Shown here piece by piece: positions 1 to 64,000 of a DNA stretch of 64,000 bases. The translations under genes were made by a program, and so were the position numbers. Position 1 is the stretch's first letter. Every line of letters begins with the position of its first letter. The stretch is from the NCBI GenBank assembly GCA_964503955.1, contig CAZDCG010000001.1:173804-237803 (forward strand). Direction: 5' to 3'. Under the pieces are notes generated by a model. That model searched no databases. It saw nothing but the letters and a program-made list of their open reading frames with translations, and was not told the origin of the DNA. This stretch comes from an uncultured Gammaproteobacteria bacterium. Its GTDB lineage: Bacteria > Patescibacteriota > Patescibacteriia > VMEV01 > CAYQCH01.

Positions 1-1832
1 CTCATATTGGGCCCCGTCAGCAAATGAAAACAGGTTTGCTCACCCATGATCAAGTCATTTGGGATATACGGATCGCTTTGCAGCGATTCAATCACAGGAT
101 GACGGCCCTGTTTGATCATCAGCCCCTCTTTGCTGATTTGCGGACGGCAATAATTCCTGTCTGCCGCCAGCTGGGCGTATGAGGCAAGAACATCAAGCTG
201 CGCCAGGGACCGAGCGGTTTCCCGCAGTGCTGACAAATGCGCAAAAACCTCAGAGCGCAACTCCTCAAACAATTGCTGCTCAATTAAAATCATTTTATCC
301 TGCGCGCCAAGAATTTTTTCTTCGTATTCTTTCAGCTCGGGCGTGATAAAGCGCTCGGCATTTACCAGTGTTTGCTTGCGGATATAATCTTGCGGAACAT
401 TAGCCAGATTCGCCTTGCTGATCTCAATATGGTAGCCAAACACTTTATTAAACTTCACTTTCAGCGAAGCAATACCCGTGCGCTCGCGCTCCTTCTCCTG
501 CAGATTGCTGATCCACTCTTTGCCCGATGTTGAAAGCACGCGCAGCTCGTCAAGTTCGGCATGCACTCCTTCTCTGATATAACCGCCGTCCTGCATCAGA
601 ACCGGCGGATCATCCTGCAGCGTCGCTTCAATTCTTGCAACAAGATCGTCATGCGTATGAAGATGCTGCAGCAAATCAGCCAGCAATGTGCTTTTCAAGG
701 CAGCAGGTTTGAGTGTTTCTTTTATCGTTGGAATTTTTTTGACCGCTTCTTTTACGTTGAAGAGGTCCCGGGGATTCACGCGCAATGTCCCGACTTTTCC
801 TAAAAGCCGCTCTAAATCGCAGATTCCTGAAAGCTGCTCGCGTACTTCGCCGCGCACCGGAGACTGCTGCATGAATTGGTCAACCGCGACCAGGCGTTCT
901 TCGATTTTCTTTGCGTCGAGCAGGGGGTGGGAAAGCCACCAGCGCAGGAGACGTCCGCCCATGGGCGTGACGGTTTGATCAAGCACGGAAATCAAGGTTC
1001 CCTCATTCTGTCCGGTCTGCTGGTTGGAAAAGAGTTCAAGATTGCGAATGGTCGATTCATCAAGAATCATGTAATCGCCCGGCTGGTAACGTTCGATCGA
1101 TTGAATATGCCCAAGCGCGGTACGCTGAGTTTCCTGCAGATAAGCGACCAGATGCGCGGCAACGCTAATGAGCAAAGGCTCATGTTCAAGGCCGAATCCA
1201 TCAAGCCCGACCGTATGAAATTGCTCCGTCAGCAATTCCTTTTTATCTTTCCAGGCTGGCAAAGCAAATTCGCTCACCGTGATATACCCAGAAAGCTGAT
1301 CGGACCATGATTGCTTTTGCGCGAGCAGCAGCTCAGCCGGACGAAGCCGCGAGATCTCATCCATCAATTGCGCGATGCCTTCAAGCAATGCCACCTGAAA
1401 TGTCCCGGTGGTGATATCCACCAAACCAAGGGCGAACTTGTCTTGATCCTGGTCAACAGCGCAAAGATAATTCGCTTCTTTCTGCGAAAGAATAGAGTCA
1501 TCAAAGGTTGTGCCGGGCGTGACGATGCGTGTCACCTCACGGCGCACAGGCCCTTTTCCATCCGGAGCGGAAAGCTGGTCGCAGACAGCCACTTTCTTGC
1601 CGGCGCGCGTGAGCTTTGCGATATACTGCTCGCCGGCACGGATCGGCGCGCCGCACATGGCTATTTCATTTTCAGTTCCTTTGCCGCGCGCGGTCAGCGT
1701 CAAATCCAGGATACGCGAGGCTTCAACCGCGTCGTCTCCAAACAATTCATAAAAATCTCCCATTTGAAAAAAGAGCACCGCATCGGCATGCTGCTTTTTG
1801 ATCTGAAAATATTGTTCAAGCATGGGAGTCAT
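1..1832 (-). CDS. mutS: DNA mismatch repair protein MutS. N-terminal ~610 aa are present; the C-terminus runs off the window start.
   Basis: The reverse complement of 1832 downward reads MTPMLEQYFQIKKQHADAVLFFQMGDFYELFGDDAVEASRILDLTLTARGKG..., the canonical MutS N-terminal mismatch-binding domain. There is no stop before position 1, which is why it is missing from the ORF track. Confidence 0.9.
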   Translation of the reverse strand, partial: MTPMLEQYFQIKKQHADAVLFFQMGDFYELFGDDAVEASRILDLTLTARGKGTENEIAMCGAPIRAGEQYIAKLTRAGKKVAVCDQLSAPDGKGPVRREVTRIVTPGTTFDDSILSQKEANYLCAVDQDQDKFALGLVDITTGTFQVALLEGIAQLMDEISRLRPAELLLAQKQSWSDQLSGYITVSEFALPAWKDKKELLTEQFHTVGLDGFGLEHEPLLISVAAHLVAYLQETQRTALGHIQSIERYQPGDYMILDESTIRNLELFSNQQTGQNEGTLISVLDQTVTPMGGRLLRWWLSHPLLDAKKIEERLVAVDQFMQQSPVRGEVREQLSGICDLERLLGKVGTLRVNPRDLFNVKEAVKKIPTIKETLKPAALKSTLLADLLQHLHTHDDLVARIEATLQDDPPVLMQDGGYIREGVHAELDELRVLSTSGKEWISNLQEKERERTGIASLKVKFNKVFGYHIEISKANLANVPQDYIRKQTLVNAERFITPELKEYEEKILGAQDKMILIEQQLFEELRSEVFAHLSALRETARSLAQLDVLASYAQLAADRNYCRPQISKEGLMIKQGRHPVIESLQSDPYIPNDLIMGEQTCFHLLTGPNM

Positions 1833-2027
1833 ACAGAAGACGCACAGACTTTATGGACTTGGCAGACTCACAGACAAATACAGTAAGCACTATTATAGCA
1901 GGTCAGCGCATGAGCGCGAGCGGCCCCAAGATCAAGCCGAACAAGAATGTTATTCAGCCGTTTTTCAAAGAAAAACTCACAAACGTGATCGTCTGTGAGT
2001 CTAAACATCTGTATGTCAGTCTTTGTT

Positions 2028-2666
2028 TTAACAGCCGCACCCTCCGCCACAGCAGCCGTCTTCCTTCTTTTCACCTTTGCAATGGCAGTCGCTCATCGCT
2101 TTGCCGCAAGGACAGCTTTCTTCTTCGCGCAGGGAGATAATCTTGAATCCTTCGCCTGAAGGCATGCTCACAAAGTCAACCAAGCTTGGTTTCATCAAAG
2201 ACAACGATTTATCGGTAATAAAGATTTTCCAACCTTGCCATTCCATGGTTTTTTCTTCCCCTTCAGGTTCCGCGACAAGGTCGAGGAAATACTCGAGCGC
2301 CTTGCCATGTTTTGTTGCTTCCACCTTCAAACCAAAACCCTGCTGGCCTTCGGTTTCAGCAATTGCTTCAAGGGCATCAATCGCGTTTGGACTCAGCGTA
2401 ATCCCCTCCGGGTTCAATTCGTAATCCGGCTTTTTGGTGACGACAAGATTGAGCTCGTCTATGAGGCTTTCAATGCTTTCTTTTTGCATGCCATGCCCAA
2501 GAGCTCCCTGCTCAATGGTTTCAAAAGGATTGACCGCGCAGCCCACGCATTGCAGGCCATAACTTAAGAGCACCTCAGCGGTCTGAGGGTATTCTTTCAC
2601 GACCGTTCCGATCGTCATTTGTGGATTGATTGGCTGGTTTTCCATAGTGGGATGATTATGGCACAA
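2028..2666 (-). CDS. DUF1858 / hybrid-cluster-associated redox-disulfide-like domain protein with a HesB/IscA-like middle region and a Cys-rich C-terminal tail
   Basis: The 212-aa ORF has an N-terminal QCVGCA motif. Its middle resembles the Fe-S scaffold fold (GFGLKVEATKHG...GFKIISL). The C-terminus is CPCGKAMSDCHCKGEKKEDGCCGGGCGC. The true start may be the internal MENQ at about 2645. Confidence 0.55.
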   Translation of the reverse strand: MCHNHPTMENQPINPQMTIGTVVKEYPQTAEVLLSYGLQCVGCAVNPFETIEQGALGHGMQKESIESLIDELNLVVTKKPDYELNPEGITLSPNAIDALEAIAETEGQQGFGLKVEATKHGKALEYFLDLVAEPEGEEKTMEWQGWKIFITDKSLSLMKPSLVDFVSMPSGEGFKIISLREEESCPCGKAMSDCHCKGEKKEDGCCGGGCGC

Positions 2667-2756
2667 AAAGAGAGGAAAATCAAGGTAGCTGAAGTAAGGC
2701 CATTCTCTTTGTTGAAGATGACAATGAAAAAAAATGTCGCAAAGGAGAAACGAAAA

Positions 2757-2786
2757 GAGCGGCTTGAGCCGCTCCTTTTTATTCGT
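2757..2786 (-). terminator. Rho-independent terminator downstream of the ATP-grasp gene; hairpin is symmetric
   Basis: The stem is gagcggc/gccgctc with loop ttga, and T-runs follow on both strands. Confidence 0.5.
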
Positions 2787-2813
2787 AATTCGTATAGATT
2801 CGTGTTTGTACTC

Positions 2814-4097
2814 CTAAATTTCAATCTGTATCGCCTTTTCCATGCGGCGGACATCAGCAAGCAATTCTTCGCGGGTATCGGCCGATAGCGTAATGTCTAA
2901 TACCTTGTTGAATCCGTCTTTTGAAAGCCCGGCCTTGTCTCCCACTTTCTTTACCATGATGAATTCCCGCAATGTCTTTAACTCGCGAACTTTTTTGATT
3001 CCTTTAATTGATTTAATCACCCCTTTCTTTTTGGGGAAGATATTAAATGACGCGACATATTTATGAATTTTTCTGTGCACCACCGGCTTTTCTCCCATGC
3101 GGGTAAGCAAATCATTCATCCCATGAGGGATATGATACGCCTCGCGGTACATTAGATCGCGGTGTCCGCCCATGCGCGCATCTACTTCAAGGACTTTCCA
3201 GCCTTCATCAAGTTTGATGAACTCCATATGCAGCATGCACGCGCGCAGCCCAAGCGCGATAACCGCTTTCTGGGCTACCTCCTGTGCCTTGGCTTCTTCT
3301 TCCAGAGTCAAACGCGTCGGCGTGATGTGTCGATAGGTGAAGAAATCATCCACGCCGATCTGCATGCCTGTTTTGTAGTGGGTGGCGGGCAGCAACGTAA
3401 TCTTCTGCCCGGTTTGATCGACATATCCGTCAATGGCGTAATTTTCTCCCTCCATGAATTGCTCCACAATCACCTCGGGTTCCACCATGGCTCCGTTTCT
3501 TTTATAAGCGCTGCGCAACCCGCGATACACCTTGCGCAAGGTTGATTGCAATTCTTCTTCATGAAAGCAGATGGATATCAAACGGCTGGCAGCCAGGCTC
3601 GCCGGCTTTACGATACAAGGAAAACCAACGTATTTCTTCACACGCTCCACGTCTTCTTTTCTTGCCCCATGAACCGATGTGAATTTCGGCGTGATTTCAG
3701 GGGCATAGCGTCGAAACTTTCGCCGCATGATGAGCTTATTGCCGCAAGCTTCCATGGAATCCTTGGTCGGCATAATCAAGTGCGGGAACAATCCGATCAA
3801 ATGCGCGTAAAGTGGCATGTAAAAAACCGAACGGCAGGAGACAACCATCACCTGGTCGCGGATCGGCATTAAAGCCTTTTCGATAGCCGCGGTATTCTTC
3901 ACGTCAACGGGAATAATAAAATCGATTTTTTCTTCCAACTCAGGATGTTTTGAAGGGACACGTTTATCAACCAAAAAAGCAACCCTTAACTTATAGCCAA
4001 GATGTTTTTCAAGATCTTTGACTGCCTGTAATGATTCAGGGATATAGGGCCCCACGTACAGGACAATATTTGGTTTTGATGGCATAAAAGAAAACAA
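2814..4097 (-). CDS. ATP-grasp domain protein (carboxylate-amine ligase-like)
   Basis: The 427-aa ORF has the central ATP-grasp fold, visible in ...GFPCIVKPASLAASRLISICFHEEEL...EQFMEGENYAIDGYVD...MLHMEFIKLDEGWKVLEVDARMGG. Confidence 0.7.
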   Translation of the reverse strand: MFSFMPSKPNIVLYVGPYIPESLQAVKDLEKHLGYKLRVAFLVDKRVPSKHPELEEKIDFIIPVDVKNTAAIEKALMPIRDQVMVVSCRSVFYMPLYAHLIGLFPHLIMPTKDSMEACGNKLIMRRKFRRYAPEITPKFTSVHGARKEDVERVKKYVGFPCIVKPASLAASRLISICFHEEELQSTLRKVYRGLRSAYKRNGAMVEPEVIVEQFMEGENYAIDGYVDQTGQKITLLPATHYKTGMQIGVDDFFTYRHITPTRLTLEEEAKAQEVAQKAVIALGLRACMLHMEFIKLDEGWKVLEVDARMGGHRDLMYREAYHIPHGMNDLLTRMGEKPVVHRKIHKYVASFNIFPKKKGVIKSIKGIKKVRELKTLREFIMVKKVGDKAGLSKDGFNKVLDITLSADTREELLADVRRMEKAIQIEI

Positions 4098-4399
4098 ACC
4101 GGAAGACAGACAGATCCGCCTTTACACCGGTTTTACTTCCATGGCGTAAGTATAACACCCAAGTCTGACTTGTCTAGCAAATTTGTCAATCTGTGTCAAT
4201 GATACACGTCGAGAAATTCTTGAAAATGACTGAAAAGAGCCTTAATAAACATCGATGCACAGGAGGAAGAAAATATTTCGTTCAAATGCAATGAACAATT
4301 GAGTACCGGAGTAAGGCGTACTGGAACGTACGCCGCACGAGGAACGCAGATTGTGAAGAAGCAGTTGACGGAAGATTTTCTTCCCTCAACGAAAATACC

Positions 4400-4428
4400 G
4401 TCCTCCGAAGAGGACGGCACAAGCATCG
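4400..4428 (-). terminator. Rho-independent terminator after the CofE-like gene
   Basis: The hairpin is ccgtcctc cgaa gaggacgg. On the minus strand it is followed by TATTTTCGTT. Confidence 0.5.
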
Positions 4429-4499
4429 AGAGAAAAGATTGTTTCCTGTGATGCCGCTATCTTATCAGAAGCAGTAAACATGTCAATGTGTATAACTGC

Positions 4500-5213
4500 C
4501 TACGCAATGCTCTTGAACAAAGGACCGTACAAATCGTCTTCAAGAGGGATCTTTAATTCATCTGGATCAACCGGGGTATCTGTGAAATCCGCATCAAATC
4601 CTTTGATATGCACAAGCGGCTGGCGTTCGTCCCCTTCGCCCATCACAAGGACAGCGGCGGAAGCGAGTCCATCGGGAATATTAAGTTTTGCGAGTTTGAA
4701 CGGACGGCCAAAAATATCCGGCGTGCCGACATAATCTCTCAATCCTTTAAATCCAGCGTATCCGTAGGCCACGCCAAGCGTTCCTTTGCGCAGCGGCATC
4801 ACGCGGCTGTCGGTTACGATGACACCAAGCTCTTTTACGCCAAGCCGCTTCATTAATGCTTCCCGAACAGAACGTGCAACCGCAAAACTGTCTTTTGGCA
4901 AAAGAATAAAGTAGTCGCCGCCCGCATTTGATTCATCAATGCCGGCGCTCGCCATAACCAAACCGTCTTTGAGCGTAAGCCAGGTATACGGGGTACGGAT
5001 AGCCGTATCGCTTTCCGCTTTGATCAATTCTTCTTTTTGATGTTCCAAATTCTCGCCGCGATGAGGAACAACCCTGTTCTCCGCCAGCGCCGCGATTTTT
5101 GACGTGATAACAATAATATCCCGCTCACCGGTATCCTTGATATGCTCCAAAATAAAATCGACCAGGTTTTCCCCGAGCTGAAAAATTCTTGTTTTGATTG
5201 GCATGACCTGCAT
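4500..5213 (-). CDS. CofE-like F420-0:gamma-glutamyl ligase family protein
   Basis: The 237-aa ORF has VITSKIAALAENR and AGIDESNAGGDYFILLPKD motifs typical of CofE/FbiB N-domain ligases. Confidence 0.7.
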   Translation of the reverse strand: MQVMPIKTRIFQLGENLVDFILEHIKDTGERDIIVITSKIAALAENRVVPHRGENLEHQKEELIKAESDTAIRTPYTWLTLKDGLVMASAGIDESNAGGDYFILLPKDSFAVARSVREALMKRLGVKELGVIVTDSRVMPLRKGTLGVAYGYAGFKGLRDYVGTPDIFGRPFKLAKLNIPDGLASAAVLVMGEGDERQPLVHIKGFDADFTDTPVDPDELKIPLEDDLYGPLFKSIA

Positions 5214-5321
5214 AGATCGATAACAGGTTTTAGATCTTCACGTTCTTGATGGATAGCTCGTTAACCCGTGAACGCGTTAACAATGAGCGAGTAGCTCGTT
5301 ATTCAATGTCACTTTGTTCTG

Positions 5322-5582
5322 TCAAAGCATCTTATTATAGAGCCACACAAAAAACGTACCGATGATGCCCCCGAGAAAAAATCCCCAGACAAGTGCGAGA
5401 AAGAAACCAGCCCAAGTCGGTTCAAGTCCGGGCAAGAGATCGCTCATCAGCTCAAGAAGCTGCCGGCCTCTTCCAAACATTGCCACGATCACCAAAGCGC
5501 CAAGCATGAGCGATGCCGTTGAGCCGGTTGTCAGCAGAAAACCGGAAACGCATAAGGGACGGTGCTTATGATGGTCAAGCAT
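5322..5582 (-). CDS. small hydrophobic membrane protein (start uncertain)
   Basis: It has two predicted transmembrane helices (LGALVIVAMFG..., FFLALVWGFFLGGIIGTFFVWLY). The likely start MLDHH overlaps the upstream stop by 8 nt. Confidence 0.35.
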   Translation of the reverse strand: MLDHHKHRPLCVSGFLLTTGSTASLMLGALVIVAMFGRGRQLLELMSDLLPGLEPTWAGFFLALVWGFFLGGIIGTFFVWLYNKML

Positions 5583-6438
5583 ATCGAGAAATTGATGAAG
5601 AAGGAGGCAGCATAACGGCTTTGCAGGTCTTTTGCAACTCAACAATGCGTGTTTTAGACAGACCGGTTTTTTTCGCCAAAGCACCCGGCTCTTTTTTCAC
5701 CAGCTCTCTGCAGAGCGTGACCTTCTGCTTCATAAGCGCCTGCAATTCATCATCCGCCAAATCATCCAAGACGGAAATCGGATAGAGCTGCACAAGGTCA
5801 ACCATGCGCGCAAACGTGCGTTCTTTCGGGTGATTCCAGCCGATCATCACCATATTTTTGCAATGAGCGAATTTCAGAGAATGTTCCGTAAATCGTGCAT
5901 TGGTGACAATCCAGGCTTCATCAAAATGCGGACAAAGCCCAAGCTTTGCGCCATCGACCAGATCTAAATACCTGGACCAGGTTGCCATGGTGTCTTTGAT
6001 ATTAACGACATCATTAAAGTTATTGCGGAACTTGGCTTCGATAAACATTGTCCGGCCATCCTTCTCCGCGATTACGTCGACTTCATGCGTGACGCAGGCA
6101 CCCTGCAGCTCATAAGGCAGCTGCGTTTTATATCCGTATGCTTCAAGAATTGCCGCGACATATTTTTCAAAGTTGAATCCAGCCGGCCCCAGCCTCCCTA
6201 AAGCATTGCGCAGCTGGTAGCGGGCCCCGGCCGCCGGATCACGCTCGGCCAGTTCCGCGCGAACCATGTCCATGATTTCCTCGGTTGTGATTTTTGGCCT
6301 CAGACGCTCTTGAATAGTGCCAAGAATTTCCTGAATCTGTTCAGGAGACGCGCCGCTGCGGCCAAGCGTGGTTTCAATGCGGACAGGGTCAAACGGCACA
6401 AGTTTACCATTTGATTTCCTTACCATGATGCGAGCCAT
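5575..6438 (-). CDS. ATP-cone domain protein fused to an Mrr-like restriction endonuclease domain
   Basis: The N-terminus (MARIMVRKSNGKLVPFDPVRIETTL...ITTEEIMDMV) is an ATP-cone. The C-terminal half (CVTHEVDVIAEKDGRTMFIEAKF...) has a PD-(D/E)xK Mrr_cat-like pattern. Confidence 0.7.
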   Translation of the reverse strand: MARIMVRKSNGKLVPFDPVRIETTLGRSGASPEQIQEILGTIQERLRPKITTEEIMDMVRAELAERDPAAGARYQLRNALGRLGPAGFNFEKYVAAILEAYGYKTQLPYELQGACVTHEVDVIAEKDGRTMFIEAKFRNNFNDVVNIKDTMATWSRYLDLVDGAKLGLCPHFDEAWIVTNARFTEHSLKFAHCKNMVMIGWNHPKERTFARMVDLVQLYPISVLDDLADDELQALMKQKVTLCRELVKKEPGALAKKTGLSKTRIVELQKTCKAVMLPPSSSISRYA

Positions 6439-6725
6439 AGGCAAAAACATTATCTATAGAGAGTATAGGCCAGATGACTGACCTCGTCGAGATAATGTTT
6501 TGCAAACGATCCCAGACGCGCAAGTCCCTCAAATGTATCAGATAGAACAAAAAAGATAAAAGATGCAAGGAGTAAGCTGATGCGCTGATTACTGATACGC
6601 TGAACGCTTGAGCTGAGTGCTTTCTTTCATGCCTCCAGCACACAGCATCAGCAACAGTGATCAGTGTTCAGTACTCAGCTTACCCTCAGACACACTGCCC
6701 ATAACCCGTCACCCGCAACCTCTTA

Positions 6726-8726
6726 CTACTGCCCTGTTCTTAGCGCATTGCCTCTCACAATGGCTCCCTGCCGTGGATCGGTTTGCCAAGGTGCGACATA
6801 TTCATCGCGCGGTCCATATGCCGTGTATACACGCACCGTTTTCAGATCAGGCGGTATTTCAAACGTTTCAGGTTCGTGATTTGCCAGATATTTATCCATG
6901 AATGAGCGCCAGACAGGAGCGGCCACCACCGCGCCCGCCCCCCCATATCGTAGCGGCGCATTATCATGATTCCCCGCCCAGACTCCGACCACGATGGACG
7001 GCGTATAGCCGATTGTCCAGGCATCACGATAGTCCTGGCTGGTTCCGGTTTTTGCCGCGACCTGTCGATCATAAAAGGATAAGGGGCTTCGCGCGCCAAA
7101 AACCGGAGTACGCGCCCGATTGTCGCTGAGAATGGATGTAATTTGATACGCCGTTTCCGGTTTAACGATTTCGCGAGGAAGCGCGGTTTTCCAATCGATC
7201 CTCCCCCCTTCAAGCGTTTGAATCGAAAGAATGCCTGTTGGAGAAATCTGGGTTCCCTGATTGGCGAATGTTCCGTACGCGCTGACAAGATCAAGCAGCT
7301 TGACCTCCGCGCCCCCAAGTACGATAGACGGACCAAAACGTTTGCGGTCTTCAAGCGTGGTAATGCCAAGATCCTCGGCAAAATCAATCGCCTCGTCCAC
7401 GCCAACCCGGATCACGGCTTCCACTGCGGGCACATTCAGCGATTGCGCGAGCGCGTCACGCAGGGTGATAGGACCTCGGAATTTCAAATCATAGTTTTGC
7501 GGGATATAAACCTGCCTGGGATCAAGACTGAAATTGCGCGGAGCATCCATGAGAATACTGGCCGGCGTCACTTTTTGTTTATCAAGCAGCGCGGCATACA
7601 CCAGCGGCTTAAACGAGCTTCCCGGCTGACGGTTGGCGGTTGTCATATTCACGTTTGCCGCTTCGCCTTCGAAATAATTTTTATTGCCAAGCATGGCAAG
7701 GATTTCTCCATTTCTTGGATCAAGCGCCACAAGACCTGTACTGTCCGCATTGTATCTGTTCAGCCGCTCATCCTGCTCTTGCACGGATTCCATTGCCAAA
7801 AGCTGGAGATGGTAATCAAGCGTTGTGGTCACGACAAGCCCGCCCTGCTCCACTCGTTGTTTTCCAAGCGCTTCCTCAAGCTGCTGGCGTATATGCATGA
7901 CAAAATGCGGGGCTTTAATCTCCATTTTCCCGCTGCCAAACTGGATTGCATCCGACAAAGCCGTAGAATAGGTTAACTCATCAATATATCCATGCGCATA
8001 CATCTTTGCGAGAATATAATCCCGCCGTTCAATAAGCGCGTCGACATGCCCGTTAAAAGGCGACAAATACGTCGGATGCTTTGGCAGTGCGGCCAACGTT
8101 GCCGCCTCGGCCACGGAAAGTTCGCTGGCATGCTTGTCAAAATACAAACGGCTTGCAGCCTCGGCTCCGTAGACATTTGATCCGTACGGAATGGTATTAA
8201 GATACAGATGCAGGATATCTTCCTTTGAAATCGCCAGATCAACGGCAACACTCATGAAAATTTCCTCAAGCTTGTCTCCATATCCTTGCGAAGGACCAAG
8301 GATTGTATTTTTAACAAGCTGCTGGACAAGCGTGGACCCTCCCTCGACCACTTCCTGCGCCTGCCAATTGCGCCAGAACGCGCGCAGGATTCCAAGCGGA
8401 TCAAAACCGGTATGTTTATAAAATCGTTCGTCTTCTGCCATCAAGGTAGCGTCGATCAAGGCCTGAGGAATTTGATCACGCTCAACGGGAATACGTCGTA
8501 TGTCTCCAAAAAATTCATAAAGCAGCACGCCATGACGGTCAAGGATTTGTGAAGAGCTTGGAAACTGCGTAATCAGCTCGACTTTGTCGGCATAGACCTC
8601 TTCAACGTAATAAAGACTGGCGCGCAGAGGCAGCAAAACGAAAAGCGTACCCAAAATCAGCCAGCGATAACATCTGCGATGTTGGCAAGTTCGCTTGATC
8701 TTCATAGAGGTCGGCCGGCTTGGCAA
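6726..8726 (-). CDS. class A penicillin-binding protein (PBP1A-type transglycosylase/transpeptidase)
   Basis: The N-terminus has a signal anchor. The glycosyltransferase 51 motif EDERFYKHTGFD and RQPGSSFKP (SxxK), SLN and KTGT transpeptidase motifs are present. The protein is 666 aa. Confidence 0.9.
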   Translation of the reverse strand: MPSRPTSMKIKRTCQHRRCYRWLILGTLFVLLPLRASLYYVEEVYADKVELITQFPSSSQILDRHGVLLYEFFGDIRRIPVERDQIPQALIDATLMAEDERFYKHTGFDPLGILRAFWRNWQAQEVVEGGSTLVQQLVKNTILGPSQGYGDKLEEIFMSVAVDLAISKEDILHLYLNTIPYGSNVYGAEAASRLYFDKHASELSVAEAATLAALPKHPTYLSPFNGHVDALIERRDYILAKMYAHGYIDELTYSTALSDAIQFGSGKMEIKAPHFVMHIRQQLEEALGKQRVEQGGLVVTTTLDYHLQLLAMESVQEQDERLNRYNADSTGLVALDPRNGEILAMLGNKNYFEGEAANVNMTTANRQPGSSFKPLVYAALLDKQKVTPASILMDAPRNFSLDPRQVYIPQNYDLKFRGPITLRDALAQSLNVPAVEAVIRVGVDEAIDFAEDLGITTLEDRKRFGPSIVLGGAEVKLLDLVSAYGTFANQGTQISPTGILSIQTLEGGRIDWKTALPREIVKPETAYQITSILSDNRARTPVFGARSPLSFYDRQVAAKTGTSQDYRDAWTIGYTPSIVVGVWAGNHDNAPLRYGGAGAVVAAPVWRSFMDKYLANHEPETFEIPPDLKTVRVYTAYGPRDEYVAPWQTDPRQGAIVRGNALRTGQ

Positions 8727-9124
8727 AGCCGGATGGAAGTTAGGTTCCCGCTTCGTCTAACTGTATTGAGACAATACAGGCAGACAACAGGAACGACGGT
8801 TCAATATGAAGAGTTCTGATTTCGAGAACGCTTCTCTCTTTCGGAGATGGATTGTCAAAAGACGGATCAGCTTAGTCGGTGGTCGAGATTGACACGAGAC
8901 GAGAAATGAATCGAGTTGAACTCCATCTATAACGTATCACTTCCATTGAAACGTTCAAGCTGTGTATAACTCCGTCATCAGTTTTGATGCATATGCATCT
9001 GTTCAAACATGAATCAAACGTTCCAGATAGACCACAACATTCCCGGACGAGTCCGCGGAATTTCAAATCTAACACGATCGTTAACGAGTTGTTCATGACT
9101 TGTAACCCGCTCACTCAAAACGAA

Positions 9125-9176
9125 GAAGACCCGCCGTCCGCAGCATCGATCGACACTGCTTCTGGCGGGTCTCTTC
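9125..9176 (-). terminator. imperfect hairpin just downstream of the high-GC island's 3' gene
   Basis: The arms are gaagacccgcc ... ggcgggtct(c)ttc. It lies immediately 3' of the stop at 9191. Confidence 0.35.
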
Positions 9177-9190
9177 AGAAGACGGGCAGC

Positions 9191-10636
9191 CTAGGCGGCC
9201 TGGCCCTTCTTCTTCTTACCGGACTTGGAGCTCTTCTCCTCGTCCTTGCTCTTCTTCCCCTTCTTCTTGCCACCCTTCTTGGCCGGCGACTCGGAGCTCT
9301 GCTTGAGACGAACCTCCTTGCGCTGCTCCTCGAGGAACTTGTCCCAGTTGAACGAAGGGAAGTCGTTCTTCATCTGGTTGAGCAGGCGGCTCACCTTGTC
9401 CGAGTCACCCAGCTGGAGGGCCGCCCGGAGGCGATCCTTGCTCTTCTCGACGCGCGGGTCGTTCTGGGGCTTCATGCCCTCCTTGACCGGCGCGGCCTTA
9501 TTGACGGGCTGGTTGTCCTTGCCCTTGGGCATGGACTTGGCGGTCGCCAGCTTCCGGATCGCACCGAAGACCTGCGTGGCCTTGGGGTGGGTCCAGACCG
9601 GCAGCGCGTTGCGGAGGCTGGGCTCCTTGCGGGCCAGCGACTCGATGCCGGCGTAGACCTGCTGCATGAGCTCGACACACTCGATGTTGCTCGCGAAGGC
9701 CTCCTCCAGGGTCCCCCGGATATTGGCCCACGACCCCACGATGTGTTCACCCACGATCTCGCAGGCATCGATCAGCTTCGCGCGCTGCCCCACCTTGCGG
9801 TTCGGGTCCATCTTGCGCCGCAGGTTGGCCAGCGTCGTGTCCACGCGCATGGCCAGGTGCTCGCTGTTCAGCGGCTCGCGGTCCTCGTTGGCCGCGTCCC
9901 AGCCCTTGCGGTAGTGCTCGCTCTGCCGGTCCACGGACACGGAGTCCGAGAACCGGACCTGAGCGCCGAGGCACTCGATCCAGCCGAGCAGCCAGAGCCC
10001 TCGCTTGTTGCCCACGAAGAGCCGCTCGAGACGACCGTTGAGCGAGGCGTCCTTGAGGCACCCCTCGCGGTTCCCCGAGCCGCTGACGATGTGCTTGATG
10101 ATCAGCACGCTGATCACCCAGGCCTTGCGCTTGCAGTTGAGGTTCTCGCTGTCGAACACCTTCTTGGCGTTGTCGAGCGTGGTGTTGAGGTACCACGCCC
10201 TCTTGGCCTTGAGGGTCTCCAGGGTCTCCTTGGCCCTGAGGTGGATGACGCGCGAGGTCTCGCACGCCTGCGCCTCCTTGTGGACCGGCCCGCGCTCGTC
10301 CCCGTTGTTGAGGGGCGAGCACATGATCATCTGGTAGTAGGTCACGAGCGCCTTGTCCACGGCATCCTCGGAGAGGAACTTGCCCTCCCCGTCCATAAGC
10401 GGACGGACGACCTCGACCCAGGCGTCGACCACCTTGCTGATCTCCTCCTTGAAGGTCACCGCCGGCTTGGGCGCCTCCTTCTTGTTCTCCTCGACCTCGA
10501 CGGTGGCCACCGGCTCGAGGGCGGGCGGCACGGCGAGGATCTCCTCGACCGGCTCGTTCTGCACGAGGTGATCGAGCGCCTTGTTGATGGCGCGGCCGAT
10601 GGCGCGCTCGAAGCGGCTGCGGATGAGACCGATCAT
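9191..10636 (-). CDS. hypothetical protein with a highly basic polylysine C-terminal tail, encoded in the high-GC island
   Basis: The 481-aa ORF begins MIGLIRSRFERAIG, and GGAGG lies 4 nt upstream of the ATG. GC3 is near 95%, with AAG/GAG/CTC/ATC codons throughout. The C-terminus is KKGGKKKGKKSKDEEKSSKSGKKKKGQAA. I recognise no family. Confidence 0.6.
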   Translation of the reverse strand: MIGLIRSRFERAIGRAINKALDHLVQNEPVEEILAVPPALEPVATVEVEENKKEAPKPAVTFKEEISKVVDAWVEVVRPLMDGEGKFLSEDAVDKALVTYYQMIMCSPLNNGDERGPVHKEAQACETSRVIHLRAKETLETLKAKRAWYLNTTLDNAKKVFDSENLNCKRKAWVISVLIIKHIVSGSGNREGCLKDASLNGRLERLFVGNKRGLWLLGWIECLGAQVRFSDSVSVDRQSEHYRKGWDAANEDREPLNSEHLAMRVDTTLANLRRKMDPNRKVGQRAKLIDACEIVGEHIVGSWANIRGTLEEAFASNIECVELMQQVYAGIESLARKEPSLRNALPVWTHPKATQVFGAIRKLATAKSMPKGKDNQPVNKAAPVKEGMKPQNDPRVEKSKDRLRAALQLGDSDKVSRLLNQMKNDFPSFNWDKFLEEQRKEVRLKQSSESPAKKGGKKKGKKSKDEEKSSKSGKKKKGQAA

Positions 10637-10848
10637 GAAACCTCCCCTGATGATGCCCGTTCGGGCGGTTGACGTGGGAACAAATCCCTTCTCTGTTTGG
10701 CAATGTATAAAAAGAATTTCTTCCCACGCCAACCTGATTTGTTTGTAAATGTGCGTTTTCCTCTCAGGTCACACCAGTCATGATGTAACCGATTGAGGAG
10801 AGGTGGCGCAGCTCATGGCCGCGCCACCCCCTCGTTGATCTTCCAGCC

Positions 10849-11412
10849 CTAGGCGCGCACCGCCTTGGACTGGTTGATCTTCTTGAGCATCTCGGCTGCC
10901 TTGGGGAGCCGTCCGTCGCGACTCTGGCGCTGAAGCGCGCGCCGGATCGCCTCCGCGCAGCCGCGGCAGATGATCCGCTCCTCGACCTGCGAGCGGCTGA
11001 AGCTCTCCCCCAGCTCATGGGCGTGGCGGACGAAGGCCTCGCTGAGCGAGACCTCGTTGCCGCACGGCCCGCTGTCGCGCCGCTTGCCGGTGCAGGCGTA
11101 GAGACGCTCACGCCTGCCCCCCGCGAGAACAGCGAAGGGCATGGCCTTGGTGAAGTCCTGCTCGGGCTTCTGCTCCTGAGCAGCGATGAGCTGCTTCTTG
11201 AGCACATCGAGCCCGTTGCGGCGCAGGGAGTAGGTGTCGAGGCTCTTCTTGCTCACCTCGACCGCCTCCTTCTGGACCAGAGCGAGCTTGCGTTCGGCGA
11301 CTCGGAGCAACCCGGACGCCTTCTTGAGGTCGCAAGACCTCAAGGCGCTCTCCACGCTCCTGAGCATCTGCTCATAGAGCCGCACGGAAGCCAAGAAATC
11401 ATCGAGATTCAT
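10849..11412 (-). CDS. hypothetical zinc-ribbon protein, first gene of the high-GC island
   Basis: The 187-aa ORF begins MNLDDFLASVRLYEQ, and GAGGG lies 6 nt upstream. Two CxxC-like pairs are present (YACTGKRRDSGPCGNE and ICRGCAEA). Codon bias matches the 9191-10636 gene. Confidence 0.55.
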   Translation of the reverse strand: MNLDDFLASVRLYEQMLRSVESALRSCDLKKASGLLRVAERKLALVQKEAVEVSKKSLDTYSLRRNGLDVLKKQLIAAQEQKPEQDFTKAMPFAVLAGGRRERLYACTGKRRDSGPCGNEVSLSEAFVRHAHELGESFSRSQVEERIICRGCAEAIRRALQRQSRDGRLPKAAEMLKKINQSKAVRA

Positions 11413-11597
11413 AATCGACCCTCCCAGGTCCTGGAACTTTTGGTAGTAAAAGAGCAACTCAATAAAATAGCAGAAATACCGAATTTTGTCAAGAACTCAA
11501 ACAAAAAAGCCACATTTTCAGGGACTTTTTCGTCTTTGAGATTTTTCCCATCTAGCTAATCGAGCAAGACTTGCTAACCTCACAACAACTCTCTTCC

Positions 11598-14500
11598 TCA
11601 GACAAGCTCATTCTCCCCCCATTTCAGATAGAGCATCGGAACAACCGCCAAGGTAAGAACGGTCGCAAAGGTCAGACCAAAAATCATGGACGCGCCAAGT
11701 CCGCGCCAGATCGGGTCGGAAATAGCCAGCGGCGCAATACCCGCTACGGTCGTAACCGTCGTTAAGAGAACCGGCTGCAGGCGTGATCTGCCGGCATGAA
11801 CAATGGCTTCGAATTTCTCCATCCCCTCTTTACGGTTTCGATTGATTTTATCAATGAGAATAATCGCGTCATTTACCACGACTCCGGATAAAGCGACAAT
11901 TCCAATAAAGGCCGGGAAACTCAGTGCCTGCCCCGTCAGCAAGAGACCGAAGAAGACACCGATAAGCGCCATCGGCAGACTCAGCAAGATGAAGAACGGC
12001 TGGCGATACGAGTTGAACTGCAGCAGCAAAATCGCGGCAATCAGGAAAATACCGATCAGCAATGCTCTGAAGAGGTCGCGGAATGATTCTGCCACGTCTT
12101 CAGCTTCGCCGCCCATCTTTATGGTATAACCGGGCATGAGATCAAGCTCAGACTGTCGCTTGGCAAATTGCGCGAATACTTCGCCGGCGGTTGTGCCGCT
12201 TACCTGCGCGCTGGCTTTTGCCACGCGTTCTCCGTCTTCATGCGGGATGGAACTTCTTGCAGGCGCGAGCTGCACGTCAACGAAGGACGCGAGTTTCACC
12301 GCCTGCCCGCCGATTGCCACCTCCATCTGCTCAAGCTCATTGATGGTCGTGGAAATGCGTTCGTCAACATCGGCGGCCGAAGGGTTCAATGCCTGGGTAA
12401 CAATCACGTCCAGGTCATCGCCTTCGAAGCGGAACTCAGCCGCTTCGGTTCCTGTCACAGCCGTACGCAATACCTGTCCGATCTGGGCAGGCGTCAGACC
12501 GTATGAGAGCGCCTGATCGCGGTTGACAGTCAGCACGAATTCAAATGAAGCGTCGCGCAGAGATGTAGACACTTCAGCCGTTCCAGGAATTTCTTGCAGC
12601 ATCGTTTCCGATTGCAGAGCAAGACGCTCAAGCTCGGCCAGATCAGGTCCCGCAAAGGTGATGGAAACCGGCGCGCCGGACGGAGGACCGGATGCCAGCT
12701 GGGTAACGGAAATATCCGCCCCGCTGATGAAAGACAAGCGGTCGCGGTATTCGTTTACGATTTCAGGCGTTGCCTGCTCGCGATCTTCTTTGAGGTTGAC
12801 CGTAAAACTTGCAAGATGCGTGCCGCTTCCTCCCCCGTCTTCTGAAAACGCATTGCCAGCCCCAACATTGACATAGAACGATTCAATGCGTTCATCCGTG
12901 TAAAGCTCCTCTTCAACCTGGCGGACAATACGATCGGTAGCCGTAAGCGAAGTGCCAAGCGGAGTTTCGATGTCGACATAGAAGAAGTCGGCATCCGCTT
13001 CAGGAAACATAATCACCTTGAGCATGCCGGTCATGGGAAGCGCAAGCGCAAGGATAAAGCCGATCACGACTGAACGGCCGAAACGTTTGCGGCGCTTTGG
13101 ATCTGAAAGCAGCGTTCTCAGTTTGGATTCATACCAGACATGCAGCCGCTCCATAGCCGGATCCATGTAGTGCTTCTTCAGAAGCTCCGCCCTGCTCACC
13201 TTCCCATGCTTGAGAAAGCGTGTGGCAAGCAAAGGCATAATCCCCAGAGCCGTAAATAATGATCCGAATAGCACGAGGTTAACGGTAATCGGAATATGTT
13301 TGACAAATTCCCCCATGATGCCGCTCATAAAGAGCATAGGCACAAAGGCGGCTACGGTCGTTAATGTCCCTGAAATCAACGGCATTTCAAATTCATTGAG
13401 CGTGCGCTTAGCCGCTTCCATGGGAGTCATGCCAAGCTTGAGATTTTCATGCATCCCTTCGGTAATAACAATACCGTTATCCACCACGATGCCAAGCGCC
13501 AGAATCAGGGAAAACAGCGAAAGGAAATTAATGCTTGAACCGAAATACTCAAGGCCGATAAATCCGATCAGAAAAGTAAATGGAACACTCAAGCCGGCAA
13601 GCAGCCCTTCTTTCAACCCAAGAAACAGGAAGAGCAATGCGCCGATCAGCACAATGGTTGAAAGCCCGTTGCTTGTCAGATCGCTCAGCGATTTTTGTAC
13701 TTCCTCAGCCGCGTCAAAGGTGATAATGGAAGAAGCTTCCGGGTAGGAATTGGTTTTCAGATCTTCAATAACCTGCTTGGCCTGATCCGCGATTTTGGTA
13801 ATGTCTCCACCGGTTTTCTTTTTCACGGCAAGCGAGATCGCATTGCTTGATGGTTCGCCGTTTACGCTCACGCGCGAAAATGTGCTTGAAGGAGACAAAC
13901 CAAGCGAAACGTCCGCCACATCGCGGAGGTAAACCGTGGCGCCATTCAGCTGCTTGATCGGAATCTGCGCGAACTCATCAGGCTGCTTTATTTCCGCATC
14001 CAGACGCACGGTATAACGGATATCGTCCGATCGGATCGCGCCGATCGGAAAGGTCAAATGCGTTGAACGCAGGGCGGACACAAGCTCATTGAGCGAGACT
14101 TGATACTGGTCAAGCCTGCTTTTATCCACGTTAATAAGCACTTCCTGCCCGCGCACGCCGGCAATGGTTACTTCTGAAACATTGGGAATCGCTTCAAGCG
14201 CGTCCTGCGCTTCTTCAGACATTTTCTTCAATGCGAATTCAGAGAGATCCGCGGAAAGCGCGAAAACGATAATCGGCTGGTCTGAAAAACTGACTTCCTG
14301 CACAATGGGATCTTGGGCATCCGCGGGCAAGCGGCTTTCCGCGGTGGCAACCACGTCGCGCAAGGCGCGGATCCGGTCATCAATGTCTGCTTTGGCGTTA
14401 AAGGTCACGACTATCGACGAGATTCCTTCGCTTGATGTGGACGTAAATGTGTCCATTTCCTCAAGACCATCGATCGCGTCTTCAAGCTCATCGGTCACAA

Positions 14501-14687
14501 GGCGCTCCACGTCCAATGCGCTCGCTCCCGGGTAAACCGTCGTAACCACGCCAATCGGAATTTTCACTTCCGGATTCGCTTCGCGCGGCAGCGTGAACAT
14601 GGCAAAGAATCCAGCCAAAGTGATCGCAGCAATAATCAAATACGTGAAACGGAATCGTTCCAGAAGAAAATGCCAAACACGAATCAT
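11598..14687 (-). CDS. RND efflux transporter permease subunit (AcrB/HAE1 family)
   Basis: The product is about 1030 aa with 12 transmembrane helices and large periplasmic loops. It begins MIRVWHFLLERFRFTYLIIAAITLAGFF... and has duplicated halves typical of AcrB. Confidence 0.9.
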   Translation of the reverse strand: MIRVWHFLLERFRFTYLIIAAITLAGFFAMFTLPREANPEVKIPIGVVTTVYPGASALDVERLVTDELEDAIDGLEEMDTFTSTSSEGISSIVVTFNAKADIDDRIRALRDVVATAESRLPADAQDPIVQEVSFSDQPIIVFALSADLSEFALKKMSEEAQDALEAIPNVSEVTIAGVRGQEVLINVDKSRLDQYQVSLNELVSALRSTHLTFPIGAIRSDDIRYTVRLDAEIKQPDEFAQIPIKQLNGATVYLRDVADVSLGLSPSSTFSRVSVNGEPSSNAISLAVKKKTGGDITKIADQAKQVIEDLKTNSYPEASSIITFDAAEEVQKSLSDLTSNGLSTIVLIGALLFLFLGLKEGLLAGLSVPFTFLIGFIGLEYFGSSINFLSLFSLILALGIVVDNGIVITEGMHENLKLGMTPMEAAKRTLNEFEMPLISGTLTTVAAFVPMLFMSGIMGEFVKHIPITVNLVLFGSLFTALGIMPLLATRFLKHGKVSRAELLKKHYMDPAMERLHVWYESKLRTLLSDPKRRKRFGRSVVIGFILALALPMTGMLKVIMFPEADADFFYVDIETPLGTSLTATDRIVRQVEEELYTDERIESFYVNVGAGNAFSEDGGGSGTHLASFTVNLKEDREQATPEIVNEYRDRLSFISGADISVTQLASGPPSGAPVSITFAGPDLAELERLALQSETMLQEIPGTAEVSTSLRDASFEFVLTVNRDQALSYGLTPAQIGQVLRTAVTGTEAAEFRFEGDDLDVIVTQALNPSAADVDERISTTINELEQMEVAIGGQAVKLASFVDVQLAPARSSIPHEDGERVAKASAQVSGTTAGEVFAQFAKRQSELDLMPGYTIKMGGEAEDVAESFRDLFRALLIGIFLIAAILLLQFNSYRQPFFILLSLPMALIGVFFGLLLTGQALSFPAFIGIVALSGVVVNDAIILIDKINRNRKEGMEKFEAIVHAGRSRLQPVLLTTVTTVAGIAPLAISDPIWRGLGASMIFGLTFATVLTLAVVPMLYLKWGENELV

Positions 14688-14691
14688 ACGG

Positions 14692-16512
14692 TTATCTGAT
14701 CTCAACGGCCTGGCCGCCGCGCAAACCGCGCGCATCCTTAACAATAAGCGTTTCCTGCTCAAACGGAGTCATGACTTCAACGTAATTTCCGCTCACTTCT
14801 CCCACCTGTACTTCCTGTTCCACCAGCACGCCTTCCACAATGCGGTAGACCAGCGCGTTTTCCTCGCGCAGCTTGACCGCGGAAAGAGGAAGCAATGTGA
14901 CGCCACCTTCGGCGGCCTTCTTTGAGAGTTCAACAGAAACGGACTGCCCCAACGTCAACGGAGTTTCCTGTGACGCGATAGCGACCATGACTTTGATTTT
15001 CTTTGTCGTTGGTTCAAGTGCGGGGGAAATTTCAGAAACCGTGCCTTCAATCGCTTCGTCGATCAATGCCTTCCCGCCAACTTCAATGAATAAGCGTTCA
15101 CGTTCAGTCACAAAGGTTTCGACTTCCATCCCGCCCTGATTTGCCAGGGAAACTACGATGGTCGTACCGCCGACCACATCACCGATCTTTGCGTCCAAAA
15201 ACATGACGCGGCCGGCAATCGGAGCGCGCACAATGGCCTTATCGCGGTTTGCCGCAGCAAGCGCCAGCGAAGCGCGCGCCTGAGCGACAGATGCTTCCTG
15301 CAATCGGACATCTTCCGGACGCGCGCCGTTTTTCGCGATCAGCAGCTGCTGCTCCGCCTGGCGGACACGCGCTTCCTGAATGGCAATTTGTTCAGGCGTA
15401 GGTCCATTTTTGACAATCTGAAGCTGCTCTTTGGATTTCGCCAAAGCGGTTTGCGCCGATTCAAGCGCCTTTTCATTAGAAAGCTTTACGGACGCAATTG
15501 ACTGCTTTTGCGCGATCAACGCGTCCGTACTCGATTTCACGGTCGTGCGAGCGGCATGCACCGTGGCAATTGCCGTCGTAATATCTGAACTTGAAAAACT
15601 TGGAGTTGCGACAGCATCCTGCAAGGCAAGCAGAGTCGTGTCCAGGAATCGAAGGAAGTCATTGGTTATGGACAAAGCTTCATCAATAGCGCGCAGAGTC
15701 TCGTCTTCCGTGCCTGTTTGCGGCGCGGCCTGTCTCCACGCCGCTAATGCGGAACCGATGGTGCGGCGGGCCGCATTCACCTGATTTTCAAGAATGACGT
15801 CAGCCATGGCCGGCTTGAACGTGTCCTGATTGGCATCGTCAAAAATACTCAGCAAATTCTGTTCAAGCAGGCTATCAAGCGAAAATTGCGTGCTGAGAAT
15901 CAGCTGACCGGTATTTTCAAACTGATTAGAAAGATTGATCTGGTTCTGCTGAATGGTCTGGTCGAAGGTTGCCTGCGCGTTTTGCACGGTCAATTCCGCC
16001 TGAGCAAGATCTTCAGGGCGGGCACCCTTCTGCAGTTCAAGCAGCTGCTGTTTGGCCGATTCAAGATTCTGCTCCGCGATAATCACGTCTTCAGGGCGAG
16101 AACCGTTTTTCATTTTGGCAAGCGCGGCCAAAGCGCTCTGCACACCGGCGGAAGCCTGCGCCACAGCAGCGTCCAGATCACGGTGATTAAGCTCAACCAG
16201 AATCTGGCCGGGCTGAACGAGCTGGTTTAATGATACGCGCACGGCCGCAACCTGCCCTCCGATCTGAGGACGTAAATCAATCTGATCGTTTGCCTGGACC
16301 GTCCCGGTTACAGGAATCGTCCCTCCGTCGCTTGAAAGATCGGTGATCGCAAGCGCCTCAACGCGTTTGGCGGATGTTTGAGCACTGGTTTCTGTCTCGC
16401 CTTTGCGAGCCATTGCTGAACCCACAAACAAGAGAAGGATGACTGCCACAAGAAGCGCGATGATTCGTTTCTTTGAAAGCTTTGAGCGGATCTTTTCAAC
16501 GATGCTATTCAT
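14692..16512 (-). CDS. RND efflux periplasmic adaptor (membrane fusion protein)
   Basis: The 606-aa ORF has an N-terminal transmembrane anchor, very long coiled-coil hairpins and a C-terminal beta-barrel/MP domain (RAPIAGRVMFLDAKIGDVV...). It sits immediately upstream of the RND pump. Confidence 0.85.
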   Translation of the reverse strand: MNSIVEKIRSKLSKKRIIALLVAVILLLFVGSAMARKGETETSAQTSAKRVEALAITDLSSDGGTIPVTGTVQANDQIDLRPQIGGQVAAVRVSLNQLVQPGQILVELNHRDLDAAVAQASAGVQSALAALAKMKNGSRPEDVIIAEQNLESAKQQLLELQKGARPEDLAQAELTVQNAQATFDQTIQQNQINLSNQFENTGQLILSTQFSLDSLLEQNLLSIFDDANQDTFKPAMADVILENQVNAARRTIGSALAAWRQAAPQTGTEDETLRAIDEALSITNDFLRFLDTTLLALQDAVATPSFSSSDITTAIATVHAARTTVKSSTDALIAQKQSIASVKLSNEKALESAQTALAKSKEQLQIVKNGPTPEQIAIQEARVRQAEQQLLIAKNGARPEDVRLQEASVAQARASLALAAANRDKAIVRAPIAGRVMFLDAKIGDVVGGTTIVVSLANQGGMEVETFVTERERLFIEVGGKALIDEAIEGTVSEISPALEPTTKKIKVMVAIASQETPLTLGQSVSVELSKKAAEGGVTLLPLSAVKLREENALVYRIVEGVLVEQEVQVGEVSGNYVEVMTPFEQETLIVKDARGLRGGQAVEIR

Positions 16513-16519
16513 AGCGTAA

Positions 16520-16939
16520 TTACTGATTACTCAATTTGGTCAGAAGTTCAATGAATTGTTTTTGTTCTTTTTCGTTGAGAATCGACATGTACTGGGCAAG
16601 GCGCTTGCGCTCTTTCTGATGGTGGGATCGCCAATGGGCCTGTTTCTTCTCGCTGAGTTGAATATAAATCTTTCTTCGGTCATTTTCATCCGCTATTCGC
16701 GTCAGCCATCCTTGTTTTACAAGCCTGTTCACAAGACTCGTAGCCGAAGCAGGGGTAATGTGCAAGCTTTGAGCGATTTGAGCCATGGAAAGCGGACCAT
16801 GAACATACACGGTCTTTAAAAGGCGGATTTGCGCAATCGACAAAACCGATTCTTCATGAGAAAAGACGCAAACCCGCTTGCGGATCTGCTCTCCCACGGC
16901 CTCAATGAGTTCCATGAGATGGTCAATATGCGTAGACAT
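16520..16939 (-). CDS. MarR family transcriptional regulator
   Basis: The 139-aa ORF has a winged HTH (LSIAQIRLLKTVYVHGPLSMAQIAQSLHITPASATSLVNRLVKQGWLTRIADENDRRKIYIQLSEKK). Confidence 0.85.
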   Translation of the reverse strand: MSTHIDHLMELIEAVGEQIRKRVCVFSHEESVLSIAQIRLLKTVYVHGPLSMAQIAQSLHITPASATSLVNRLVKQGWLTRIADENDRRKIYIQLSEKKQAHWRSHHQKERKRLAQYMSILNEKEQKQFIELLTKLSNQ

Positions 16940-16947
16940 GCAATTTT

Positions 16948-16964
16948 AATTAGATCGTCTAATT
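16948..16964. promoter_or_regulatory. candidate MarR operator palindrome AATTAGA-N3-TCTAATT, 9 nt upstream of the marR start
   Basis: It is an inverted repeat with 7-bp arms, located in the 5' leader of the marR-adaptor-RND operon. Confidence 0.4.
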
Positions 16965-17079
16965 ATACGCATCTCTAAGAAAAAGTCAAGCGAAAAAAAA
17001 GAAAAGAATAAAAACGAGAAACCCGCCCTAAAACCTATGACGAGTTTTCAAAAGGAAAAAATCTGAAAAGCGCAAAAAC

Positions 17080-17115
17080 TGAAAAACCGTAACGGCATTT
17101 TCCTTAACGGTTTCG
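17080..17115 (-). terminator. Rho-independent terminator after the VIT gene
   Basis: The minus-strand hairpin has arms aaccgtta / taacggtt and is followed by TTTTT. Confidence 0.45.
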
Positions 17116-17174
17116 CCCCCTCGCCTGCAACTCGTTAACCCGTTAACACATGAACATCAAAAACAATATGCCCC

Positions 17175-18125
17175 CTAAACCTCAATCCCCCAAATGCCTT
17201 TGACGGCGCTGCCGATAAGATAGGTAACGCTTACCGCGGCAACCATGAGAAGAACATTGATACCAATCCGGCGGCGGATCCGCATACCGGAAAAGAATGC
17301 CAGGATATACGACACAACTGAAGTCACGATCATTCCCGCTACGATTGAATACCAAACACTTTGCGCGCCAAAAAGAATGGGGACAACAGGAACCGCTGCG
17401 CCGCAAAGATATGCCCCGCCCACAAGCAAAGCCGCAGAAAATGGAGAGGATTGCTCCTCCGCCGGGGCCGTCTCCCCAAGAAACTGTTTCTTCCCCTGTT
17501 CAAGGTTTTGTACTTCGCGCTCGGATTCCGTTGCAGCAAAGGCGCCAGCCGCCATGGAAAAAGCTCCGGCCACGGCAACCGTGGTACCAGCAATCAGAAT
17601 GGAAGGGATATGCGCGAATGCGGCAAAGAACCCGCCGATCGCGCCGGTAATTTCAACAAGGCCGTCATTAAAACCGAGAAAAAAGTTGCGAATCCGTTCC
17701 GGATGCACCTGTTGCTGAATCAGGCCGGACACAATCTGATCTTCATGTTCGAATTCTTCGCGCAGAATTTCATCAAGCGCCTGGCGCATTTCAGGATCAT
17801 CTTTATAGTGCTCCCAAATGCGCAAATATTTTTTGATACCGTACACTTCAATACCCTCAAGAATGAGATGGATCGCCCGAACACCAAAGAGTCGGCAGAA
17901 GAAGGACAAAACAGCAAGCTTGACACGCTTGCCCGCAGGGAGTTCATTGATCTGCAAATGAAAAAAATTCTGCCAGATCGCGACGTGCTTGGTTTCAACG
18001 GCAACAAGGTGCTCAAGCGTCTCCTTTGTCTGGCCTTTGGCATGGCGCAATAGGGTCTGATACAACGAGAGATCAAAGAGCTCGTCAATGATGAGAGAAC
18101 GTTTAAGATCCAGAGGATATTCCAT
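17175..18125 (-). CDS. VIT1/CCC1 family iron/manganese transporter with an N-terminal ferritin-like (erythrin) domain
   Basis: The 316-aa ORF has an N-terminal ExxH-containing helical region (ETKHVAIW...EEFEHED). Its C-terminus has 5 transmembrane helices (GFNDGLVEITGAIGGF...), typical of erythrin-VIT fusions. Confidence 0.8.
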   Translation of the reverse strand: MEYPLDLKRSLIIDELFDLSLYQTLLRHAKGQTKETLEHLVAVETKHVAIWQNFFHLQINELPAGKRVKLAVLSFFCRLFGVRAIHLILEGIEVYGIKKYLRIWEHYKDDPEMRQALDEILREEFEHEDQIVSGLIQQQVHPERIRNFFLGFNDGLVEITGAIGGFFAAFAHIPSILIAGTTVAVAGAFSMAAGAFAATESEREVQNLEQGKKQFLGETAPAEEQSSPFSAALLVGGAYLCGAAVPVVPILFGAQSVWYSIVAGMIVTSVVSYILAFFSGMRIRRRIGINVLLMVAAVSVTYLIGSAVKGIWGIEV

Positions 18126-18134
18126 AGATTGTGT

Positions 18135-18692
18135 TTAATGGCCTTTGACTGGCGGGAGGCAAACCATCGGCTCATTGATTTTTTTCGCGAGTGAATAAAT
18201 GGAAAGCAGGATAAGGGCATTCCCAATGAAGAGGAACTCCGCTCCCCTCAATGGCAGAAAAGCGAGAAAGGCACCGGCTGCCGTCACCCCAAGAAGCGAT
18301 GAAAGCAGAAAGGTACCGCATGCTCCGCAGCCGAGCCCAAACATCCCGATCAGCATGCCAAGCAGCCCGGCTCCCCCAGCTTTTTGAATGGCGGCCCGCT
18401 TTCTGATATGTTGCAGGAGCATGGACAGGTAAATAGAAAGCAGGAAAACACCAAGAATCACCAGCACCTGTTGCAATGGCGTATACCCGACGCGGAATAG
18501 AAACAGCGCATCAATAAACACCGACCATTTGGCTTCACGATTGAGAATCGGAGAAAGAAAAGCATTTTCAAGCGTGGCCAGGCTTGGAATAAGCGCCGCC
18601 ACGAAGAGCAAAACCACGGCCAGCACGCATGAAATCAAAAGATACCTTTTTTTCCCGTAGACTGTCCGCAAAGCTTTAAACATTTCCTTCAT
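18135..18692 (-). CDS. hypothetical integral membrane protein
   Basis: The 185-aa ORF has about 5 transmembrane helices. Its stop is 10 nt from the VIT start, so the two are probably co-transcribed. Confidence 0.5.
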   Translation of the reverse strand: MKEMFKALRTVYGKKRYLLISCVLAVVLLFVAALIPSLATLENAFLSPILNREAKWSVFIDALFLFRVGYTPLQQVLVILGVFLLSIYLSMLLQHIRKRAAIQKAGGAGLLGMLIGMFGLGCGACGTFLLSSLLGVTAAGAFLAFLPLRGAEFLFIGNALILLSIYSLAKKINEPMVCLPPVKGH

Positions 18693-18771
18693 AGCCTAAC
18701 AATGAAAAGAAGCAGAACCGCCGCTCTGCCCCTGCATCAGTATAACCTCGCTTCTCTTTGACCACAAGCAT

Positions 18772-19437
18772 ATGCTCAGCCAGGCCAAAATCAAACAGAT
18801 CAAACAACTACACCACAAAAGAGGCCGCCAGGAACACGGCCTCTGTCTTGTGGAAGGAGAGAAGCTCGTGTCTGAGCTTCAAGACAAACTACTGTACACT
18901 TTTACACCGGCGGATACCGAGGTCTTTCATGAACTCGTCACCACAACTACCCCGCAGCAAATCGCCGGTGTGGCCAAGATTCCCGAATGGAGTCTTGATG
19001 ACGTGCAAAGCCGCAATCGCATTGTGCTCTTAGACGGCGTGCAGGATCCAGGAAACGTAGGAGCGATCGCCAGACTTTGCCAGGCATTCGCCGCGTCCAT
19101 GATTCTTGTCAACGCGGCTGACATGGCAAGCCCTAAGGTCATCCGCTCTTCAGCCGGCGCGGTCTTTCACATTCCCTGGAGAGAATTGACTCCAACAGCA
19201 GCTGAAGACTTCGTAAAAAATTCCGAAAAATCTGTTTATAGGATGGAGCAGCAAACCGACGCAATACCTTATGCGCGGGCGGATCTGCATTCATGCATCC
19301 TTATTGCCGGCTCGGAAGGAAGAGGCATTTCCTTGAACACGGATTCACCTTCTTTGTTTATTCCGCATGAAAAAAGCCTGGAATCACTGAATGTTGCTCA
19401 GGCGGTTGGCATCGTGCTTGCGCGCGCATACAGTTAA
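18772..19437 (+). CDS. TrmH/SpoU family RNA 2'-O-methyltransferase
   Basis: The 221-aa ORF has SPOUT motifs (LLDGVQDPGNVGAIARLCQAFAAS, ILIAGSEGRGIS, ESLNVAQAVGIVLA). Confidence 0.85.
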   Translation: MLSQAKIKQIKQLHHKRGRQEHGLCLVEGEKLVSELQDKLLYTFTPADTEVFHELVTTTTPQQIAGVAKIPEWSLDDVQSRNRIVLLDGVQDPGNVGAIARLCQAFAASMILVNAADMASPKVIRSSAGAVFHIPWRELTPTAAEDFVKNSEKSVYRMEQQTDAIPYARADLHSCILIAGSEGRGISLNTDSPSLFIPHEKSLESLNVAQAVGIVLARAYS

Positions 19438-21485
19438 TTAACTAGCCTGCGTCTCATGCCGCCTTCGGGGATTTCAACAAAAAAAGTCGTCCCTTTATTG
19501 AGTTCGGATGTAAATGAAATTGAAAGGCCAGTCAGGTCCGCAATCATTTTGGTAATGTACAACCCAAGTCCGGTTCCCTCAACTTTTGCCTTGACATTGT
19601 CTGCCCTGAACAACCCTTCAAACACTCTCTGCTGATCTTCTTTAGGGATACCATATCCCGTATCCTCTACAGCAAGAATCGCTCCTCTTCCTTTCTTGTC
19701 AATCCTAATCGTGATCTGCCCTTTTTCCGGCGTATACTTAACCGCGTTGGAGATAATGTTGTTTATGACCGTGGTAAACAAATCAGGATCCAGCATCATC
19801 AGAGGTGTTCGTTCGTCATAGGCAGTGAGCACATCCAATTTCTTCTCCTTGATTTGCAAATCAAATGATGAGAGAACATCTTGGATAAGATCTCTTGCAT
19901 CCAGCAATTCAGCGTGGACATCAATGATTCCACGTTCAAGCTGAACCGACCTCAACATACCCCCTATGATGGCGGCCATTCGTTCTCCTGCCTCCGCAAT
20001 TTTTTTCACAGCTTCTTTTTGCTTTTTAGGAATTTTCCCAAATGTGCCGGACAACAGCATGTCTGAGTACCCGTTAATTGCTGTAATTGGCGTCCGAAGT
20101 TCATGTGAAGCCAGGGAGGCAAACTCTTCTCTGATCCGCAAATAGTCCTTTTCGGCAGTGACATCGCGAAAAACCACAATCGCACCCGTTATTCTCCCGT
20201 CAGCATCAAAGAGAGGGGTGGCGGCATCGCTCACCGGGAGTGTGGAACCATCACGCTTTACAAGCAATATATCCTGCGGCATATCCGAGGGCTTTCCGTA
20301 GAGCATGGTCTCTTCGATAAACGCGATGTTCTCTTGGCGGTCATGTTCATTCACAAAACGCACAAACTCTCTGAAGGGTTTCCCAATAACCTCTTGCAGT
20401 TTCCAGCCGGTCAACTCCGCTGCTTTTGGATTCCAAAGTGTGATGTTCCAAAAACGATCAATCGCAAAAACCGCATCGCCAATGTTTTGGAGATAGGCTT
20501 CATCCCTGCGGTGATATTCTGACATGCGTCTCACCACCCTCAACACAAACAGAGCAAGTACTGTGCCGACCACGATGACAAATCCATTGACGACAAGCAG
20601 AATGAGCGTCGCCCGACTACGCTCTTTGAAAAACGTATCCCGATCATGCTCAAGAACAACCGACCACTCATGCCCCTGTATCGGGACCGTCACAATGACG
20701 GCATCGTTACCTGAAACAGGATCGGTCAATTCATACACGGCATCCTGACGCATCGAAACGTAAGGATGAAACGAGTTGATCTCTGAATTTGCACTCGTGA
20801 TGACGTTGCCTTGCCCGTCGACCAGGTGCATCACGCCATCCTGGTGCTTCTCACTGAGCCATTGTCCGATCCGGCTCGTTTCGAGTTCAAGCACTAGATA
20901 GCCAAGGATCACTTCCGTTTCATGTTCACGAACAGGAACCGTAATCGAGACAACGTTCATTCTTGGTTGCGACAACCTCTGGTACACGCCCGACACAACC
21001 GCCCCCCCCGAGTCAACGGCAAGCTGGAACCAGGGCTGAAAGCTTTTATCTCTGCCGGATATACCGGTTAAGTGCGGAGTATCAACCTTCACCAAGCCTT
21101 CAGGGTCAAGCACCAAAACATGTGTAATATCGGTAAAATCACGGGGAATATCTTGCATAAGCGCGCCGGCATCTTCCCACTCGCCGGTTCTAATCATAGC
21201 CTGAAATTGTCGCCGATTTGCTGCAGAAATCGCTATGGAAGCAACCCTATCCAGATTGCTTTTTACAACGAACGCGTTGGTTCTCATTTGAGCCAGATGC
21301 TGCTCACGAGCGCTCTCAGAAATCCTGACATAAGCATTAGAGGTTGCGAAAAAAAAGACGGCCGTAAGCGGCACAAGAATCAGCATCAAAAAAATCGTTT
21401 CGGCAAAAACACGGCCACGATTAGGCCTGAAAAAATAATGAACAAGCTTATCAAACCAACTGAGTTTTTGGGACATAGTGTCCAC
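19434..21485 (-). CDS. sensor histidine kinase with an extracytoplasmic Cache-like domain plus PAS domain
   Basis: The 683-aa ORF has two transmembrane segments flanking a periplasmic domain. A PAS domain follows, then HisKA (ASHELRTPITAINGYSDML) and HATPase_c (DTGYGIP...GTGLGLYI). Confidence 0.85.
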   Translation of the reverse strand: MDTMSQKLSWFDKLVHYFFRPNRGRVFAETIFLMLILVPLTAVFFFATSNAYVRISESAREQHLAQMRTNAFVVKSNLDRVASIAISAANRRQFQAMIRTGEWEDAGALMQDIPRDFTDITHVLVLDPEGLVKVDTPHLTGISGRDKSFQPWFQLAVDSGGAVVSGVYQRLSQPRMNVVSITVPVREHETEVILGYLVLELETSRIGQWLSEKHQDGVMHLVDGQGNVITSANSEINSFHPYVSMRQDAVYELTDPVSGNDAVIVTVPIQGHEWSVVLEHDRDTFFKERSRATLILLVVNGFVIVVGTVLALFVLRVVRRMSEYHRRDEAYLQNIGDAVFAIDRFWNITLWNPKAAELTGWKLQEVIGKPFREFVRFVNEHDRQENIAFIEETMLYGKPSDMPQDILLVKRDGSTLPVSDAATPLFDADGRITGAIVVFRDVTAEKDYLRIREEFASLASHELRTPITAINGYSDMLLSGTFGKIPKKQKEAVKKIAEAGERMAAIIGGMLRSVQLERGIIDVHAELLDARDLIQDVLSSFDLQIKEKKLDVLTAYDERTPLMMLDPDLFTTVINNIISNAVKYTPEKGQITIRIDKKGRGAILAVEDTGYGIPKEDQQRVFEGLFRADNVKAKVEGTGLGLYITKMIADLTGLSISFTSELNKGTTFFVEIPEGGMRRRLVN

Positions 21486-21490
21486 GGGTT

Positions 21491-21889
21491 TTATTTTTCT
21501 TTTGGCTCAAAGTTCAAAGCAATTGAGTTGATGCAATAGCGCTGTCCGGTTGTTTCCTGAGGACCGTCGTCAAAGACATGTCCAAGATGGCTGTTGCAAT
21601 TTTTGCAAAGTACTTCGACCCGATGCATACCATGGTTGTCATCAGGCTGCAAAATAACATGCTCCATGTTTTCAGGGCGGTCAAAACTCGGCCAGCCGCT
21701 TCCGGATTCAAATTTCGCATCTGAAGAAAACAATCGTTGCCCGCAGGCTGCGCATTGATACATGCCGTCCCGGTTCTCTTTATAATATTTCCCGCTGAAT
21801 GGAGCTTCCGTGCCTTTCTCCCGCAAAACCTTATATTGCTGCGGGCTGAGTTTTTCGCGGAATTCTTCGTCGGAGCAGACATTTGGCAT
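21491..21889 (-). CDS. msrB: peptide-methionine (R)-S-oxide reductase MsrB
   Basis: The 132-aa ORF has the SelR fold with CxxC pairs (YQCAACGQRLF... CKNCNSHLGHVFDDGP). Confidence 0.9.
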   Translation of the reverse strand: MPNVCSDEEFREKLSPQQYKVLREKGTEAPFSGKYYKENRDGMYQCAACGQRLFSSDAKFESGSGWPSFDRPENMEHVILQPDDNHGMHRVEVLCKNCNSHLGHVFDDGPQETTGQRYCINSIALNFEPKEK

Positions 21890-21942
21890 ATGAGGCGATG
21901 ATTTCCTTTAGTATAGCGGATACTCCATTGAAACGACAGCGG

Positions 21943-22245
21943 TTATTCTTCGCGGCGCACGAATTTGAAAAAGCGGCTCTCTTCTCCTGATGCAAGCTCC
22001 TCCTGGTATAAAAAGGCAAGATTTCTCGATTCAAAAATGTCAAAAAACTCTTCCCAGGGTATCGGCTCCAGGCTCTCTTCGCCAGCGCCTCCGGGAAAAT
22101 CGATCCTGAGAATCCCTTCTCCTTCCTGTTCGCCAACGCATTTTACTTTCGCAGGGCGGCCGTCTCTGGACTCCACCCAGGCGCGGATTTCATTATGGTC
22201 CGTGGTTGTTTTTGCTTCATGCGGCATAGTAATGGTTGCTACCAT
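21943..22245 (-). CDS. hypothetical protein
   Basis: The 100-aa acidic ORF lies directly upstream of msrB on the same strand. Confidence 0.45.
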   Translation of the reverse strand: MVATITMPHEAKTTTDHNEIRAWVESRDGRPAKVKCVGEQEGEGILRIDFPGGAGEESLEPIPWEEFFDIFESRNLAFLYQEELASGEESRFFKFVRREE

Positions 22246-22340
22246 GCCCCCATTCGTTTCCTTTCCTTTTTGCCGTTTGAAGTGTCAAACAATGACGATG
22301 TCTGCAGATACGGGATGAACCGGTATTAGTACGGACGCTT

Positions 22341-22946
22341 ATGGACGAAGCAAAGGCATCCGCGCTCAGACAAATTGCCGAGGAGCTGAAATCCTCTCCC
22401 TGTCCGCTTCGAAGGAAGGGAGTTGTTCCCGTTGCCGGAGAAGGCAACCCGGATGCTGACGTGCTCTTTCTTGGCGAAGCTCCTGGCAGAGCGGAAAATG
22501 AACAAGGACGGCCATTTGTCGGGGCGGCAGGCAAGATCTTTGACGATTTGCTGCGAGTGGCAGGGCTTTTACGGACAGATGTTTTTATCACAAGCATTGA
22601 AAAATTCCACCCTCCTCAAAACCGCGCTCCGACGCGAAACGAAATCGCCGCCTGCCTTCCCTACCTTCAATCGCAAATCGCGATCATCAAGCCGACCCTG
22701 ATTGTGACCCTTGGCAGGCATGCATTGCAAGTCATGCTTGAATGGGACGGCGAACCGATTCCGCTCCCCTCTATGGACCTGATGCATGGCAAAATAATTC
22801 TGCTTTCCTCGGGATTGACTTGCTATGCCGTTCATCACCCGGCAGCTGTTTTGCACCAGAGAAAGCTTAAGCCGCTGCTGGAACAGGATTTCGCTCGCAT
22901 TCCAAAAATCGTTGCCTCGCTGACGCATATTTCATCCGACGTATGA
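22341..22946 (+). CDS. uracil-DNA glycosylase, family 4
   Basis: The 201-aa ORF has the GEAPG motif (LFLGEAPGRAENEQGRPFVGAAGK) and a C-terminal HHPAAVL. Confidence 0.85.
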   Translation: MDEAKASALRQIAEELKSSPCPLRRKGVVPVAGEGNPDADVLFLGEAPGRAENEQGRPFVGAAGKIFDDLLRVAGLLRTDVFITSIEKFHPPQNRAPTRNEIAACLPYLQSQIAIIKPTLIVTLGRHALQVMLEWDGEPIPLPSMDLMHGKIILLSSGLTCYAVHHPAAVLHQRKLKPLLEQDFARIPKIVASLTHISSDV

Positions 22947-23689
22947 AGATTCCCGCTTGGAAAACGCGTATTCATATCGGCACATCAGGATGGAATTATG
23001 CAGACTGGAAAGGCACATTCTATCCCGGCGGACTGCCGCAAAAATCCTGGCTGGCCCACTATGCGCGAACCTTTCAGACCGTCGAAATAAACGCGACATT
23101 TTACCGAATCCCTTCAAAGAACGTTATCCGCTCATGGAAACAAGCCGTGCCGGAACAGTTTATTTTTTCCTGCAAAGCGCATCGCATGACCACGCATGTC
23201 AAAAAATTGCGAAGCCCAAAAGAAACCATCAAGCCGTATCTTTCTGTCATCAGGGGTTTACGGCCGAAGCTCGGCCCCATTCTGATTCAGCTTCCTCCAA
23301 GCCTGAAACATAACCAACAGCGGCTGGATCAATGTTTGCGCGCCCTGCCCAAAAACCACCGCTTTGCATTCGAGTTTAGAAATCCAAGCTGGTTTAACAA
23401 TGAAGTACGCGCATCATTGCAAAAGCATCACTGCGCATTTGTGATCTACCACATGGCAGGCCAGAAAACGCCGCATTGGGTGACAACCGACTTTGTTTAT
23501 ATTCGGATGCACGGCGCTTCAGGAAAATACCAGGGTAAATATCAGAAGCGGGATCTAGGCAAATGGGCCGAGCGCATACAGCAATGGGCCAAAACAAAAA
23601 AAGATGTCTATTGCTACTTTAATAATGACCCGCATGCCCATGCGCCCATAAACGCGCAGGAACTCAAACAGCTGCTTGGAATCGCTTAA
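22943..23689 (+). CDS. DUF72 domain protein
   Basis: The 248-aa ORF begins IGTSGWNYADWKGTFYP...FQTVEINATFYRIP, the DUF72 signature. It overlaps the UDG gene by 4 nt (ATGA). Confidence 0.85.
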   Translation: MKIPAWKTRIHIGTSGWNYADWKGTFYPGGLPQKSWLAHYARTFQTVEINATFYRIPSKNVIRSWKQAVPEQFIFSCKAHRMTTHVKKLRSPKETIKPYLSVIRGLRPKLGPILIQLPPSLKHNQQRLDQCLRALPKNHRFAFEFRNPSWFNNEVRASLQKHHCAFVIYHMAGQKTPHWVTTDFVYIRMHGASGKYQGKYQKRDLGKWAERIQQWAKTKKDVYCYFNNDPHAHAPINAQELKQLLGIA

Positions 23690-24513
23690 GTAAGGAAAAG
23701 CATGGATCTTGAACTCACTCGTATCTGCAGCTTATTGCTTTGCACCGAAATGCCGTCAAATGTCATTGGCAGCGGCAAGGACGACTGAACAAGCAGAGAG
23801 TCGATTTCTATGGCGGGCATTCCATTCACGCCCTCTTGTATTTGCCGTACATAGTCTCGCAAAAGCGACAACATCCCTCCTTCATGGATATGCAGGCAAA
23901 GCTTCTCAGCCCCCGCATCCATTAGAAACGCGGATAATTCCTGCCCATGCAATCGCACCCAGGCCATTCCGCAGGATCCGGTTACCGTCACGGAATTCCG
24001 CCGCAAAGCCGCGCGGCACTTTCGTGCAAACGTTGATTCGTTCGTCAGCATATGCATGCATTTAGGAGCCCAGCCGATTCTCAGGCTTGAGATGAAATAT
24101 CCATGCTGGCTTTCTCCCTGAAACTCGCCTAAAAACACGCGCTCAGGTTTTGGCTGCATGAGCCTTGCCACAGCTTGCTCAATATCTTTTGAAATACCGA
24201 GCCGCTTAACCGAGTGCATCACGCTGCCGCATGGCAAAATCCCGACAGGACCGCAATCAAAAGGAAGGCCATTGACCACCTCATGCAATGTTCCGTCCCC
24301 GCCTGCCACCAATACGCCTTTGTAGCGGCCTCCTTCGTTGCGCGCCACATCCGTGGTATCCTGCCGAGATTTCGTGACGACCGCCCGCACATTCAGCGCG
24401 TGCTTTTTACAAAGCACAAGCAGGTCAGGAAGCAGCACGCGGCAGGTTCGAGAAAGCAAAAAACGTTTCCTGCCGGCTTTGGGATTATAAATCAGCAGAT
24501 AAGAGGATTTCAT
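23686..24513 (-). CDS. diacylglycerol/lipid kinase catalytic domain protein (YegS/DAGK_cat family)
   Basis: It begins MKSSYLLIYNPKAGRKRF and carries VLVAGGDGTLHEVVNGL (GGDG motif). Confidence 0.75.
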   Translation of the reverse strand: MKSSYLLIYNPKAGRKRFLLSRTCRVLLPDLLVLCKKHALNVRAVVTKSRQDTTDVARNEGGRYKGVLVAGGDGTLHEVVNGLPFDCGPVGILPCGSVMHSVKRLGISKDIEQAVARLMQPKPERVFLGEFQGESQHGYFISSLRIGWAPKCMHMLTNESTFARKCRAALRRNSVTVTGSCGMAWVRLHGQELSAFLMDAGAEKLCLHIHEGGMLSLLRDYVRQIQEGVNGMPAIEIDSLLVQSSLPLPMTFDGISVQSNKLQIRVSSRSMLFLT

Positions 24514-24555
24514 ATCTCCTACATACCCCCTCACCAGCAAGTCTCTCTCAACAGC

Positions 24556-24768
24556 TCACTTTGCATGTCCGCGCTGCTTATGGTGTTTCATCACCGTGCG
24601 CGCAGCCACCTCTTTTTCCCTTCCTTTATACCGCCCGGTTTTTCTCGCACTGTTCTTTATATGTTCATACTCCCGCTGCTCCTTTTTGCTCAGGCTGGCT
24701 ATGGGATTGTTTCGTTTGGATGGCTTTGATCGTGATTGTTTTGGCATAACCACCCGTATATACACCAA
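24556..24768 (-). CDS. small highly basic hypothetical protein
   Basis: The 70-aa Lys/Arg-rich ORF lies upstream of the lipid kinase on the same strand. There is no recognisable domain. Confidence 0.3.
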   Translation of the reverse strand: MVYIRVVMPKQSRSKPSKRNNPIASLSKKEQREYEHIKNSARKTGRYKGREKEVAARTVMKHHKQRGHAK

Positions 24769-24813
24769 ATGATCTTAGAACATCCTGCAAAATGAGCTGT
24801 ATTAGAGATTGAT

Positions 24814-25296
24814 ATGAAATGGCTTTACCTCATCATTCCATTGCTGGCTTTAACTCCTCTTTCAGAGGTTTTTGCCCACTCTGGGAGCAGCTGCGGTTCT
24901 TGCAGCGGATACGGCGGATATCCTGATTATGGGCGCTACGCGAATATTCCAAGATATGGCGGCTATTACCCAGGATACGGAGGGTATCCTCGCCACGGCG
25001 GGTATCCTGGATATGGCTACTATGGGTATCTCCCCCGGTTCGGTGAACAGTACGAAGGAGATTTCCGCCGCGGACAGGGTTCAGATTTCTTCTTTGATGA
25101 TCGCCTAGACCAGTTCAATCGTTCAAATCTCCGCTTTGATCCCTACCGGGGATTTAAAGGGTTTGATCCAAGACCGATTGACGGATTTCAGCATGACCGG
25201 CTTGACCGCTATAACTATCTTTACCAGCCTCAGGAAATTTATCAGGGATTTAAAGGGTTTGAACGGAGCTTTGGCCGTTTCCCCGGAGACCGCTAG
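24814..25296 (+). CDS. secreted Gly/Tyr/Pro-rich low-complexity protein
   Basis: It has a signal peptide (MKWLYLIIPLLALTPLSEVFA), then GYGGYPDYGRYANIPRYGGYYPGYGGYPRHGGYPGYGYYGY repeats, then a DRLD/FKGF repeat region. Confidence 0.6.
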   Translation: MKWLYLIIPLLALTPLSEVFAHSGSSCGSCSGYGGYPDYGRYANIPRYGGYYPGYGGYPRHGGYPGYGYYGYLPRFGEQYEGDFRRGQGSDFFFDDRLDQFNRSNLRFDPYRGFKGFDPRPIDGFQHDRLDRYNYLYQPQEIYQGFKGFERSFGRFPGDR

Positions 25297-25299
25297 TGT

Positions 25300-25782
25300 A
25301 TGAAAAAGCAAATCTTTTTTTTGATCGCACCGTTCCTCGCTCTGCCGGGGCTCAGCCAGGCTCAATCTCCGTATGGGCCTCCATACAACCCGTCTTATCC
25401 AGCTGACATCCCCATCAACGGGGAGCCTTCATACCAGCAGAATCCTTACGAGCAAACCCCATGCAGCGAAACGAGGGATACCTATACGCCGCGGCCAAGA
25501 GATGTCTATTACCCAAACCAGGGATTGCCGGACGGTGACGATCTTTTCCGCAACCCCGAAGAATTTGTCAGGCGCAGAAACGAATATTATCGAGCGAATC
25601 CCCACGTACCAGGCGATGGTTTTTTCGTGCCGGAAGAGCAACCCCCTTACCGCAGGCATCCGCAGCTTCCTCCTCCGCATTTCTACCCGCAGGACCCTTG
25701 GCAGCCGCAGCCGTATCCGCCACTTCCGCCGCCTCGCTTCTGTTGTTTCCTGATGCCTCCCGGCTATCAGCAGCCGTACTGA
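25300..25782 (+). CDS. secreted Pro/Tyr-rich low-complexity protein
   Basis: It has a signal peptide (MKKQIFFLIAPFLALPGLSQA), then PYGPPYNPSYP... and a PQPYPPLPPPRF tail. It is 160 aa, the same length as its upstream neighbour. Confidence 0.6.
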   Translation: MKKQIFFLIAPFLALPGLSQAQSPYGPPYNPSYPADIPINGEPSYQQNPYEQTPCSETRDTYTPRPRDVYYPNQGLPDGDDLFRNPEEFVRRRNEYYRANPHVPGDGFFVPEEQPPYRRHPQLPPPHFYPQDPWQPQPYPPLPPPRFCCFLMPPGYQQPY

Positions 25783-25793
25783 CCGCGAAAATC

Positions 25794-25821
25794 TTGACAA
25801 AACGCCAAAATATGCTATACT
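25794..25821 (+). promoter_or_regulatory. sigma70-type promoter for the RRM gene
   Basis: A TTGACA -35 box, 16-nt spacer and TATACT -10 box. It lies about 80 nt upstream of the ATG at 25900. Confidence 0.6.
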
Positions 25822-25899
25822 CCGAGCGTTACCTTACCTGTTTTGTTTCATGACAAATGGGGATGGTGCTCTTTATTATTAAGCAAGACTCCTCTTGTT

Positions 25900-26151
25900 A
25901 TGCAAAACAAGTTGTTCGTCGGTGGCCTTCCATGGTCTACAACCGACCAGGAGCTTCAGGACCTCTTCGCCCAGCACGGGCAGGTGGTTTCTGCACGCGT
26001 TGTAACCGACCGTGAAACCGGAAAAAGCCGAGGCTTTGGTTTCGTGGAAATGGCTTCAGACGCAGAAGCTCAGACAGCTATCGACGCACTGGACGGCAGC
26101 GAAGCGCTCGGACGAGCGATTTCTGTCAACGTTGCTCGACCAAAAGCGTAA
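25900..26151 (+). CDS. RNA-binding protein, RRM domain
   Basis: It has RNP2 (KLFVGGL) and RNP1 (SRGFGFVEM) motifs and is 83 aa from MQNK. Confidence 0.85.
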   Translation: MQNKLFVGGLPWSTTDQELQDLFAQHGQVVSARVVTDRETGKSRGFGFVEMASDAEAQTAIDALDGSEALGRAISVNVARPKA

Positions 26152-26173
26152 ACGGCTTTGGTAAGATAGCAGG

Positions 26174-26206
26174 AAAAAACCGTCCCATTCGGGGCGGTTT
26201 TTTCAT
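26174..26206 (+). terminator. Rho-independent terminator
   Basis: The hairpin is aaaaccgtccc attc ggggcggtttt, followed by a T-run. Confidence 0.7.
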
Positions 26207-26314
26207 TGGCTTTTTGTCTCGCTTTGATGACAAAACCTTCTTGTGCGCGGCCGTGTCTGCAAACATTTCCTTAAAGCTTCTGTAATGAGAATCAGAAGTG
26301 GAGGACCAACTCTT

Positions 26315-26773
26315 ATGAACAAGAAAGATATTCTTGCGTTAATCAAACGTGATCATGAGGATGTCCAGGAACTCTTTGAAAAGCTCTCAGAGGAAACTGA
26401 CAAAGAAACCGCTTATGACCGGTTCAGTCTGCTCAAGCAAATGCTTCTCGCACATACGATCGGTGAAGAAAAAACCGTTTACCAGCGGCTCGAACAAGAC
26501 ACATCCGACGAGATTCGTGAATACAAACAAGAACACGGCGAGGCGGAGGAATTGCTTAATGAAATGGAGAATGCGGCCCCGCTCTCGGAAGAATGGCAAG
26601 ACAATCTGGATGAGCTGAAACAAATCGTGCTGCATCATGTGCAGGAAGAAGAGGGGGAATTCTTCAAACGCGTGGAAGACCTCTGCGACGAAAAAGAGCG
26701 CCAAGAGCTGGGCGAGCAATTCGAGCAGGAAAAAGAAACATTCAAATCAAATATGAAAGAAGTTGAATCTTAA
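26315..26773 (+). CDS. hemerythrin HHE cation-binding domain protein
   Basis: GGAGGA lies 9 nt upstream of the ATG. His/Glu motifs typical of the hemerythrin-like fold are present (IKRDHEDVQELF... HTIGEEKTVY... HHVQEEEGEFF). Confidence 0.7.
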   Translation: MNKKDILALIKRDHEDVQELFEKLSEETDKETAYDRFSLLKQMLLAHTIGEEKTVYQRLEQDTSDEIREYKQEHGEAEELLNEMENAAPLSEEWQDNLDELKQIVLHHVQEEEGEFFKRVEDLCDEKERQELGEQFEQEKETFKSNMKEVES

Positions 26774-26782
26774 CCCCTGCCT

Positions 26783-27226
26783 ATGAGAAACGGAAACGGA
26801 GCAACACTTGTCGCCTGGATCGCACTGGTCGTGGCCGTCATCGCCCTGATCGTTGGCTGGAGCGCCTATGCACGAGGAGATCAAAGCATCCGCCGGTACG
26901 CCCAGGATCAGTTCAACAGCTGGGACAACCGGTTTGATTCCTGGCAGGCGGACATGGCTTTGCGCGGCGCCGCAGAGGATTTACGCGACATCCGCCGCGC
27001 GATTGAAAATGAGGACGATCAACAAGACATACAGGAAGATATGGACGACCTGCGGGATGATCTCAGAGATGTCGCGGCTGATCTTGAGGGAGATGAAGCG
27101 CAGCCGGTCAGAGAAATCGAACAAGGCGTTCTGGAATTGGCCGGGCAATGGAAACAAGATGCGCAGCAGGCAATTTCCCGGATCGATCAGCTGCTGCAAG
27201 ACATTGACCGCGCGCTTGCCCGGTAA
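26783..27226 (+). CDS. hypothetical membrane-anchored acidic coiled-coil protein
   Basis: It has one N-terminal transmembrane helix, then DDLRDDLRDVAADLEGDE repeats. Confidence 0.45.
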   Translation: MRNGNGATLVAWIALVVAVIALIVGWSAYARGDQSIRRYAQDQFNSWDNRFDSWQADMALRGAAEDLRDIRRAIENEDDQQDIQEDMDDLRDDLRDVAADLEGDEAQPVREIEQGVLELAGQWKQDAQQAISRIDQLLQDIDRALAR

Positions 27227-27227
27227 A

Positions 27228-27262
27228 AAACATCGCCCCGCAAGGGCGATGTTTTGGTTATT
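27228..27262. terminator. bidirectional Rho-independent terminator
   Basis: The stem is catcgccc cgcaa gggcgatg, with T/A runs on both sides. Confidence 0.55.
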
Positions 27263-27281
27263 GAAAGAGAGCAGAACGATG

Positions 27282-28826
27282 TTAGAGTACCCGCAAGATC
27301 AGAGCAAGCAGAATCATAAGCGCGCACCACGCGGCCGTCTTCCAACCGGAAAACAAAATTCGTTTCAGCCGGTCTGCGGGCCTATTATCAAGCTGCTGTT
27401 CACCTGGCAGCGAACAGCGCAAATCCACCGGATCGAAAATACTTGGATCGATTTGTTCCCCATTCACCATCTGCGAAATACGGAAACTGCCATAAACGGA
27501 AGGAAGAATGCCCACCCCATTGCATCCCAGATTATACATCAAAACCGGGTTGCAGCTCTCCGGTCCAACGCAGCGTATCCCATTTGGCGTATATCCCATC
27601 AGACCATGCCATAAATGCGTAAACCGCAATGTTTTTCCCGCATGGCGATAGGTTTTTGCCACAAATTTTTCGATCATTTTCTTCGCCTCTTCAGGATAGG
27701 GATGCTCGCGGCGATACCCGGTACTGTCATCCATATGCGATTCGGGTCCGCCAATACAGACAAGCCCTTTCTCCGGCGAAGCTGTAGGTCTGCGCGTTAA
27801 ATAGTAATAGGGTTCGCTGTCATAAGCGCCGGTCATATCGGAAAGATGCGTGGGAAGGTAGCTGATCGCCGTTGGCGCCATTTGCGGCGTCTCTTCAAAT
27901 GCGGCCATGTAGCCGATAGATCCGCGTACCAGATGATGGAATTTTACGTCGATATTGGCACCGGCATGATTCTGAATGGTGAAATTCTCAAATCCGTTGG
28001 TGCACAGCACGATTCTCTTGGCCCTGGCCCGCAACGATGCCGCTTCAAGAATTCCATAACGTTTATAGAGAGCGATCTTGTTCACATGCGTATGCTCCGT
28101 GAGCATGAGCCGGCCGGAATACCGTTCAAGCAGTTTGCGCACGACTTCTTCTGAGAATTTCGCGCTATTCATGCACCCTTTCCTTGAAGAAAGCGCTGCG
28201 ATGTAATGCTTGTCCTTTGTCTGCAGCACATCCATCAATGACTTGCTTGAAATAACCGTATAAAACCGCTTATACGAAGCCGGGATAGCTGCTTTTTTGA
28301 TAAAAGCATCGGAAACATAAATCATTTCCGGCCTCCCGCCAGCGCTCGCCTTTTTCTTTTTCTCTTTAAGACGGTCAAGCAATTCTTCTTTGTCGACAAT
28401 GCCTGCATAGCCGTTAAAGACATGGCACTCCGTTTCAAGCCGCAAATCAGCGCGGATATCAGCCAGCAAATCCCAGGAGGATTTTACAAGCTCTTCCCCC
28501 TCAACCGCCATTTTCAACCCGAATTCGCTGACGATTTCTGCAAACGGCTTTTCAAAATAGCTTGCGATCTGCCCGGCATTATGCCCCGTGGCGCCATGTG
28601 CCACGCGACCGGATTCAACCAGCAGGATGTTTTTGTTCGTCCGTGTGAGCAAAAAGTAGGCGGTTGTTACTCCCGCGATCCCCGCGCCGATAACGGCAAC
28701 ATCGCAATGATGGCTGCCAAATAGCTGCCGCTTTGCCCGCTTGCGGTCAAGCTGTTCTAGCCATGGAGATTGTGTTTTTGTCTTCTGCATGAAAACAGTA
28801 TAGCAAATACTGATCTTTGCTATCAC
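27282..28826 (-). CDS. FAD-dependent oxidoreductase (DAO family) with C-terminal transmembrane anchor
   Basis: It has DVAVIGAGIAGVTTAY (GxGxxG Rossmann motif) and a C-terminal hydrophobic helix (TAAWCALMILLALILRVL). Confidence 0.8.
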   Translation of the reverse strand: MIAKISICYTVFMQKTKTQSPWLEQLDRKRAKRQLFGSHHCDVAVIGAGIAGVTTAYFLLTRTNKNILLVESGRVAHGATGHNAGQIASYFEKPFAEIVSEFGLKMAVEGEELVKSSWDLLADIRADLRLETECHVFNGYAGIVDKEELLDRLKEKKKKASAGGRPEMIYVSDAFIKKAAIPASYKRFYTVISSKSLMDVLQTKDKHYIAALSSRKGCMNSAKFSEEVVRKLLERYSGRLMLTEHTHVNKIALYKRYGILEAASLRARAKRIVLCTNGFENFTIQNHAGANIDVKFHHLVRGSIGYMAAFEETPQMAPTAISYLPTHLSDMTGAYDSEPYYYLTRRPTASPEKGLVCIGGPESHMDDSTGYRREHPYPEEAKKMIEKFVAKTYRHAGKTLRFTHLWHGLMGYTPNGIRCVGPESCNPVLMYNLGCNGVGILPSVYGSFRISQMVNGEQIDPSIFDPVDLRCSLPGEQQLDNRPADRLKRILFSGWKTAAWCALMILLALILRVL

Positions 28827-28865
28827 TCACTTCCCCTCTGCTTGGCAAAAACAACAGCAATGACG

Positions 28866-28900
28866 GCCGCTTGACATATATCCGTAACGGATACATGATC
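28866..28900 (+). promoter_or_regulatory. putative promoter with embedded palindrome ATCCGT-A-ACGGAT (candidate PadR operator)
   Basis: cTTGACAtatatccgtaacggatacatgat. The -35 box is TTGACA and the palindrome lies in the spacer. It is directly upstream of padR. Confidence 0.35.
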
Positions 28901-28907
28901 CTTTCAT

Positions 28908-29267
28908 ATGAAACCACCATCAAGTTCGCCTCTCACGCCCGCCGTGCTGCACATTCTGCTTGCACTTTCCACGCAGGAGCGCCATGGCTATGGAATCATG
29001 AAACAGACCGAGATTGATTCTCAAGGCAAAGTAAAGATGGGACCCGGCACACTCTATGGATCTCTTGGACGCATGATCGAGGCCGGCTTGATCAGCGAAA
29101 GCGGAAAAAAACGTGATCCTGACATGGACGACGAACGTCGCGTCTACTACAGAATCACCGCGCTTGGCCAGCAGGCGCTCAATGCGGAGCTTGACCGCTA
29201 TCGCAGAGTAGTCGCCGTTGCTAAACAAAAGCGTCTTTCACCAAAATCTCTGGCCTATGCAGCATAG
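28908..29267 (+). CDS. PadR family transcriptional regulator
   Basis: The 119-aa winged-helix protein carries ERHGYGIMKQ...GPGTLYGSLGRMIEAGLI. Confidence 0.85.
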   Translation: MKPPSSSPLTPAVLHILLALSTQERHGYGIMKQTEIDSQGKVKMGPGTLYGSLGRMIEAGLISESGKKRDPDMDDERRVYYRITALGQQALNAELDRYRRVVAVAKQKRLSPKSLAYAA

Positions 29268-30021
29268 CAGGACCAAACGTTACCGCCGCTGGTACGCACA
29301 GCTGCTGCTCTTTTACGCAAAACCATTTCATGACCGATTTGGCGAGGAGATGGAACAAACATTCGCCGACCTGCTTCACGAGCGGGAACAAACACGCAAG
29401 CCATTACTGCCTTACGCGCTCTGGTTATACATGGAAACAAGCTTGAGCATTATTAAAGAAGACTTAACTCGAACCTTTATGAAACAGAAACGTATCTTGG
29501 CCGTCGCGTTCGTGACGGCACTCATTCTCCTTATACCGCTGATTGCCATGCAGTTCAGTGATAATGTCGTTTGGACACTCTCTGATTTCATCTTCGCGGG
29601 CGTTCTGCTCTTTGGCACGGGACTGGCTTACGAACTGATCTCAAGCAAAGGTGGCACATCCGCCTATCGCGCGGCCGTTGCCATGGCTTGCGTGTCAACC
29701 TTTCTGCTCATTTGGATCAACGCGGCTGTCGGCATTATTGGCGACGGACCGGTCAACATTCTTTACGCAGCCATTCCATTGGTGCTACTGGTTGGATCCG
29801 TCTTCTCGCTTCTGAAGGCAAAAGGGATGGCGATCACCCTTTTTGCGACCGCCATCACTCAAATGCTCATTCCCGTCATCGCGCTGCTCTTTTGGGATAC
29901 TTCAGAAATTTCATGGTCGCCAGGAGTAGCGGGCGTATTCCTGATTAACGCATTCTTTGCGGCACTCTACGCAGGATCGGGGTGGCTGTTTCTCCAGTCA
30001 GACGCGACAAGAAAACAGTAA
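29257..30021 (+). CDS. membrane protein co-transcribed with PadR
   Basis: It overlaps the padR stop and has 5-6 transmembrane helices. Confidence 0.55.
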   Translation: MQHSRTKRYRRWYAQLLLFYAKPFHDRFGEEMEQTFADLLHEREQTRKPLLPYALWLYMETSLSIIKEDLTRTFMKQKRILAVAFVTALILLIPLIAMQFSDNVVWTLSDFIFAGVLLFGTGLAYELISSKGGTSAYRAAVAMACVSTFLLIWINAAVGIIGDGPVNILYAAIPLVLLVGSVFSLLKAKGMAITLFATAITQMLIPVIALLFWDTSEISWSPGVAGVFLINAFFAALYAGSGWLFLQSDATRKQ

Positions 30022-30026
30022 CGAAA

Positions 30027-30055
30027 AAGCGCCCTCGGGCGCTTTTTTTCTCAGA
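30027..30055. terminator. bidirectional Rho-independent terminator
   Basis: aaaaagcgccc tc gggcgc ttttttt. Confidence 0.7.
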
Positions 30056-30061
30056 AGATTT

Positions 30062-31438
30062 CTAGGCGCTTGCGGTTGCCTCGGCTTGGACCAAGCTCGG
30101 TTTTTGCGTCCTGCTCTTCCAGCTGTAACCAGCTGCAGCCAGGACAACGTTGCCAATGGCGATCGCCCACCAGATCGGCTGGATATTGCCCGGGAAATAG
30201 CGCACGGCAAGATAGGCAAGCGGGATAGAAAGCACGAAGAACTTCAGGAAGAATAACCAGAAGCCGGGCCATGAGCGGCCAATGGCCTGAAAGGAGCTGG
30301 CCACAATCATGCCAACAGCCAAGCATCCATAGGTAACAGCCACAATGAACAGATATTGCGTTGCGTAGGCAATCACCGTCGGATCAGCCGTGAAAGCACC
30401 GATGATATATCTGCCAAGCACAACCATCAGCAAGCCAAGCCCCGTCGCCGATAGAAATCCGACAAGGACCGCTTTCTTGAAAACTTCATCGGCACGCTGC
30501 ATATTGCCCGCGCCCATGCTCTGGCTCATCATGGCCATCGCCGCCATCCCGAAACCGGCCGCTGGAAGATACGCGAAAAATTCCAAACGGAAAACCAAGC
30601 TGAACGCGGTCGCACCAGCCTCAAGGAATGTTCGTGAAACTAAAGAGACAAGCACCGCCAACCCCACCGGATTGATCACCTGGGTAAGCGAAGCGGGAAT
30701 GCCAATCCGTAAAACCTCTCTGGCTGACTGCCAGCGGATCCCCACATAACGCCAGTTAAAACGCGTTCTGCGCGAAGGGCGAGACAGCACGTACAGCCCC
30801 GACGCCACAAAAACCGCCTGTGAGATGAGTGTGGCATAGGCGGCTCCGGCAATGCCCAATGCCGGGATAAAGCCGTATCCAAAAATCATGAGCGGATCAA
30901 GCACGATATTGATGAAGGTTGAAACCGCGAAGAGCTTTGTCAGCGTGAAGGTATCTCCTTCCGCGTTGAACGCAAACATCACGTTCATGAGAAGAAAGAA
31001 TAGAATGGAACCGCCCGCCGTAATGGAGAAATAAACCTTCGCCGGATCGTAAATCGCCCCGACAGCTCCGGAAAGCGTTAGCAATGAGTGCTGGAAAACG
31101 AAACAAATCGTGGTGAAGAAAAGTGAGGCAACCCCCGCGAGCGCGAATGACTGAGCCAGCGTTCGTTCTGCCCCAAGATCGTCTTTCGCGCCGATGCGCA
31201 TAGCCATCACCACACCCGAACCTACGGCAATTCCCATGCTCAACGAAATCATGATGAACAGCACGATTTGAGATATGCTGACCGCGGCAATAGACTCCAC
31301 GGAAAGTTTCCCTACCCAGAAGGTATCGACAATTCCGTAGAGCGTGTAGAAGAACATGGACAGCATCATCGGCCAAGCCAAGGACCAAAGTTGCGAAAAA
31401 ATAGGACCCTTGGTGAGGTCTTTTTCCGAATGCGACAT
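30062..31438 (-). CDS. MATE family efflux transporter
   Basis: The 458-aa ORF has 12 transmembrane helices and the N-terminal LWSLAWPMMLSMFFYTLYGIVDTFWVGKL signature of NorM/DinF-type pumps. Confidence 0.85.
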   Translation of the reverse strand: MSHSEKDLTKGPIFSQLWSLAWPMMLSMFFYTLYGIVDTFWVGKLSVESIAAVSISQIVLFIMISLSMGIAVGSGVVMAMRIGAKDDLGAERTLAQSFALAGVASLFFTTICFVFQHSLLTLSGAVGAIYDPAKVYFSITAGGSILFFLLMNVMFAFNAEGDTFTLTKLFAVSTFINIVLDPLMIFGYGFIPALGIAGAAYATLISQAVFVASGLYVLSRPSRRTRFNWRYVGIRWQSAREVLRIGIPASLTQVINPVGLAVLVSLVSRTFLEAGATAFSLVFRLEFFAYLPAAGFGMAAMAMMSQSMGAGNMQRADEVFKKAVLVGFLSATGLGLLMVVLGRYIIGAFTADPTVIAYATQYLFIVAVTYGCLAVGMIVASSFQAIGRSWPGFWLFFLKFFVLSIPLAYLAVRYFPGNIQPIWWAIAIGNVVLAAAGYSWKSRTQKPSLVQAEATASA

Positions 31439-31519
31439 ACAGTTTGATTGTTGGACAATTAGATCACCAAAGTATACAGAAACTTAGGAGAATGTACAGA
31501 GTCACCCTTCTAACAAACA

Positions 31520-31552
31520 AAAACACCGCTCAGATGAACGGTGCTTTGTGAA
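31520..31552 (-). terminator. Rho-independent terminator after the DUF1428 gene
   Basis: The minus-strand hairpin is caccgttcatctgagcggtg, followed by TTTTTG. Confidence 0.5.
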
Positions 31553-31559
31553 CTTGCTA

Positions 31560-31949
31560 TTACGATCCAACGACGACCTTAAATCCACCGTAAGCCATTT
31601 TCTTCAAATCAAACGGCATATCCTTCATATGATCAGGGTGCTCTTTGGCATACTCCTCCATTTCTTTGTGCACCTTTTTATTTACTTGATTTCGATGCGT
31701 TTTGTTCTTGTATTCAATATATGAAAAGAAAACAACTTCATCTTTTTTTAAGTTGACGAGTTTCGGAAACTGTAACACTTCATAGCCTCCCATATTGGGA
31801 GTAAGATCATCTCCGACACATTCGCGATACGCAAGGGCTCCATGCTTCATCCATGCTTTGGCTCCTTCTCTGGCAGCTTCTTTATATTTTGCGAGGTTCT
31901 TTTTTTTGATGACCAGAACGTATGCGTCGATGTAGGTTGTTTTTTTCAT
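31560..31949 (-). CDS. DUF1428 domain protein
   Basis: The 129-aa ORF begins YIDAYVLVIKKKNLAKYKEAAREGAKAWMKHGAL, the DUF1428 signature. Confidence 0.8.
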   Translation of the reverse strand: MKKTTYIDAYVLVIKKKNLAKYKEAAREGAKAWMKHGALAYRECVGDDLTPNMGGYEVLQFPKLVNLKKDEVVFFSYIEYKNKTHRNQVNKKVHKEMEEYAKEHPDHMKDMPFDLKKMAYGGFKVVVGS

Positions 31950-32010
31950 AGTAATGGATGAATAAATCTATCTATTAAATAGCACTGATTTGATGCCGCT
32001 CAAGGAACCA

Positions 32011-35000
32011 TTAAGGCACGATTATTACCGGCTCCCCTATTTTATACTCTTTGAAAAAAACCGGGTTCAAATCTGAAACAAAAGTTGTCCAATATCTGCC
32101 ATAGAGTGCTGAGGCTAATGTCTCATCTGGAACCAGGTGTAAAACGCCTCCTTTTCCGACAACGTAAACATCTGCAGACGCCATTGTTTTAAGCATTTTT
32201 TTCCCCGGCCGGTAGGTCACCATTCCACCCGAATCAATACGCGAAAGACGTTCTTGAGAAACAACCTGTATACCCGCGAAATCTTCATACCAGCTATAAT
32301 AGGTTCCTTCATCCGGAAAGTAGTATTTTTTTCGATCAACGCCACAGTAATAAACAGTTTTATCATCCTCGGCTTTGAGAAGCGTTTCCGGCTCGCATCC
32401 TCCCGTCCCTGCAACCATCAGATCTTTATCAAGACTGATCGTCGGTGCTGAGGCAAGGGCTTGACCCACGTCATACGAAAGTTGATGCGAACCATCTTGT
32501 GTTTCCGACGGCTCCGGAGGAGAAGGCACCCCCGACGGCTGTTCCGAAATCTGAGAAGAGCCGAGATCATCAATAACAACGCGGCAGGTTTTCACTTCTT
32601 CCTGATCCAAATAAATGATTCCTTCTTCCGTACACCCCTCGGAGAAGTACTGCGCATAGGAAGGATCTTTTGTCGCGGTGATGACATACATTCCCGCAGG
32701 ATACCTGTATGCGGTATCAGCTTCAATCGCACTTCCATTGATGAAGAGCGAGAAACTATCCTGTGATTTTGTTCCTTCATTATCATTGATGATTTCTTTT
32801 GTTGCCATGATTGTTCCTCCGCGGGTTCTGGATTCTTCCAAACCATAGCCAATCGAAACGGATGAGATCGTTGGAGTATGCCCCCTATCATCCGTTTGCA
32901 ATGTTATTTTATACTGGAAAACCTGAGCATCTTTCCCCGATTTCATCTGAGCAGGAATGCTTTCCGGCAAACAGGTAACAGTATCGTTTGATTTTTGGCA
33001 ATTAGCTGTCGCATTGGTGAAATCAGCCCACGGACCAACAAGTTCCGCAACGCTTGGAGCCGCACGTAAAGAAAGCGTCACGCCGGTGCCGGCTGGCAAA
33101 GTTTCATCCTCCTGCCAGGAGATACCACCAACCAGATTTCCTGCATTGAAGGAGTTAAAGATCGATGATTCCAAAGTGCCCGACGGTTGATACGCGGTAT
33201 ATGCGATTGTCAGATCATGCAGTCTCGGCGTCCGTTCCGAATTGGAAGAAGCAAACAAAGCTCGATATTGCACGTAACGCGCAACCGGAGAAGCCATTGG
33301 AGCACCAGATGGATCAGACATTTCATCACTCCATTCCGACCACGCATTGTCCGGCTCTGGTGTACTGCCTGTGCGTGTGGCAACCGTCAAGGACGTACCG
33401 GCAGGCACAGTTTGCGTCCAAGCTAAATCACCAAAGCCAAGTACGCCGGAAGTGTCTATGACCGCGGAGGTAAAGGTGCCGGAGGGAGCGTAATCAACCT
33501 GATTAATCGTGTACTCCCAAAAATTATCCGACTTATTACCCTGAACAACATACAAAACGTTTCCATCATCGCTCAGAACCATATTACCTCCTGCATCCAC
33601 GCGCCCAGGAACACCGGCAAATGTGGACCAGCTATTAGTAGAAATTGTGTATTGATATATCGCGGAGCGCTGATACCCTTGCAGAAGCAGAATTTCATCT
33701 GCGGAACGGCCAAACATCATGGACGACCCCGAACTCACTTCGCCAGGAACGTCAGGGAGACTCACCCAGGTATTGTCTGTGATAGAATATCGGTAAAAAC
33801 CTCTTTGCCGGTCGCCTCGTACAACATAGATATCATTGCTGGCCCCGTTTCGAATCGCGCGGCCGCCTAGACTTATTAGACCTGGTGCCGGCGCGAGAGT
33901 TATCCATTCATTCGTTGATATTGTGTACTTATAAAAGTCCCCTGTGGCCTTACCGCGCACGACATAGATTTCATTGTCAGAAGCATAGCGCAGCATTGCC
34001 CCCCCCGAATCAACCGTTCCTGGCACATCCGCCAAGGACTCCCATTCGTTTGCAGCGATCGAGTACCGATAAAAACCAGAGCTCTTATTGCCCCGCAGCG
34101 CATAGATGTAATCATCGCTTCCATTACGAATCAGGAAGCTTCCGTTCCAGGCAGCCGCAGGAATCGGCGCAAGGGTTGTCCAGCTGTCATTTGTGATTGA
34201 ATACCGGTAAAACCCCGTTGTATTTGATTCACGCAGCAGATAAATATAGTCATCATCACTATTGCGGATTATGGAATCTCCAGCTGTAATGTTGGACGGG
34301 AGGCTGGCAAGAGATGCCCAAGATTTGTTCGCAATGTCATATTTGTAAAATGACGTTGTGCTGTCACCTCTTACAAGGTACATCAACTCTGACGATGGAT
34401 CATATAACAGCCGCGCACCAACTCCGATGCCCCCCTGGGTTTTCACGGTACTTTGCATGCTTAACCATTCCCCTTGCGAGACAGAGTACACATGGACTGC
34501 ATTTGTGCTCCCGCCGGGTACGACATAAATCTTATCCTCCGATGGATGATGCAGCATATATCCGCCAGTACTTACCCTGGTCGGCACAGAAGACAGCGTG
34601 GTCCACGTATTGTTGGTAATGGAATAACGCCGAAAATGCTCCGAAAATCCTCCCGCGGCAAGGTAAATATTGTCTCCATTCAACCGTAATGTGCTCCCCT
34701 CTCTTACGTAAGCCGTAGATGCAAGCGGAGTCCAGCTATCCCCTGATATGGAGTAACGTGAAAATGATGAACTTCCTCCATGAATGACATAAACACTGTC
34801 GTCATCACCGTTACGCAACATAAACGATCCTGTCGATGCCGACACCGATAAAGACGCCAGAGTTGCCCAACTATTTTCAGAAATGGAGTATCGATAAAAT
34901 GAAGTGGTTCCGCCCTTAAGCACGTAAATAAAATCCTCATTCGTATTGTGGAGCATAAACATGCTGGCAGTAATAAATGCGGGTGCATTTGCTAATGTTG

Positions 35001-35829
35001 TCCACGAATTTTCTGAGATGGAATACCGATAAAAGCTGGTTGTATTCCCCGCGGCCAAAGCATAGATATACCCTCCTTCGCCAAGGACCATGTTATTTGA
35101 TGTCGTCCCGAAATTTCCCGGCGCGGAGGCAAGCGTCGTCCAATTGTTGCTTGAAATAGAATATACATAAAGCGCCGCCGTGCCGCTGCCACCAAGCGCG
35201 TATATCAGATCGCTGGTTCCATCTCTAACCAGTGCGCGGTTTGTAATTATTCCGGGAGAACTGGCAAGAGGCGTCCATGTGCCATCGGTAACCGAATATC
35301 TGAAAAAATCCGTACTTCCATCTCCCCTAGCTACATAAACAACGTTTTCTCCATCCGCTCGATGGTAAGCAGCTCCTGTACCGACGGTTCCGGGCACCGG
35401 CTCAGTATCTGTATTAAAACTGTTAACGGGGGTAAAGGTTGCGCTTAAGACCACGTCTGTATCTTCACCGATCTCAGCAAGCATAACCTGTTCGGCCGTA
35501 CCGTTTCCAAACCCTCCACCAGCCGCCAATCCGTCGGAAGCAGGATCCTCATCGTCGGTGAAATAGAATTCTTCTGAAGCGATGCGTATCTCACCTGGTG
35601 CGTCATTAGATGTAAGATTGACCATGGCTGAGTACTTGTTCCATCCGTCCTGGTCATCCGGGTGTACGGCTTCAGCTCCATCGTCAAAACCACCGGACCA
35701 ATCTGTTTGTGTCCACAAAAACGCAGCCCCCAAAGAAACCGTCCCCTGATTAAGAACATGCGCCCCCACAACAAGTATGCAGGAGATAATCGCAGTGACA
35801 GACAGAAACCAGGCGGTTTTTTCATTCAT
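32011..35829 (-). CDS. large secreted protein with about 14 tandem Kelch-like beta-propeller repeats and a C-terminal region of about 450 aa
   Basis: The 1272-aa ORF has an N-terminal signal/transmembrane segment. About 14 repeats of roughly 46 aa follow, each with the pattern FYRYSI(S/T)xNxWTTLAxxPGxxxxGxxMxxxxxDxIYVxxG. Confidence 0.8.
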   Translation of the reverse strand: MNEKTAWFLSVTAIISCILVVGAHVLNQGTVSLGAAFLWTQTDWSGGFDDGAEAVHPDDQDGWNKYSAMVNLTSNDAPGEIRIASEEFYFTDDEDPASDGLAAGGGFGNGTAEQVMLAEIGEDTDVVLSATFTPVNSFNTDTEPVPGTVGTGAAYHRADGENVVYVARGDGSTDFFRYSVTDGTWTPLASSPGIITNRALVRDGTSDLIYALGGSGTAALYVYSISSNNWTTLASAPGNFGTTSNNMVLGEGGYIYALAAGNTTSFYRYSISENSWTTLANAPAFITASMFMLHNTNEDFIYVLKGGTTSFYRYSISENSWATLASLSVSASTGSFMLRNGDDDSVYVIHGGSSSFSRYSISGDSWTPLASTAYVREGSTLRLNGDNIYLAAGGFSEHFRRYSITNNTWTTLSSVPTRVSTGGYMLHHPSEDKIYVVPGGSTNAVHVYSVSQGEWLSMQSTVKTQGGIGVGARLLYDPSSELMYLVRGDSTTSFYKYDIANKSWASLASLPSNITAGDSIIRNSDDDYIYLLRESNTTGFYRYSITNDSWTTLAPIPAAAWNGSFLIRNGSDDYIYALRGNKSSGFYRYSIAANEWESLADVPGTVDSGGAMLRYASDNEIYVVRGKATGDFYKYTISTNEWITLAPAPGLISLGGRAIRNGASNDIYVVRGDRQRGFYRYSITDNTWVSLPDVPGEVSSGSSMMFGRSADEILLLQGYQRSAIYQYTISTNSWSTFAGVPGRVDAGGNMVLSDDGNVLYVVQGNKSDNFWEYTINQVDYAPSGTFTSAVIDTSGVLGFGDLAWTQTVPAGTSLTVATRTGSTPEPDNAWSEWSDEMSDPSGAPMASPVARYVQYRALFASSNSERTPRLHDLTIAYTAYQPSGTLESSIFNSFNAGNLVGGISWQEDETLPAGTGVTLSLRAAPSVAELVGPWADFTNATANCQKSNDTVTCLPESIPAQMKSGKDAQVFQYKITLQTDDRGHTPTISSVSIGYGLEESRTRGGTIMATKEIINDNEGTKSQDSFSLFINGSAIEADTAYRYPAGMYVITATKDPSYAQYFSEGCTEEGIIYLDQEEVKTCRVVIDDLGSSQISEQPSGVPSPPEPSETQDGSHQLSYDVGQALASAPTISLDKDLMVAGTGGCEPETLLKAEDDKTVYYCGVDRKKYYFPDEGTYYSWYEDFAGIQVVSQERLSRIDSGGMVTYRPGKKMLKTMASADVYVVGKGGVLHLVPDETLASALYGRYWTTFVSDLNPVFFKEYKIGEPVIIVP

Positions 35830-35842
35830 AGGATGAGGAGGA

Positions 35843-36580
35843 TTAACGCAGCCCCTTTTTCGTAACCTTGGCTCGCTTCCCGGCAGATCGTCGTTTTTTT
35901 ACACTGCCTTCTGTTCTTTCTCTCAATCGAAACTCTTCCATTTTTTCGATGAACCCCTCAAGCTCTTTCATCCGATCTTCAAGACGCTGCCGCGCGGTTT
36001 CTTGTTCCGTAACATCGGCGGATAAAATCATAAGTCCCTCCTCGACAGGCTCAATCTTTAACCTGAACCAACCCAATGTCCCATCAGGGAACCTGAATTC
36101 ATTCAGCATTTCTGATCTTTGTTTGCGCTTCATGCAGCGCTGTAATTCTCTAAAAAGCACCGTCTGCTCAATGCCAGGATATGCCTGCATCATTGTTTTG
36201 CCGAGCAATCTTTCAGGGGTCGATTTTCCCTGCCTCGCAACAACCTCGTTTACGTACAGATACTTCCAGTCTTTGCTGATAATTTGCAATCCATCGGACA
36301 TGCCGTCGATGATTTCCCTCAACCGAACATCCATTTGCTGAATCCTTTTCAGCGGCCTGAAGATCGCCCTCGCTGAAATCAGCACGCAGAGACTGCTGAG
36401 AACTAAAACAGCCGGCCATAGCCGGTCTGCCCATAAAACTTGCTGTGATTCGTACACGGTCGAGGTAACGAAGTAAAGGACACTCGACAAGAGCGTTAAC
36501 ATGCCAAGACAAACAATTGCACGCGTGAGGATTATTCTTCTCGGTGTCGAGGGCAAAGGTGATTGCTCAATATCTTTCAT
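35843..36580 (-). CDS. membrane-anchored PAS domain protein
   Basis: It has two N-terminal transmembrane helices then a PAS fold (MSDGLQIISKDWKYLYVNEVVARQGKSTPERLLGKTMMQAYPG...). There is no kinase or other output domain. Confidence 0.65.
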   Translation of the reverse strand: MKDIEQSPLPSTPRRIILTRAIVCLGMLTLLSSVLYFVTSTVYESQQVLWADRLWPAVLVLSSLCVLISARAIFRPLKRIQQMDVRLREIIDGMSDGLQIISKDWKYLYVNEVVARQGKSTPERLLGKTMMQAYPGIEQTVLFRELQRCMKRKQRSEMLNEFRFPDGTLGWFRLKIEPVEEGLMILSADVTEQETARQRLEDRMKELEGFIEKMEEFRLRERTEGSVKKRRSAGKRAKVTKKGLR

Positions 36581-36650
36581 AAAGGGTTTATTTTGTTTTT
36601 ATTTTACCAGCAAATGCTGATTCTTCAAATGAATTCGGCCTAACCAGCAC

Positions 36651-37034
36651 TTACACGAGCATAAGCTTTTTTGAAGCGGGGCGAAAATGCCACGAGAAGC
36701 CCGTCATCAGGAAAAGAACAATGGCCGGCATCGCCTCAGCAACCGTATCACCAACAGCGAAATGAGAAATAATAGCGCCAATCCAGATGAGCGCCGTACC
36801 AAAATAGCTCCATTCTTTTAAGAGCGGCTGCCTTGGAGAAAAGAGAATAACAACTGATACAAGCTTATACAGTCCGACCATGGGCATGAAATAGAGCGGA
36901 TAGCCAAGATGCGTAAAGATCTCGGTAAAAGCCTGGCCGTGCATCACTTGCTGCAATCCGCTGGCAACCATGGCAAAGCCAAGCCAGATCGTAGCGATCC
37001 AATAAATAAGAGCGTTCCTTTTTTGTGTGGTCAT
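36651..37034 (-). CDS. DoxX family membrane protein
   Basis: The 127-aa ORF has 4 transmembrane helices and begins YWIATIWLGFAMVASGLQQV. Confidence 0.8.
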   Translation of the reverse strand: MTTQKRNALIYWIATIWLGFAMVASGLQQVMHGQAFTEIFTHLGYPLYFMPMVGLYKLVSVVILFSPRQPLLKEWSYFGTALIWIGAIISHFAVGDTVAEAMPAIVLFLMTGFSWHFRPASKKLMLV

Positions 37035-37063
37035 AGAATTGAAATAAGTTTTGTTGAAAGCTT

Positions 37064-39007
37064 TTATAACGCCAATGCTGCTAAAGCGCCTTCAGCCATG
37101 GCTTCAGTCACTCGACGCGGCTGTAGCGCGTCGCCAACGATCATCACTCGTTTGACTTGCTTCTTCAGCTCATTTGCCAGTCCGTCATTAGGATACGACC
37201 CAAGACACAAGACGACGGTATCGGCAGCAAGCGTGCTTGAGCCTTTCTGGTCTTCAATTGTGACGGTGTTCGTTCCGACCGTCGCAAGTTTCGTATGCAA
37301 TCGCAGATGAACCTTTTTTTGTTTGAGGCGATCCAGCAAAAGCATGCGGTCATCTACCGGCGCTTCTAACGCGATCTCCCCCCCTGCTTCTATCAACGTG
37401 ACAGGAAACCCCTTATCGGCAAGAAATTCGGCAGTCTGTGCGCCCGCGCAACCGCCGCCAACGACCACAACCTTCCCTTTTGCTTTCTTTTTTCTCTCCA
37501 GAAGATCGCGGGCAATGATAACATGCGCTTTATCAACTCCCGGAATGTTCGGCCGGACGGCTGACGAACCGATAGCGATAATCACTGCGTCGGGTTTGGA
37601 CTTGGCAAGCGTGGCCGGAACCACATTCGACTTCAGCTTCACACGCACCTTCAGCCGCTTCACATCTCGGATCAACGTCTCTCTCAATTCACGCCAGCCC
37701 TCACGATGAGGAGCCGCGGCGGCGGCAGACAACTGCCCGCCAAGACGAGAGGATTTTTCATAGAGGGTTACAGCATGCCCTCTCTTGGCCGCGACGCGAG
37801 CAGCCTCAAGGCCGGCCGGGCCTCCGCCCACAATCACAACCCGCTTTTTCGATTTGACCGGCTTGGCAAAGGCTCTTTCGCGACTGGTTTCTGGATTCAC
37901 CGTGCACCAGACATCCTGCTGTGCGAATAATCGGCTGATGCACCCCTGATTGCAGGCGATACACGGATTGATTTGATTCAACTTGCCTGACTGAACCTTG
38001 TTTGGCCATTCCGGATCAGCAAGCAGCATGCGCCCGATAGCAACAAAATCAGCTTTCCTCTGCTTGATAATGGTTGCGGCCAGTTTCGGATCTCTGATCT
38101 TTGCAACGGTAATAACCGGGAGGCTCGTCTTTTTTTTGATCTGCGAAGCAAGATCGACAAGAACTCCGTCTTTAACTGCCATAGGCGGAATCATTTTCCC
38201 CTGGGCATACGAAGCGTAATTCCCGGCAGAAATATGTATGGCGTCAATCTGCTCTTTTTCCAGTCGTTTGACGATCTGCATTGTATCTTTTGCCCTGAGG
38301 CCGCCGGGAACAAGCTCATCGCCGGAAAGTCTGATCAGAACCGGAAAATCACGCCCGACTTCTTTGCGCACCGCCTGAACCACTTCTTTGAGAAAACGAT
38401 AGCGCTTCTCAAAGCTTCCGCCGTAGGCATCGGTTCGTTTATTACTGAACGGCGAAAGAAACTGCGTGATCAAATAACCATGCGCGCCGTGCAGTTCGAC
38501 AAAATCACATCCAGCCGCTTTTGCTCTTCTCGCGGCGTCAGCATATTGCTTCACAAGCTTTTTGATCTCACTCTGCGTCAACGCATGAGGAACCTCATTG
38601 ACCGTCGGATCAGGGATGGCTGAAGGCGCCACCGGTTGTTTACCGGTTGTTTTTGACGACGTTTGTCTGCCCGCGTGATACAGCTGCGGACCGATCATCG
38701 CACCATATTTATGAGCAGCTTTGACCAATTTTTTCAATCCTGGGATCACTTCATCGGAATGAATCCCCAGCTCGTGCACGAACCCCTTCCCACGGGGATC
38801 TATAAAACTGGCTTCCAAAATCATCATACCAACCCCGCCTCTGGCAATTCTGTCTATATGGTCAACATACCGTTGCGTGACAAAACCGTTCGAGTCAGCA
38901 TAATTCCTGACCATTGGAGGCATGACTAAACAGTTTTTCACCTTCATCTTTCCGATAGCCGCTGAGGTAAAAAGAGGATTCCTGCGCATATGTTCATGAC
39001 TGATCAC
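37064..39007 (-). CDS. NADH:flavin oxidoreductase (Old Yellow Enzyme family) fused to an FAD/NAD(P)-binding domain, 2,4-dienoyl-CoA reductase-like
   Basis: The N-terminal TIM barrel carries LVMPPMV...GPQLYHAGRQ...HGAHGYLITQFLSP. The C-terminus carries VVIVGGGPAGLEAARV and VVVVGGGCAGAQTAEFL Rossmann motifs. Confidence 0.85.
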   Translation of the reverse strand: MISHEHMRRNPLFTSAAIGKMKVKNCLVMPPMVRNYADSNGFVTQRYVDHIDRIARGGVGMMILEASFIDPRGKGFVHELGIHSDEVIPGLKKLVKAAHKYGAMIGPQLYHAGRQTSSKTTGKQPVAPSAIPDPTVNEVPHALTQSEIKKLVKQYADAARRAKAAGCDFVELHGAHGYLITQFLSPFSNKRTDAYGGSFEKRYRFLKEVVQAVRKEVGRDFPVLIRLSGDELVPGGLRAKDTMQIVKRLEKEQIDAIHISAGNYASYAQGKMIPPMAVKDGVLVDLASQIKKKTSLPVITVAKIRDPKLAATIIKQRKADFVAIGRMLLADPEWPNKVQSGKLNQINPCIACNQGCISRLFAQQDVWCTVNPETSRERAFAKPVKSKKRVVIVGGGPAGLEAARVAAKRGHAVTLYEKSSRLGGQLSAAAAAPHREGWRELRETLIRDVKRLKVRVKLKSNVVPATLAKSKPDAVIIAIGSSAVRPNIPGVDKAHVIIARDLLERKKKAKGKVVVVGGGCAGAQTAEFLADKGFPVTLIEAGGEIALEAPVDDRMLLLDRLKQKKVHLRLHTKLATVGTNTVTIEDQKGSSTLAADTVVLCLGSYPNDGLANELKKQVKRVMIVGDALQPRRVTEAMAEGALAALAL

Positions 39008-39065
39008 CCTGTTAACAAAAAAGGGGGGAAACTCGCCTATAGATTATAGCAAATAAAAAGCGGCT

Positions 39066-39236
39066 TTACTGACCAGGAAAGTCCTTTTTGCTTCTCATTA
39101 CTCCAACCACACCCCCAATCAAGACGAGCAGCCCGATCAGCTGCGCGCCGGGGCTGTCGTCTGCCCCGCCATAGACGAAGAGGAATGCCCCAAGAGCGAC
39201 CGCAAGAAGAGAGAAGATGAGTTTCGGAATGTTCAT
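39066..39236 (-). CDS. possible 56-aa single-pass membrane protein
   Basis: MNIPKLIFSLLAVALGAFLFVYGGADDSPGAQLIGLLVLIGGVVGVMRSKKDFPGQ. It is absent from the ORF track because it is under 60 aa. Confidence 0.3.
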   Translation of the reverse strand: MNIPKLIFSLLAVALGAFLFVYGGADDSPGAQLIGLLVLIGGVVGVMRSKKDFPGQ

Positions 39237-39256
39237 ATACTTGGCTTGAGAACAAA

Positions 39257-39376
39257 TTAATTGTTACGATCCTCAAAATCTTCGCGGCCTTTGTCTTTGA
39301 TCCGCCCATAGATAAGCACCACGAGCGTAAGGATACAGACTCCAAGCACCGTCATTGCAATCAGATCATTGAACAT
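39257..39376 (-). CDS. possible 39-aa single-pass membrane peptide
   Basis: MFNDLIAMTVLGVCILTLVVLIYGRIKDKGREDFEDRNN. Confidence 0.25.
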   Translation of the reverse strand: MFNDLIAMTVLGVCILTLVVLIYGRIKDKGREDFEDRNN

Positions 39377-39380
39377 AATG

Positions 39381-39698
39381 CTACGCCTTAAACTTTACGG
39401 CGGTTCCGTAAGCCAGAATTTCTGACGCGCCGTCCATGATCATTGATGTCTGAAGCCGCACGCAAACCACGGCATCGGCCCCCAGCCGCTCTGCGTCTTC
39501 CACCATTCTTTGCAAAGCCTGTTCGCGGGCATCCGCCTGCATTTTTGTATATTCTGAGACTTCTCCTCCAATAAATAATTTCAAGCCGGCAATAATATGC
39601 CGTCCGACATGCCTTGTCCGCACGGTACTCCCCCGCGCGACACCAAGCACTTGCGCTATTTCCTTGCCGGCAATTGTTTCCGTTGTTGAGATGAGCAT
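39381..39698 (-). CDS. YbjQ family (UPF0145/DUF74) protein
   Basis: The 105-aa ORF carries TTETIAGKEI...GGEVSEYTKMQADAREQALQRMVEDAERLGADAVV. Confidence 0.85.
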   Translation of the reverse strand: MLISTTETIAGKEIAQVLGVARGSTVRTRHVGRHIIAGLKLFIGGEVSEYTKMQADAREQALQRMVEDAERLGADAVVCVRLQTSMIMDGASEILAYGTAVKFKA

Positions 39699-39746
39699 AG
39701 TTGATGATGAGTTAATTGGCTCACTTTACAGGCAGAAAAGAAATGC

Positions 39747-40175
39747 TTACTCACCTGGATAAAACTCAATAATCCACTCAATACCGTACTTGTCCCTAAA
39801 CATACCGGCATAAGAACCCCAGGGACCTTCGCCCATTGGCCCTTCTACGCTTCCTCCGGCAGAAAGACCGTTAAATAACCTGTCCGCTTCTTCCTTGCTT
39901 TGAGCCGTAACTAAAATTTTGCTCCTGTTCTCTTGCTCATTCACCTTCCCCATAAATTCCGGCACATCATTTCCCGTCAATACGCTGCCCTCGCCAATCG
40001 TCAACGTAATAAGCATGATTTTGTTTTCTTCTCCTTCCGGAACGGTGAATTCAGGACTCGCAAGGTCTTTGAAACGCACGATTTTCCCAAATTCCCCGCC
40101 GAATACTGATTGATAAAACGTAAACGCCTCTTCAGCGTTGCCATTGAAGTTGATCCAAGGATTGATTGTGGCCAT
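39747..40175 (-). CDS. VOC family protein (PhnB / 3-demethylubiquinone-9 3-methyltransferase-like glyoxalase fold)
   Basis: It begins MATINPWINFNGNAEEAFTFYQSVFGG. This is a paralog of the gene at 42045-42491. Confidence 0.8.
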   Translation of the reverse strand: MATINPWINFNGNAEEAFTFYQSVFGGEFGKIVRFKDLASPEFTVPEGEENKIMLITLTIGEGSVLTGNDVPEFMGKVNEQENRSKILVTAQSKEEADRLFNGLSAGGSVEGPMGEGPWGSYAGMFRDKYGIEWIIEFYPGE

Positions 40176-40297
40176 AGGTGAGTTAGATAAAACTAGATTG
40201 ATTGTACATTCCGGAATCAAAAATCACCAGCTTTTGCCGGTGATTTTTGATTGGCTCCCTTTGTTGGACTCATTTAGAACGGTTGATTGATATGCGA

Positions 40298-40570
40298 TTA
40301 AGAAACAGTTATCCTCAACTTCACGTTAAGGGCATCTGCCACCTTGTAAAGAAATTCTAAAGAGGGATTATACGATCCTGACTCAAACCGAGAAATAGCA
40401 GATTGTTTGGTGCCAATTTTTTTTGCTAAATCCGATTGAGAAATATTTTTCTCTAACCTTTTTTCTATCAACTCTTGAATAATCAAATACTCAGGTTCAA
40501 GCGCTTTGTAGCTCTTATTGACCTGCTTGTCTTTAAGCAATTCAGATTTTAGGGATTTATAGCTTTTCAT
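40298..40570 (-). CDS. HTH XRE-family antitoxin (HigA-like)
   Basis: The 90-aa ORF has a helix-turn-helix (ISQSDLAKKIGTKQSAISRFESG). It lies directly downstream of the RelE/ParE-like toxin. Confidence 0.75.
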   Translation of the reverse strand: MKSYKSLKSELLKDKQVNKSYKALEPEYLIIQELIEKRLEKNISQSDLAKKIGTKQSAISRFESGSYNPSLEFLYKVADALNVKLRITVS

Positions 40571-40593
40571 ATGGAATGAATATAACGTATATG

Positions 40594-40911
40594 TTATATA
40601 CTGTCAAGCGATGCTTTTCTTTCTTGTGCCAGCTTTAAGTGCTTTGCAGGTATCTTCTGACTCTTTTTCATAAAGCCATGCAAGATAATGGCTATTTTGC
40701 CAGATTGAAAAGTATAGATAAAGCGAACTTCTTGAACACCTCTAATTCGCAACTCATGCAATCCTTTTCCAATACTCTTTGAATGAGGCATTTTTAGATC
40801 TTCCCCAAATTGCTCAAGTAAATCAAAGGTACGCAAAACCTTGGCAATAGTTTGTTTCTCCAAACTCTTGATAAATTTTTCTATGTCTTCGTCATACAAC
40901 TTTATTTGCAT
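40594..40911 (-). CDS. type II toxin, RelE/ParE superfamily (HigB-like)
   Basis: It begins MQIKLYDEDIEKFIKSLEKQTIAKVLRTFDLLEQFGEDL and has KGLHELRI...IAIILHGFMKKSQKIP. The toxin-first order is typical of HigBA. Confidence 0.7.
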   Translation of the reverse strand: MQIKLYDEDIEKFIKSLEKQTIAKVLRTFDLLEQFGEDLKMPHSKSIGKGLHELRIRGVQEVRFIYTFQSGKIAIILHGFMKKSQKIPAKHLKLAQERKASLDSI

Positions 40912-40989
40912 AAAAAAACACGCCATTTCTTTTTAAAGAAGGGGCGTGGGCTGACATGTTGATTATAGCAGAAAAATATCAATCAAAAA

Positions 40990-41012
40990 ACTGGTCAAAG
41001 GACCAGCTTTTT
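40990..41012 (-). terminator. Rho-independent terminator after tRNA-Asn
   Basis: ctggtc aaag gaccag, with T-runs on both strands. Confidence 0.6.
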
Positions 41013-41015
41013 GAT

Positions 41016-41090
41016 TGGCTCCGAGGGTGGGACTCGAACCCACGACCAATTGGTTAACAGCCAACTGCTCTACCACTGAGCTACCTCGGA
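41016..41090 (-). tRNA. tRNA-Asn (anticodon GTT), CCA encoded
   Basis: The reverse complement folds as a cloverleaf (TCCGAGGTAGCTCAGTGGTAGAGCAGTTGGCTGTTAACCAATTGGTCGTGGGTTCGAGTCCCACCCTCGGAGCCA). The acceptor stem has 7 bp, the D stem is GCTC/GAGC and the anticodon loop is CTGTTAA. The T arm is GTGGG-TTCGAGT-CCCAC. Confidence 0.85.
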
Positions 41091-41326
41091 ATATTCTCGT
41101 CTAACCATTTTCTGCCTTGGCCAGACTTCAAGAAACGCTCTCTCTTTTCTGCTTCCCACCTGGTTTGAAAACCTTCACTGTGCATCAAGTTGAATGGGCC
41201 ATTCTGCCTCGTCCATTTATTTGATCCTGAATGATGATCTTTCAAGCGCTCAAGAGCGGTTTTTGAAGTATAACCAACGTAGCGTTTGTTATTTTTCAGA
41301 CTTCTCAGCACATAAACAAAAAACAT
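41081..41326 (-). CDS. GIY-YIG nuclease family protein (81 aa)
   Basis: MFFVYVLRSLKNNKRYVGYTSKTALERLKDHHSG.... The last codons and the TAG stop (IPR*) are positions 2-10 of the downstream tRNA-Asn. Confidence 0.8.
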   Translation of the reverse strand: MFFVYVLRSLKNNKRYVGYTSKTALERLKDHHSGSNKWTRQNGPFNLMHSEGFQTRWEAEKRERFLKSGQGRKWLDENIPR

Positions 41327-41361
41327 AAATTTATGGGCAGAGATTAATATTGTAAGGAGCT

Positions 41362-41431
41362 TGGTGAACAGCCCCAGCCATAGGCTGGTCCGCCTCTGGC
41401 GGAAACTGCTCTACCACTGAGCTACCTCGGA
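41362..41431 (-). pseudogene. degenerate partial tRNA-Asn copy (positions 1-28, a roughly 30-nt GC-hairpin insertion, then a mutated anticodon arm GGCTGTTCACCAAGC)
   Basis: 29 nt are identical to the tRNA 5' end. After the insert, 12 of 15 nt match tRNA positions 29-43. Confidence 0.55.
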
Positions 41432-41676
41432 ATATATATTCTTCTTTTTAAGAACGCTCTCCCAAACCCAGTTTTAAAGTATTTCTCACGAGCCTGGGAA
41501 TCTCTCTTCGACAAACAAGCCTCGTAGTAAATTAACTTCACGGGCCTACGGTAATTTGTCGAGGAAACATTTCCACTCTCGTGTTCACTTATCCTTCTTT
41601 GCAAGTCAGATGCACTACCGATGTAAAACTTATCATCCGAGCAAAGAAGTACATATGTGTAATGAAACCCTTCCAT
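41422..41676 (-). CDS. GIY-YIG nuclease family protein (84 aa)
   Basis: MEGFHYTYVLLCSDDKFYIGSASDLQRRISEHESG.... Its ATG directly abuts tRNA-like GAGCAGTTT, and its C-terminal IPR* plus TAG is supplied by the next pseudo-tRNA copy. Confidence 0.8.
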   Translation of the reverse strand: MEGFHYTYVLLCSDDKFYIGSASDLQRRISEHESGNVSSTNYRRPVKLIYYEACLSKRDSQAREKYFKTGFGRAFLKRRIYIPR

Positions 41677-41779
41677 AAACTGCTCCCCGCCGCTCAGCTA
41701 TGCAGAGCTGGCGGGCCCGCCTGCACTGAACGTAGCATAGCGCAGTGATGTGCGGCGGGTACCACTGAGCTACCTCGGA
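41677..41779 (-). pseudogene. partial tRNA-Asn copy (positions 1-20 and 21-28) interrupted in the D-loop by a 74-nt inverted-repeat element
   Basis: TCCGAGGTAGCTCAGTGGTA, then the 74-nt insert, then GAGCAGTTT. Confidence 0.55.
41686..41759. repeat. 74-nt GC-rich miniature insertion with 8-bp terminal inverted repeats CCCGCCGC / GCGGCGGG
   Basis: CCCGCCGCACATCACTGCGCTATGCTACGTTCAGTGCAGGCGGGCCCGCCAGCTCTGCATAGCTGAGCGGCGGG. A related copy about 85% identical over some 45 nt lies at 41906-41950. Confidence 0.5.
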
Positions 41780-41785
41780 ATACAA

Positions 41786-41815
41786 TTGACATTTGACTGT
41801 TGACCTTTGACTTGA
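41786..41815. repeat. heptamer tandem repeat (TTGAC on the plus strand, four times at 7-nt phasing)
   Basis: aatTGACAtTTGACTgTTGACCtTTGACTtg lies immediately 5' (minus-strand sense) of the pseudo-tRNA/GIY-YIG array. Confidence 0.4.
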
Positions 41816-41825
41816 AAGATCAACA

Positions 41826-41955
41826 TTCTTTGGATCAACTGCTCTACCACTGCCCGCCCGCCGGCTCCTAACGAGCGCTAGCGAGGATAAGCGGTGGGAG
41901 CTACCCCTGCCCGCCAGCACTGAACGAAGCATAGCGTAGTGATGTGCGGCGGGTC
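41826..41955 (-). pseudogene. fourth, most degenerate tRNA-Asn 5' fragment
   Basis: Minus-strand TCCGA + insert + GGGTAGCTC + insert + CAGTGGTAGAGCAGTTG. It carries two GC-rich insertions related to the 74-nt element. Confidence 0.45.
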
Positions 41956-42044
41956 GGAATAAGAAGAAAATGACCAGGAGAGCCGGCCATTTCCATGAAT
42001 ATCCTAACAGAATGAGACAAAAGAAGCAAGCTTGTTCCCTTCTC

Positions 42045-42491
42045 TTACGAAGCCTGCTTCTTCTCGGAAACCGCGATCATCCATTGCACGCCAAATTTAT
42101 CTGTAAACGACCCAAAATAGTCTCCCCAGAACATGTCCTGCATAGGCATTTCTACCTTGCCCCCTTCCGAGAGGGCCGCAAATAAACGGTCGGCTTCTTC
42201 CTTCTCATCAAGATTAAGGCTGATATAGACATTATTGCCCTGATTCAGCGTAAACCCCATGGATTCGGGAGCGTCTGTTCCCATGAGCAGCACACCGCCA
42301 TAGAGCGGAAGCGCGACATGCATCACAAGGTTTTTATCTTCCTCGGCAAGCGGCGGCATTCCTTCTTGCTGAGGGACGCTTCCCATGCGGGCAATGCCGC
42401 CGACGAATTCTGTTCCAAAAACCGATTTGTAGAAGGTAAAAGCTTCTTCGGTATTGCGTGAGAAATTAAGATAGATATTGGTTTGTGCCAT
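42045..42491 (-). CDS. VOC family protein (PhnB-like), paralog of 39747-40175
   Basis: MAQTNIYLNFSRNTEEAFTFYKSVFGTEF...KEEADRLFAALSEGGKVEMPMQD. It aligns along its whole length with the other VOC gene. Confidence 0.8.
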   Translation of the reverse strand: MAQTNIYLNFSRNTEEAFTFYKSVFGTEFVGGIARMGSVPQQEGMPPLAEEDKNLVMHVALPLYGGVLLMGTDAPESMGFTLNQGNNVYISLNLDEKEEADRLFAALSEGGKVEMPMQDMFWGDYFGSFTDKFGVQWMIAVSEKKQAS

Positions 42492-42522
42492 ATGACGATG
42501 TTAAGGTTAGCCGACTAGTGAC

Positions 42523-43014
42523 TTAAGCAGAGAGCAATTCTTCCAGCTGGTTAAGCCCCATGGAGAACCCTTCTTCAAAGCCCATTTCAATAATCTGCTT
42601 CATAGACTCCAGAGATGCGAATACCAGCTTGACCATGATCTTGGTTTGTCCGTCCTGCTCGCTGAACTGAATGTTCCAGTCCGTGGCCGGCATATCGGGA
42701 TTGAGATTCCCCTCTTCATCACAGAAAGCGTCTTTAGCGGTGAAACCATGTTCCGGATCAATCGTGAGATAATCAATCAAACTCCAGGATTTTGTTCCGT
42801 CCGGACCTTCCATGTAATACAGCCAGCGCCCGCCTTCCGAAAAATCAAAAGACTTGGTAACAGCTTTCCATGGTTTCGGCGCCCACCACGGTTCAAGCAA
42901 TTCCCGCGTAGTCCAGGCCTGCCACACCTTGGCGCGCGGAGCGGAAAACATGCGCTCAATGGTGATCGTCTTATTTGCTTCGTCTTTTGTCACGATTGGT
43001 TGTTGCATAGTCAC
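42523..43014 (-). CDS. SRPBCC domain protein (AHSA1 / activator of Hsp90 ATPase homolog-like)
   Basis: The 163-aa ORF carries ITIERMFSAPRAKVWQAWTTRELLEPWW. It is paired with the upstream ArsR gene, a common operon arrangement. Confidence 0.8.
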   Translation of the reverse strand: MTMQQPIVTKDEANKTITIERMFSAPRAKVWQAWTTRELLEPWWAPKPWKAVTKSFDFSEGGRWLYYMEGPDGTKSWSLIDYLTIDPEHGFTAKDAFCDEEGNLNPDMPATDWNIQFSEQDGQTKIMVKLVFASLESMKQIIEMGFEEGFSMGLNQLEELLSA

Positions 43015-43330
43015 TTGTTAATAATTGATCTAGCGAGGCGAAGCGCGCCTGCCAGAGAGCTTCATAACGCTGAAGATGCTTATTCGCGATCCTGACCGTT
43101 TCCGGAACAAGGCTGACGATTTGCTGTTTGCCCTCACGGCGCTTCTTCACAAGCCTTGCCTGCTCCAAAACATGCACCTGTTTGGCGATGGCCGCAAATG
43201 TCACATCATGCGGCTTGGCTAATTGGCTGATCGTCTGCTCTTTTTTTGCCACGCGGCGCAGAATATCCCGCCTTGTGGGGTCCGCAAGGGCCTGAAAAAT
43301 GCGATCAAGCTGAACATGATATTCAACCAT
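42971..43330 (-). CDS. ArsR/SmtB family transcriptional regulator
   Basis: IFQALADPTRRDILRRVAKKEQTISQLAKPHDVTFAAIAKQVHVLEQARLV. Confidence 0.8.
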   Translation of the reverse strand: MVEYHVQLDRIFQALADPTRRDILRRVAKKEQTISQLAKPHDVTFAAIAKQVHVLEQARLVKKRREGKQQIVSLVPETVRIANKHLQRYEALWQARFASLDQLLTSDYATTNRDKRRSK

Positions 43331-43434
43331 ATGGTTTAATGTATCAGCTGCCCAATTTCATGTCAAACACCTGCAATTTGAGCATTTTCAAATTATTGGG
43401 AGTATAATGGAGAAGAAACCATTAATGTTATCGT

Positions 43435-43779
43435 ATGAAGATCAGAATAAAACGCGCATATGATTCCCCCGCCAAGAACGACGGCTATCGCGTTCTTGTG
43501 GACCGCCTCTGGCCAAGAGGCGTCAAGAAACAGGACGCGCGCATTGATCTATGGGCCAAGGAATTGACTCCCTCAAATGAACTGCGCAAATGGTTTCACG
43601 CCGACCAGGAGAAGCGGTTTCAGGAATTTAAAAAAATATTCCGCAAAGAATTAAGCCGGCAAAAGCCATACGTGAAAGAACACCTCTCCAAAAAGAAATC
43701 CGTTACGCTGGTAACCGCGGTCAAAGATATTGAGCATTCGCATATTCCGGTGCTGCTGGCTTTTTTGAAAAAGCAGTAG
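43435..43779 (+). CDS. DUF488 domain protein
   Basis: KRAYDSPAKNDGYRVLVDRLWPRGVKKQDARIDLWAKELTPSNELRKWF. Confidence 0.8.
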   Translation: MKIRIKRAYDSPAKNDGYRVLVDRLWPRGVKKQDARIDLWAKELTPSNELRKWFHADQEKRFQEFKKIFRKELSRQKPYVKEHLSKKKSVTLVTAVKDIEHSHIPVLLAFLKKQ

Positions 43780-43785
43780 ACAGCA

Positions 43786-43818
43786 TCAACCCGCAGCGCG
43801 CCTCAGGCGCGCTTTTTC
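43786..43818 (+). terminator. Rho-independent terminator
   Basis: agcgcgcc tca ggcgcgct, followed by ttttctt. Confidence 0.6.
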
Positions 43819-43895
43819 TTATCCACAATTGTTTTTTGAAAAAGCATGTTATTATTAAACAGTTATTTAACTAATTAACAATAATCCAACAACCT

Positions 43896-44534
43896 ATGCC
43901 TCATAAAAAAGTCGCCCTATGGCTGATGACCGCCCTTCTCCTCGGCGGCGTAGCCGGATATTGCGCAAACGGACTTAAAGACACAGAAAACCCTCTTTCA
44001 AGCAAGAGCGTTGAACTCTACAGCACCATGCGCAAGCTCTGGGCGGATCATGTGATCTGGACGCGCGAGTACATTGTGAGCGCCATCGACAATGCGGACG
44101 ACACGAATTTCGCAGCGGAACGCTTGATGAGAAACCAGGAAGATATCGGAGCGGCGATTGTTCCCTTTTACGGCGAAGAAGCCGGAGCTGAATTAACGCG
44201 TCTTCTTAAAGAACATATTTCCATTGCCGTGGAATTGATTGACGCGGCCAAAACAAACAACCAGGCGGGCTATCATGAAGCTGATCATCGATGGACCCAA
44301 AACGCGCAAGATATCGCTGTCTTCTTAAGCAAGGCAAATCCTCATTGGCCTGAGCAGGCTTTGGTGGAAACAATGAATATGCATTTAAAGACCACCACGG
44401 ATGAAGCGGTTGCAAGGCTCAATAAAGATTACGTCAAAGATATTGAAGCCTTCGACATGGTTTTTCACCACATCATGGAAATGTCCGACCAGATTGCCGC
44501 AGGAGTGATCAAGCAATTTCCGGAAAAATTCTGA
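43896..44534 (+). CDS. hypothetical exported helical protein
   Basis: The 212-aa ORF has an N-terminal signal/anchor (VALWLMTALLLGGVAGYC). Its all-helical His/Glu-rich body may be ferritin-like. Confidence 0.5.
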   Translation: MPHKKVALWLMTALLLGGVAGYCANGLKDTENPLSSKSVELYSTMRKLWADHVIWTREYIVSAIDNADDTNFAAERLMRNQEDIGAAIVPFYGEEAGAELTRLLKEHISIAVELIDAAKTNNQAGYHEADHRWTQNAQDIAVFLSKANPHWPEQALVETMNMHLKTTTDEAVARLNKDYVKDIEAFDMVFHHIMEMSDQIAAGVIKQFPEKF

Positions 44535-44601
44535 TTATTGTTGAGTTTGCGGCAAAAATCAGTATACTCATGTCATACGTTTTCCATTAACCCCCGCCGC
44601 A

Positions 44602-44913
44602 ATGCTGTCTGATCAGGAAATCGCAAAAGTGAAAAAATACCTGAACGGAAAAGATCAGAATCTCGCTGAAACCTTCAAACTCTTAAGCGACCCTAATCGC
44701 TGCAAGATGTTTCGCGCGCTCGCAAAGCATAAGCAGATTTCAGTCAGCGACGCGGCAAACATCCTCGACATCTCTCTCCCGCTGGCTTCCCAGCACCTCA
44801 AAATTCTCTACCAGGGAGATCTCCTGGCAAAAAAGAAAGAAGGGCAATCCGTCTATTACAGTCTTAACGAACATAACCCGTTCGTAGATTCCATTCTGCG
44901 AGCGATCAATTGA
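44602..44913 (+). CDS. ArsR/SmtB family HTH regulator
   Basis: FKLLSDPNRCKMFRALAKHKQISVSDAANILDISLPLASQHLKILYQGDLL. Confidence 0.8.
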   Translation: MLSDQEIAKVKKYLNGKDQNLAETFKLLSDPNRCKMFRALAKHKQISVSDAANILDISLPLASQHLKILYQGDLLAKKKEGQSVYYSLNEHNPFVDSILRAIN

Positions 44914-44914
44914 T

Positions 44915-45625
44915 ATGCGAACGAAATTCATCACAGGAGAAGAAATCGCCAATAGCACCATGGCCTTCTCTTTTGAAAAGCCCGAAGGCTTTTCGCACCG
45001 AGCAGGCCAATCCATTGATATAACCTTGATCAATCCGCCTGAAACCGACCAGGAAGGCAATACCAGAGCTTTTTCCCTTGTCTCTACCCCGGAAGAAAAC
45101 AACCTGGTCATCGCAACGCGCATGCGCGACACCGCGTTCAAGCGCGTGCTTAAAACCATGCAACCCGGCACTGAAGTGGAAATCACCGAAGCATTAGGTT
45201 CATTTACCCTGCACAACGATACTTCCAAACCAGCTGTTTTTCTCACCGGAGGCATTGGTATTACGCCGGTCCGCTCAATCATCAAAGACGCAACCAACCG
45301 CAATCTCCCGCATGAACTCTTCTTGTTCTACTCCAACAAACGGCCGCAAGACGCAGCTTTCCTTGCTGAGCTGGAAGAACTAGCAGACAAAAACCCCAAA
45401 TTTACCCTCATCCCTACCATGACCGACCTGCCGGAGGATGACGCTGATTGGACGGGCGAACGCGGCTATATCACGGCGGAAATGATTAAACAGTATTTCA
45501 CTGGCAAAGATGCCGTTTGGTATCTCACCGGACCGGCCGGCATGGTCAAGGCCATGCGCGAAGTCTTAGGGCAATTACAGGCCGACGAAGACTTCATCAG
45601 AACCGAAGAGTTCGCCGGGTACTGA
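44915..45625 (+). CDS. FAD/NAD(P)-binding oxidoreductase (ferredoxin-NADP reductase-like)
   Basis: It has the RAFSLVS (RxYS-type FAD-binding) motif and VFLTGGIGITPVRS (NAD-binding) motif. It starts 2 nt after the ArsR stop. Confidence 0.8.
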   Translation: MRTKFITGEEIANSTMAFSFEKPEGFSHRAGQSIDITLINPPETDQEGNTRAFSLVSTPEENNLVIATRMRDTAFKRVLKTMQPGTEVEITEALGSFTLHNDTSKPAVFLTGGIGITPVRSIIKDATNRNLPHELFLFYSNKRPQDAAFLAELEELADKNPKFTLIPTMTDLPEDDADWTGERGYITAEMIKQYFTGKDAVWYLTGPAGMVKAMREVLGQLQADEDFIRTEEFAGY

Positions 45626-45875
45626 TGTCCCTCGTCAAAAGAACATGCAAAAAGCAAGGGAAACCTTGCTTTTTTGCTGCCTGAGCATGCATCTTGGTAT
45701 GATTCTTACGCATCTTAAAGCTCCTGGGATGCATCGCATCGCGGCAGACAGAAAGCTCCTGCCGGGAACACCCAAAGCTTTCTGGCGTATTTGCGATCAT
45801 CACACGAACAGTTATCCATTCCATGATTAAACGGACAGCAAGGACCTGCCTCGAACGAAAAAACGCATAAGTACT

Positions 45876-46610
45876 ATGCCAGAGAAATTTTCACCATTTG
45901 CCCATCATCTCAAATCGGCGAATAAAGATTCAAAAGAAACCAGTGTCAAAGAGTTTCAAGCTCCCGCCGAGAAAAAACCTCGCCTCTCCGTTGTCAAAGA
46001 AATCATCTTTAACGATGCGACACCCCCTCCATCAAACTTTAAGCGTTCGCATGAACTCTTGATCGCTGGCGGATTGCAGAGATTTCTTCCCCAAACAGAA
46101 TTTGTGATTGGCCAAACAGAAAGCGGTCAAAAAGCGCTGTTTATCGCTCAGGAAAAAATTGAGGGGCAAACCCTGGAAGAGAACCCGAAACTAACCGAGA
46201 ATCAGAAAAAGGAGCTCCAGCGTTTATACGCCCTCTCTTTAAAAATGCTTTTAGCAACAATCGGATCAGAAAAGACCGTTGATTTCACGATCTCTACCGA
46301 TTTCTATGAAAAAGGATATACCAAGCCTCACAAGGAAGACGGTTTAATGCCCGAAATCTTCAAAGAATCTAATATCCTCGTGGGCAAAAAAGCCACCGAC
46401 AAGGTTGCGCACGTCTATCTCGTTGATAACCATTCATTGATATCGTTCAGGCAGGATGAAATGCGAGAGAATTCCTACGGTCTGTCTTTGCTCAAAGACT
46501 TTGTACGGCATAGATCAAGCGGACTTTACAAAGAAAACAGCAAGAACCAGCTTCATCGGTTGTATCTTGACATACAGAAGAAACTCCGTAACCATGAACC
46601 GACAGAATAG
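45876..46610 (+). CDS. hypothetical protein
   Basis: The 244-aa ORF has no recognisable domain. Confidence 0.45.
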   Translation: MPEKFSPFAHHLKSANKDSKETSVKEFQAPAEKKPRLSVVKEIIFNDATPPPSNFKRSHELLIAGGLQRFLPQTEFVIGQTESGQKALFIAQEKIEGQTLEENPKLTENQKKELQRLYALSLKMLLATIGSEKTVDFTISTDFYEKGYTKPHKEDGLMPEIFKESNILVGKKATDKVAHVYLVDNHSLISFRQDEMRENSYGLSLLKDFVRHRSSGLYKENSKNQLHRLYLDIQKKLRNHEPTE

Positions 46611-46618
46611 AGGGGGAA

Positions 46619-46939
46619 ATGACCGACGAAGAACGTCTCGTAAAGCTCGTTAAGAGAATCAACTCAGAATCGTACGGACCGGGGGATTTCCCTTCCGTCC
46701 AGCATCGTCTGGCCACCCTGTGGAAGGCATGCCTCGAACGAGAGGACTGGCCCATGGCCAAGGCTTTCGCCAATGCGTATCTGCGGGGTTTCCAAAAAGC
46801 GGGGTTTGACGTGAGCCAGCGTCTCCTCGAGGAAATCCTCGCCCTGCTGATCGAAAAGGCCCAGAACCCGGCTGACTACAACCTGCAGCCGGAAGGAGAA
46901 CTTCGCAAGGCTCTGAACGAGAGCCGGCACGCGGCCTGA
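46619..46939 (+). CDS. hypothetical protein (locally GC-rich, about 57%)
   Basis: The 106-aa ORF has a GC palindrome terminator downstream. Confidence 0.45.
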   Translation: MTDEERLVKLVKRINSESYGPGDFPSVQHRLATLWKACLEREDWPMAKAFANAYLRGFQKAGFDVSQRLLEEILALLIEKAQNPADYNLQPEGELRKALNESRHAA

Positions 46940-46952
46940 CAAAGGCCATTCC

Positions 46953-46995
46953 GTGCACGAAGGCGCGCCAGCCATTGAGCGGCGCGCCTTTTCTA
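46953..46995 (+). terminator. GC-palindrome terminator
   Basis: aaggcgcgcc agccattgagc ggcgcgcctttt, with a T-rich tail. Confidence 0.5.
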
Positions 46996-47049
46996 TTTAG
47001 CCGCATCATTCACGATCCTGCTATACTATGCTCAATTAATCATTCCTCT

Positions 47050-47463
47050 ATGACAGACATCAATCTTTGGGCAATTCTCGCCGCTGCAATCGCATCCATG
47101 ATTATCGGTTCCATTTGGTACGGTCCGCTTTTTGGCAAACAATTCATGGTTGCCACTGGTATGGACAAATGGACTCCTGAGCGGCAGGAAGCGGAGAAAA
47201 AGAACATGGGTAAACTCTACGGCATTCAGTTTGCAGCGAACCTCTTAATGTTCTTTGTTCTTGCATGGCTGATGACAAATCTTGGTCAATTGTCTCTAAC
47301 GGGCGGGCTTACCGCCGGATTCTGGAGCTGGCTTGGTTTTGTGATGCCCGTTCAGCTCGCCAATCAGCTTTGGGGAGGAAAAATGACTTTGTTCTGGATT
47401 GGGACTGGCAATATGCTTCTTACCCTCCTCGCGGCAGGAGCCATCATCGGATCTTGGGCTTAG
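47050..47463 (+). CDS. DUF1761 family membrane protein
   Basis: MTDINLWAILAAAIASMIIGSIWYGPLFGKQFM... It has 4 transmembrane helices. Confidence 0.7.
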   Translation: MTDINLWAILAAAIASMIIGSIWYGPLFGKQFMVATGMDKWTPERQEAEKKNMGKLYGIQFAANLLMFFVLAWLMTNLGQLSLTGGLTAGFWSWLGFVMPVQLANQLWGGKMTLFWIGTGNMLLTLLAAGAIIGSWA

Positions 47464-47540
47464 TAGTAATAGCAATAGTATTAGTTATAGTGATAGGGAT
47501 GGGCTCTGCCTATCACTAGCTATTGCTTTACCTAATACGA
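47464..47540 (+). other. stop-codon-periodic stretch (NNNTAG repeated about 6 times) forming a long imperfect hairpin
   Basis: tagtaatagcaatagtattagttatagtgataggg atgggctctg cctatcactagctattgcttta. The inner stem tagtgatagg/cctatcacta is 10 bp, and the outer stem is agcaatag/ctattgct. Confidence 0.4.
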
Positions 47541-47547
47541 AAACAGT

Positions 47548-47838
47548 ATGGCGCAAAAAGTCTGCAGCCGCGGGCATACCTTCAACCGAAGCAGCAGCTG
47601 TCCGGTCTGCCCCAAATGCTGGCCGGGGCAATACAAGGCGGCCGCAATGGACAGCGCTTTTGATAAGATCGGCGCACCGGCCCAACGCGCCCTTGCGCAG
47701 AACAAGATCCGCAAGCTTGAACAATTAGCGCGCCATACGGAAAGAGAAGTACTCTTGTGGCATGGAATCGGCCCGAAAGCAATTGGCTTGCTAAAAGCAG
47801 CTCTGAAACAGCGTGGCATCTCCTTTAAACGGGAATAA
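47548..47838 (+). CDS. hypothetical zinc-ribbon protein with a C-terminal HhH-like region
   Basis: CSRGHTFNRSSSCPVCPKC (C4 ribbon), then LLWHGIGPKAIGLLKAAL. Confidence 0.45.
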   Translation: MAQKVCSRGHTFNRSSSCPVCPKCWPGQYKAAAMDSAFDKIGAPAQRALAQNKIRKLEQLARHTEREVLLWHGIGPKAIGLLKAALKQRGISFKRE

Positions 47839-47897
47839 CCCTTGTCAAAAACAAAAAAACAGGTTATTCTGCGGGAAATTGATCAAACCCTACTCTT

Positions 47898-48008
47898 ATG
47901 AATAGCGCATTGCGAGGCCGCATCAAGCAGGCCAAGAAAAACACCAGGATGGGCAAGCGGCTTAAAGCAAGCACGCGAAAACGCCGGGTGATGAAAGAGA
48001 AACGATAA
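47898..48008 (+). CDS. possible 36-aa highly basic peptide
   Basis: MNSALRGRIKQAKKNTRMGKRLKASTRKRRVMKEKR. A terminator hairpin follows directly. It is below the ORF-track size cutoff. Confidence 0.25.
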   Translation: MNSALRGRIKQAKKNTRMGKRLKASTRKRRVMKEKR

Positions 48009-48011
48009 CCA

Positions 48012-48040
48012 AAAAGCAGCCCGAAAGGGCTGTTTTCGTA
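48012..48040 (+). terminator. Rho-independent terminator
   Basis: aaaagcagccc gaaa gggctgttttcg. Confidence 0.5.
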
Positions 48041-48101
48041 TGGATTGACAGAAAAACATATTTGCATTATACTTGATCAATCAAGTATTTATCACGTATT
48101 T

Positions 48102-48530
48102 ATGCAAACATCCTCACCCGTACAATTCTTCATGGCGCTGGCCAAATCGCATGCCGTGCTTTCTCATTTGTTTGACAGCTGCCTGAACGGCATTTCATTT
48201 ACGGAGTTTCTTATCCTCTATCATCTAAATCAGGCCGAAAACGAACAATTGCGCCGCGTGGATTTGGCGAAGAAAATTGGATTGACTCCTTCAGGCGTAA
48301 CCCGCATGCTCGCTCCTATGGAAAAAATCGGTTTAGTCAAAACCGCTCAGCCGCAGCAGGACGCTCGCGCGCGCTTTGTCCGATTATCTTCTGCCGGAAA
48401 AGCAAAAATGCAGGACGCGCTTGAACGGTTGGACAGCGTCGGCGAGGATATTCTTCCAGCTGACAAGCAGAAAATGAACGATTTAACCAAGTCTCTGGTT
48501 GACATTTCCGGCAAGGCGCTGATGCGTTAA
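48102..48530 (+). CDS. MarR family transcriptional regulator
   Basis: FTEFLILYHLNQAENEQLRRVDLAKKIGLTPSGVTRMLAPMEKIGLV. Confidence 0.8.
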   Translation: MQTSSPVQFFMALAKSHAVLSHLFDSCLNGISFTEFLILYHLNQAENEQLRRVDLAKKIGLTPSGVTRMLAPMEKIGLVKTAQPQQDARARFVRLSSAGKAKMQDALERLDSVGEDILPADKQKMNDLTKSLVDISGKALMR

Positions 48531-48591
48531 GCTTCAGCAGTTCATTCTCGATTAAGGGACAAAATGCTACTATCCAGGGGAAGTATGTTGA

Positions 48592-49215
48592 TTGAAACAA
48601 CCTATGTACACCTGCCCAATGCATCCGGAGGTCACCTCCGATATCAAAGGATCATGTCCAAAATGCGGCATGGCTCTTGTACAATATTCCACGGCAAAAT
48701 CCCAGCGTCATCATCAGGAAGGTAAAGGACTTGGCGGCACCACATGGAAGAGCTACCAGCCGCTTGCCGTCATTCTATCTCTGATTGTTCTCTGCGCGGC
48801 CATTGTTTCGCTGGAAAGTGAGCGCCCCCTTTCCTCATTTTTGCTTGCCACAATGACCGGGTTTTTTCTTGTCTTTGCGGGCTTTAAGCTCATTGACTTG
48901 AAAGGATTCGCGCAAGGCTATTCCACATACGACCTGCTCGCCCAGCGCTGGTTCGGGTATGGATATATCTACCCATTCATCGAACTGGGATTTGGCTTGC
49001 TCATGCTTGCCGGTTATCACCCTGACTGGCTCTTATGGTCAGAAGCCGGTCTGATGTCGTTTAGCGGACTTGGAGTAGCTCTCAAATTGGCCAAACGGGA
49101 ACGATTTACCTGTGCCTGCCTTGGAACATTCCTGAAAGTACCGCTTACCTATGTCACCCTGCTGGAAAACTTCGGCATGGCCGCAATCGCGCTCCTGCTT
49201 CTTTTCCTTCGTTAA
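48592..49215 (+). CDS. heavy-metal-binding (CPMHPE motif) domain fused to a MauE/DoxX-like membrane domain
   Basis: The N-terminus is YTCPMHPEVTSDIKGSCPKCGMAL. Four transmembrane helices follow, then a C-terminal CxC (FTCACLG). Confidence 0.6.
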   Translation: MKQPMYTCPMHPEVTSDIKGSCPKCGMALVQYSTAKSQRHHQEGKGLGGTTWKSYQPLAVILSLIVLCAAIVSLESERPLSSFLLATMTGFFLVFAGFKLIDLKGFAQGYSTYDLLAQRWFGYGYIYPFIELGFGLLMLAGYHPDWLLWSEAGLMSFSGLGVALKLAKRERFTCACLGTFLKVPLTYVTLLENFGMAAIALLLLFLR

Positions 49216-49226
49216 TACACCAAGCT

Positions 49227-50132
49227 ATGCAAAAAATTATTCCTCATCTCTGGTACGACAAAGAGGCAAAAGAAGCGGCGGAATTTTACACGTCGATTTT
49301 CCCGAATTCAAACGTTACAAGCACCGTAACGCTGCACGATACTCCCTCAGGCGACGCGCAGACCGTTTCTTTCGAACTGAACGGCCAAGAATTCATGGCG
49401 ATCAGCGCGGGTCCTTACTTCAAATTCAACCCGTCCATTTCCTTCATGGTTAACTTTGACCCCTCTCAAGACAAAAATGCGAAACAGCATTTGGACGAGG
49501 CCTGGAAGAAACTTTCCGAAGGAGGCCAGGTTCTTATGCCGCTTGATACATACCCGTTCAGCGAATACTATGGCTGGATTCAGGACAAGTACGGTCTCTC
49601 CTGGCAGCTCATGCTGACAAACCCTAAAGGAGAAGCGCGTCCCTTCATCATTCCTTCGCTCCTGTATGTGACGGATACCTGCGATAAAGCTGAAGAAGCA
49701 ACAAACTTTTATCTTTCTGTCTTTAACGACGCGAGGCGCGGGCAGCTGGTCCGCTACCCGGCCGGCATGGAGCCCAATAAAGAAGGGGCCATCATGTTCA
49801 CAGATTTTCAGCTTGAAAACCAGTGGTTCATGGCCATGGACGGCAGTAGCACAATGCACCATTTCGCGTTCAACGAAGCAGTTTCTTTCATGGTAAAATG
49901 CAGAGACCAGGAAGAGATCGATTATTACTGGGAGAAACTTTCAGCCGTCCCCGAAGCGGAACAATGCGGCTGGCTCAAAGACGCCTACGGCGTTTCCTGG
50001 CAGATCGCGCCGACGATTATGGACGATATGATGCGGAATGGAACCCAGAAACAAATCGCAAATGTCACGCAGGCTTTCCTGAGAATGAAAAAGTTCGATA
50101 TCAAAACCTTAGAAGAAGCCTTTAAACAATAA
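49227..50132 (+). CDS. tandem-domain VOC family protein (two PhnB-like glyoxalase-fold domains)
   Basis: IIPHLWYDKEAKEAAEFYTSIF... and IIPSLLYVTDTCDKAEEATNFYLSVF... are repeated halves. Confidence 0.8.
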   Translation: MQKIIPHLWYDKEAKEAAEFYTSIFPNSNVTSTVTLHDTPSGDAQTVSFELNGQEFMAISAGPYFKFNPSISFMVNFDPSQDKNAKQHLDEAWKKLSEGGQVLMPLDTYPFSEYYGWIQDKYGLSWQLMLTNPKGEARPFIIPSLLYVTDTCDKAEEATNFYLSVFNDARRGQLVRYPAGMEPNKEGAIMFTDFQLENQWFMAMDGSSTMHHFAFNEAVSFMVKCRDQEEIDYYWEKLSAVPEAEQCGWLKDAYGVSWQIAPTIMDDMMRNGTQKQIANVTQAFLRMKKFDIKTLEEAFKQ

Positions 50133-50136
50133 TCCT

Positions 50137-50571
50137 ATGTTTGCATCAAACAAAGAATCCTTTTTTACAAAAGCCTCCCAATCCACCTACTCTCTCCTGC
50201 GCATCGTCGCGGCATTCTTCTTTATCCAATTTGGAGGAATGAAACTGTTCGGTTGGTTCGGGGGCATGGATGGACAAGGCGCAGCCGCTGAACTGGCAAC
50301 ACTCATGGGCGCGGCCGGTATCTTAGAAGTATTTGGAGGAGCTCTCATTCTGCTTGGATTATTCACCAGGCCGGTTGCCTTTTTGCTCGCGGGTGAAATG
50401 GCTTTTGCTTATTTCCTCGGCCACTTTTCCATGGCATTTTGGCCGGTACAGAATGGCGGGATTGGAGCGGTTCTCTATTGTTTCCTCTTCCTGCATATGG
50501 CAGCCAAAGGCGCGGGAGGGTTCAGTCTCGATTCACGGCTTGATCGAAGGAAAATGGCAAAACAAGCCTAA
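50137..50571 (+). CDS. DoxX family membrane protein
   Basis: YSLLRIVAAFFFIQFGGMKLFGWFGG... It has 4 transmembrane helices. Confidence 0.8.
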   Translation: MFASNKESFFTKASQSTYSLLRIVAAFFFIQFGGMKLFGWFGGMDGQGAAAELATLMGAAGILEVFGGALILLGLFTRPVAFLLAGEMAFAYFLGHFSMAFWPVQNGGIGAVLYCFLFLHMAAKGAGGFSLDSRLDRRKMAKQA

Positions 50572-50584
50572 AATAAAAATGCCG

Positions 50585-50612
50585 CCCCTTTCATGGGGTG
50601 GTTTTCTTTTTG
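50585..50612. terminator. bidirectional terminator
   Basis: cccc tttcat gggg, followed by tggttttctttttg on the plus strand and CATTTTTATTTT on the minus strand. Confidence 0.5.
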
Positions 50613-50635
50613 TGCTGATTTTTTCATGGGTATCC

Positions 50636-50661
50636 CCTCCGGGAGCTCCCGCTCCCGGAGG
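50636..50661. repeat. perfect 11-bp-arm GC palindrome (cctccgggagc tccc gctcccggagg)
   Basis: Seen directly in the sequence. It lies in the 377-nt convergent intergenic region between the DoxX and rlu genes. Confidence 0.6.
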
Positions 50662-50948
50662 TACACCCATGACTGACCGCTAACCGACGTTGCCGCCGGC
50701 GAGCGGATTGGGAAGCGCAAAACGGCGCGTAGAACGCTTAGGCAGGACGGACGGCTGATCCCTCTTGGAATCGGCCGCTTCCTCATGCCGCCGCGCCTGC
50801 TTGCCGTCCTGAACATCTTGTGCCTGATCGTTGCGAGTAGATTCCGTGCCAGCCATAAACCCTCCCGCGGCTCCAGACAAGGAAAAGACAAGACCAAAAG
50901 CAATACATTTTGTTCCGGCCTTTCCTCCTTGTCAATGGTTCAGGAAGG

Positions 50949-51662
50949 CTATTTTTCCACAGAGCGCAGGCGGCGTTTGAGTGTTTTTACTTCGCCCGCG
51001 GAAAGCGGCCTTATCTCCCCTGCGGCAAGTTCGCCAAGCCTGACATTCATCACGCGGACACGCTTGAGCTTTTTGACTTCATAGCCAAGCTGCTCGCACA
51101 TGCGCCTGATCTGACGGTTTCTCCCTTCGGTAAGAACGATTGAAAATTGATTCTGGTTTAACTGCTTTACCTTCGCCGGCTTTGTTTTTTTGCCAAGGAT
51201 AACCATGCCTTTCGCCATGACGGCAAGATCCTGTTCTTTCAGCGGCTGTCTGACCGTGATAAGGTATTCCTTTTCATGATTGCCTTTCGGATGAGTGATT
51301 GCTTCCGCCAATACGCCGTCATTGGTCAGCAGCAAAAGTCCTTCTGAGGCAACATCTAGCCGGCCGACATGAAAGAGACGCTCCTGAAGCTTGAGAAAGG
51401 TCGCAATGGTATCCCGGCCGTTTGGATCAACCGATGAGAGAATGCCCACGGGTTTATAAAAAGCATAGTACTTGTATTCCGTTGGTTTGACCTGAAGAAA
51501 TTTGGCATCCACCTCGATTCGTTCATCGCCGCTGATAAGCATGCCTTTCTCCGCGATTCTCCCGTTCACGCGCACGCGGCCCGACGCAATGAGCTCGTCT
51601 GCACCCCGCCGCGACGCAATGCCCTGTTCGGCTAGAAATTTATTGATACGAATATAGGCCAT
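50949..51662 (-). CDS. RluB/RsuA-family pseudouridine synthase with S4 domain
   Basis: MAYIRINKFLAEQGIASRRGADELIASGRVRVNG (S4), then HVGRLDVASEGLLLLTNDG (catalytic Asp motif). Confidence 0.85.
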   Translation of the reverse strand: MAYIRINKFLAEQGIASRRGADELIASGRVRVNGRIAEKGMLISGDERIEVDAKFLQVKPTEYKYYAFYKPVGILSSVDPNGRDTIATFLKLQERLFHVGRLDVASEGLLLLTNDGVLAEAITHPKGNHEKEYLITVRQPLKEQDLAVMAKGMVILGKKTKPAKVKQLNQNQFSIVLTEGRNRQIRRMCEQLGYEVKKLKRVRVMNVRLGELAAGEIRPLSAGEVKTLKRRLRSVEK

Positions 51663-51777
51663 AGAATAGAATGTTCAAACGGTATCTGATTTTTCAAATA
51701 GGCGCAATCTCTTGAAAAGACCATTAAGCCGTTTTTTTGACGAAGATCTTGCCGCAACGTACGATACCGATTGAACC

Positions 51778-52887
51778 ATGATCAAAGAAAAGATCCAACA
51801 ATTCTTCTTCTTTCAAAAAACGAAGCAGCTCTATCGGCGCTTTGAGCGTTTTGTCATGCCGGCAACCCTGCTGCTTGGTTTGATGATTGATTTCTTCACG
51901 TTCAAAAACGTCAAGATCAGCACGGCTTTTCTTCTTCTTGGCCTGCACTTTCTTTGCGCGGGGCTCATCATTGCCTACCGCCAGCTCTATGACGCCAAAC
52001 GCATCCCGCGCTTGCTCCCCTTCCGTTACCTGCGGCTCTTTGCCCCCTTGCTGTTGCAGTTCTTTTTTGGCGCATTGCTTAGCGCCTCGTTTATTTTTTA
52101 CTGGTTCAGCGCGGCCGTTTCCGTGAGCTGGCCGTTTATTTTCCTCATTGCTTTTTTGATGGTTGCAAACGATGTCTTCCGTGAGTTCTATCTCAAACCG
52201 GTGGTTCAGGTCACGGTCTACTATTTTGTCACATTCTCCTTGTTCACGCTTGTCTTGCCATATCTGTCCCGTTCAATTGATGCACGCTATTTCCTCCTGT
52301 CCGGTTTGCTCAGCCTGGTTTTTATCAACCTGTACCTGCATCTTCTCTGGAAATTCGCCAAACAAATGCGCGCGCAGAGAAAGCAATATTTGTTTTCTAT
52401 AGCAGCCGTTTTTTTGGTTATGAATGCGGCCTATTTTTTCAATGTGATTCCTCCAATCCCCTTATCGCTGCGGGAAGCGGGCGTTTACCATGATATTCGC
52501 CGGCATGGTCCAAACTACATCCTGCAATCAGAGCAACAAACCCTGTTGCAAAAATTGGTTCCTGGACAAACCATCCATTGGCAGCCGGGAAGCCGCATAT
52601 CCGTTTTCACGTCCGTTTACGCGCCAACGGATTTTCGCGTCCCAATCACGCATCAATGGCAATACTATGACGAAAGCCGGGGACGCTGGATCAGCAAAGA
52701 CACGCTTTCCTTTCCTCTGACCGGCGGACGCCAAGACGGCTATCGGGGATATACCACAAAATCCGCGCTGGCTCCGGGCAGATGGCGCGTGAACGTGCAA
52801 ACATCACGTGGACAGGTGATAGGAAGGATTCGTTTTACCGTTGTTGAAACCGACCAGCCGCCTGTAGTGAAAGAAATTCTCCGTTAA
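51778..52887 (+). CDS. polytopic membrane protein with a C-terminal soluble domain
   Basis: The 369-aa ORF has 7-8 transmembrane helices. Its C-terminal 110 aa are hydrophilic (GQTIHWQPGSRISVFTSVYAPTDFRVPITHQWQYYDESRGRWISKD...). Confidence 0.55.
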   Translation: MIKEKIQQFFFFQKTKQLYRRFERFVMPATLLLGLMIDFFTFKNVKISTAFLLLGLHFLCAGLIIAYRQLYDAKRIPRLLPFRYLRLFAPLLLQFFFGALLSASFIFYWFSAAVSVSWPFIFLIAFLMVANDVFREFYLKPVVQVTVYYFVTFSLFTLVLPYLSRSIDARYFLLSGLLSLVFINLYLHLLWKFAKQMRAQRKQYLFSIAAVFLVMNAAYFFNVIPPIPLSLREAGVYHDIRRHGPNYILQSEQQTLLQKLVPGQTIHWQPGSRISVFTSVYAPTDFRVPITHQWQYYDESRGRWISKDTLSFPLTGGRQDGYRGYTTKSALAPGRWRVNVQTSRGQVIGRIRFTVVETDQPPVVKEILR

Positions 52888-52923
52888 GTATGTTATTCTT
52901 GTGAGCAGCATTACTTTTAACAC

Positions 52924-53568
52924 ATGCCTATGCTAAAGGAACATGCATCAAAACACCGTGGCAAGCTGCTCTTAGCGGCTATTGTCGTCCTGGCCGCAGG
53001 TTCAGGCTTGTTTGCCAGCAACTATTTCTCCGAGAAAAAAAATGAGCAGGTTTTTTGCACGCTCGAGGCAAAACTTTGTCCAGATGGGACAATGGTCGGC
53101 AGAACCGGGCCAAATTGCGAATTTGCAGAATGCCCAAGTACATCTATCCCACAAGGGTGGAAGACCATGACGGACGAACAATCCGGCCTCACCTTCTCGT
53201 ATCCGGAAACCCTTGAAACGACCTATATCAGCACCACGGACTGGCCTCCAAGCATTTTTGTTGTGAATGAACCGTTCTCATGTGTTGAAGCAGGATCCCC
53301 TATTGATCGTGCCGGCGAGACACGCCAACGTGAAATAAACGGACATATCTATTGCGTGACAACCATCATGGAAGGAGCGGCAGGAAGCACCTATACGCAA
53401 TACGCCTATGTCACCGAAATCGATGGCAAGGTTATTTCGCTGACATTCTCTCTACGTATGGTTCAATGCATGAATTACGATGATCCGCAGCAAACCGAAT
53501 GCCTCAATGAACGGGAAACGTTCAATGTAGATCCGATTATCCATCAAATTGCGCAAAGCGTTAGATAA
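52924..53568 (+). CDS. hypothetical membrane-anchored or secreted Cys-containing protein
   Basis: It has an N-terminal anchor (LLLAAIVVLAAGSGLFA) and paired cysteines (CTLEAKLCPDG...CEFAECP). Confidence 0.5.
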   Translation: MPMLKEHASKHRGKLLLAAIVVLAAGSGLFASNYFSEKKNEQVFCTLEAKLCPDGTMVGRTGPNCEFAECPSTSIPQGWKTMTDEQSGLTFSYPETLETTYISTTDWPPSIFVVNEPFSCVEAGSPIDRAGETRQREINGHIYCVTTIMEGAAGSTYTQYAYVTEIDGKVISLTFSLRMVQCMNYDDPQQTECLNERETFNVDPIIHQIAQSVR

Positions 53569-53634
53569 CAGCAGAATAGGCCCGGATTGCCAATGAAAGG
53601 CTTCTGGGCTATTCTTTGTATAACCTAATAACCC

Positions 53635-53651
53635 ATACCCCCTTAGGGTAT
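53635..53651 (+). promoter_or_regulatory. candidate CsoR operator ATACCCCC-TTA-GGGTAT
   Basis: This GC-tract palindrome of the ATACCC...GGGTAT type lies 9 nt upstream of the csoR start. It matches the architecture of known CsoR operators. Confidence 0.55.
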
Positions 53652-53659
53652 ACACACCT

Positions 53660-53932
53660 ATGCTGCCGGAGATCAAAAAAGACGCGGTTCGCCGCATGAA
53701 AATCATTCAGGGACAGGTGAACAAAATCCAGTCCATGATTGAGGACGGAGCTTACTGCCCAGACATCATGACGCAGTCATTAGCGGTGCAAAACGGACTG
53801 AAACAAGTGGAGGCCAAGCTGCTTGAAGGTCACCTGAAAACATGCGTTAAACACCAGATGACTGAAGGGAAAACCAATAAAGCTGTTGAGGAACTCTTGA
53901 AAATCTTCAAGCTTTCAAAGAAAAATAAGTAA
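53660..53932 (+). CDS. csoR: CsoR family copper-sensing transcriptional repressor
   Basis: The 90-aa ORF has the DUF156 fold, with the x-Y-C-x...H...C signature residues (AYCPDIMTQSLAVQ...HLKTCVKH). Confidence 0.8.
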   Translation: MLPEIKKDAVRRMKIIQGQVNKIQSMIEDGAYCPDIMTQSLAVQNGLKQVEAKLLEGHLKTCVKHQMTEGKTNKAVEELLKIFKLSKKNK

Positions 53933-53936
53933 TACT

Positions 53937-55376
53937 ATGAACGCACAACCGGGCGAAAAGAAACCAAAGGAGAACATTTTCTACATCCGCGGAATGCATT
54001 GTTCATCGTGCGAGATTCTCATTGAGAAGAAACTGCTGAAGCAACCTCAAATCCTGGCGGCAGATGTTTCTCTTGGAAAGAGAAGCGCCAGGGTATCTGT
54101 CGAACGGGGGAAATTCATCGACACCAACGAGCTAAACCGAATCTTTGCTGAAGACGGATATAAATTTTCAAAGCAGCCGTTCGCAGATGACCGCCCCCCT
54201 CTCTTCTCCTATACAGACGGAAAGCTTGTCATCAATAAGCAAAAGTTTAACTCCCTGATGAAAATACTCCTTGTCTTCACATCATTTCTTTTTGTCTTTT
54301 TTTCCCTTGAACGGATGCAGCTGGGCCGTTTCATTACTGTCGACACCTCCTCATCCCTGGTTGCTTTCTTCCTGCTCGGACTTATAGCAGGACTCTCAAG
54401 CTGCGCCGCACTGATTGGTGGGATCTTGCTTTCGTTGACCAAACATTGGAATGAGCTGGCCATAGCGAGCGACGGCAAACAAAAGCGTAAAACCCCTCAC
54501 CTCCTTTTCCACGTCGGAAGAATTGCCTCATTCTTTCTTCTGGGCGGATTGCTAGGCATGCTCGGAGACACCATCTCTTTGAACAATACTGTTGTTTACG
54601 GCTCCCTCGTCACCATCATTTCACTTGTCATGTTTCTTCTTGCTCTGCAGATGTTAGGCGTATCTTGGGCTCAGCGAATGAAATTTTCCGCACCTAAATT
54701 CATTACTCGCTTCGCGGCTGACGAAACATCGTTTTCGGGTAAACAGATGCCCTTCCTCACTGGAGCGCTGACCTTTTTTCTGCCCTGCGGATTTACGTTG
54801 ATCGCCCAAGGTGTCGCACTGACTACAGGAAGTTTTTTTCAGGGAGCAGCGATCATGTTGTTTTTCGCTCTGGGAACATTGCCATTGCTTGCTAGTATCA
54901 GCTTGACCGGACTCACCTTCACCAAGCGTCCCCACCTGACAGCAAACTTCACGCGCGTGGCAGGACTCCTGATATTGTTCTTCGCCCTTTACAACATCAA
55001 CGGACAGCTTAATGTTCTGGGCCTCCCAAGCCTTAGTGACTTGAATCTCTCAAGCTCCTTCAAACCAGCGAAACCTGATCCTCGCTTGGCAGCGAACCCG
55101 GGAGAACAGCAAGAAATCAACATCATCGCAGAGGGATTTGACTATACTGCCAATGGGCCGACCGTACTTGCCGCAGGCGTCCCCACAACACTCATCGTAG
55201 AAAACCGAGGCGTGCTTGGCTGCGCGGCATACATGGCATCAAGAGGCCTCATCGACAGCTTCGTTCAGCTGCAAACAGGAGTGAATAAAATTGACCTGGG
55301 CACCCCAAAGCCCGGCACGTACAAGATTACCTGCTCGATGGGCATGGTGGCACCTGTTGCCGTTACCTTTAACTAA
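53937..55376 (+). CDS. heavy-metal-associated (HMA) domain fused to a TauE/SafE-DsbD-like permease, with a C-terminal cupredoxin-like domain
   Basis: The N-terminus has GMHCSSCE. Six or more transmembrane helices follow. The C-terminus carries TTLIVENRG...TYKITCSMGM. Confidence 0.65.
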   Translation: MNAQPGEKKPKENIFYIRGMHCSSCEILIEKKLLKQPQILAADVSLGKRSARVSVERGKFIDTNELNRIFAEDGYKFSKQPFADDRPPLFSYTDGKLVINKQKFNSLMKILLVFTSFLFVFFSLERMQLGRFITVDTSSSLVAFFLLGLIAGLSSCAALIGGILLSLTKHWNELAIASDGKQKRKTPHLLFHVGRIASFFLLGGLLGMLGDTISLNNTVVYGSLVTIISLVMFLLALQMLGVSWAQRMKFSAPKFITRFAADETSFSGKQMPFLTGALTFFLPCGFTLIAQGVALTTGSFFQGAAIMLFFALGTLPLLASISLTGLTFTKRPHLTANFTRVAGLLILFFALYNINGQLNVLGLPSLSDLNLSSSFKPAKPDPRLAANPGEQQEINIIAEGFDYTANGPTVLAAGVPTTLIVENRGVLGCAAYMASRGLIDSFVQLQTGVNKIDLGTPKPGTYKITCSMGMVAPVAVTFN

Positions 55377-55381
55377 ACTCT

Positions 55382-55597
55382 ATGAAAACACTCCAGATTA
55401 AAGGGATGCATTGCGCCTCCTGTGTTTCACTGATCAAAATGGAATTGGACGAGACCGGATTTTCTCCTCTCCTGCTCGAGTTAAAGCCAACCGGCAACAA
55501 CGAAGGCATTCTCGAGCTCAAGGAAACAACTACGGATAATCAGCTACAAGAAATACGCGATCTCATCAACGCAATGGAGAACTACTCCGTCATGTAA
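55382..55597 (+). CDS. copZ: copper chaperone CopZ-like HMA protein
   Basis: The 71-aa ORF has GMHCASCV. Confidence 0.8.
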
Positions 55598-55607
55598 ATC
55601 AATCCCT

Positions 55608-58037
55608 ATGAAAAAAGAAACTTACCCTGTTATGGGCATGCATTGCGCCTCCTGCAAGCAGCTCATAGAAAAGATGATCGGCAAAATAGACGGCGTGAAA
55701 TCTGTCACTGTTAATTACGCGAACGAAAAGATTTTTGTTGAGTACGATGAAACGAAAGTTTCTCTTCAAGACCTTGAAGGGGCAGTAAAAAAAGCTGGAG
55801 ATTACAAGCTGATCGCCAACTCTGCACAGCAGCCAAAAATGGATCATGCCGGAATGGGAGACCATGATCACGCCGCAATGCTCAAGAAAGAAGAATATAA
55901 AAAACTGAAGCGCATCGTTTTCTGGGTTGGCATCGGCTCTGTCCCCTTTGCTCTGTTCATGATCCGCATGGTTCTTATTTCAGCCGGCATGATGGAACCT
56001 GATCATGAACCGCTGGGAATGATTGTTTTTAGCGGTCTTGATTATACGGTGAATACATTTTTCCTCCTCCAATTTTTGCTCGCAACCCCGATCCTTTTCA
56101 TCGGTGGTCGCCAGTTCTTTTCAAGCACCTGGAGCGCGCTGAAGGCCGGCGCGGCAAATATGGACACGCTCATTGCGCTTGGTACATTCACGGCCTGGCT
56201 CTTCTCAGCGGTGGTAACCTTTGCGCCGCGCGTATTCGGGGATCTTGAAGTTGATGTCTTCTACGAAGCCGCTGTTTTCATCGCCTTCTTCATTCTGCTT
56301 GGCCGGCTTCTGGAAGCCCGTGCCAAAAGCCAGGCAAGCGATGCCATCAAAAAGCTGCTTGAGCTGCAGGCAAAAGACGCCGCCATACTTCGCGACGGAC
56401 AAGAAATCAGAATCCCGATTGATCAAGTGCAAAAAGGAGATATCATCATCGTGCGCCCGGGAGAGAAAGTTCCGGTAGACGGTGTGATCACAAAAGGATC
56501 AAGCACATTGGATGAATCAATGGTCACCGGCGAATCGTTGCCTGTCGAAAAGAAAGAGGGAGATGCCGTTGTCGGCGCGACGATGAATAAAACCGGTTCT
56601 TTTCAATTCCGTGCCGACAAAGTAGGCAAAGAAACCATGCTGGCGAACATCATAAAAATGGTTGAAGAAGCACAAGGCACCACCGCGCCAATCCAAAAGC
56701 GCGCTGATGTTATTTCTTCCATCTTTGTTCCGGCGGTGATTGTGATCGCGGCGGCGGCATTCTTCTTCTGGCTATTTGCAGCTCCCAAGCTAGAATTGGT
56801 TGACCCTCAATCTTCATTTCTGCAGCTTTCCGTTTTTATCGCGGCGACCATACTGATTATTGCGTGCCCATGCGCCCTTGGACTAGCAACTCCCACGGCA
56901 GTTATGGTGGGAACCGGCAAAGCGGCGCGAAAAGGGATCTTGATCAAAAACGCCGAAAGCCTTGAACGTGCTCAGGAGATCCACACAATTGTTTTCGACA
57001 AAACCGGGACGCTTACCAAAGGAAAACCGCAGGTAACAGATTTCTTCATAGCAGACGGAATGGATCAAGAGGAACTCCTTTCGATGGCTTACGCGATTGA
57101 GCATCCATCAGAACACCCGTTATCAGACGCGGTGGCTGATTACGCGGCTGAGAAGATCTCAGAAAGGCCACAGGCTGATACGTTCACCGTGATAGAAGGC
57201 CGTGGCGTAAGCGGAAGCCTCTCCGGAAAAGAAGTCTTGATCGGCAATAAGCTGCTGTTCACGGAAAAGCAAGTCAGCTGGAATAACGAACTCCTGAAAA
57301 AATCTGAACCGCTAAGTACCACGGGGAAAACCGTGGTCTACATGTCGATCAATGGAAAACACGCCGCCACATTCGCTCTTGCGGACGTGGTTAAAGAAGA
57401 GTCAAAACTTGCCGTGAATAAATTGCAAAGACTTGGCATTCGTGTTGCCATGATGACCGGTGACAACCGTCAAACAGCCGAGGCGATCGCAAAACAGCTG
57501 GGCATCACAACTGTTCTGGCGGAGGTCTTACCGCAGGATAAAGCTCATGAAATCAAAAAATTACAGAAGCAGAACCCCGGTGAAGTTATCGCCATGGTTG
57601 GAGATGGGATCAACGACGCACCGGCTTTAGCACAGGCCGATATCGGCATTGCAATGGGAACAGGCACGGACGTCGCCATTGAATCGGGAGATATCGTGTT
57701 GGTCAAAGGAACGCTAGATAAAGTAGTTGAGACGATTGAGCTGTCACGCCTCAGCCTTGGGGTCATTAAAGAAAACCTGCTATGGGCTTTCGGTTATAAT
57801 ATCATTGCCATTCCAGTAGCCGCCGGCCTCCTGTACCCCGCTTTTGGCTTGTTACTCTCTCCAGTGATCGCAAGCGCAGCCATGGCCTTCAGCTCGATCT
57901 CTGTCGTCTTAAACAGCATTCGCCTGAAATCACTGACGGTGCAAAACAAACAGAAATCCGATATGCTCTTCATAGCCTTCATATTCCTTTTCATTCTGCT
58001 CGTAACCTGGATTGGATTTTCACTAGCCACGATCTAA
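55608..58037 (+). CDS. copA: copper-translocating P1B-type ATPase
   Basis: It has an N-terminal HMA (GMHCASCK), the CPC transmembrane motif, [15 protein letters not shown] and 8 transmembrane helices. It is 809 aa. Confidence 0.92.
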
Positions 58038-58043
58038 ACCACT

Positions 58044-58709
58044 ATGAACTTACAGAAGAAACTCTTGCTCATCCTCGCGATTTTTGTCACCTTCATGGCG
58101 GGAAGCATTACAGCCCTGTACGCGACAAAGGCCAAAATCGCCCGACTCCCTGAACCCGCATTCCATGAACACGCCGATTTCGCTCTATTCATAAACGGCG
58201 AGCGATTCGATTTCGCCAAAGGCGAGTATATGTCGACCGAGCCGTGCAAAATCACTCGTTCCTTCATCCCCACTGCTCAGGCTCACGAAGGTGACCGCAG
58301 TCAAGATGTGCATTTGCACAATCGTAACGGTTCAATCGTGCACGTCCACGCGCCGAGTATTACATGGCATAACTTCTTCGATTCTTTGAACATGTCTTTC
58401 CAGGACGATGAATTTGTCACAGACCAGGGACTCGCTTATAAACCTGCTTCAGAGAAAAGTTTCATCTTCCTCGTAAACGGAGAAGAAGTAGAAACTCTTG
58501 CCCAGCGAGAAATTCGGAACCTGGATCAGGTGCTCATCAGCATTTCAGATACCCCTCAGCTTCCTGAACAGATCGCTCTGCAATGGGCTCAGGTCGGGAA
58601 TGACGCTTGCTTATATTCTGAATCCTGTCCCCACCGAGGCGTCGCACCTGTCGAAGCATGCGGCACTTCTTATCAACAACCATCTCTCATCAGATGGCTG
58701 GGACTGTAA
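58044..58709 (+). CDS. hypothetical His-rich membrane-anchored protein in the cop operon
   Basis: It has an N-terminal transmembrane helix and His clusters (PAFHEHADF, HEGDRSQDVHLHNRNGSIVHVHAP). Its start is 7 nt after the copA stop. Confidence 0.5.
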   Translation: MNLQKKLLLILAIFVTFMAGSITALYATKAKIARLPEPAFHEHADFALFINGERFDFAKGEYMSTEPCKITRSFIPTAQAHEGDRSQDVHLHNRNGSIVHVHAPSITWHNFFDSLNMSFQDDEFVTDQGLAYKPASEKSFIFLVNGEEVETLAQREIRNLDQVLISISDTPQLPEQIALQWAQVGNDACLYSESCPHRGVAPVEACGTSYQQPSLIRWLGL

Positions 58710-58786
58710 AAAATCGCTTTAACTTGCTTTTATTTCGCAAATAGCTCAATCTGACAAGTTCTAATCGTAAGGAGCATTCAATACGT

Positions 58787-59230
58787 ATGGGAAATGACTA
58801 TCGGGAAAAGAAAAAGGGCGGATGGAAAGGACGGACAAAGTTCGGTGGAAACCGTTCATGGAAACCGGGGAGAAACAGCGGCCGACCTGAGCGCGCTTCG
58901 GTGCACCAAGCCGTTTGTGACACATGTGGTAAAGATTGCGATGTACCTTTCAAGCCAACTGGAAGCAAACCGGTTCTCTGCAGAGAGTGTTTTCGAAAAG
59001 AGGGCGGTTCAAGACAGTTCGGCGGAAATTCCTACGGACATCGTGATGACAGACGGCAAGCCGGCGGGCATGACCGAGGCAACAGCAAAACCAATGAACA
59101 GTTCAAAATGATCAATGCGAAGCTTGACGCCATCATCGACGCTTTGGCGGCACAAGGGATGATGTCAGATCAAGGAAAAAGCGAAACTCCCAAGAAAAAG
59201 TTCTGGGGAAGAAAAAAAGTTACGTTCTAA
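58787..59230 (+). CDS. hypothetical Arg/Gly-rich zinc-ribbon protein
   Basis: CDTCGKDCDVPFKPTGSKPVLCRECF (CxxC...CxxC), flanked by RGG-like basic low-complexity sequence. Confidence 0.5.
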   Translation: MGNDYREKKKGGWKGRTKFGGNRSWKPGRNSGRPERASVHQAVCDTCGKDCDVPFKPTGSKPVLCRECFRKEGGSRQFGGNSYGHRDDRRQAGGHDRGNSKTNEQFKMINAKLDAIIDALAAQGMMSDQGKSETPKKKFWGRKKVTF

Positions 59231-59237
59231 GACAATA

Positions 59238-59268
59238 AAACGCGCCGGAAATTCCGGCGCGTTTTTTC
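59238..59268 (+). terminator. Rho-independent terminator
   Basis: aaaacgcgccgg aaatt ccggcgcgtttttt. Confidence 0.75.
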
Positions 59269-59323
59269 ATTCTCGCTTTTTTCCTTCTGCGTTACAGTAC
59301 TACTTCATATAAGAATTCCGTCG

Positions 59324-59581
59324 GGCGGGGGCTCCGTCCCCGCCACGCACAGACGCCCCTCACCGAATTTTTGACTGCTCCAGATCAATCCAGTCCCCCT
59401 TTTCTAGGGGGAAGAACATTCTTCATTGCCTGTCCGGCTCCCCCTCTCTTTTGAAGAGAGGGGCTGGGGGTGAGATCATCATTTAGCAGAGATAACTCAT
59501 CAAATTTTAAGAGGCTCGGAGAACCAAGGACCGAAGTCCAAAGGTTTTCCGAGCCTCAAGCTCGCCCGCCTCTGGCGAGGC
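59324..59581. repeat. cluster of five GC-rich hairpins in a non-coding stretch
   Basis: The hairpins are ggcgggg-gctccgt-ccccgcc, ccccc-ttttcta-ggggg, cccctctctt-ttg-aagagagggg, gaggctcgga-27nt-tccgagcctc and gcctc-tggc-gaggc. Confidence 0.5.
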
Positions 59582-59591
59582 CTAGTACCGA

Positions 59592-59840
59592 TCACTCCCC
59601 GGCGAAAGCGGGAACCGCGTCGTCCCTGCCCCGATCGTCGACGCAGTGCTGGTCCAGGCTGATCTGCCCGCCGTGCTGATAGAAGTCGACGAACGGAACG
59701 AACGGCGAAGCCGGATTGCCGCACTCGTAGCCAGCAGCCCACACGTAGGGGACGGTCTGGCCATCCATCGCCTTCACCCACGTCGGGTGATGCGCGGCAG
59801 CCGCGAGGATGCCGGCATGCGGCGACTTCTTTGGGATCAC
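59592..59840 (-). pseudogene. high-GC (about 63%) fragment of a foreign ORF (C-terminal roughly 80 aa; GTG at the boundary, no plausible full-length start)
   Basis: ...PYVWAAGYECGNPASPFVPFVDFYQHGGQISLDQHCVDD... GC3 is very high. The ORF opens exactly at the GC/AT boundary at 59846. Codon usage matches the 9.2-11.4 kb island. Confidence 0.4.
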
Positions 59841-59913
59841 GGACGTCTTCCGGCTGGAGTTTTAGCTAAAATTAGATAAAAACCACCATATCTCTCCCGA
59901 GCGCCAGCCAAGG

Positions 59914-59933
59914 CCTGCCTGCCGGCAGGCAGG
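59914..59933. repeat. perfect 20-nt palindrome cctgcctgccggcaggcagg
   Basis: Seen directly in the sequence. Confidence 0.6.
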
Positions 59934-60115
59934 ATCTTATCTCTAGGGATATGCTAAGTCGGATTATCCCGAGAGGTGAGATCCCTCCATTCCGCGGAGT
60001 TTACCCTGAGCGTCAGCCGAATGGGCTCCAGTCGGGATGACCATGCGAGCCCAAGACTTCATTCCCGTTCTTTCAAATTGTGCGAACAGGCTGAAACCGT
60101 TAAACTGCCTAATAT

Positions 60116-60493
60116 ATGACTATCTCAAAAAAGCCTCTCATTCTCGGTTTCATCACCGGTGTCGTACTCGTCTTTGTTTCAACCCTTGGTCTTGTTATCG
60201 GTTTGGTTGAATTTCTCCAGCCTTTGCTCTCGCCTGGCACGGAGCTTCTGCGAGGCAGAGCAGAAAATCTGCCGGTTAATCCGCTCCTGCTCGGACTTTT
60301 ACTTAACGGTTTGATTTACATGGTTCTGTTTGGCCTCATTTCCCTTGCCAAACAGCTTAAAGAGAGGTGGATGCGCGTAACAGCAATCGTCCTCATCTTC
60401 ATTGTGTTCATCTTTGCAACCGGCATGACAAACCATATCATGGCCTCCATTGCTTCACCGGATAAATCCTTCATCTTTGGGGTCGGCGCTTAA
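60116..60493 (+). CDS. hypothetical membrane protein
   Basis: The 125-aa ORF has 3-4 transmembrane helices. Confidence 0.5.
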   Translation: MTISKKPLILGFITGVVLVFVSTLGLVIGLVEFLQPLLSPGTELLRGRAENLPVNPLLLGLLLNGLIYMVLFGLISLAKQLKERWMRVTAIVLIFIVFIFATGMTNHIMASIASPDKSFIFGVGA

Positions 60494-60504
60494 ATGACAC
60501 CATA

Positions 60505-60535
60505 AACAAAGCACGCTTTTTTAAGAGCGTGCTTT
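60505..60535. terminator. bidirectional terminator
   Basis: aaagcacgc ttttttaag agcgtgcttt. Confidence 0.6.
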
Positions 60536-60539
60536 ATTA

Positions 60540-61298
60540 TTATGATTGTTTTTCATGCTGGTCGCAGTAGTACGCGATCGCATCTTTCATGAACTGCGCA
60601 AGTCCCGGCTTGAACTTTTCATAGTAGGCCGTAAAGCGAGGATCGCCGACATACATTTCTCCAAGATTGCGGAACATCTTCACATCGCAATCGTAAAAGA
60701 AGTTGATTCCCTCGTGAGATTTGGCAATCAGCGCTTGAACATCTGGATGCTCAATGCCTTTTTCCATATTGTCTGCAATTGCTTGCGTATGCGCCTCCCC
60801 GTCTTTTTTTAGCTGCTCCATATCTTTCTTTGTCATTTTGCCGACGCGCTCCATGCTTTGCTTATAGGCGTCGGTATTGCCCCAGCGCTGCTTTGCTTCT
60901 TCCTGATACTGTTTTACGTCGTCGTCTTTGAATGGATCATAAAGTTCTTCACCATTCATTGCTTGTTGATTGTTCATAGATATTATTGTTTTATCAATCG
61001 TCTTCATCAACCGATCCAGACGATTGCGTTTTAATCGCAAGAGATTCTTTTGATCCCGAAGGATCTGTGTTTTGTCAGCCGCAGGATTATTGATAATGCG
61101 CTTGATTTCATCAAGCGGAAAATCAAGTTCGCGAAAGAACAGAATCTGCTGCAAACGCAGCAATTCATCTTGTTCGTAATAGCGGTAGCCATTCTTTGCC
61201 ACAAGCGAGGGCTTGAGCAAGCCGATCTCGTCGTAGTAATGAAGCGTGCGCACGCTGATATTGGCCAGTCTGGCTAATTGGCTGATGGTATACGGCAT
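60540..61298 (-). CDS. MerR family regulator with TipAS antibiotic-recognition domain (TipAL/Mta-like)
   Basis: The N-terminal HTH is YTISQLARLANISVRTLHYYDEIGLL. The C-terminal TipAS-type helical domain includes WGNTDAYKQS. Confidence 0.85.
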   Translation of the reverse strand: MPYTISQLARLANISVRTLHYYDEIGLLKPSLVAKNGYRYYEQDELLRLQQILFFRELDFPLDEIKRIINNPAADKTQILRDQKNLLRLKRNRLDRLMKTIDKTIISMNNQQAMNGEELYDPFKDDDVKQYQEEAKQRWGNTDAYKQSMERVGKMTKKDMEQLKKDGEAHTQAIADNMEKGIEHPDVQALIAKSHEGINFFYDCDVKMFRNLGEMYVGDPRFTAYYEKFKPGLAQFMKDAIAYYCDQHEKQS

Positions 61299-61442
61299 AG
61301 GGTCTCAGGTTGTAAGTTGCAGGTTGCTGGTCGTAGAAACACATTCCTATGACCATGAACGACAACATACAACTGTTCTCGTAGCTACTGAATACCATAG
61401 TAAACTATAACGCAACGTAAGGGTCAAGTGCTCAATTTCCCT

Positions 61443-61820
61443 TTATTTTTCAGCTTTATAGTCATAGTTTCCAAGAAGGAATCCCGCAAATATGCTTTCT
61501 ACCAAAAAATCGAACCAGAACATGTATGAAGTTCCACCTTGCAATAAATAAACAAGATCAACCGCCGCCAGACCCGCCGCGATCGCAGCCGCAAGGAACA
61601 CCACGTTTGAGCGCGGTTGTGTATTTTTTATCTCCACGAGGAAAAACAGTCCCAAGAAGAAAAAGAGAACCGCATTTGCTTGCGTTTTAAACGGATCAGC
61701 AGGATTGCGAGAAAACGCAACAAAACTGTTCAAATCCACAATCCCCCAAAGACCAGTGAATGTGTAGAATACCCCCTGCAGACCAAGAGCCGCCCGGATG
61801 ATTCTCCATTTGTTGGACAT
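61443..61820 (-). CDS. hypothetical membrane protein
   Basis: The 125-aa ORF has 4 transmembrane helices. Confidence 0.5.
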   Translation of the reverse strand: MSNKWRIIRAALGLQGVFYTFTGLWGIVDLNSFVAFSRNPADPFKTQANAVLFFFLGLFFLVEIKNTQPRSNVVFLAAAIAAGLAAVDLVYLLQGGTSYMFWFDFLVESIFAGFLLGNYDYKAEK

Positions 61821-61949
61821 ATGAAGATAATACAGAAAAATGAAAGGATACTCACATTCTGTATTCCCGCTTGAAGAATTGCCGATTTTCTGGTATTCTT
61901 CTCTCCAACCCTAACCATGAGCTCGCATGCATGCGGGCTCTTTGTATCC

Positions 61950-63413
61950 ATGTCAAACGACCGTGTTGTTCTCAGATTTGATGAAGTGACTTTCGGCTAT
62001 GATCGCAAAATCCTTTTGGATGAAGCGAGCTTTTCCGTGCGCAATGACAGCCGCATTGCTTTGATGGGCCAGAATGGAGCTGGCAAATCCACTCTGTTTA
62101 AAATGATCATGGGCGAAACCAGGCCAGATCGCGGGCAAATCCATATCACCCCCAAAGACACGACCATTGCCACAGCACGCCAGGTCATGAAACCTGAGCA
62201 CCTGGATTTGACCGTGCGCGACTATTTCGCCACGGCATTTCGCGAAACCAAATACGACCTAGATAAACGGATCAAAGATGTTTTTGAAATCGTGAATCTG
62301 CAGGCAAATCTTGAAAAGCCGGTTCGTGCGTTCTCCGGGGGCCAGCAGGCGCGGCTCCTGCTTGCGCATGCATTGATTCAGAATCCGGACATTCTGCTTT
62401 TAGACGAGCCGACCAATAATCTCGACCAAGAAGGCATTGATCATCTCACCACCTTTTTGATCATGTACCCAAAAACCTGCATCGTCATTTCCCATGACGC
62501 GGACTTCCTTAACGCATTCACTGATGGCGTCCTCTACTTGGACAGCTTCACGCACAAAGTCGAACAATATACCGGCACCTATCACGACGTGGTCGAAGAA
62601 ATCGCCGCACGCGTAGAGAAGGAACAGATGAAAAACGCCCAAGCAGAAAAAGAAATCAAGCGCCTCAAAGCACAGGCGGAAGTCTTCGCGCATAAAGGAG
62701 GCAAATTGCGCGGAATCGCAAAGAAAATGCGCACGGCTGCCGAAGAAGCGGAAGAAAGCAAAGTGGATGTACGCCGCGAAGACCGCACCATCCGCCCGTT
62801 CACGATTCCCATCCAGGAATTCGATCCTTTTTTTGATGGCAAAATCGTTGAGTTTTCTTCTGTTTCCGTGATTAAAAAAGGCAAAGCCGTGAAAAAAGAT
62901 CTGGATTTGATCCTGCGCAAAAACATGCACTTGCTCATTTCAGGCCCCAACGGGATTGGGAAAAGCACATTGCTTGAAGCACTCGCGACCGGACAAGCCC
63001 AGGGCGCTAAAATTGCAAACGAGATTGAAGTCGGCTACTATCGCCAGGATTTTTCAACGCTGGACTTCTCTCAAAAAGCCTATGACAGCCTTGCAAGCGT
63101 GATGGAAAAGAAAGAAGACCAGGTTTTGCGCGAAGTGGCGGCAAAATTCCTGCTTGATGGAAAAACGCTTGATCAAACCATCAGCGATTTATCGGAAGGG
63201 CAAAAAGGCTTGCTCTCTTTTGCCCGTCTGGTTTTGCAAAAACCCGGCCTGCTGATACTTGATGAACCGACCAACCATATCAATTTCCGCCATCTCCCTG
63301 TCATTGCAAAAGCGCTCGACGAATACGAAGGCGCGATGATTCTTGTCAGCCATATTCCCGATTTTGTAAAGCAAATCCGCATCGATGAAGAAATCGACCT
63401 CAGCCTGATTTAA
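61950..63413 (+). CDS. ABC-F family ATPase (tandem ABC domains, no transmembrane domain)
   Basis: It has two Walker A sites (GQNGAGKST, GPNGIGKST), two LSGGQ signatures (FSGGQQARL, LSEGQKGLL) and a Lys/Glu-rich linker of about 60 aa. Confidence 0.85.
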   Translation: MSNDRVVLRFDEVTFGYDRKILLDEASFSVRNDSRIALMGQNGAGKSTLFKMIMGETRPDRGQIHITPKDTTIATARQVMKPEHLDLTVRDYFATAFRETKYDLDKRIKDVFEIVNLQANLEKPVRAFSGGQQARLLLAHALIQNPDILLLDEPTNNLDQEGIDHLTTFLIMYPKTCIVISHDADFLNAFTDGVLYLDSFTHKVEQYTGTYHDVVEEIAARVEKEQMKNAQAEKEIKRLKAQAEVFAHKGGKLRGIAKKMRTAAEEAEESKVDVRREDRTIRPFTIPIQEFDPFFDGKIVEFSSVSVIKKGKAVKKDLDLILRKNMHLLISGPNGIGKSTLLEALATGQAQGAKIANEIEVGYYRQDFSTLDFSQKAYDSLASVMEKKEDQVLREVAAKFLLDGKTLDQTISDLSEGQKGLLSFARLVLQKPGLLILDEPTNHINFRHLPVIAKALDEYEGAMILVSHIPDFVKQIRIDEEIDLSLI

Positions 63414-63440
63414 GGCGGCGAGACAGAAAAGTGCTATGAT

Positions 63441-63467
63441 AAAATCAGGTTAACCAGACCTGATTTT
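63441..63467 (+). terminator. hairpin terminator after the ABC-F gene
   Basis: aaaatcaggt taaccag acctgatttt. Confidence 0.5.
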
Positions 63468-64000
63468 ATGAAACCCACATTTTACTGTATCAACCGGTGC
63501 GAAGGGAAAAACCAGATTGCCATTGACCTCCTCCAGTCGGCATGCGAAAAGCAAGGCATCAAATTCACGCTGATTGACGCTGAAAAAGCAGATTTTGCCG
63601 ATCTTCCAAAACCAACAAGCAAGGATGCCGTTTATAATCTGAGCAGGACAAGCCGCTCCAGAAGAATTGAACAGCAGTTGGTGCATGCGCGGGTGAAATC
63701 TTTTTACAAAAATCCGATGACCGCGATCGTGAAACCGGATAATGTCATTGACGGGACATTGATCATGGAAAAAGCAGGAGTTCCTATTATCCCGACCGTC
63801 TATGGCCTGCCCCGTGGCAAGGCACAAGCCGAAAGTACGGCGAAAGCACTCAATGGATTTCCATTGGTTATTAAAACAATAGGAGGCATGCACGGCATTG
63901 GCGTAATCAAAACGGATTCCATGGACAGCTTCTCCTCGCTTTGCGATTACCTGAGCAAGCAAGGCGTCCCAGGGATCATCAGAGCTTTCATCAAACACAA
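63468..64000 (+). CDS. ATP-grasp protein (RimK/glutathione-synthetase-like). N-terminal ~177 aa are present; the C-terminus runs off the window end.
   Basis: MKPTFYCINRCEGKNQIAIDLLQSACEKQGIKFTLIDAEK...GFPLVIKTIGGMHGIGVIKTDSMDSF. It runs off the window, which is why it is absent from the ORF track. Confidence 0.65.
   Translation, partial: MKPTFYCINRCEGKNQIAIDLLQSACEKQGIKFTLIDAEKADFADLPKPTSKDAVYNLSRTSRSRRIEQQLVHARVKSFYKNPMTAIVKPDNVIDGTLIMEKAGVPIIPTVYGLPRGKAQAESTAKALNGFPLVIKTIGGMHGIGVIKTDSMDSFSSLCDYLSKQGVPGIIRAFIKH

Follow-up and report, generated by a model that had tools for sequence, protein, structure and literature searches.

Upstream of a tRNA-Asn gene in the 64-kb stretch of DNA analysed here (the window) lie three displaced copies of the 5′ part of that tRNA and two intact GIY-YIG nuclease genes, all on the minus strand. 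We consider it likely that miniature mobile cassettes of a homing type are stacked here in the 5′ half of the tRNA gene, each with a replacement 5′ part that repairs the invaded gene. The data behind this reading are the anatomy of the locus, a presence/absence polymorphism, an invariable linkage to tRNA genes among relatives, purifying selection on the nuclease, and hairpin types that track the nuclease family. A survey of the literature on GIY-YIG genes beside tRNA genes and related topics yielded no prior description of this cassette design, in keeping with the original prediction, which knew of none.

Anatomy of the tRNA-Asn locus

Read along the minus strand, the locus runs from displaced copy 4 through a spacer, copy 3, ORF B, copy 2 and ORF A to the intact tRNA-Asn(GTT) and its terminator, an order that agrees with the original prediction. 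The features are as follows, in window coordinates:

40980..41017, minus strand: terminator-like hairpin directly 3′ of the tRNA, with a 17 bp stem followed by a T-run
41016..41090, minus strand: intact tRNA-Asn(GTT), CCA encoded (ARAGORN; Rfam RF00005, 75.7 bits, E 4e-16)
41063..41403, minus strand: cassette A, a 341-bp unit missing in contig L088 (window/L088 alignment; 32-nt direct repeat at 341-nt spacing)
41081..41326, minus strand: GIY-YIG gene A (ORF A), 81 aa (Pfam PF01541, 6e-14)
41368..41373, minus strand: GGCTGT, tRNA positions 29-34, the tail of displaced copy 2, whose end is the cargo junction
41374..41403, minus strand: A-type twin hairpin TCCGCCagaGGCGGA CCAGCCtatGGCTGG, 30 nt, between tRNA positions 28 and 29 of copy 2
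41404..41431, minus strand: displaced copy 2, tRNA positions 1-28, identical to the real gene (0 mismatches; 0 such matches expected by chance)
41422..41676, minus strand: GIY-YIG gene B (ORF B), 84 aa, its stop codon within copy 2 (Pfam PF01541, 2e-15)
41677..41685, minus strand: GAGCAGTT(T), tRNA positions 21-28 of displaced copy 3, adjoining the ATG of ORF B
41686..41759, minus strand: two B-type hairpins, CCCGCC-32 nt-GGCGGG and CCCGCC-18 nt-GGCGGG, between positions 20 and 21 of copy 3
41760..41779, minus strand: displaced copy 3, tRNA positions 1-20
41780..41836, minus strand: ORF-less spacer between copies 4 and 3
41837..41958, minus strand: displaced copy 4, three tRNA pieces (1-5, about 6-13 and 13-28) parted by hairpins

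Cassette A comprises, in minus-strand order, the twin hairpin, GGCTGT, a 41-nt leader, ORF A, and ATAT followed by tRNA positions 1-28; the register of its ends is ambiguous inside the 32-nt direct repeat. Both ORFs terminate within a tRNA 5′ copy (..ATT CCG AGG TAG), with tRNA positions 8-10 serving as the stop codon. Both components of the predicted mobile unit, the nuclease gene and some 30 nt from the tRNA 5′ part, are present, but a conserved hairpin module had been overlooked. The same module changes the picture of the displaced copies, each of which was thought to retain positions 1-28 and to break there. Copy 2 does retain these positions contiguously, but GC-rich hairpins interrupt copies 3 and 4, and copy 2 resumes with positions 29-34 after its twin hairpin instead of ending at position 28. 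An ORF start immediately after the break was borne out for ORF B, whose ATG adjoins GAGCAGTTT, but not for ORF A, whose ATG lies 41 nt after GGCTGT.

The pieces of copy 4 correspond to tRNA positions 1-5 (41958-41954), about 6-13 (41905-41898) and 13-28 (41852-41837), and its inserts are a B-type hairpin (41910-41953), 93% identical to that of copy 3, and an imperfect hairpin (41853-41897). A 46-nt hairpin is common to copies 3 and 4, at two different positions, which points to mobility of the hairpin. The spacer between these copies is probably the remnant of a third cassette, and an 18-nt stretch of it (41811-41828) matches, in reverse complement, the ORF A codons for LKDHHS (41229-41246) at 94%. 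In the same spacer, TRF resolves the supposed heptamer repeat into about 2 copies of a 14-mer (41786-41812).

These elements are particular to the locus. No tRNA-derived 12-mer occurs elsewhere in the 64 kb window, the hairpin modules are confined within the window to the tRNA-Asn locus, and the exact 28-mer is not the common repeat that it might have been, being found only twice (real tRNA and copy 2), with 0 expected by chance. A CCCGCC..GGCGGG hairpin at 9130-9169 was considered as a related element and rejected, as it looks like an ordinary inter-ORF hairpin. Rfam detected no known structured RNA in the locus besides tRNA, and no group I or group II intron at E<=1 in 40000-43000; the window tRNA has no intron. 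In a scan of the 64-kb window, this gene was apparently the sole tRNA-Asn gene.

GIY-YIG families, tRNA linkage and a possible empty site

Both proteins fall in the GIY-YIG superfamily, as had been predicted, scoring 52.5 and 57.0 bits against PF01541 (cut-off 22.6). Its catalytic residues and fold are present: Y5, Y16, G18, R27, H31 and E63 are invariant in 24 sequences, and the AF2 model of ORF A (pLDDT 94) has the expected topology, matching UPF0213, Slx1, I-TevI and UvrC N-terminal domains. In sequence and fold, the closest matches are 1ywl (4e-7) and 1zg2 (6e-7), with Slx1 at TM 0.65-0.67. A and B are catalytic-domain-only GIY-YIG proteins, closest to the UPF0213/Slx1 clade. Like UPF0213/YhbQ and Slx1, they have the minimal beta-beta-alpha-alpha-beta-alpha-alpha core; unlike them, UPF0213 proteins are without an assigned mobile role, and Slx1 has a RING/Zn domain and a partner, Slx4. 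In family A the C-terminus bears a distinct conserved motif, FLKSGQGRKWLD. The catalytic core fills the whole length of both proteins (81 and 84 aa), with no DNA-binding domain of the tethered kind seen in I-TevI, I-BmoI and Seg, and the NCBIfam group I intron endonuclease model gives 18-22 bits (cut-off 56); the proteins are not I-TevI/Seg-type enzymes. PADLOC and NCBIfam gave no meaningful match to a defence system or a named family, and membership of either was rejected on these grounds. A dN/dS of 0.08 for gene A relative to its homologue at locus L171 indicates strong purifying selection on the protein. We infer that the proteins may be active nucleases that cleave the tRNA gene, with a role for the hairpins, and the fixed hairpin and junction positions suggest where they would cut.

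An exact-sequence look-up of the window ORF A gave no match, and relatives were reached through P0121, P0002 and P0241. Gene A has 369 homologues, mostly 81 aa, from Patescibacteria; 482 relatives were confirmed in species-representative genomes, and the best 80 loci were analysed. A same-strand tRNA lies -7..+152 nt downstream in 58 of these best 80 family-A loci. Among the remaining loci with enough downstream sequence, tRNA 5′ sequence was present in 18/18, and 11 of those 18 hold Rfam-confirmed, intron-split tRNA-Asn genes. Overall, the family-A gene is directly upstream of a tRNA gene in 76/76 evaluable related loci, in unrelated genomic contexts. Most target tRNAs are Asn; the others are Pro, Val, Ile, Thr, Lys, Met, Ala, Arg and Phe. 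From one locus to the next the order of parts stays the same: tRNA(1..n), hairpin module, as a rule 5-9 further tRNA bases, short leader, ORF and complete tRNA. The anticodon stem of tRNA-Asn, named as the target by the original prediction, is the site of the break in the Asn class, but most other tRNAs are broken in the D-arm, and the family is not Asn-specific.

The duplicated segment starts at the tRNA 5′ end. Across 60 units from 59 loci (including four obtained otherwise: L001, L004, the second L085 match and the window), 9-mers taken from tRNA positions 1-4 are found again before the ORF in 39-40/60, a signal that falls away beyond start 20, with 0-9 in the downstream control. Target tRNA classes are scattered over the protein tree. 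The displaced copies agree with the tRNA of their own locus, including cases in which hosts differ in their acceptor stems. Such agreement is not expected of simple homing between species and would require either gene conversion or duplicated recipient DNA. ORF-less derivatives and tandem amplification were found at L018, L028, L090 and L171.

ORF B has 895 homologues. Family B follows the same layout rule with its own hairpin type, which stands at the same relative place in B-family loci elsewhere. Only 31/80 of its genes adjoin a tRNA, which weighs against the homing-type reading; some members sit in protein-coding genes with duplicated 5′ ends, and the ORF can itself lie inside a long inverted repeat. 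Proteins A and B are only 31% identical and their hairpin types differ; recent duplication in place was therefore not their origin. IMG/VR viral contigs contained only one good match to the family, and a phage origin was rejected on this basis.

The divergence of A and B and the invariable tRNA linkage of family A both support the repeated, independent insertion of a minimal mobile unit that had been proposed, as does an empty site. Contig L088, from another sample, has no mismatch to the window over about 770 shared bases; the match runs from the upstream VOC gene through ORF B and then straight into the intact tRNA. L088 lacks exactly the 341-bp gene-A unit, and cassette A is therefore a discrete presence/absence polymorphism, of the kind by which homing endonuclease genes are recognised, seen between the window and a 1-kb contig and compatible with an event in either direction. 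L088 is a short-read contig and the repeat spans 32 nt; an assembly path artefact at the junction is unlikely. L088 could, instead of an ancestral empty site, be a deletion product: because the regenerated tRNA is identical to the empty target, it should remain cleavable, and a break in it would tend to remove the cassette, through annealing between the 32-nt repeats.

The hairpin module and possible routes of insertion

The A-type twin hairpin occurs as an adjacent pair in 62/80 related units, with at least one such hairpin in 78/80. In short-loop pairs the first loop is purine-rich (65/67) and the second pyrimidine-rich (66/67), an order that is symmetric under reverse complement; cassette zones contain 239 short-loop hairpins, an 11-fold enrichment. 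With many copies, different sites and nesting of one hairpin inside the loop of another (L027, L171), the module has the properties of a miniature palindromic repeat element (REP/MITE/double-hairpin-like). Stem mismatches are without strand bias (6 G.T vs 6 C.A), leaving an RNA-only role unsupported; given how strongly the leader folds as RNA (-43.4 kcal/mol, z -3.8), the hairpins may nevertheless act at the RNA level. A single sequence motif was rejected as the target: many units contain a fit to CAGTT^GG, but within the Asn class the pair of bases preceding the hairpin on its left is variable (TT, TG, TC, GG, CT, CC), and other classes use different sites. A palindromic target was likewise rejected as not general.

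In the homing-type reading that we prefer, a cassette consists of a GC-rich hairpin module, a short leader, a GIY-YIG gene and a replacement tRNA 5′ copy. The nuclease would break the tRNA gene near the hairpin and junction positions, 28/29 and 34/35 for cassette A, and the cassette would spread by break repair with the tRNA itself as a homology arm. Because the ORF reads into the replacement copy and takes its stop codon from tRNA positions 8-10, insertion would regenerate a complete tRNA gene downstream, and a target that is always rebuilt could be invaded again. The original 5′ part would be left upstream as a dead copy bearing the hairpin module, which may either destroy the nuclease site in that copy or be the structure recognised by an Slx1-like enzyme. 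Cassette A, adjoining the tRNA, would be the newest, with the older B and the ORF-less remnant pushed upstream, where the dead copies of older cassettes would gather further hairpin inserts. ORF and tRNA probably share one transcript, in which the ORF forms the 5′ leader of the tRNA.

The hairpins could instead be the moving part. In a rather unlikely alternative, hairpin and ORF together form a transposon whose Slx1-like nuclease sees DNA structure (extruded hairpins, or cloverleaf-like folds of the unwound tRNA gene), and the tRNA duplicate is a long target-site duplication from a staggered cut in the recipient. Such a transposon would fit the closest structures, which are Slx1 structure-specific nucleases, as well as the dyad symmetry of the twin hairpin, its unbiased stem mismatches, the nested hairpins and the family-B ORF inside a long inverted repeat. 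It would also fit the co-variation of hairpin type with nuclease family, the usual spacing of 5-9 nt from hairpin to downstream cargo junction, and the agreement of displaced copies with the local tRNA, as expected of a target-site duplication. Yet a simple staggered cut leaves one feature unexplained: wherever the insertion point lies, the left edge of the duplication always coincides with the 5′ end of the tRNA. We also know of no strand transfer by GIY-YIG enzymes. A-type units moreover carry hairpins on their left side only, with none at the right end, and their sole ORF is GIY-YIG; this differs from IS200/IS605 elements, with an HUH (Y1) transposase or TnpB and hairpins at both ends.

Integration by a single crossover is a more improbable route, in which a small circle carrying tRNA(1..n) and the hairpin would recombine, Campbell-fashion, with the chromosomal tRNA through host homologous or site-specific recombination. 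The topology of dead copy, cargo, full gene and 32-nt direct repeats is exactly that of a single-crossover product, and, as in integrase-bearing islands and prophages at tRNA genes, a partial tRNA duplicate lies at one end and the intact gene at the other. Integrases, however, usually duplicate the tRNA 3′ part. The duplicate here is the 5′ part, positions 1-28(34), and not the 3′ segment of an integrase att core; no recombinase or integrase was found in the 341-bp unit or in the 13 neighbouring ORFs scanned (32.0-40.9 and 42.0-44.5 kb), ten of which are large ORFs at 32.0-40.2 and 42.5-44.5 kb, and a circle of about 340 bp was never observed here. Partial tRNA duplication by integrating elements is well known, and those elements, unlike the 341 bp unit with its duplicated 5′ part, measure 9-120 kb and carry a recombinase (10.1101/2022.07.05.498093).

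That the ORFs are ordinary, immobile YhbQ/UPF0213-like host genes co-transcribed with tRNAs, their fragments a product of local duplication or slippage, is very improbable and already disfavoured: the closest solved relatives are UPF0213 proteins, selection is strongly purifying and the family is nearly absent from viral contigs, but the linkage extends to ten different tRNA species in unrelated neighbourhoods, the dead copy is always present with its break at a fixed offset from the hairpin, presence/absence varies within one species, one gene carries a stack of two divergent families, the protein tree does not group its members by target class, and family-B members lie inside protein-coding genes with duplicated 5′ ends.

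Relation to known elements and implications

The homing-type cassette shares traits with several described systems. As with Seg genes, which gain preferential inheritance through break repair, its GIY-YIG gene lies free between or next to genes and is tRNA-associated. Seg proteins measure about 200 aa or more and include a DNA-binding domain; they are encoded by phage genes that lie between intact genes and are not known to create a partial duplicate of the target. The cassette differs in its 81-84 aa protein of the UPF0213/Slx1 clade, its chromosomal place in Patescibacteria, its position inside a tRNA gene that it rebuilds, and its hairpin module. Among Seg genes, SegB is a free-standing GIY-YIG gene of T4-like phages located in the T4 tRNA gene cluster (PMC2330249), and has been linked to segmental amplification of tRNA loci (PMC13096335).

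A spare gene end brought by an endonuclease ORF into an essential gene is also the design of atp6/ORF360 in Allomyces. There, a mitochondrial endonuclease ORF is said to have been inserted with a spare copy of the gene end, the original end becoming a pseudo-copy. That case, unlike ours, involves protein-coding genes, duplicated 3′ ends, organelles and larger endonucleases, and we know of no fixed spatial rule in Allomyces between double hairpin and ORF. According to the account in PMC3787672, G+C-rich elements of Allomyces mtDNA that fold into two hairpins were reported to be mobile (Paquin et al. 2000).

A third comparison is collaborative homing, described for the free-standing F-CphI gene and an ORF-less group I intron of psbA in cyanophage (PMC6083498). 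Patescibacteria tRNA-Asn genes carry group I introns at position 35/36 (PMC13011429), a site with which the end of the A-type displaced copy (GGCTGT|) coincides in the Asn class. The tRNA-Asn just downstream of a family-A gene has such a 35/36 intron at 11 Rfam-confirmed loci, with 3 more alike, and most of these 11+3 introns are without an endonuclease gene of their own. Unlike in collaborative homing, the window tRNA has no intron, and other tRNAs are broken in the D-arm, where no introns occur. Nor is this the layout of an intron-encoded homing endonuclease, with its ORF in a self-splicing intron; in relatives the ORF precedes the tRNA and is not part of the intron. The displaced copy was also considered as the 5′ exon of a decayed intron and rejected, since displaced copies show nothing resembling an internal guide after GGCTGT and the D-arm classes lack any intron equivalent. 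About 14/47 A-type cassettes adjoin an intron, vs 15/95 complete genomes in PMC13011429, two samplings too different for comparison. That paper, from 2026, makes no mention of GIY-YIG genes, hairpins or displaced 5′ exons.

More tentatively, and with rather less confidence than we place in the homing-type reading, the hairpin module and its 81-aa Slx1/UPF0213-like nuclease may constitute an unrecognised class of bacterial mobile element. It would be guided by structure (its own hairpins and the stem-loops of tRNA genes), rendered harmless by the 5′ copy that it carries, and able to supply endonuclease in trans to ORF-less 35/36 introns. The cassette is in any case a testable candidate for the mobiliser of endonuclease-less group I introns in Patescibacteria tRNA-Asn, where a recent survey ascribed little mobility to the introns (PMC13011429).

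How a bare GIY-YIG core recognises its target is a question posed by a nuclease of 81 residues that apparently locates a defined position in tRNA genes, accompanied by a 30-nt dyad-symmetric module whose type follows the nuclease family; very small programmable or structure-specific nucleases could also come of it. For genome annotation, displaced 5′ copies, hairpin inserts and introns confound the calling of tRNA genes: ARAGORN missed tRNA-Asn in 22/80 loci, at least 11 of them owing to introns. Because the stop codon lies within the tRNA, RNase P processing of the co-transcript is predicted to strip the stop from the nuclease mRNA, which might act as a built-in limit on how much nuclease is made. 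On the homing-type reading, the locus shows how a selfish element can occupy what is apparently the window's sole tRNA-Asn gene by bringing a replacement for the part that it displaces, so that the target is never lost; a target that is kept and can be re-invaded would explain the stacked arrays.

Anatomy of the tRNA-Asn locus

Read on the minus strand from 41960 to 40980, the locus resolves into a compact series of elements, here ordered from upstream to downstream.

42045-42491, minus strand: VOC/glyoxalase gene, bounding the locus upstream
41422-41676, minus strand: intact ORF B, 84 aa, Pfam GIY-YIG, well over threshold
41403-41374, minus strand: twin hairpin of 30 nt, TCCGCCagaGGCGGA CCAGCCtatGGCTGG, within copy 2
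41081-41326, minus strand: intact ORF A, 81 aa, Pfam GIY-YIG, well over threshold
41016-41090, minus strand: intact tRNA-Asn(GTT), called by ARAGORN, Rfam 75.7 bits
Directly 3′ of tRNA-Asn, minus strand: strong terminator hairpin
40298-40926, minus strand: HigB/Gp49-like toxin (110 aa) and HTH antitoxin (90 aa) pair, directly past the tRNA terminator

Three displaced tRNA 5′ parts (copies 2, 3 and 4, numbered outward) accompany the one complete tRNA-Asn gene, and both the parts and their order along the strand are as originally predicted. The 28-mer TCCGAGGTAGCTCAGTGGTAGAGCAGTT is present in exactly two places, with zero expected, and no tRNA-derived 12-mer was found outside the locus across the 64-kb window. 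The original prediction also held that every partial copy preserves tRNA positions 1-28 before breaking, and that each ORF starts immediately at such a break. All copies do hold the same tRNA bases, but only copy 2 holds them contiguously; in copies 3 and 4 they are broken up by GC-rich hairpins (CCCGCC, an 18-32 nt loop, GGCGGG), with the same 46-nt hairpin (93% identity) appearing past position 20 in copy 3 and again past position 5 in copy 4. Nor does ORF A abut the break in copy 2: positions 1-28 are followed by the twin hairpin and then by GGCTGT (tRNA 29-34), and ORF A starts 41 nt further on. Both ORFs end within a tRNA 5′ copy (ATT CCG AGG TAG), so that the tRNA supplies their stop codon as its positions 8-10.

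Several other features were observed in the window. VOC/glyoxalase-type paralogues at 39747-40220 and 42045-42491 (minus strand, 47% identical) enclose both the tRNA array and the toxin-antitoxin genes. The upstream VOC gene has a terminator-like hairpin at 41966-41994 (minus strand) whose T-run ends ~8 nt before copy 4, and no sigma-70-like promoter was found in 40900-42100. Within the ORF-less spacer between copies 4 and 3, an 18-nt stretch (41811-41828) matches the reverse complement of the ORF A codons LKDHHS (41229-41246) at 94% and may be what is left of a decayed A-like gene in inverted orientation. A CCCGCC-28 nt-GGCGGG hairpin lying between ORFs at 9130-9169 shares its stem letters with the hairpins of copies 3 and 4; we rejected it as a module of that type, as it resembles an ordinary terminator and stands without tRNA or GIY-YIG context.

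Presence and absence of a 341-bp cassette

Two short contigs, both from other samples, encode the exact ORF B protein. Contig L088 matches the window with zero mismatches over ~770 shared bases, spanning the VOC gene, copy 4, copy 3 and ORF B. Past ORF B, its ...GAGCAGTT is joined straight to GGCTGTTAACC..., the remainder of the intact tRNA. What the window has in addition at this point is exactly 341 bp, comprising the twin hairpin, GGCTGT, the leader, ORF A, and ATAT plus tRNA 1-28, and this length equals the spacing of a 32-nt direct repeat in the window. The cassette is thus a discrete unit, present or absent. ORF A and ORF B share only 31% identity, which argues that the stack reflects separate arrivals with no recent in-place duplication; together with L088, this supports the proposal that a minimal unit inserted repeatedly.

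Other contigs carry variants of these arrays. In L089 (JGI 3300009095, 855-958), ORF B runs on into another displaced copy of the copy-3 type, complete with its hairpins, after which ORF B begins anew; either cassette B has been duplicated in tandem in another population or the contig holds an assembly loop. L171, in a different neighbourhood, has an ORF A from the same 90%-identity cluster (72/81 residues identical), and its array includes ORF-less units. Because a short spacer in these units fuses the leader start to the final ORF codons, they are internal-deletion derivatives.

Two nuclease families and their hairpin modules

ORF A has 369 close homologues, mostly of exactly 81 aa, and the named ones are Patescibacteria. 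The organism carrying the window is most likely a patescibacterium too, going by the top named hits for a nearby oxidoreductase. In species-representative genomes 482 relatives were confirmed by a scan, and we examined the best 80 loci. A same-strand tRNA gene lies -7 to +152 nt downstream in 58 of these; among the 22 others, four have no more than about 50-60 nt of sequence past the ORF, and all 18 that remain carry tRNA 5′ sequence directly downstream. Eleven of the 18 have a tRNA-Asn split by a group I intron (Rfam, 54-104 bits; L019, L026, L027, L028, L032, L037, L039, L059, L074, L078, L087), three more look alike, apparently with a different, below-threshold intron subtype (L033, L044, L079), and the rest are arrays or are broken by contig ends or N-masks. 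Searching beyond the window for small GIY-YIG ORFs abutting tRNA 5′ sequence, as the original prediction proposed, therefore found tRNA linkage for 76/76 evaluable genes from the best 80 loci. The target is mostly tRNA-Asn, with Pro, Val, Ile, Thr, Lys, Met, Ala, Arg and Phe also represented.

Across 80 parsed units the layout follows one rule: tRNA(1..n), hairpin module, tRNA(n+1..n+k), leader, ATG...ORF, complete tRNA, with k usually 5-9 and a leader of 8-70 nt. The value of n depends on the target.

Hairpin position by target class
n=28: main Asn class; two bases on the left vary, GRCTGT on the right is constant
n=12: second Asn class
n=17, ...GCTCAGTT^GG...: Pro, Val, Ile, Thr, Met, Phe
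n=8: Ala
n=12-13: Lys and one Met

The cassette always sits in the 5′ half of the tRNA gene, with a displaced 5′ copy upstream and the complete gene downstream, and a family-specific hairpin module accompanies it. A 9-mer profile covered 60 units from 59 loci (scan loci with a tRNA and sufficient upstream sequence, together with L001, L004, the second hit of L085 and the window). The 9-mers from tRNA positions 1-4 recurred in the 500 nt preceding the ORF in 39-40/60 units and those starting at 13-20 in 17-24/60; further starts gave almost none, and the downstream control gave 0-9. Hairpins are present in 78/80 units and an adjacent pair in 62/80; their density is 4.0 per kb in cassette zones versus 0.35 per kb, an 11-fold enrichment. 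Stems covary (TCCGCC/GGCGGA, TCAGCC/GGCTGA, CCAGCC/GGCTGG, CCCGCC/GGCGGG), and stem mismatches showed no transcript-strand bias. Loop 1 is purine-rich in 65/67 pairs and loop 2 pyrimidine-rich in 66/67, making the 30-nt module dyad-symmetric.

In the 14 intron-split tRNA-Asn genes linked to family A, the group I intron follows GGCTGT directly, at position 35/36, and ARAGORN called none of these genes. As a hypothesis, the intron could protect the functional gene in intron-bearing relatives and be co-mobilised with the cassette. A 2026 survey reported group I introns at 35/36 in Patescibacteria tRNA-Asn and tRNA-Asp, with HNH genes in a few and most lacking endonucleases and poorly mobile (PMC13011429); GIY-YIG genes, hairpins and displaced 5′ exons are absent from that survey and from its preprint.

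Additional genes were observed at some family-A loci. At six of them another GIY-YIG gene, only distantly related (32-40% identity to A), follows the first one at 170-1940 nt (L078, about 2830-3830; L032, 3291-3524; L044, 4673-4891; L064, 2911-3138; L071, 3106-3330; L085, 3397-3615); that of L085 lies upstream of tRNA-Met, and those of L078 and L032 just past the Rfam intron match (ending at 3441 and 3100, respectively). In L004, an 81-aa 23S_rRNA_IVP (PF05635) gene at 2556-2801, a type of small gene often found within stable-RNA genes, stands just 5′ of the displaced tRNA copy.

Family B comprises 895 homologues, with at least 579 confirmed relatives among candidate stretches of a metagenome scan. 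tRNA linkage was found in 31 of 80 loci examined, which follow the same layout rule with their own hairpin type, CCCGCCCGCC...GGCGGGCGGG, as in the window; hairpin type thus travels with the nuclease family. Seven loci (L101, L103, L107, L113, L117, L128, L158) show a mirror-image form, with the complete tRNA directly upstream of the ORF and a GC hairpin and displaced tRNA 3′ end (GGTTCGA...CGCGCA) downstream. Family-B cassettes also occur in protein-coding genes, with the gene start duplicated: in L148 (about 1400-1800), ~50 nt from the start of a putative glycosyltransferase gene occur twice and a long GC-rich inverted repeat surrounds the ORF, and in L141 (about 250-760) the cassette sits in an NAD-dependent epimerase gene, at its GxxGxxG-coding stretch. 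Other ORFs (L096, L150, L168; L109, L144, L165) lie within non-GC inverted repeats, CCCCGTTAGAG../..CTCTAACGGGG or TACCCTGTTAAATAA/TTATTTAACAGGGTA, which may be further hairpin families.

The nuclease and a model for cassette spread

Family A has 26 invariant columns, including the GIY and YIG tyrosines, R27, H31 and E63, and its confident AlphaFold model (pLDDT 94) shows the topology of a GIY-YIG core and no additional domain. The closest sequence relatives of solved structure are UPF0213 proteins (4e-7, 6e-7). By fold, UPF0213 and the Slx1 nuclease domain come closest (TM 0.65-0.67), and I-TevI's catalytic domain matches less well. The ORF is under selection (dN/dS 0.08, dS 0.72 for ORF A versus the L171 copy). 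No specific NCBIfam or PADLOC family was found for the protein, and viral contigs gave only one good match. On a neighbour-joining tree, of low resolution given the short proteins, target classes form small clades scattered within the Asn class, implying several target switches.

We propose that the nuclease would break the tRNA gene near two marked positions, the hairpin site and the cargo junction; repair would copy the cassette using tRNA sequence as homology, and the carried 5′ copy would restore the gene. The restored gene would again be a target, so that cassettes would stack with the newest adjoining the tRNA, while older displaced copies would gather further hairpins. The hairpin may be an insertion destroying the nuclease site in the dispensable copy, or a structure recognised by the Slx1-like enzyme. 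Displaced copies follow the local tRNA sequence even in hosts whose acceptor stems differ, which suggests that recipient DNA is duplicated or that gene conversion is frequent.

A literature search covering GIY-YIG and tRNA genes, UPF0213/COG2827/YhbQ, Patescibacteria tRNA introns, free-standing endonucleases and mobile elements did not find this arrangement described. Its nearest known counterparts include the Allomyces mitochondrial atp6/ORF360 insertion with its duplicated gene end, and integrase-driven partial tRNA duplication. Also close are free-standing Seg endonucleases in phage tRNA clusters (PMC2330249), collaborative homing between free-standing endonucleases and introns (PMC6083498), and mobile double-hairpin elements of Allomyces mitochondrial genomes, as cited in PMC3787672. 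From the Seg, collaborative-homing, integrase and Allomyces systems, the present cassette differs in host, size, enzyme clade, duplicated end or obligatory hairpin module. Most likely, the finding belongs to free-standing homing-type endonuclease cassettes that repair their own target; as a less probable but still reasonable alternative, the hairpin-plus-mini-nuclease design may constitute a mechanism of its own. The observation stands, its original interpretation holds in essentials, and such cassettes extend far beyond this single locus.

What the first reader, a model, noticed from the sequence alone, without database searches (positions are those of the whole stretch)
41081..41431. GIY-YIG ORFs borrow their last codons and stop codon from the tRNA (TAG = tRNA positions 8-10)
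Both GIY-YIG ORFs end ...(Y)IPR-TAG, where CCG-AGG-TAG is tRNA positions 2-10. For ORF A, RNase P cleavage at the tRNA 5' end would remove the mRNA's stop codon. For ORF B the stop sits in a pseudo-tRNA copy. Full-length, stop-terminated mRNA therefore exists only in the unprocessed precursor. Processing would give a non-stop transcript that is a trans-translation substrate. That is a built-in coupling between tRNA maturation and nuclease expression, and it forces a conserved C-terminal Ile-Pro-Arg on the protein.
Basis: inference. Interest (0 to 1): 0.6.

Follow-up and report, generated by a model that had tools for sequence, protein, structure and literature searches.

The report
Mobile nuclease cassettes nested in tRNA gene
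Two tiny nuclease genes really do end inside a tRNA gene and use its bases as their stop codon. This is best explained as compact selfish gene cassettes that have repeatedly inserted into the tRNA gene, a widespread arrangement I found no description of for bacteria.

Summary
ORF A (41081-41326, -) and ORF B (41422-41676, -) are intact GIY-YIG nuclease genes. Both end CCG-AGG-TAG, which is nt 2-10 of tRNA-Asn(GTT). ORF A ends in the real tRNA (41016-41090); ORF B ends in a 5' copy of it.

The locus is a stack of insertions in one tRNA gene: four tRNA 5' fragments, two unrelated GIY-YIG ORFs (30% identical), and GC-rich palindromic inserts. A metagenome contig is 100% identical on both sides but lacks exactly the 341-bp ORF A cassette. 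That cassette is bounded by a 32-nt direct repeat.

Across 80 genomes, 40 of 83 family-A ORFs stop at the tRNA's U8-A9-G10, on at least seven tRNA types. The last two residues follow the acceptor stem, so IPR is not conserved. About 30 relatives have their own stop 0-24 nt upstream.

Nearly all loci carry an upstream 5' fragment of the same tRNA, split by precise 30-nt double-hairpin modules. The closest analogues are fungal mitochondrial endonuclease gene hybrids, double-hairpin elements and phage SegB.

Loss of the stop codon on RNase P cleavage follows logically if ORF and tRNA share a transcript. A selected regulatory role is untested.

The parts
41016..41090 (-). Functional tRNA-Asn(GTT), 75 nt, CCA encoded. 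Its nt 1-10 overlap the end of ORF A.
   Evidence: ARAGORN; Rfam RF00005 at 75.7 bits; sequence checked.
40980..41017 (-). Terminator-like hairpin followed by a T-run, directly after the tRNA.
41081..41326 (-). ORF A: an 81-aa protein consisting of a GIY-YIG nuclease domain only. Its stop TAG is tRNA nt 8-10.
   Evidence: dN/dS is 0.08 against its closest relative in L088.
41063..41403 (-). The 341-bp ORF A cassette: module, tRNA nt 29-41 remnant, 34-nt spacer, ORF A, then ATAT plus tRNA nt 1-28. It is present here and absent from contig L089, whose flanks are otherwise 100% identical.
   Evidence: BLAST of L089 against the window: 989 nt and 87 nt at 100% identity, with a 32-nt overlap.
41063..41094 (-). 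Right copy of the 32-nt direct repeat ATAT plus tRNA nt 1-28.
   Evidence: identical to 41404-41435.
41404..41435 (-). Left copy of the 32-nt direct repeat. It contains pseudo-tRNA copy 2 (nt 1-28, 41404-41431) and ORF B's stop codon.
41374..41403 (-). 30-nt double-hairpin module TCCGCCAGAGGCGGA plus CCAGCCTATGGCTGG, inserted at CAGTT^GG (after tRNA nt 28).
   Evidence: each hairpin pattern found once in 64 kb; same size and site in 25 other loci; covariation.
41361..41373 (-). GGCTGTTCACCAA: a remnant of tRNA nt 29-41 with one substitution in the anticodon loop. It continues pseudo-copy 2 after the module.
41422..41676 (-). ORF B: an 84-aa GIY-YIG protein from a different subfamily (30% identical to ORF A). 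Its stop TAG is nt 8-10 of pseudo-copy 2. In L089 the same ORF ends in the real tRNA.
41686..41759 (-). Two GC-rich palindromic modules (44 nt and 30 nt, with CCCGCC...GGCGGG arms) inserted in pseudo-copy 3 between nt 20 and nt 21.
   Evidence: The same module type occurs upstream of ORF-B-family genes elsewhere.
41760..41779 (-). Pseudo-tRNA copy 3, nt 1-20. Its nt 21-28 (GAGCAGTT) follow at 41678-41685, one base before ORF B's ATG.
41836..41958 (-). Pseudo-tRNA copy 4, the outermost and presumably the original 5' end of the gene. It comprises nt 1-5 (41954-41958), a 44-nt module (41910-41953), nt ~5-13 (41898-41909), a 45-nt module (41853-41897) and nt 13-29 (41836-41852).
41780..41835 (-). 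56-nt ORF-less spacer between copies 4 and 3. It may be the remnant of a lost cassette.
   Evidence: Eroded cassettes of this kind are seen in L088.

Best explanation
The region 41016-41958 (-) is a tRNA-Asn gene colonised at least twice, and probably more often, by small selfish cassettes. Each cassette consists of an ~80-aa GIY-YIG nuclease gene fused head-to-tail to a replacement copy of the tRNA's 5' part.

Each insertion displaces the previous 5' part of the tRNA upstream, where it stays as a dead fragment. The functional tRNA is rebuilt from the cassette-borne 5' part and the resident 3' part, giving a 'hybrid gene'. In some relatives the cassette carries a whole tRNA instead.

The nuclease ORF is packed directly against the tRNA. 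With tRNA nt 1 in the third codon position, the common U8-A9-G10 gives an in-frame TAG, so the ORF needs no stop codon of its own. Its last two residues are simply nt 2-7 of the acceptor stem.

The dead fragments then pick up GC-rich palindromic modules at fixed sites. For ORF A's family these are exactly 30 nt, forming two 6-bp hairpins. One such site is CAGTT^GG.

Shown here:
- the anatomy of the locus;
- the presence/absence polymorphism of the ORF A cassette;
- recurrence of the architecture on many tRNA types and in two GIY-YIG subfamilies;
- purifying selection on the ORFs;
- covariation in the modules.

Inferred:
- that the nuclease cuts unoccupied tRNA genes and spreads by break repair (homing or segmental duplication);
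- that ORF and tRNA are co-transcribed from the tRNA promoter upstream of the outermost fragment;
- that RNase P cleavage therefore destroys the ORF A message by removing its stop. This would keep nuclease expression low.
For: 1. **Indel at identical flanks.** L089 matches window 42392-41404 and 41094-41008 at 100% identity. It lacks exactly 41063-41403 (341 bp), which is bounded by a 32-nt direct repeat. In L089, ORF B abuts the real tRNA.
2. **Two independent genes at one junction.** ORF A and ORF B are only 30% identical yet share the same junction. That indicates independent arrivals, not a recent duplication.
3. **Recurrence of the overlap.** Among 83 complete family-A ORFs in 80 genomes, 33 overlap a called tRNA by 10-11 nt. 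Seven more end in TAGCTCA-like 5' ends. About 30 end 0-24 nt upstream. The tRNAs include Asn, Val, Ile, Thr, Phe, Ala, Pro, Met, Arg and Lys.
4. **Upstream fragment and modules.** An upstream 5' fragment of the same tRNA type was scored in 69 of 81 loci by a loose alignment threshold. It starts at nt 1 in 55. Exact 30-nt inserts lie after nt 28 (25 loci), nt 12 (about 14) and nt 17 (about 9).
5. **Whole-tRNA variant.** In at least 9 of 57 loci the native 3' fragment lies downstream of a cassette-borne complete tRNA.
6. **Second subfamily.** In the ORF B family, 35 of 80 metagenome loci sit within -40..+85 nt of a co-oriented tRNA, covering 16 anticodons. In 22 of 31 examined, an upstream fragment is split by a longer GC-rich palindrome.
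7. **Functional genes.** dN/dS is 0.08-0.20 in seven pairs, and the catalytic Y, Y, R, H and E residues are invariant.
8. **Module structure.** Modules defined by position alone pair at 98% of cells. There are 61 double-sided compensatory changes against 22 in shuffles (0 of 500 shuffles reach this). In the window, each hairpin pattern matches only at this locus.
9. **No recombinase nearby.** No integrase or recombinase lies within about 6 kb.
10. **Promoters.** Promoter-like motifs occur upstream of the outermost fragment in 29 of 53 loci, against 15 of 53 inside the ORF end.
11. **Precedents.** Endonuclease-mediated gene hybrids with a displaced native gene end are known in fungal mitochondria (PMC3630166). 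Mobile double-hairpin elements are known in Allomyces (cited in PMC3787672). The GIY-YIG enzyme SegB drives tandem tRNA-segB amplification through microhomology between the tRNA 5' end and the segB 3' end (PMC13096335).
Against: - No nuclease activity, cleavage site or transcript has been observed.
- The 81-aa protein has no DNA-binding domain of the kind that gives known GIY-YIG homing enzymes their specificity.
- The presumed target sequence (CAGTT^GG and the rest of the tRNA) is intact in the functional tRNA. Self-cleavage is therefore unexplained, except in the loci where a group I intron splits the anticodon loop.
- The cassette-borne and displaced 5' parts are usually identical, so a foreign origin of the inserted part is not demonstrated.
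- No consensus sigma-70 promoter was found anywhere in 40900-42200.
- Almost no relatives occur in viral contigs or annotated phages, so the vehicle for spread between genomes is unknown.
Confidence: 0.68

Rival explanations
1. One reading: the shared stop codon is a selected regulatory device. Only the unprocessed precursor can yield full-length nuclease. RNase P cleavage turns the message into a non-stop mRNA that tmRNA clears. Nuclease expression is thereby coupled to tRNA maturation. This is compatible with the mobile-cassette explanation and would be an added layer on it.
For: - The same frame (tRNA nt 1 = third codon position, stop at nt 8-10) is used in 40 of 45 ORFs that end inside a tRNA or tRNA-like 5' end. 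It occurs on at least seven tRNA types.
- Even ORFs with their own stop sit only 0-24 nt from tRNA nt 1.
- tmRNA exists in these lineages (L030).
- Homing endonucleases are generally kept at very low expression. This rests on established knowledge, not on a test here.
Against: - About 30 of 83 family-A ORFs and nearly all ORF-B-family ORFs have their own stop. The overlap and own-stop states are interspersed on the tree.
- The -10 frame is also simply the one that adds the fewest extra residues (2, against 6 or more in the other frames).
- ORF B in this genome ends in a fragment that should not be an RNase P substrate.
- There are no expression data.
Confidence: 0.25
2. The 30-nt double-hairpin modules are the primary mobile elements, behaving like MITEs. 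The GIY-YIG protein would be their structure-specific transposase or nickase. The tRNA fragments would be collateral products of repeated cutting and repair at tRNA-like sites.
For: - Module size is exact (30 nt). Insertion points are fixed: 5' flank CAGTT in 36 of 91 modules and TAGCT in 17 of 91.
- A single fragment can hold up to four modules.
- The palindromes are almost purely Watson-Crick, with only 3 G-U-type cells against 61 double changes. This fits DNA hairpins.
- Modules are found only next to GIY-YIG genes: each hairpin pattern matches once in this 64-kb window.
- Some ORF-B-family genes have modules on both sides and no tRNA (L084-86).
Against: - Modules lie inside the displaced fragments, not at the ends of the ORF cassette.
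- The 341-bp indel is bounded by tRNA sequence, not by modules.
- No GIY-YIG transposase is known in prokaryotes, as far as I recall.
Confidence: 0.15
3. There is no mobility. An ancient tandem duplication of a housekeeping GIY-YIG-plus-tRNA operon has been inherited vertically and is slowly decaying. The nuclease has a host function such as repair.
For: - The nearest solved relatives are UPF0213 proteins of unknown function, found in ordinary genomes (1ZG2 and 1YWL, E about 1e-5).
- The ORFs are under strong purifying selection.
Against: - The cassette is present or absent between 100%-identical flanks.
- Two ORFs only 30% identical are stacked at the same junction.
- The architecture occurs on at least 20 tRNA species, with the GIY-YIG tree only partly tracking tRNA type.
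- The ORF A region has about 42% GC against about 49% for the host.
- Eroded cassettes and tandem remnants exist (L088 and L008).
Confidence: 0.08
4. The repeats are att-type duplications left by an integrase-driven genomic island, as is classical for tRNA genes.
For: - tRNA genes are classical integration sites.
- A separate 15-nt direct repeat of the tRNA 3' end brackets a toxin-antitoxin islet on the other side of this same tRNA.
Against: - The duplicated part is the 5' part, not the 3' part.
- The units are only about 340 bp.
- No integrase lies within about 6 kb.
- The same architecture in about 100 loci always carries only a GIY-YIG gene.
Confidence: 0.03

Closest known systems
Mobile endonuclease ORFs (mORFs) that create 'gene hybrids' in fungal mitochondria: Allomyces atp6-ORF360, and Glomus atp6, atp9, cox2 and nad3 (PMC3630166)
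   Same: - An endonuclease ORF travels with a copy of part of the target gene. For Glomus atp9 the ORF is GIY-YIG.
- The inserted part fuses with the resident gene and keeps it functional.
- The native part is displaced and persists as a pseudo-fragment.
- The ORF can be in phase with the host gene and lack its own stop.
   Different: - Here the target is a tRNA gene in a bacterial chromosome.
- The 5' part is replaced, not the 3' part.
- The ORF lies upstream and reads into the RNA gene.
- The nuclease is only about 80 aa.
- A foreign origin of the inserted part is not shown.
Double-hairpin elements of Allomyces mtDNA (Paquin et al. 2000, as cited in PMC3787672) and yeast mitochondrial GC clusters
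   Same: - Short, GC-rich, two-hairpin (palindromic) inserts in AT-richer DNA.
- Apparently mobile.
- Found next to mobile endonuclease ORFs and in non-essential parts of RNA genes.
   Different: - No sequence relationship was tested.
- Here the size is fixed at 30 nt for family A.
- The sites are specific positions of tRNA-derived sequence.
- The details of the Allomyces elements are recalled from memory; only the citation was checked.
Phage T4/T6 SegB, a free-standing GIY-YIG homing endonuclease in the tRNA gene cluster (PMC2330249, PMC13096335)
   Same: - A GIY-YIG enzyme encoded among tRNA genes that cuts tRNA-gene DNA.
- It promotes inheritance of its own locus.
- It drives tandem repeats of a tRNA-plus-segB unit, through microhomology between the tRNA 5' end and the segB 3' end.
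   Different: - SegB is a longer protein than these ~80-aa ORFs, large enough that a 28-aa C-terminal truncation is reported (PMC13096335). That it carries a separate DNA-binding part is recalled, not checked.
- There is no detectable sequence similarity to annotated phages.
- The setting here is a cellular chromosome.
- SegB shows no stop-codon sharing and no hairpin modules.
UPF0213 / YhbQ-type single-domain GIY-YIG proteins (PDB 1ZG2 BH0048, 1YWL EF2693)
   Same: The closest solved sequences (E about 1e-5). They are of similar size and consist of the GIY-YIG domain only.
   Different: Their function is unknown. As far as I know they have no reported tRNA linkage.
tRNA punctuation in animal mitochondria (ORFs abut tRNAs, and incomplete stop codons are completed after tRNA excision; recalled knowledge)
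   Same: The end of an ORF is defined by the neighbouring tRNA and its processing.
   Different: There, processing creates the stop codon. Here it would remove it.

Membership tests
GIY-YIG nuclease superfamily | Match to the GIY-YIG catalytic domain profile above the curated threshold. | tested here: met
   PF01541 scores 52.5 bits (ORF A) and 57 bits (ORF B) against a cut-off of 22.6.
GIY-YIG nuclease superfamily | Conserved catalytic residues: the two Tyr of the GIY and YIG motifs, plus Arg, His and Glu. | tested here: met
   Y5, Y16, G18, R27, H31 and E63 are invariant across 18 sequences that include both ORFs. The equivalent set is invariant in the ORF B family.
GIY-YIG homing endonucleases (I-TevI / Seg type) | A C-terminal DNA-binding region linked to the catalytic domain, and a match to the group I intron endonuclease model. 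| tested here: not met
   The proteins are 81 and 84 aa, catalytic domain only. TIGR01453 scores 18.5 and 21.9 bits against a cut-off of 56. tblastn finds no match in 50,697 phage records.
GIY-YIG homing endonucleases (I-TevI / Seg type) | Site-specific cleavage of the unoccupied allele, followed by gene conversion. | not testable with these tools
   The only evidence is indirect: one presence/absence polymorphism between identical flanks.
Endonuclease-mediated gene hybrid (mORF type) | An endonuclease ORF adjacent to a duplicated part of the host gene, with the native part displaced as a non-functional fragment. | tested here: met
   Window anatomy. Scored in 69 of 81 family-A loci by a loose alignment threshold and in 22 of 31 family-B loci. 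Downstream 3' fragments occur where a whole tRNA is carried.
Endonuclease-mediated gene hybrid (mORF type) | The inserted gene part is of foreign origin, diverging from the native part. | tested here: inconclusive
   The 5' parts are mostly identical over nt 1-12. A few loci differ: L026, L042, L045, L052 and L080, and L081. L034 carries a clearly different tRNA-Asn from the displaced one.
Double-hairpin / GC-cluster type mobile palindromes | Two adjacent GC-rich hairpins maintained by compensatory change. | tested here: met
   98% of cells pair. There are 61 double-sided changes against 22 in shuffles. Slid controls pair at 13-43%. The inserts were defined by position, not by pairing.
Double-hairpin / GC-cluster type mobile palindromes | Demonstrated mobility: the same site occupied in one genome and empty in a close relative. 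| not tested
   No pair of close relatives differing only by a module was recovered.
Integrase-type tRNA-targeting island | A tyrosine or serine recombinase, with att repeats made from the tRNA 3' end. | tested here: not met
   No recombinase was found in 32-47.5 kb. The repeats on this side are 5' parts of the tRNA.

The most novel reading that the evidence does not exclude
This is a previously unrecognised class of bacterial mobile element. A minimal ~80-aa GIY-YIG nuclease, together with dedicated 30-nt double-hairpin DNA modules, colonises tRNA genes by replacing their 5' half or the whole gene. It is expressed as part of the pre-tRNA leader. Its translation is gated by RNase P, because its stop codon is U8-A9-G10 of the tRNA itself.
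Probability: 0.35. Interest if true: 0.8.

Novelty: new variant of a known kind. Interest (0 to 1): 0.62.

Why it matters
- **A new home for a known strategy.** If the cassettes are nuclease-driven, bacteria (mainly Patescibacteria/CPR, but also this larger-genome host) harbour a compact homing-type element. It hides inside essential single-copy tRNA genes by bringing its own replacement piece. That strategy is so far documented for mitochondrial protein genes and, in part, for phage tRNA clusters.
- **Annotation puzzles explained.** It would account for the many tiny 'GIY-YIG nuclease family protein' genes next to tRNAs, the tRNA pseudo-fragments, and the odd GC-rich peptides such as PPEADQPPAG that gene callers append to these ORFs.
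- **A testable expression question.** It offers a natural case in which tRNA 5' processing and translation termination compete for the same ten nucleotides.
- **A minimal nuclease.** An 80-aa enzyme with apparent site preference, paired with 30-nt hairpin modules, could interest nuclease biochemists.

Tried and rejected
- **Literature.** Searches combining GIY-YIG with tRNA, Patescibacteria, CPR, palindromes or free-standing elements found no description of this arrangement. Only analogues turned up.
- **Exact look-up of ORF A's contig** returned nothing.
- **Metagenome scan for the window's upstream flank** (25-mer), intended to find fully empty sites, returned nothing.
- **Viral contigs** gave 5 weak loci and no typical architecture. 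**Annotated phages** gave no match. Phage carriage is therefore not supported.
- **Fixed-stagger target-site duplication model.** Rejected because the displaced fragment ends at variable positions (nt 22 to 47), and the bases after the module match the local tRNA.
- **'All fragments break at nt 28/29'.** Rejected once copy 2 was seen to continue as nt 29-41 after the module.
- **Dispersed REP-like repeats.** Rejected for this window, where each hairpin pattern matches once.
- **RNA folds of the leader regions** have strongly negative z-scores, but they do not discriminate between models.
- **Promoter scan of the window** found no consensus promoter.
Full report
**1. What is in the window**

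All features below lie on the minus strand. ARAGORN finds a single tRNA in the 64 kb, tRNA-Asn(GTT) at 41016-41090. Rfam confirms it at 75.7 bits against a gathering score of 29.

ORF A (41081-41326, 81 aa) and ORF B (41422-41676, 84 aa) both match Pfam GIY-YIG well above threshold.

- ORF A ends GAG AAT ATT CCG AGG TAG. The last T of ATT is tRNA nt 1 and TAG is nt 8-10.
- ORF B ends ...ATT CCG AGG TAG inside a copy of tRNA nt 1-28 (41404-41431).

It is not a chance resemblance: the 15-mer GGTAGCTCAGTGGTA occurs three times against 0.05 expected.

**2.

The locus is a nested series (coordinates verified).

- **Copy 2** of the tRNA 5' part does not stop at nt 28. A 30-nt insert follows (41374-41403, TCCGCCAGAGGCGGA plus CCAGCCTATGGCTGG, two perfect hairpins). 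After it the copy continues as GGCTGTTCACCAA, which is nt 29-41 with one change.
- **Copy 3** (41760-41779 = nt 1-20) is split by 44-nt and 30-nt GC-rich palindromes (41686-41759). It resumes with GAGCAGTT (nt 21-28), one base before ORF B's ATG.
- **Copy 4** (41836-41958) is split by two further palindromes.
- **A 32-nt exact direct repeat** (ATAT plus nt 1-28; 41063-41094 = 41404-41435) brackets ORF A.

ORF A and ORF B are only 30% identical. The shared ending therefore does not come from a recent duplication of one gene.

**3. Presence/absence polymorphism**

Contig L089 (Logan, SRR11843834) matches window 42392-41404 over 989 nt and 41094-41008 over 87 nt, both at 100% identity. The two matches share 32 nt of the query.

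L089 is thus this locus minus exactly 341 bp (41063-41403): the module, the remnant, the spacer, ORF A and one repeat copy. In L089, ORF B runs straight into the complete tRNA.

The ORF A cassette is therefore a discrete unit that has been gained or lost between otherwise identical sequences.

Caveat: the repeat (32 nt) is about the k-mer size I recall for that assembler. A deletion or an assembly path through the repeat cannot be excluded.

L088, a relative with 85% nucleotide identity, carries eroded cassette remnants behind its ORF. L008 has tandem ORF-less fragments.

**4. The arrangement is general**

*Family A.* A scan of GTDB representative genomes with an ORF A-family alignment returned 80 loci. 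Most are Patescibacteria/CPR MAGs; some bins carry other taxonomic labels.

Among 83 complete ORFs:

| Class | Count |
|---|---|
| Overlap a called, co-oriented tRNA by 10-11 nt | 33 |
| End in TAGCTCA-like 5' ends (fragments or truncated loci) | 7 |
| Read deeper into the tRNA | 5 |
| Stop 0-24 nt upstream of tRNA nt 1 | about 30 |

- The tRNAs are Asn (the majority), Val, Ile(TAT), Thr, Phe, Ala, Pro, Met, Arg and Lys.
- Several apparent 'no tRNA' cases are tRNA-Asn genes with a group I intron in the anticodon loop. Rfam RF00028 scores above gathering in 5 of 6 loci tested.
- TAG occupies nt 8-10 in 90 of 130 tRNAs in these loci, so a free stop is usually available.
- The final dipeptide follows the acceptor stem (PR, PG, RG, RE, GV, DA, RP, PP and others). 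Only ...ENI before it is conserved.

*Family B.* The ORF B family behaves similarly but mostly keeps its own stop. Of 80 metagenome loci, 35 sit within -40..+85 nt of a co-oriented tRNA, covering 16 anticodons. Typical distances are 0-14 nt. Only one locus has the exact -10 overlap; three more overlap by other amounts (-1, -38, -40).

**5. Common architecture**

Upstream of almost every family-A ORF lies a 5' fragment of the same tRNA type as the one downstream.

- It was scored in 69 of 81 loci by a loose alignment threshold.
- It starts at nt 1 in 55 loci.
- It is interrupted by inserts of exactly 30 nt: after nt 28 in 25 loci, after nt 12 in about 14, and after nt 17 in about 9.

The insertion site is defined by sequence. 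CAGTT^GG lies in the anticodon stem of tRNA-Asn and in the D-loop of Val, Ile, Thr, Pro and Phe. Other sites are GTAGCT^CA and CCGTT^AGCT.

Inserts defined purely by position fit a two-hairpin model.

- 98% of cells pair.
- There are 61 double-sided changes against 22 in shuffles; 0 of 500 shuffles reach the observed value.
- Slid controls pair at 13-43%.
- Only 3 cells are G-U type, so the palindromes are Watson-Crick. This hints at a DNA-level feature.

In the window, each hairpin pattern matches only at this locus.

ORF-B-family loci have the same layout with a different, longer palindrome (CCCGCC..GCGTTGCGGGCGGG type). This is the type seen in window copies 3 and 4.

In some loci the cassette carries a complete tRNA, and the native 3' fragment lies downstream with its own module. 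This holds in at least 9 of 57 loci and is enriched among own-stop loci.

**6. The ORFs are real genes**

- dN/dS is 0.08-0.20 in seven pairs with measurable dS.
- The catalytic Tyr, Tyr, Arg, His and Glu are invariant.
- The nearest solved structures are the single-domain UPF0213 proteins 1ZG2 and 1YWL.
- The proteins lack the DNA-binding extension of I-TevI/Seg enzymes and fall far below the TIGR01453 cut-off. I therefore do not file them as canonical homing endonucleases.

**7. Mechanism**

*Best supported.* Each cassette is a selfish unit: nuclease ORF plus replacement tRNA 5' part, or plus a whole tRNA. It sits inside a tRNA gene. The displaced native part stays upstream with the original promoter.

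Promoter-like motifs occur upstream of the outermost fragment in 29 of 53 loci, against 15 of 53 inside the ORF end. None is recognisable in the window itself.

The ORF is packed against tRNA nt 1, and the native leader consensus ATAT is reproduced by the ORF's ...AAT AT codons. In that frame U8A9G10 is the first stop, adding only two residues. The other two frames add six or more.

This matches three precedents:
- the endonuclease 'gene hybrid' logic documented in fungal mitochondria (PMC3630166);
- double-hairpin elements, as cited in PMC3787672;
- the experimentally shown ability of the GIY-YIG enzyme SegB to generate tandem tRNA-segB repeats through microhomology between the tRNA 5' end and the segB 3' end (PMC13096335).

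*Inferred, not shown.* Cleavage of empty tRNA genes, co-transcription, and the role of the modules are all inferred. The modules could immunise or stabilise the displaced fragments, or they could be parasitic MITE-like passengers.

*Unexplained.* It is unclear how the intact functional tRNA escapes cutting, and how an 81-aa protein achieves specificity.

**8.

If ORF A and the tRNA share a transcript, RNase P must remove the stop codon. The resulting RNA would be a non-stop message. tmRNA is present in these lineages.

This is a valid consequence and could keep a dangerous nuclease scarce. However:
- the overlap is dispensable in many relatives;
- the overlap and own-stop states are interspersed on the tree;
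- the idea does not apply to ORF B here.

I rate a selected regulatory role at about 0.25, as an add-on to the mobile-cassette explanation rather than an alternative to it.

**9. Context**

- The host is not a typical CPR genome: it has a Kelch protein of 1272 aa, an Old Yellow Enzyme-type reductase, a PAS protein, and about 49% GC.
- The ORF A region has about 42% GC. Its closest relatives are Patescibacteria proteins.
- One study reports GIY-YIG domain genes among those predicted to be transferred from Patescibacteria to other bacteria (PMC12455944).
- No recombinase lies nearby.

**10. Novelty**

Eight full-text searches found no description of tRNA-embedded minimal GIY-YIG cassettes or their 30-nt modules in bacteria. 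The library is incomplete, so prior description cannot be excluded.

I class this as a new variant of a known kind: endonuclease-driven gene-hybrid elements. The stop-codon sharing is one of its signatures.

Noticed in passing
window 40244-40258 and 41008-41022 (-), bracketing 40259-41007: An exact 15-nt direct repeat GGAGCCAATCAAAAA (the tRNA-Asn 3' end plus its trailer; expected 0.03) flanks a low-GC islet (33-35% against about 49%). The islet encodes a Gp49/HigB-like toxin (40594-40926) and an HTH_3 antitoxin (40298-40570). This is a second, 3'-side insertion at the same tRNA, with no integrase nearby. Paralogous VOC/glyoxalase genes lie on both sides of the whole complex (39747-40220 and 42045-42491).
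   Followed up: partly
L009, L016, L017, L025, L047 (also L018, L022, L027, L032 by eye), just downstream of the GIY-YIG ORF: The tRNA-Asn(GTT) genes downstream of the nuclease ORF carry ORF-less group I introns of roughly 200-350 nt in the anticodon loop (Rfam RF00028 above gathering). A free-standing GIY-YIG gene next to an ORF-less intron recalls 'collaborative homing'. The intron would also interrupt the tRNA sequence that a nuclease might recognise.
   Followed up: partly
L024, L026, L034, L039, L048, L058 (about 2740-2850 in each): Cassette-borne complete tRNAs are flanked by ~11-nt leader and trailer sequences that are complementary to each other and extend the acceptor stem. In L058 the displaced native gene shows the same feature. 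This may be a processing stem; its significance is unknown.
   Followed up: no
L090 (JGI 3300009095), 840-958: Here ORF B is followed by pseudo-copy 3 with its modules and then the start of ORF B again. This is either a tandem duplication of the ORF B cassette or an assembly loop through the repeat.
   Followed up: no
L091 (IMG/VR contig), 1400-1820: A higher-GC relative has the opposite geometry. The ORF starts 9 nt after a tRNA-like 3' end (..CCA) and runs into a second tRNA-like sequence, where a single TCCGCCTCAGGCGGA hairpin sits in place of the anticodon arm. ARAGORN calls neither sequence.
   Followed up: no
Proteins P0016, P0041, P0059, P0126: Gene callers extend some of these ORFs upstream through the modules and tRNA fragments. 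This produces spurious N-terminal peptides such as ...VEQFPPEADQPPAG..., an annotation artefact that is diagnostic for the modules.
   Followed up: partly
L084-L086, L099-L101, L105, L106, L111, L118, L119: Many ORF-B-family genes have GC-rich palindromic modules on one or both sides and no tRNA nearby. The link between nuclease and module therefore also exists outside tRNA genes.
   Followed up: no
L030, 6-405: A tmRNA gene occurs in a Nomurabacteria locus, so trans-translation is available in at least some carriers.
   Followed up: no
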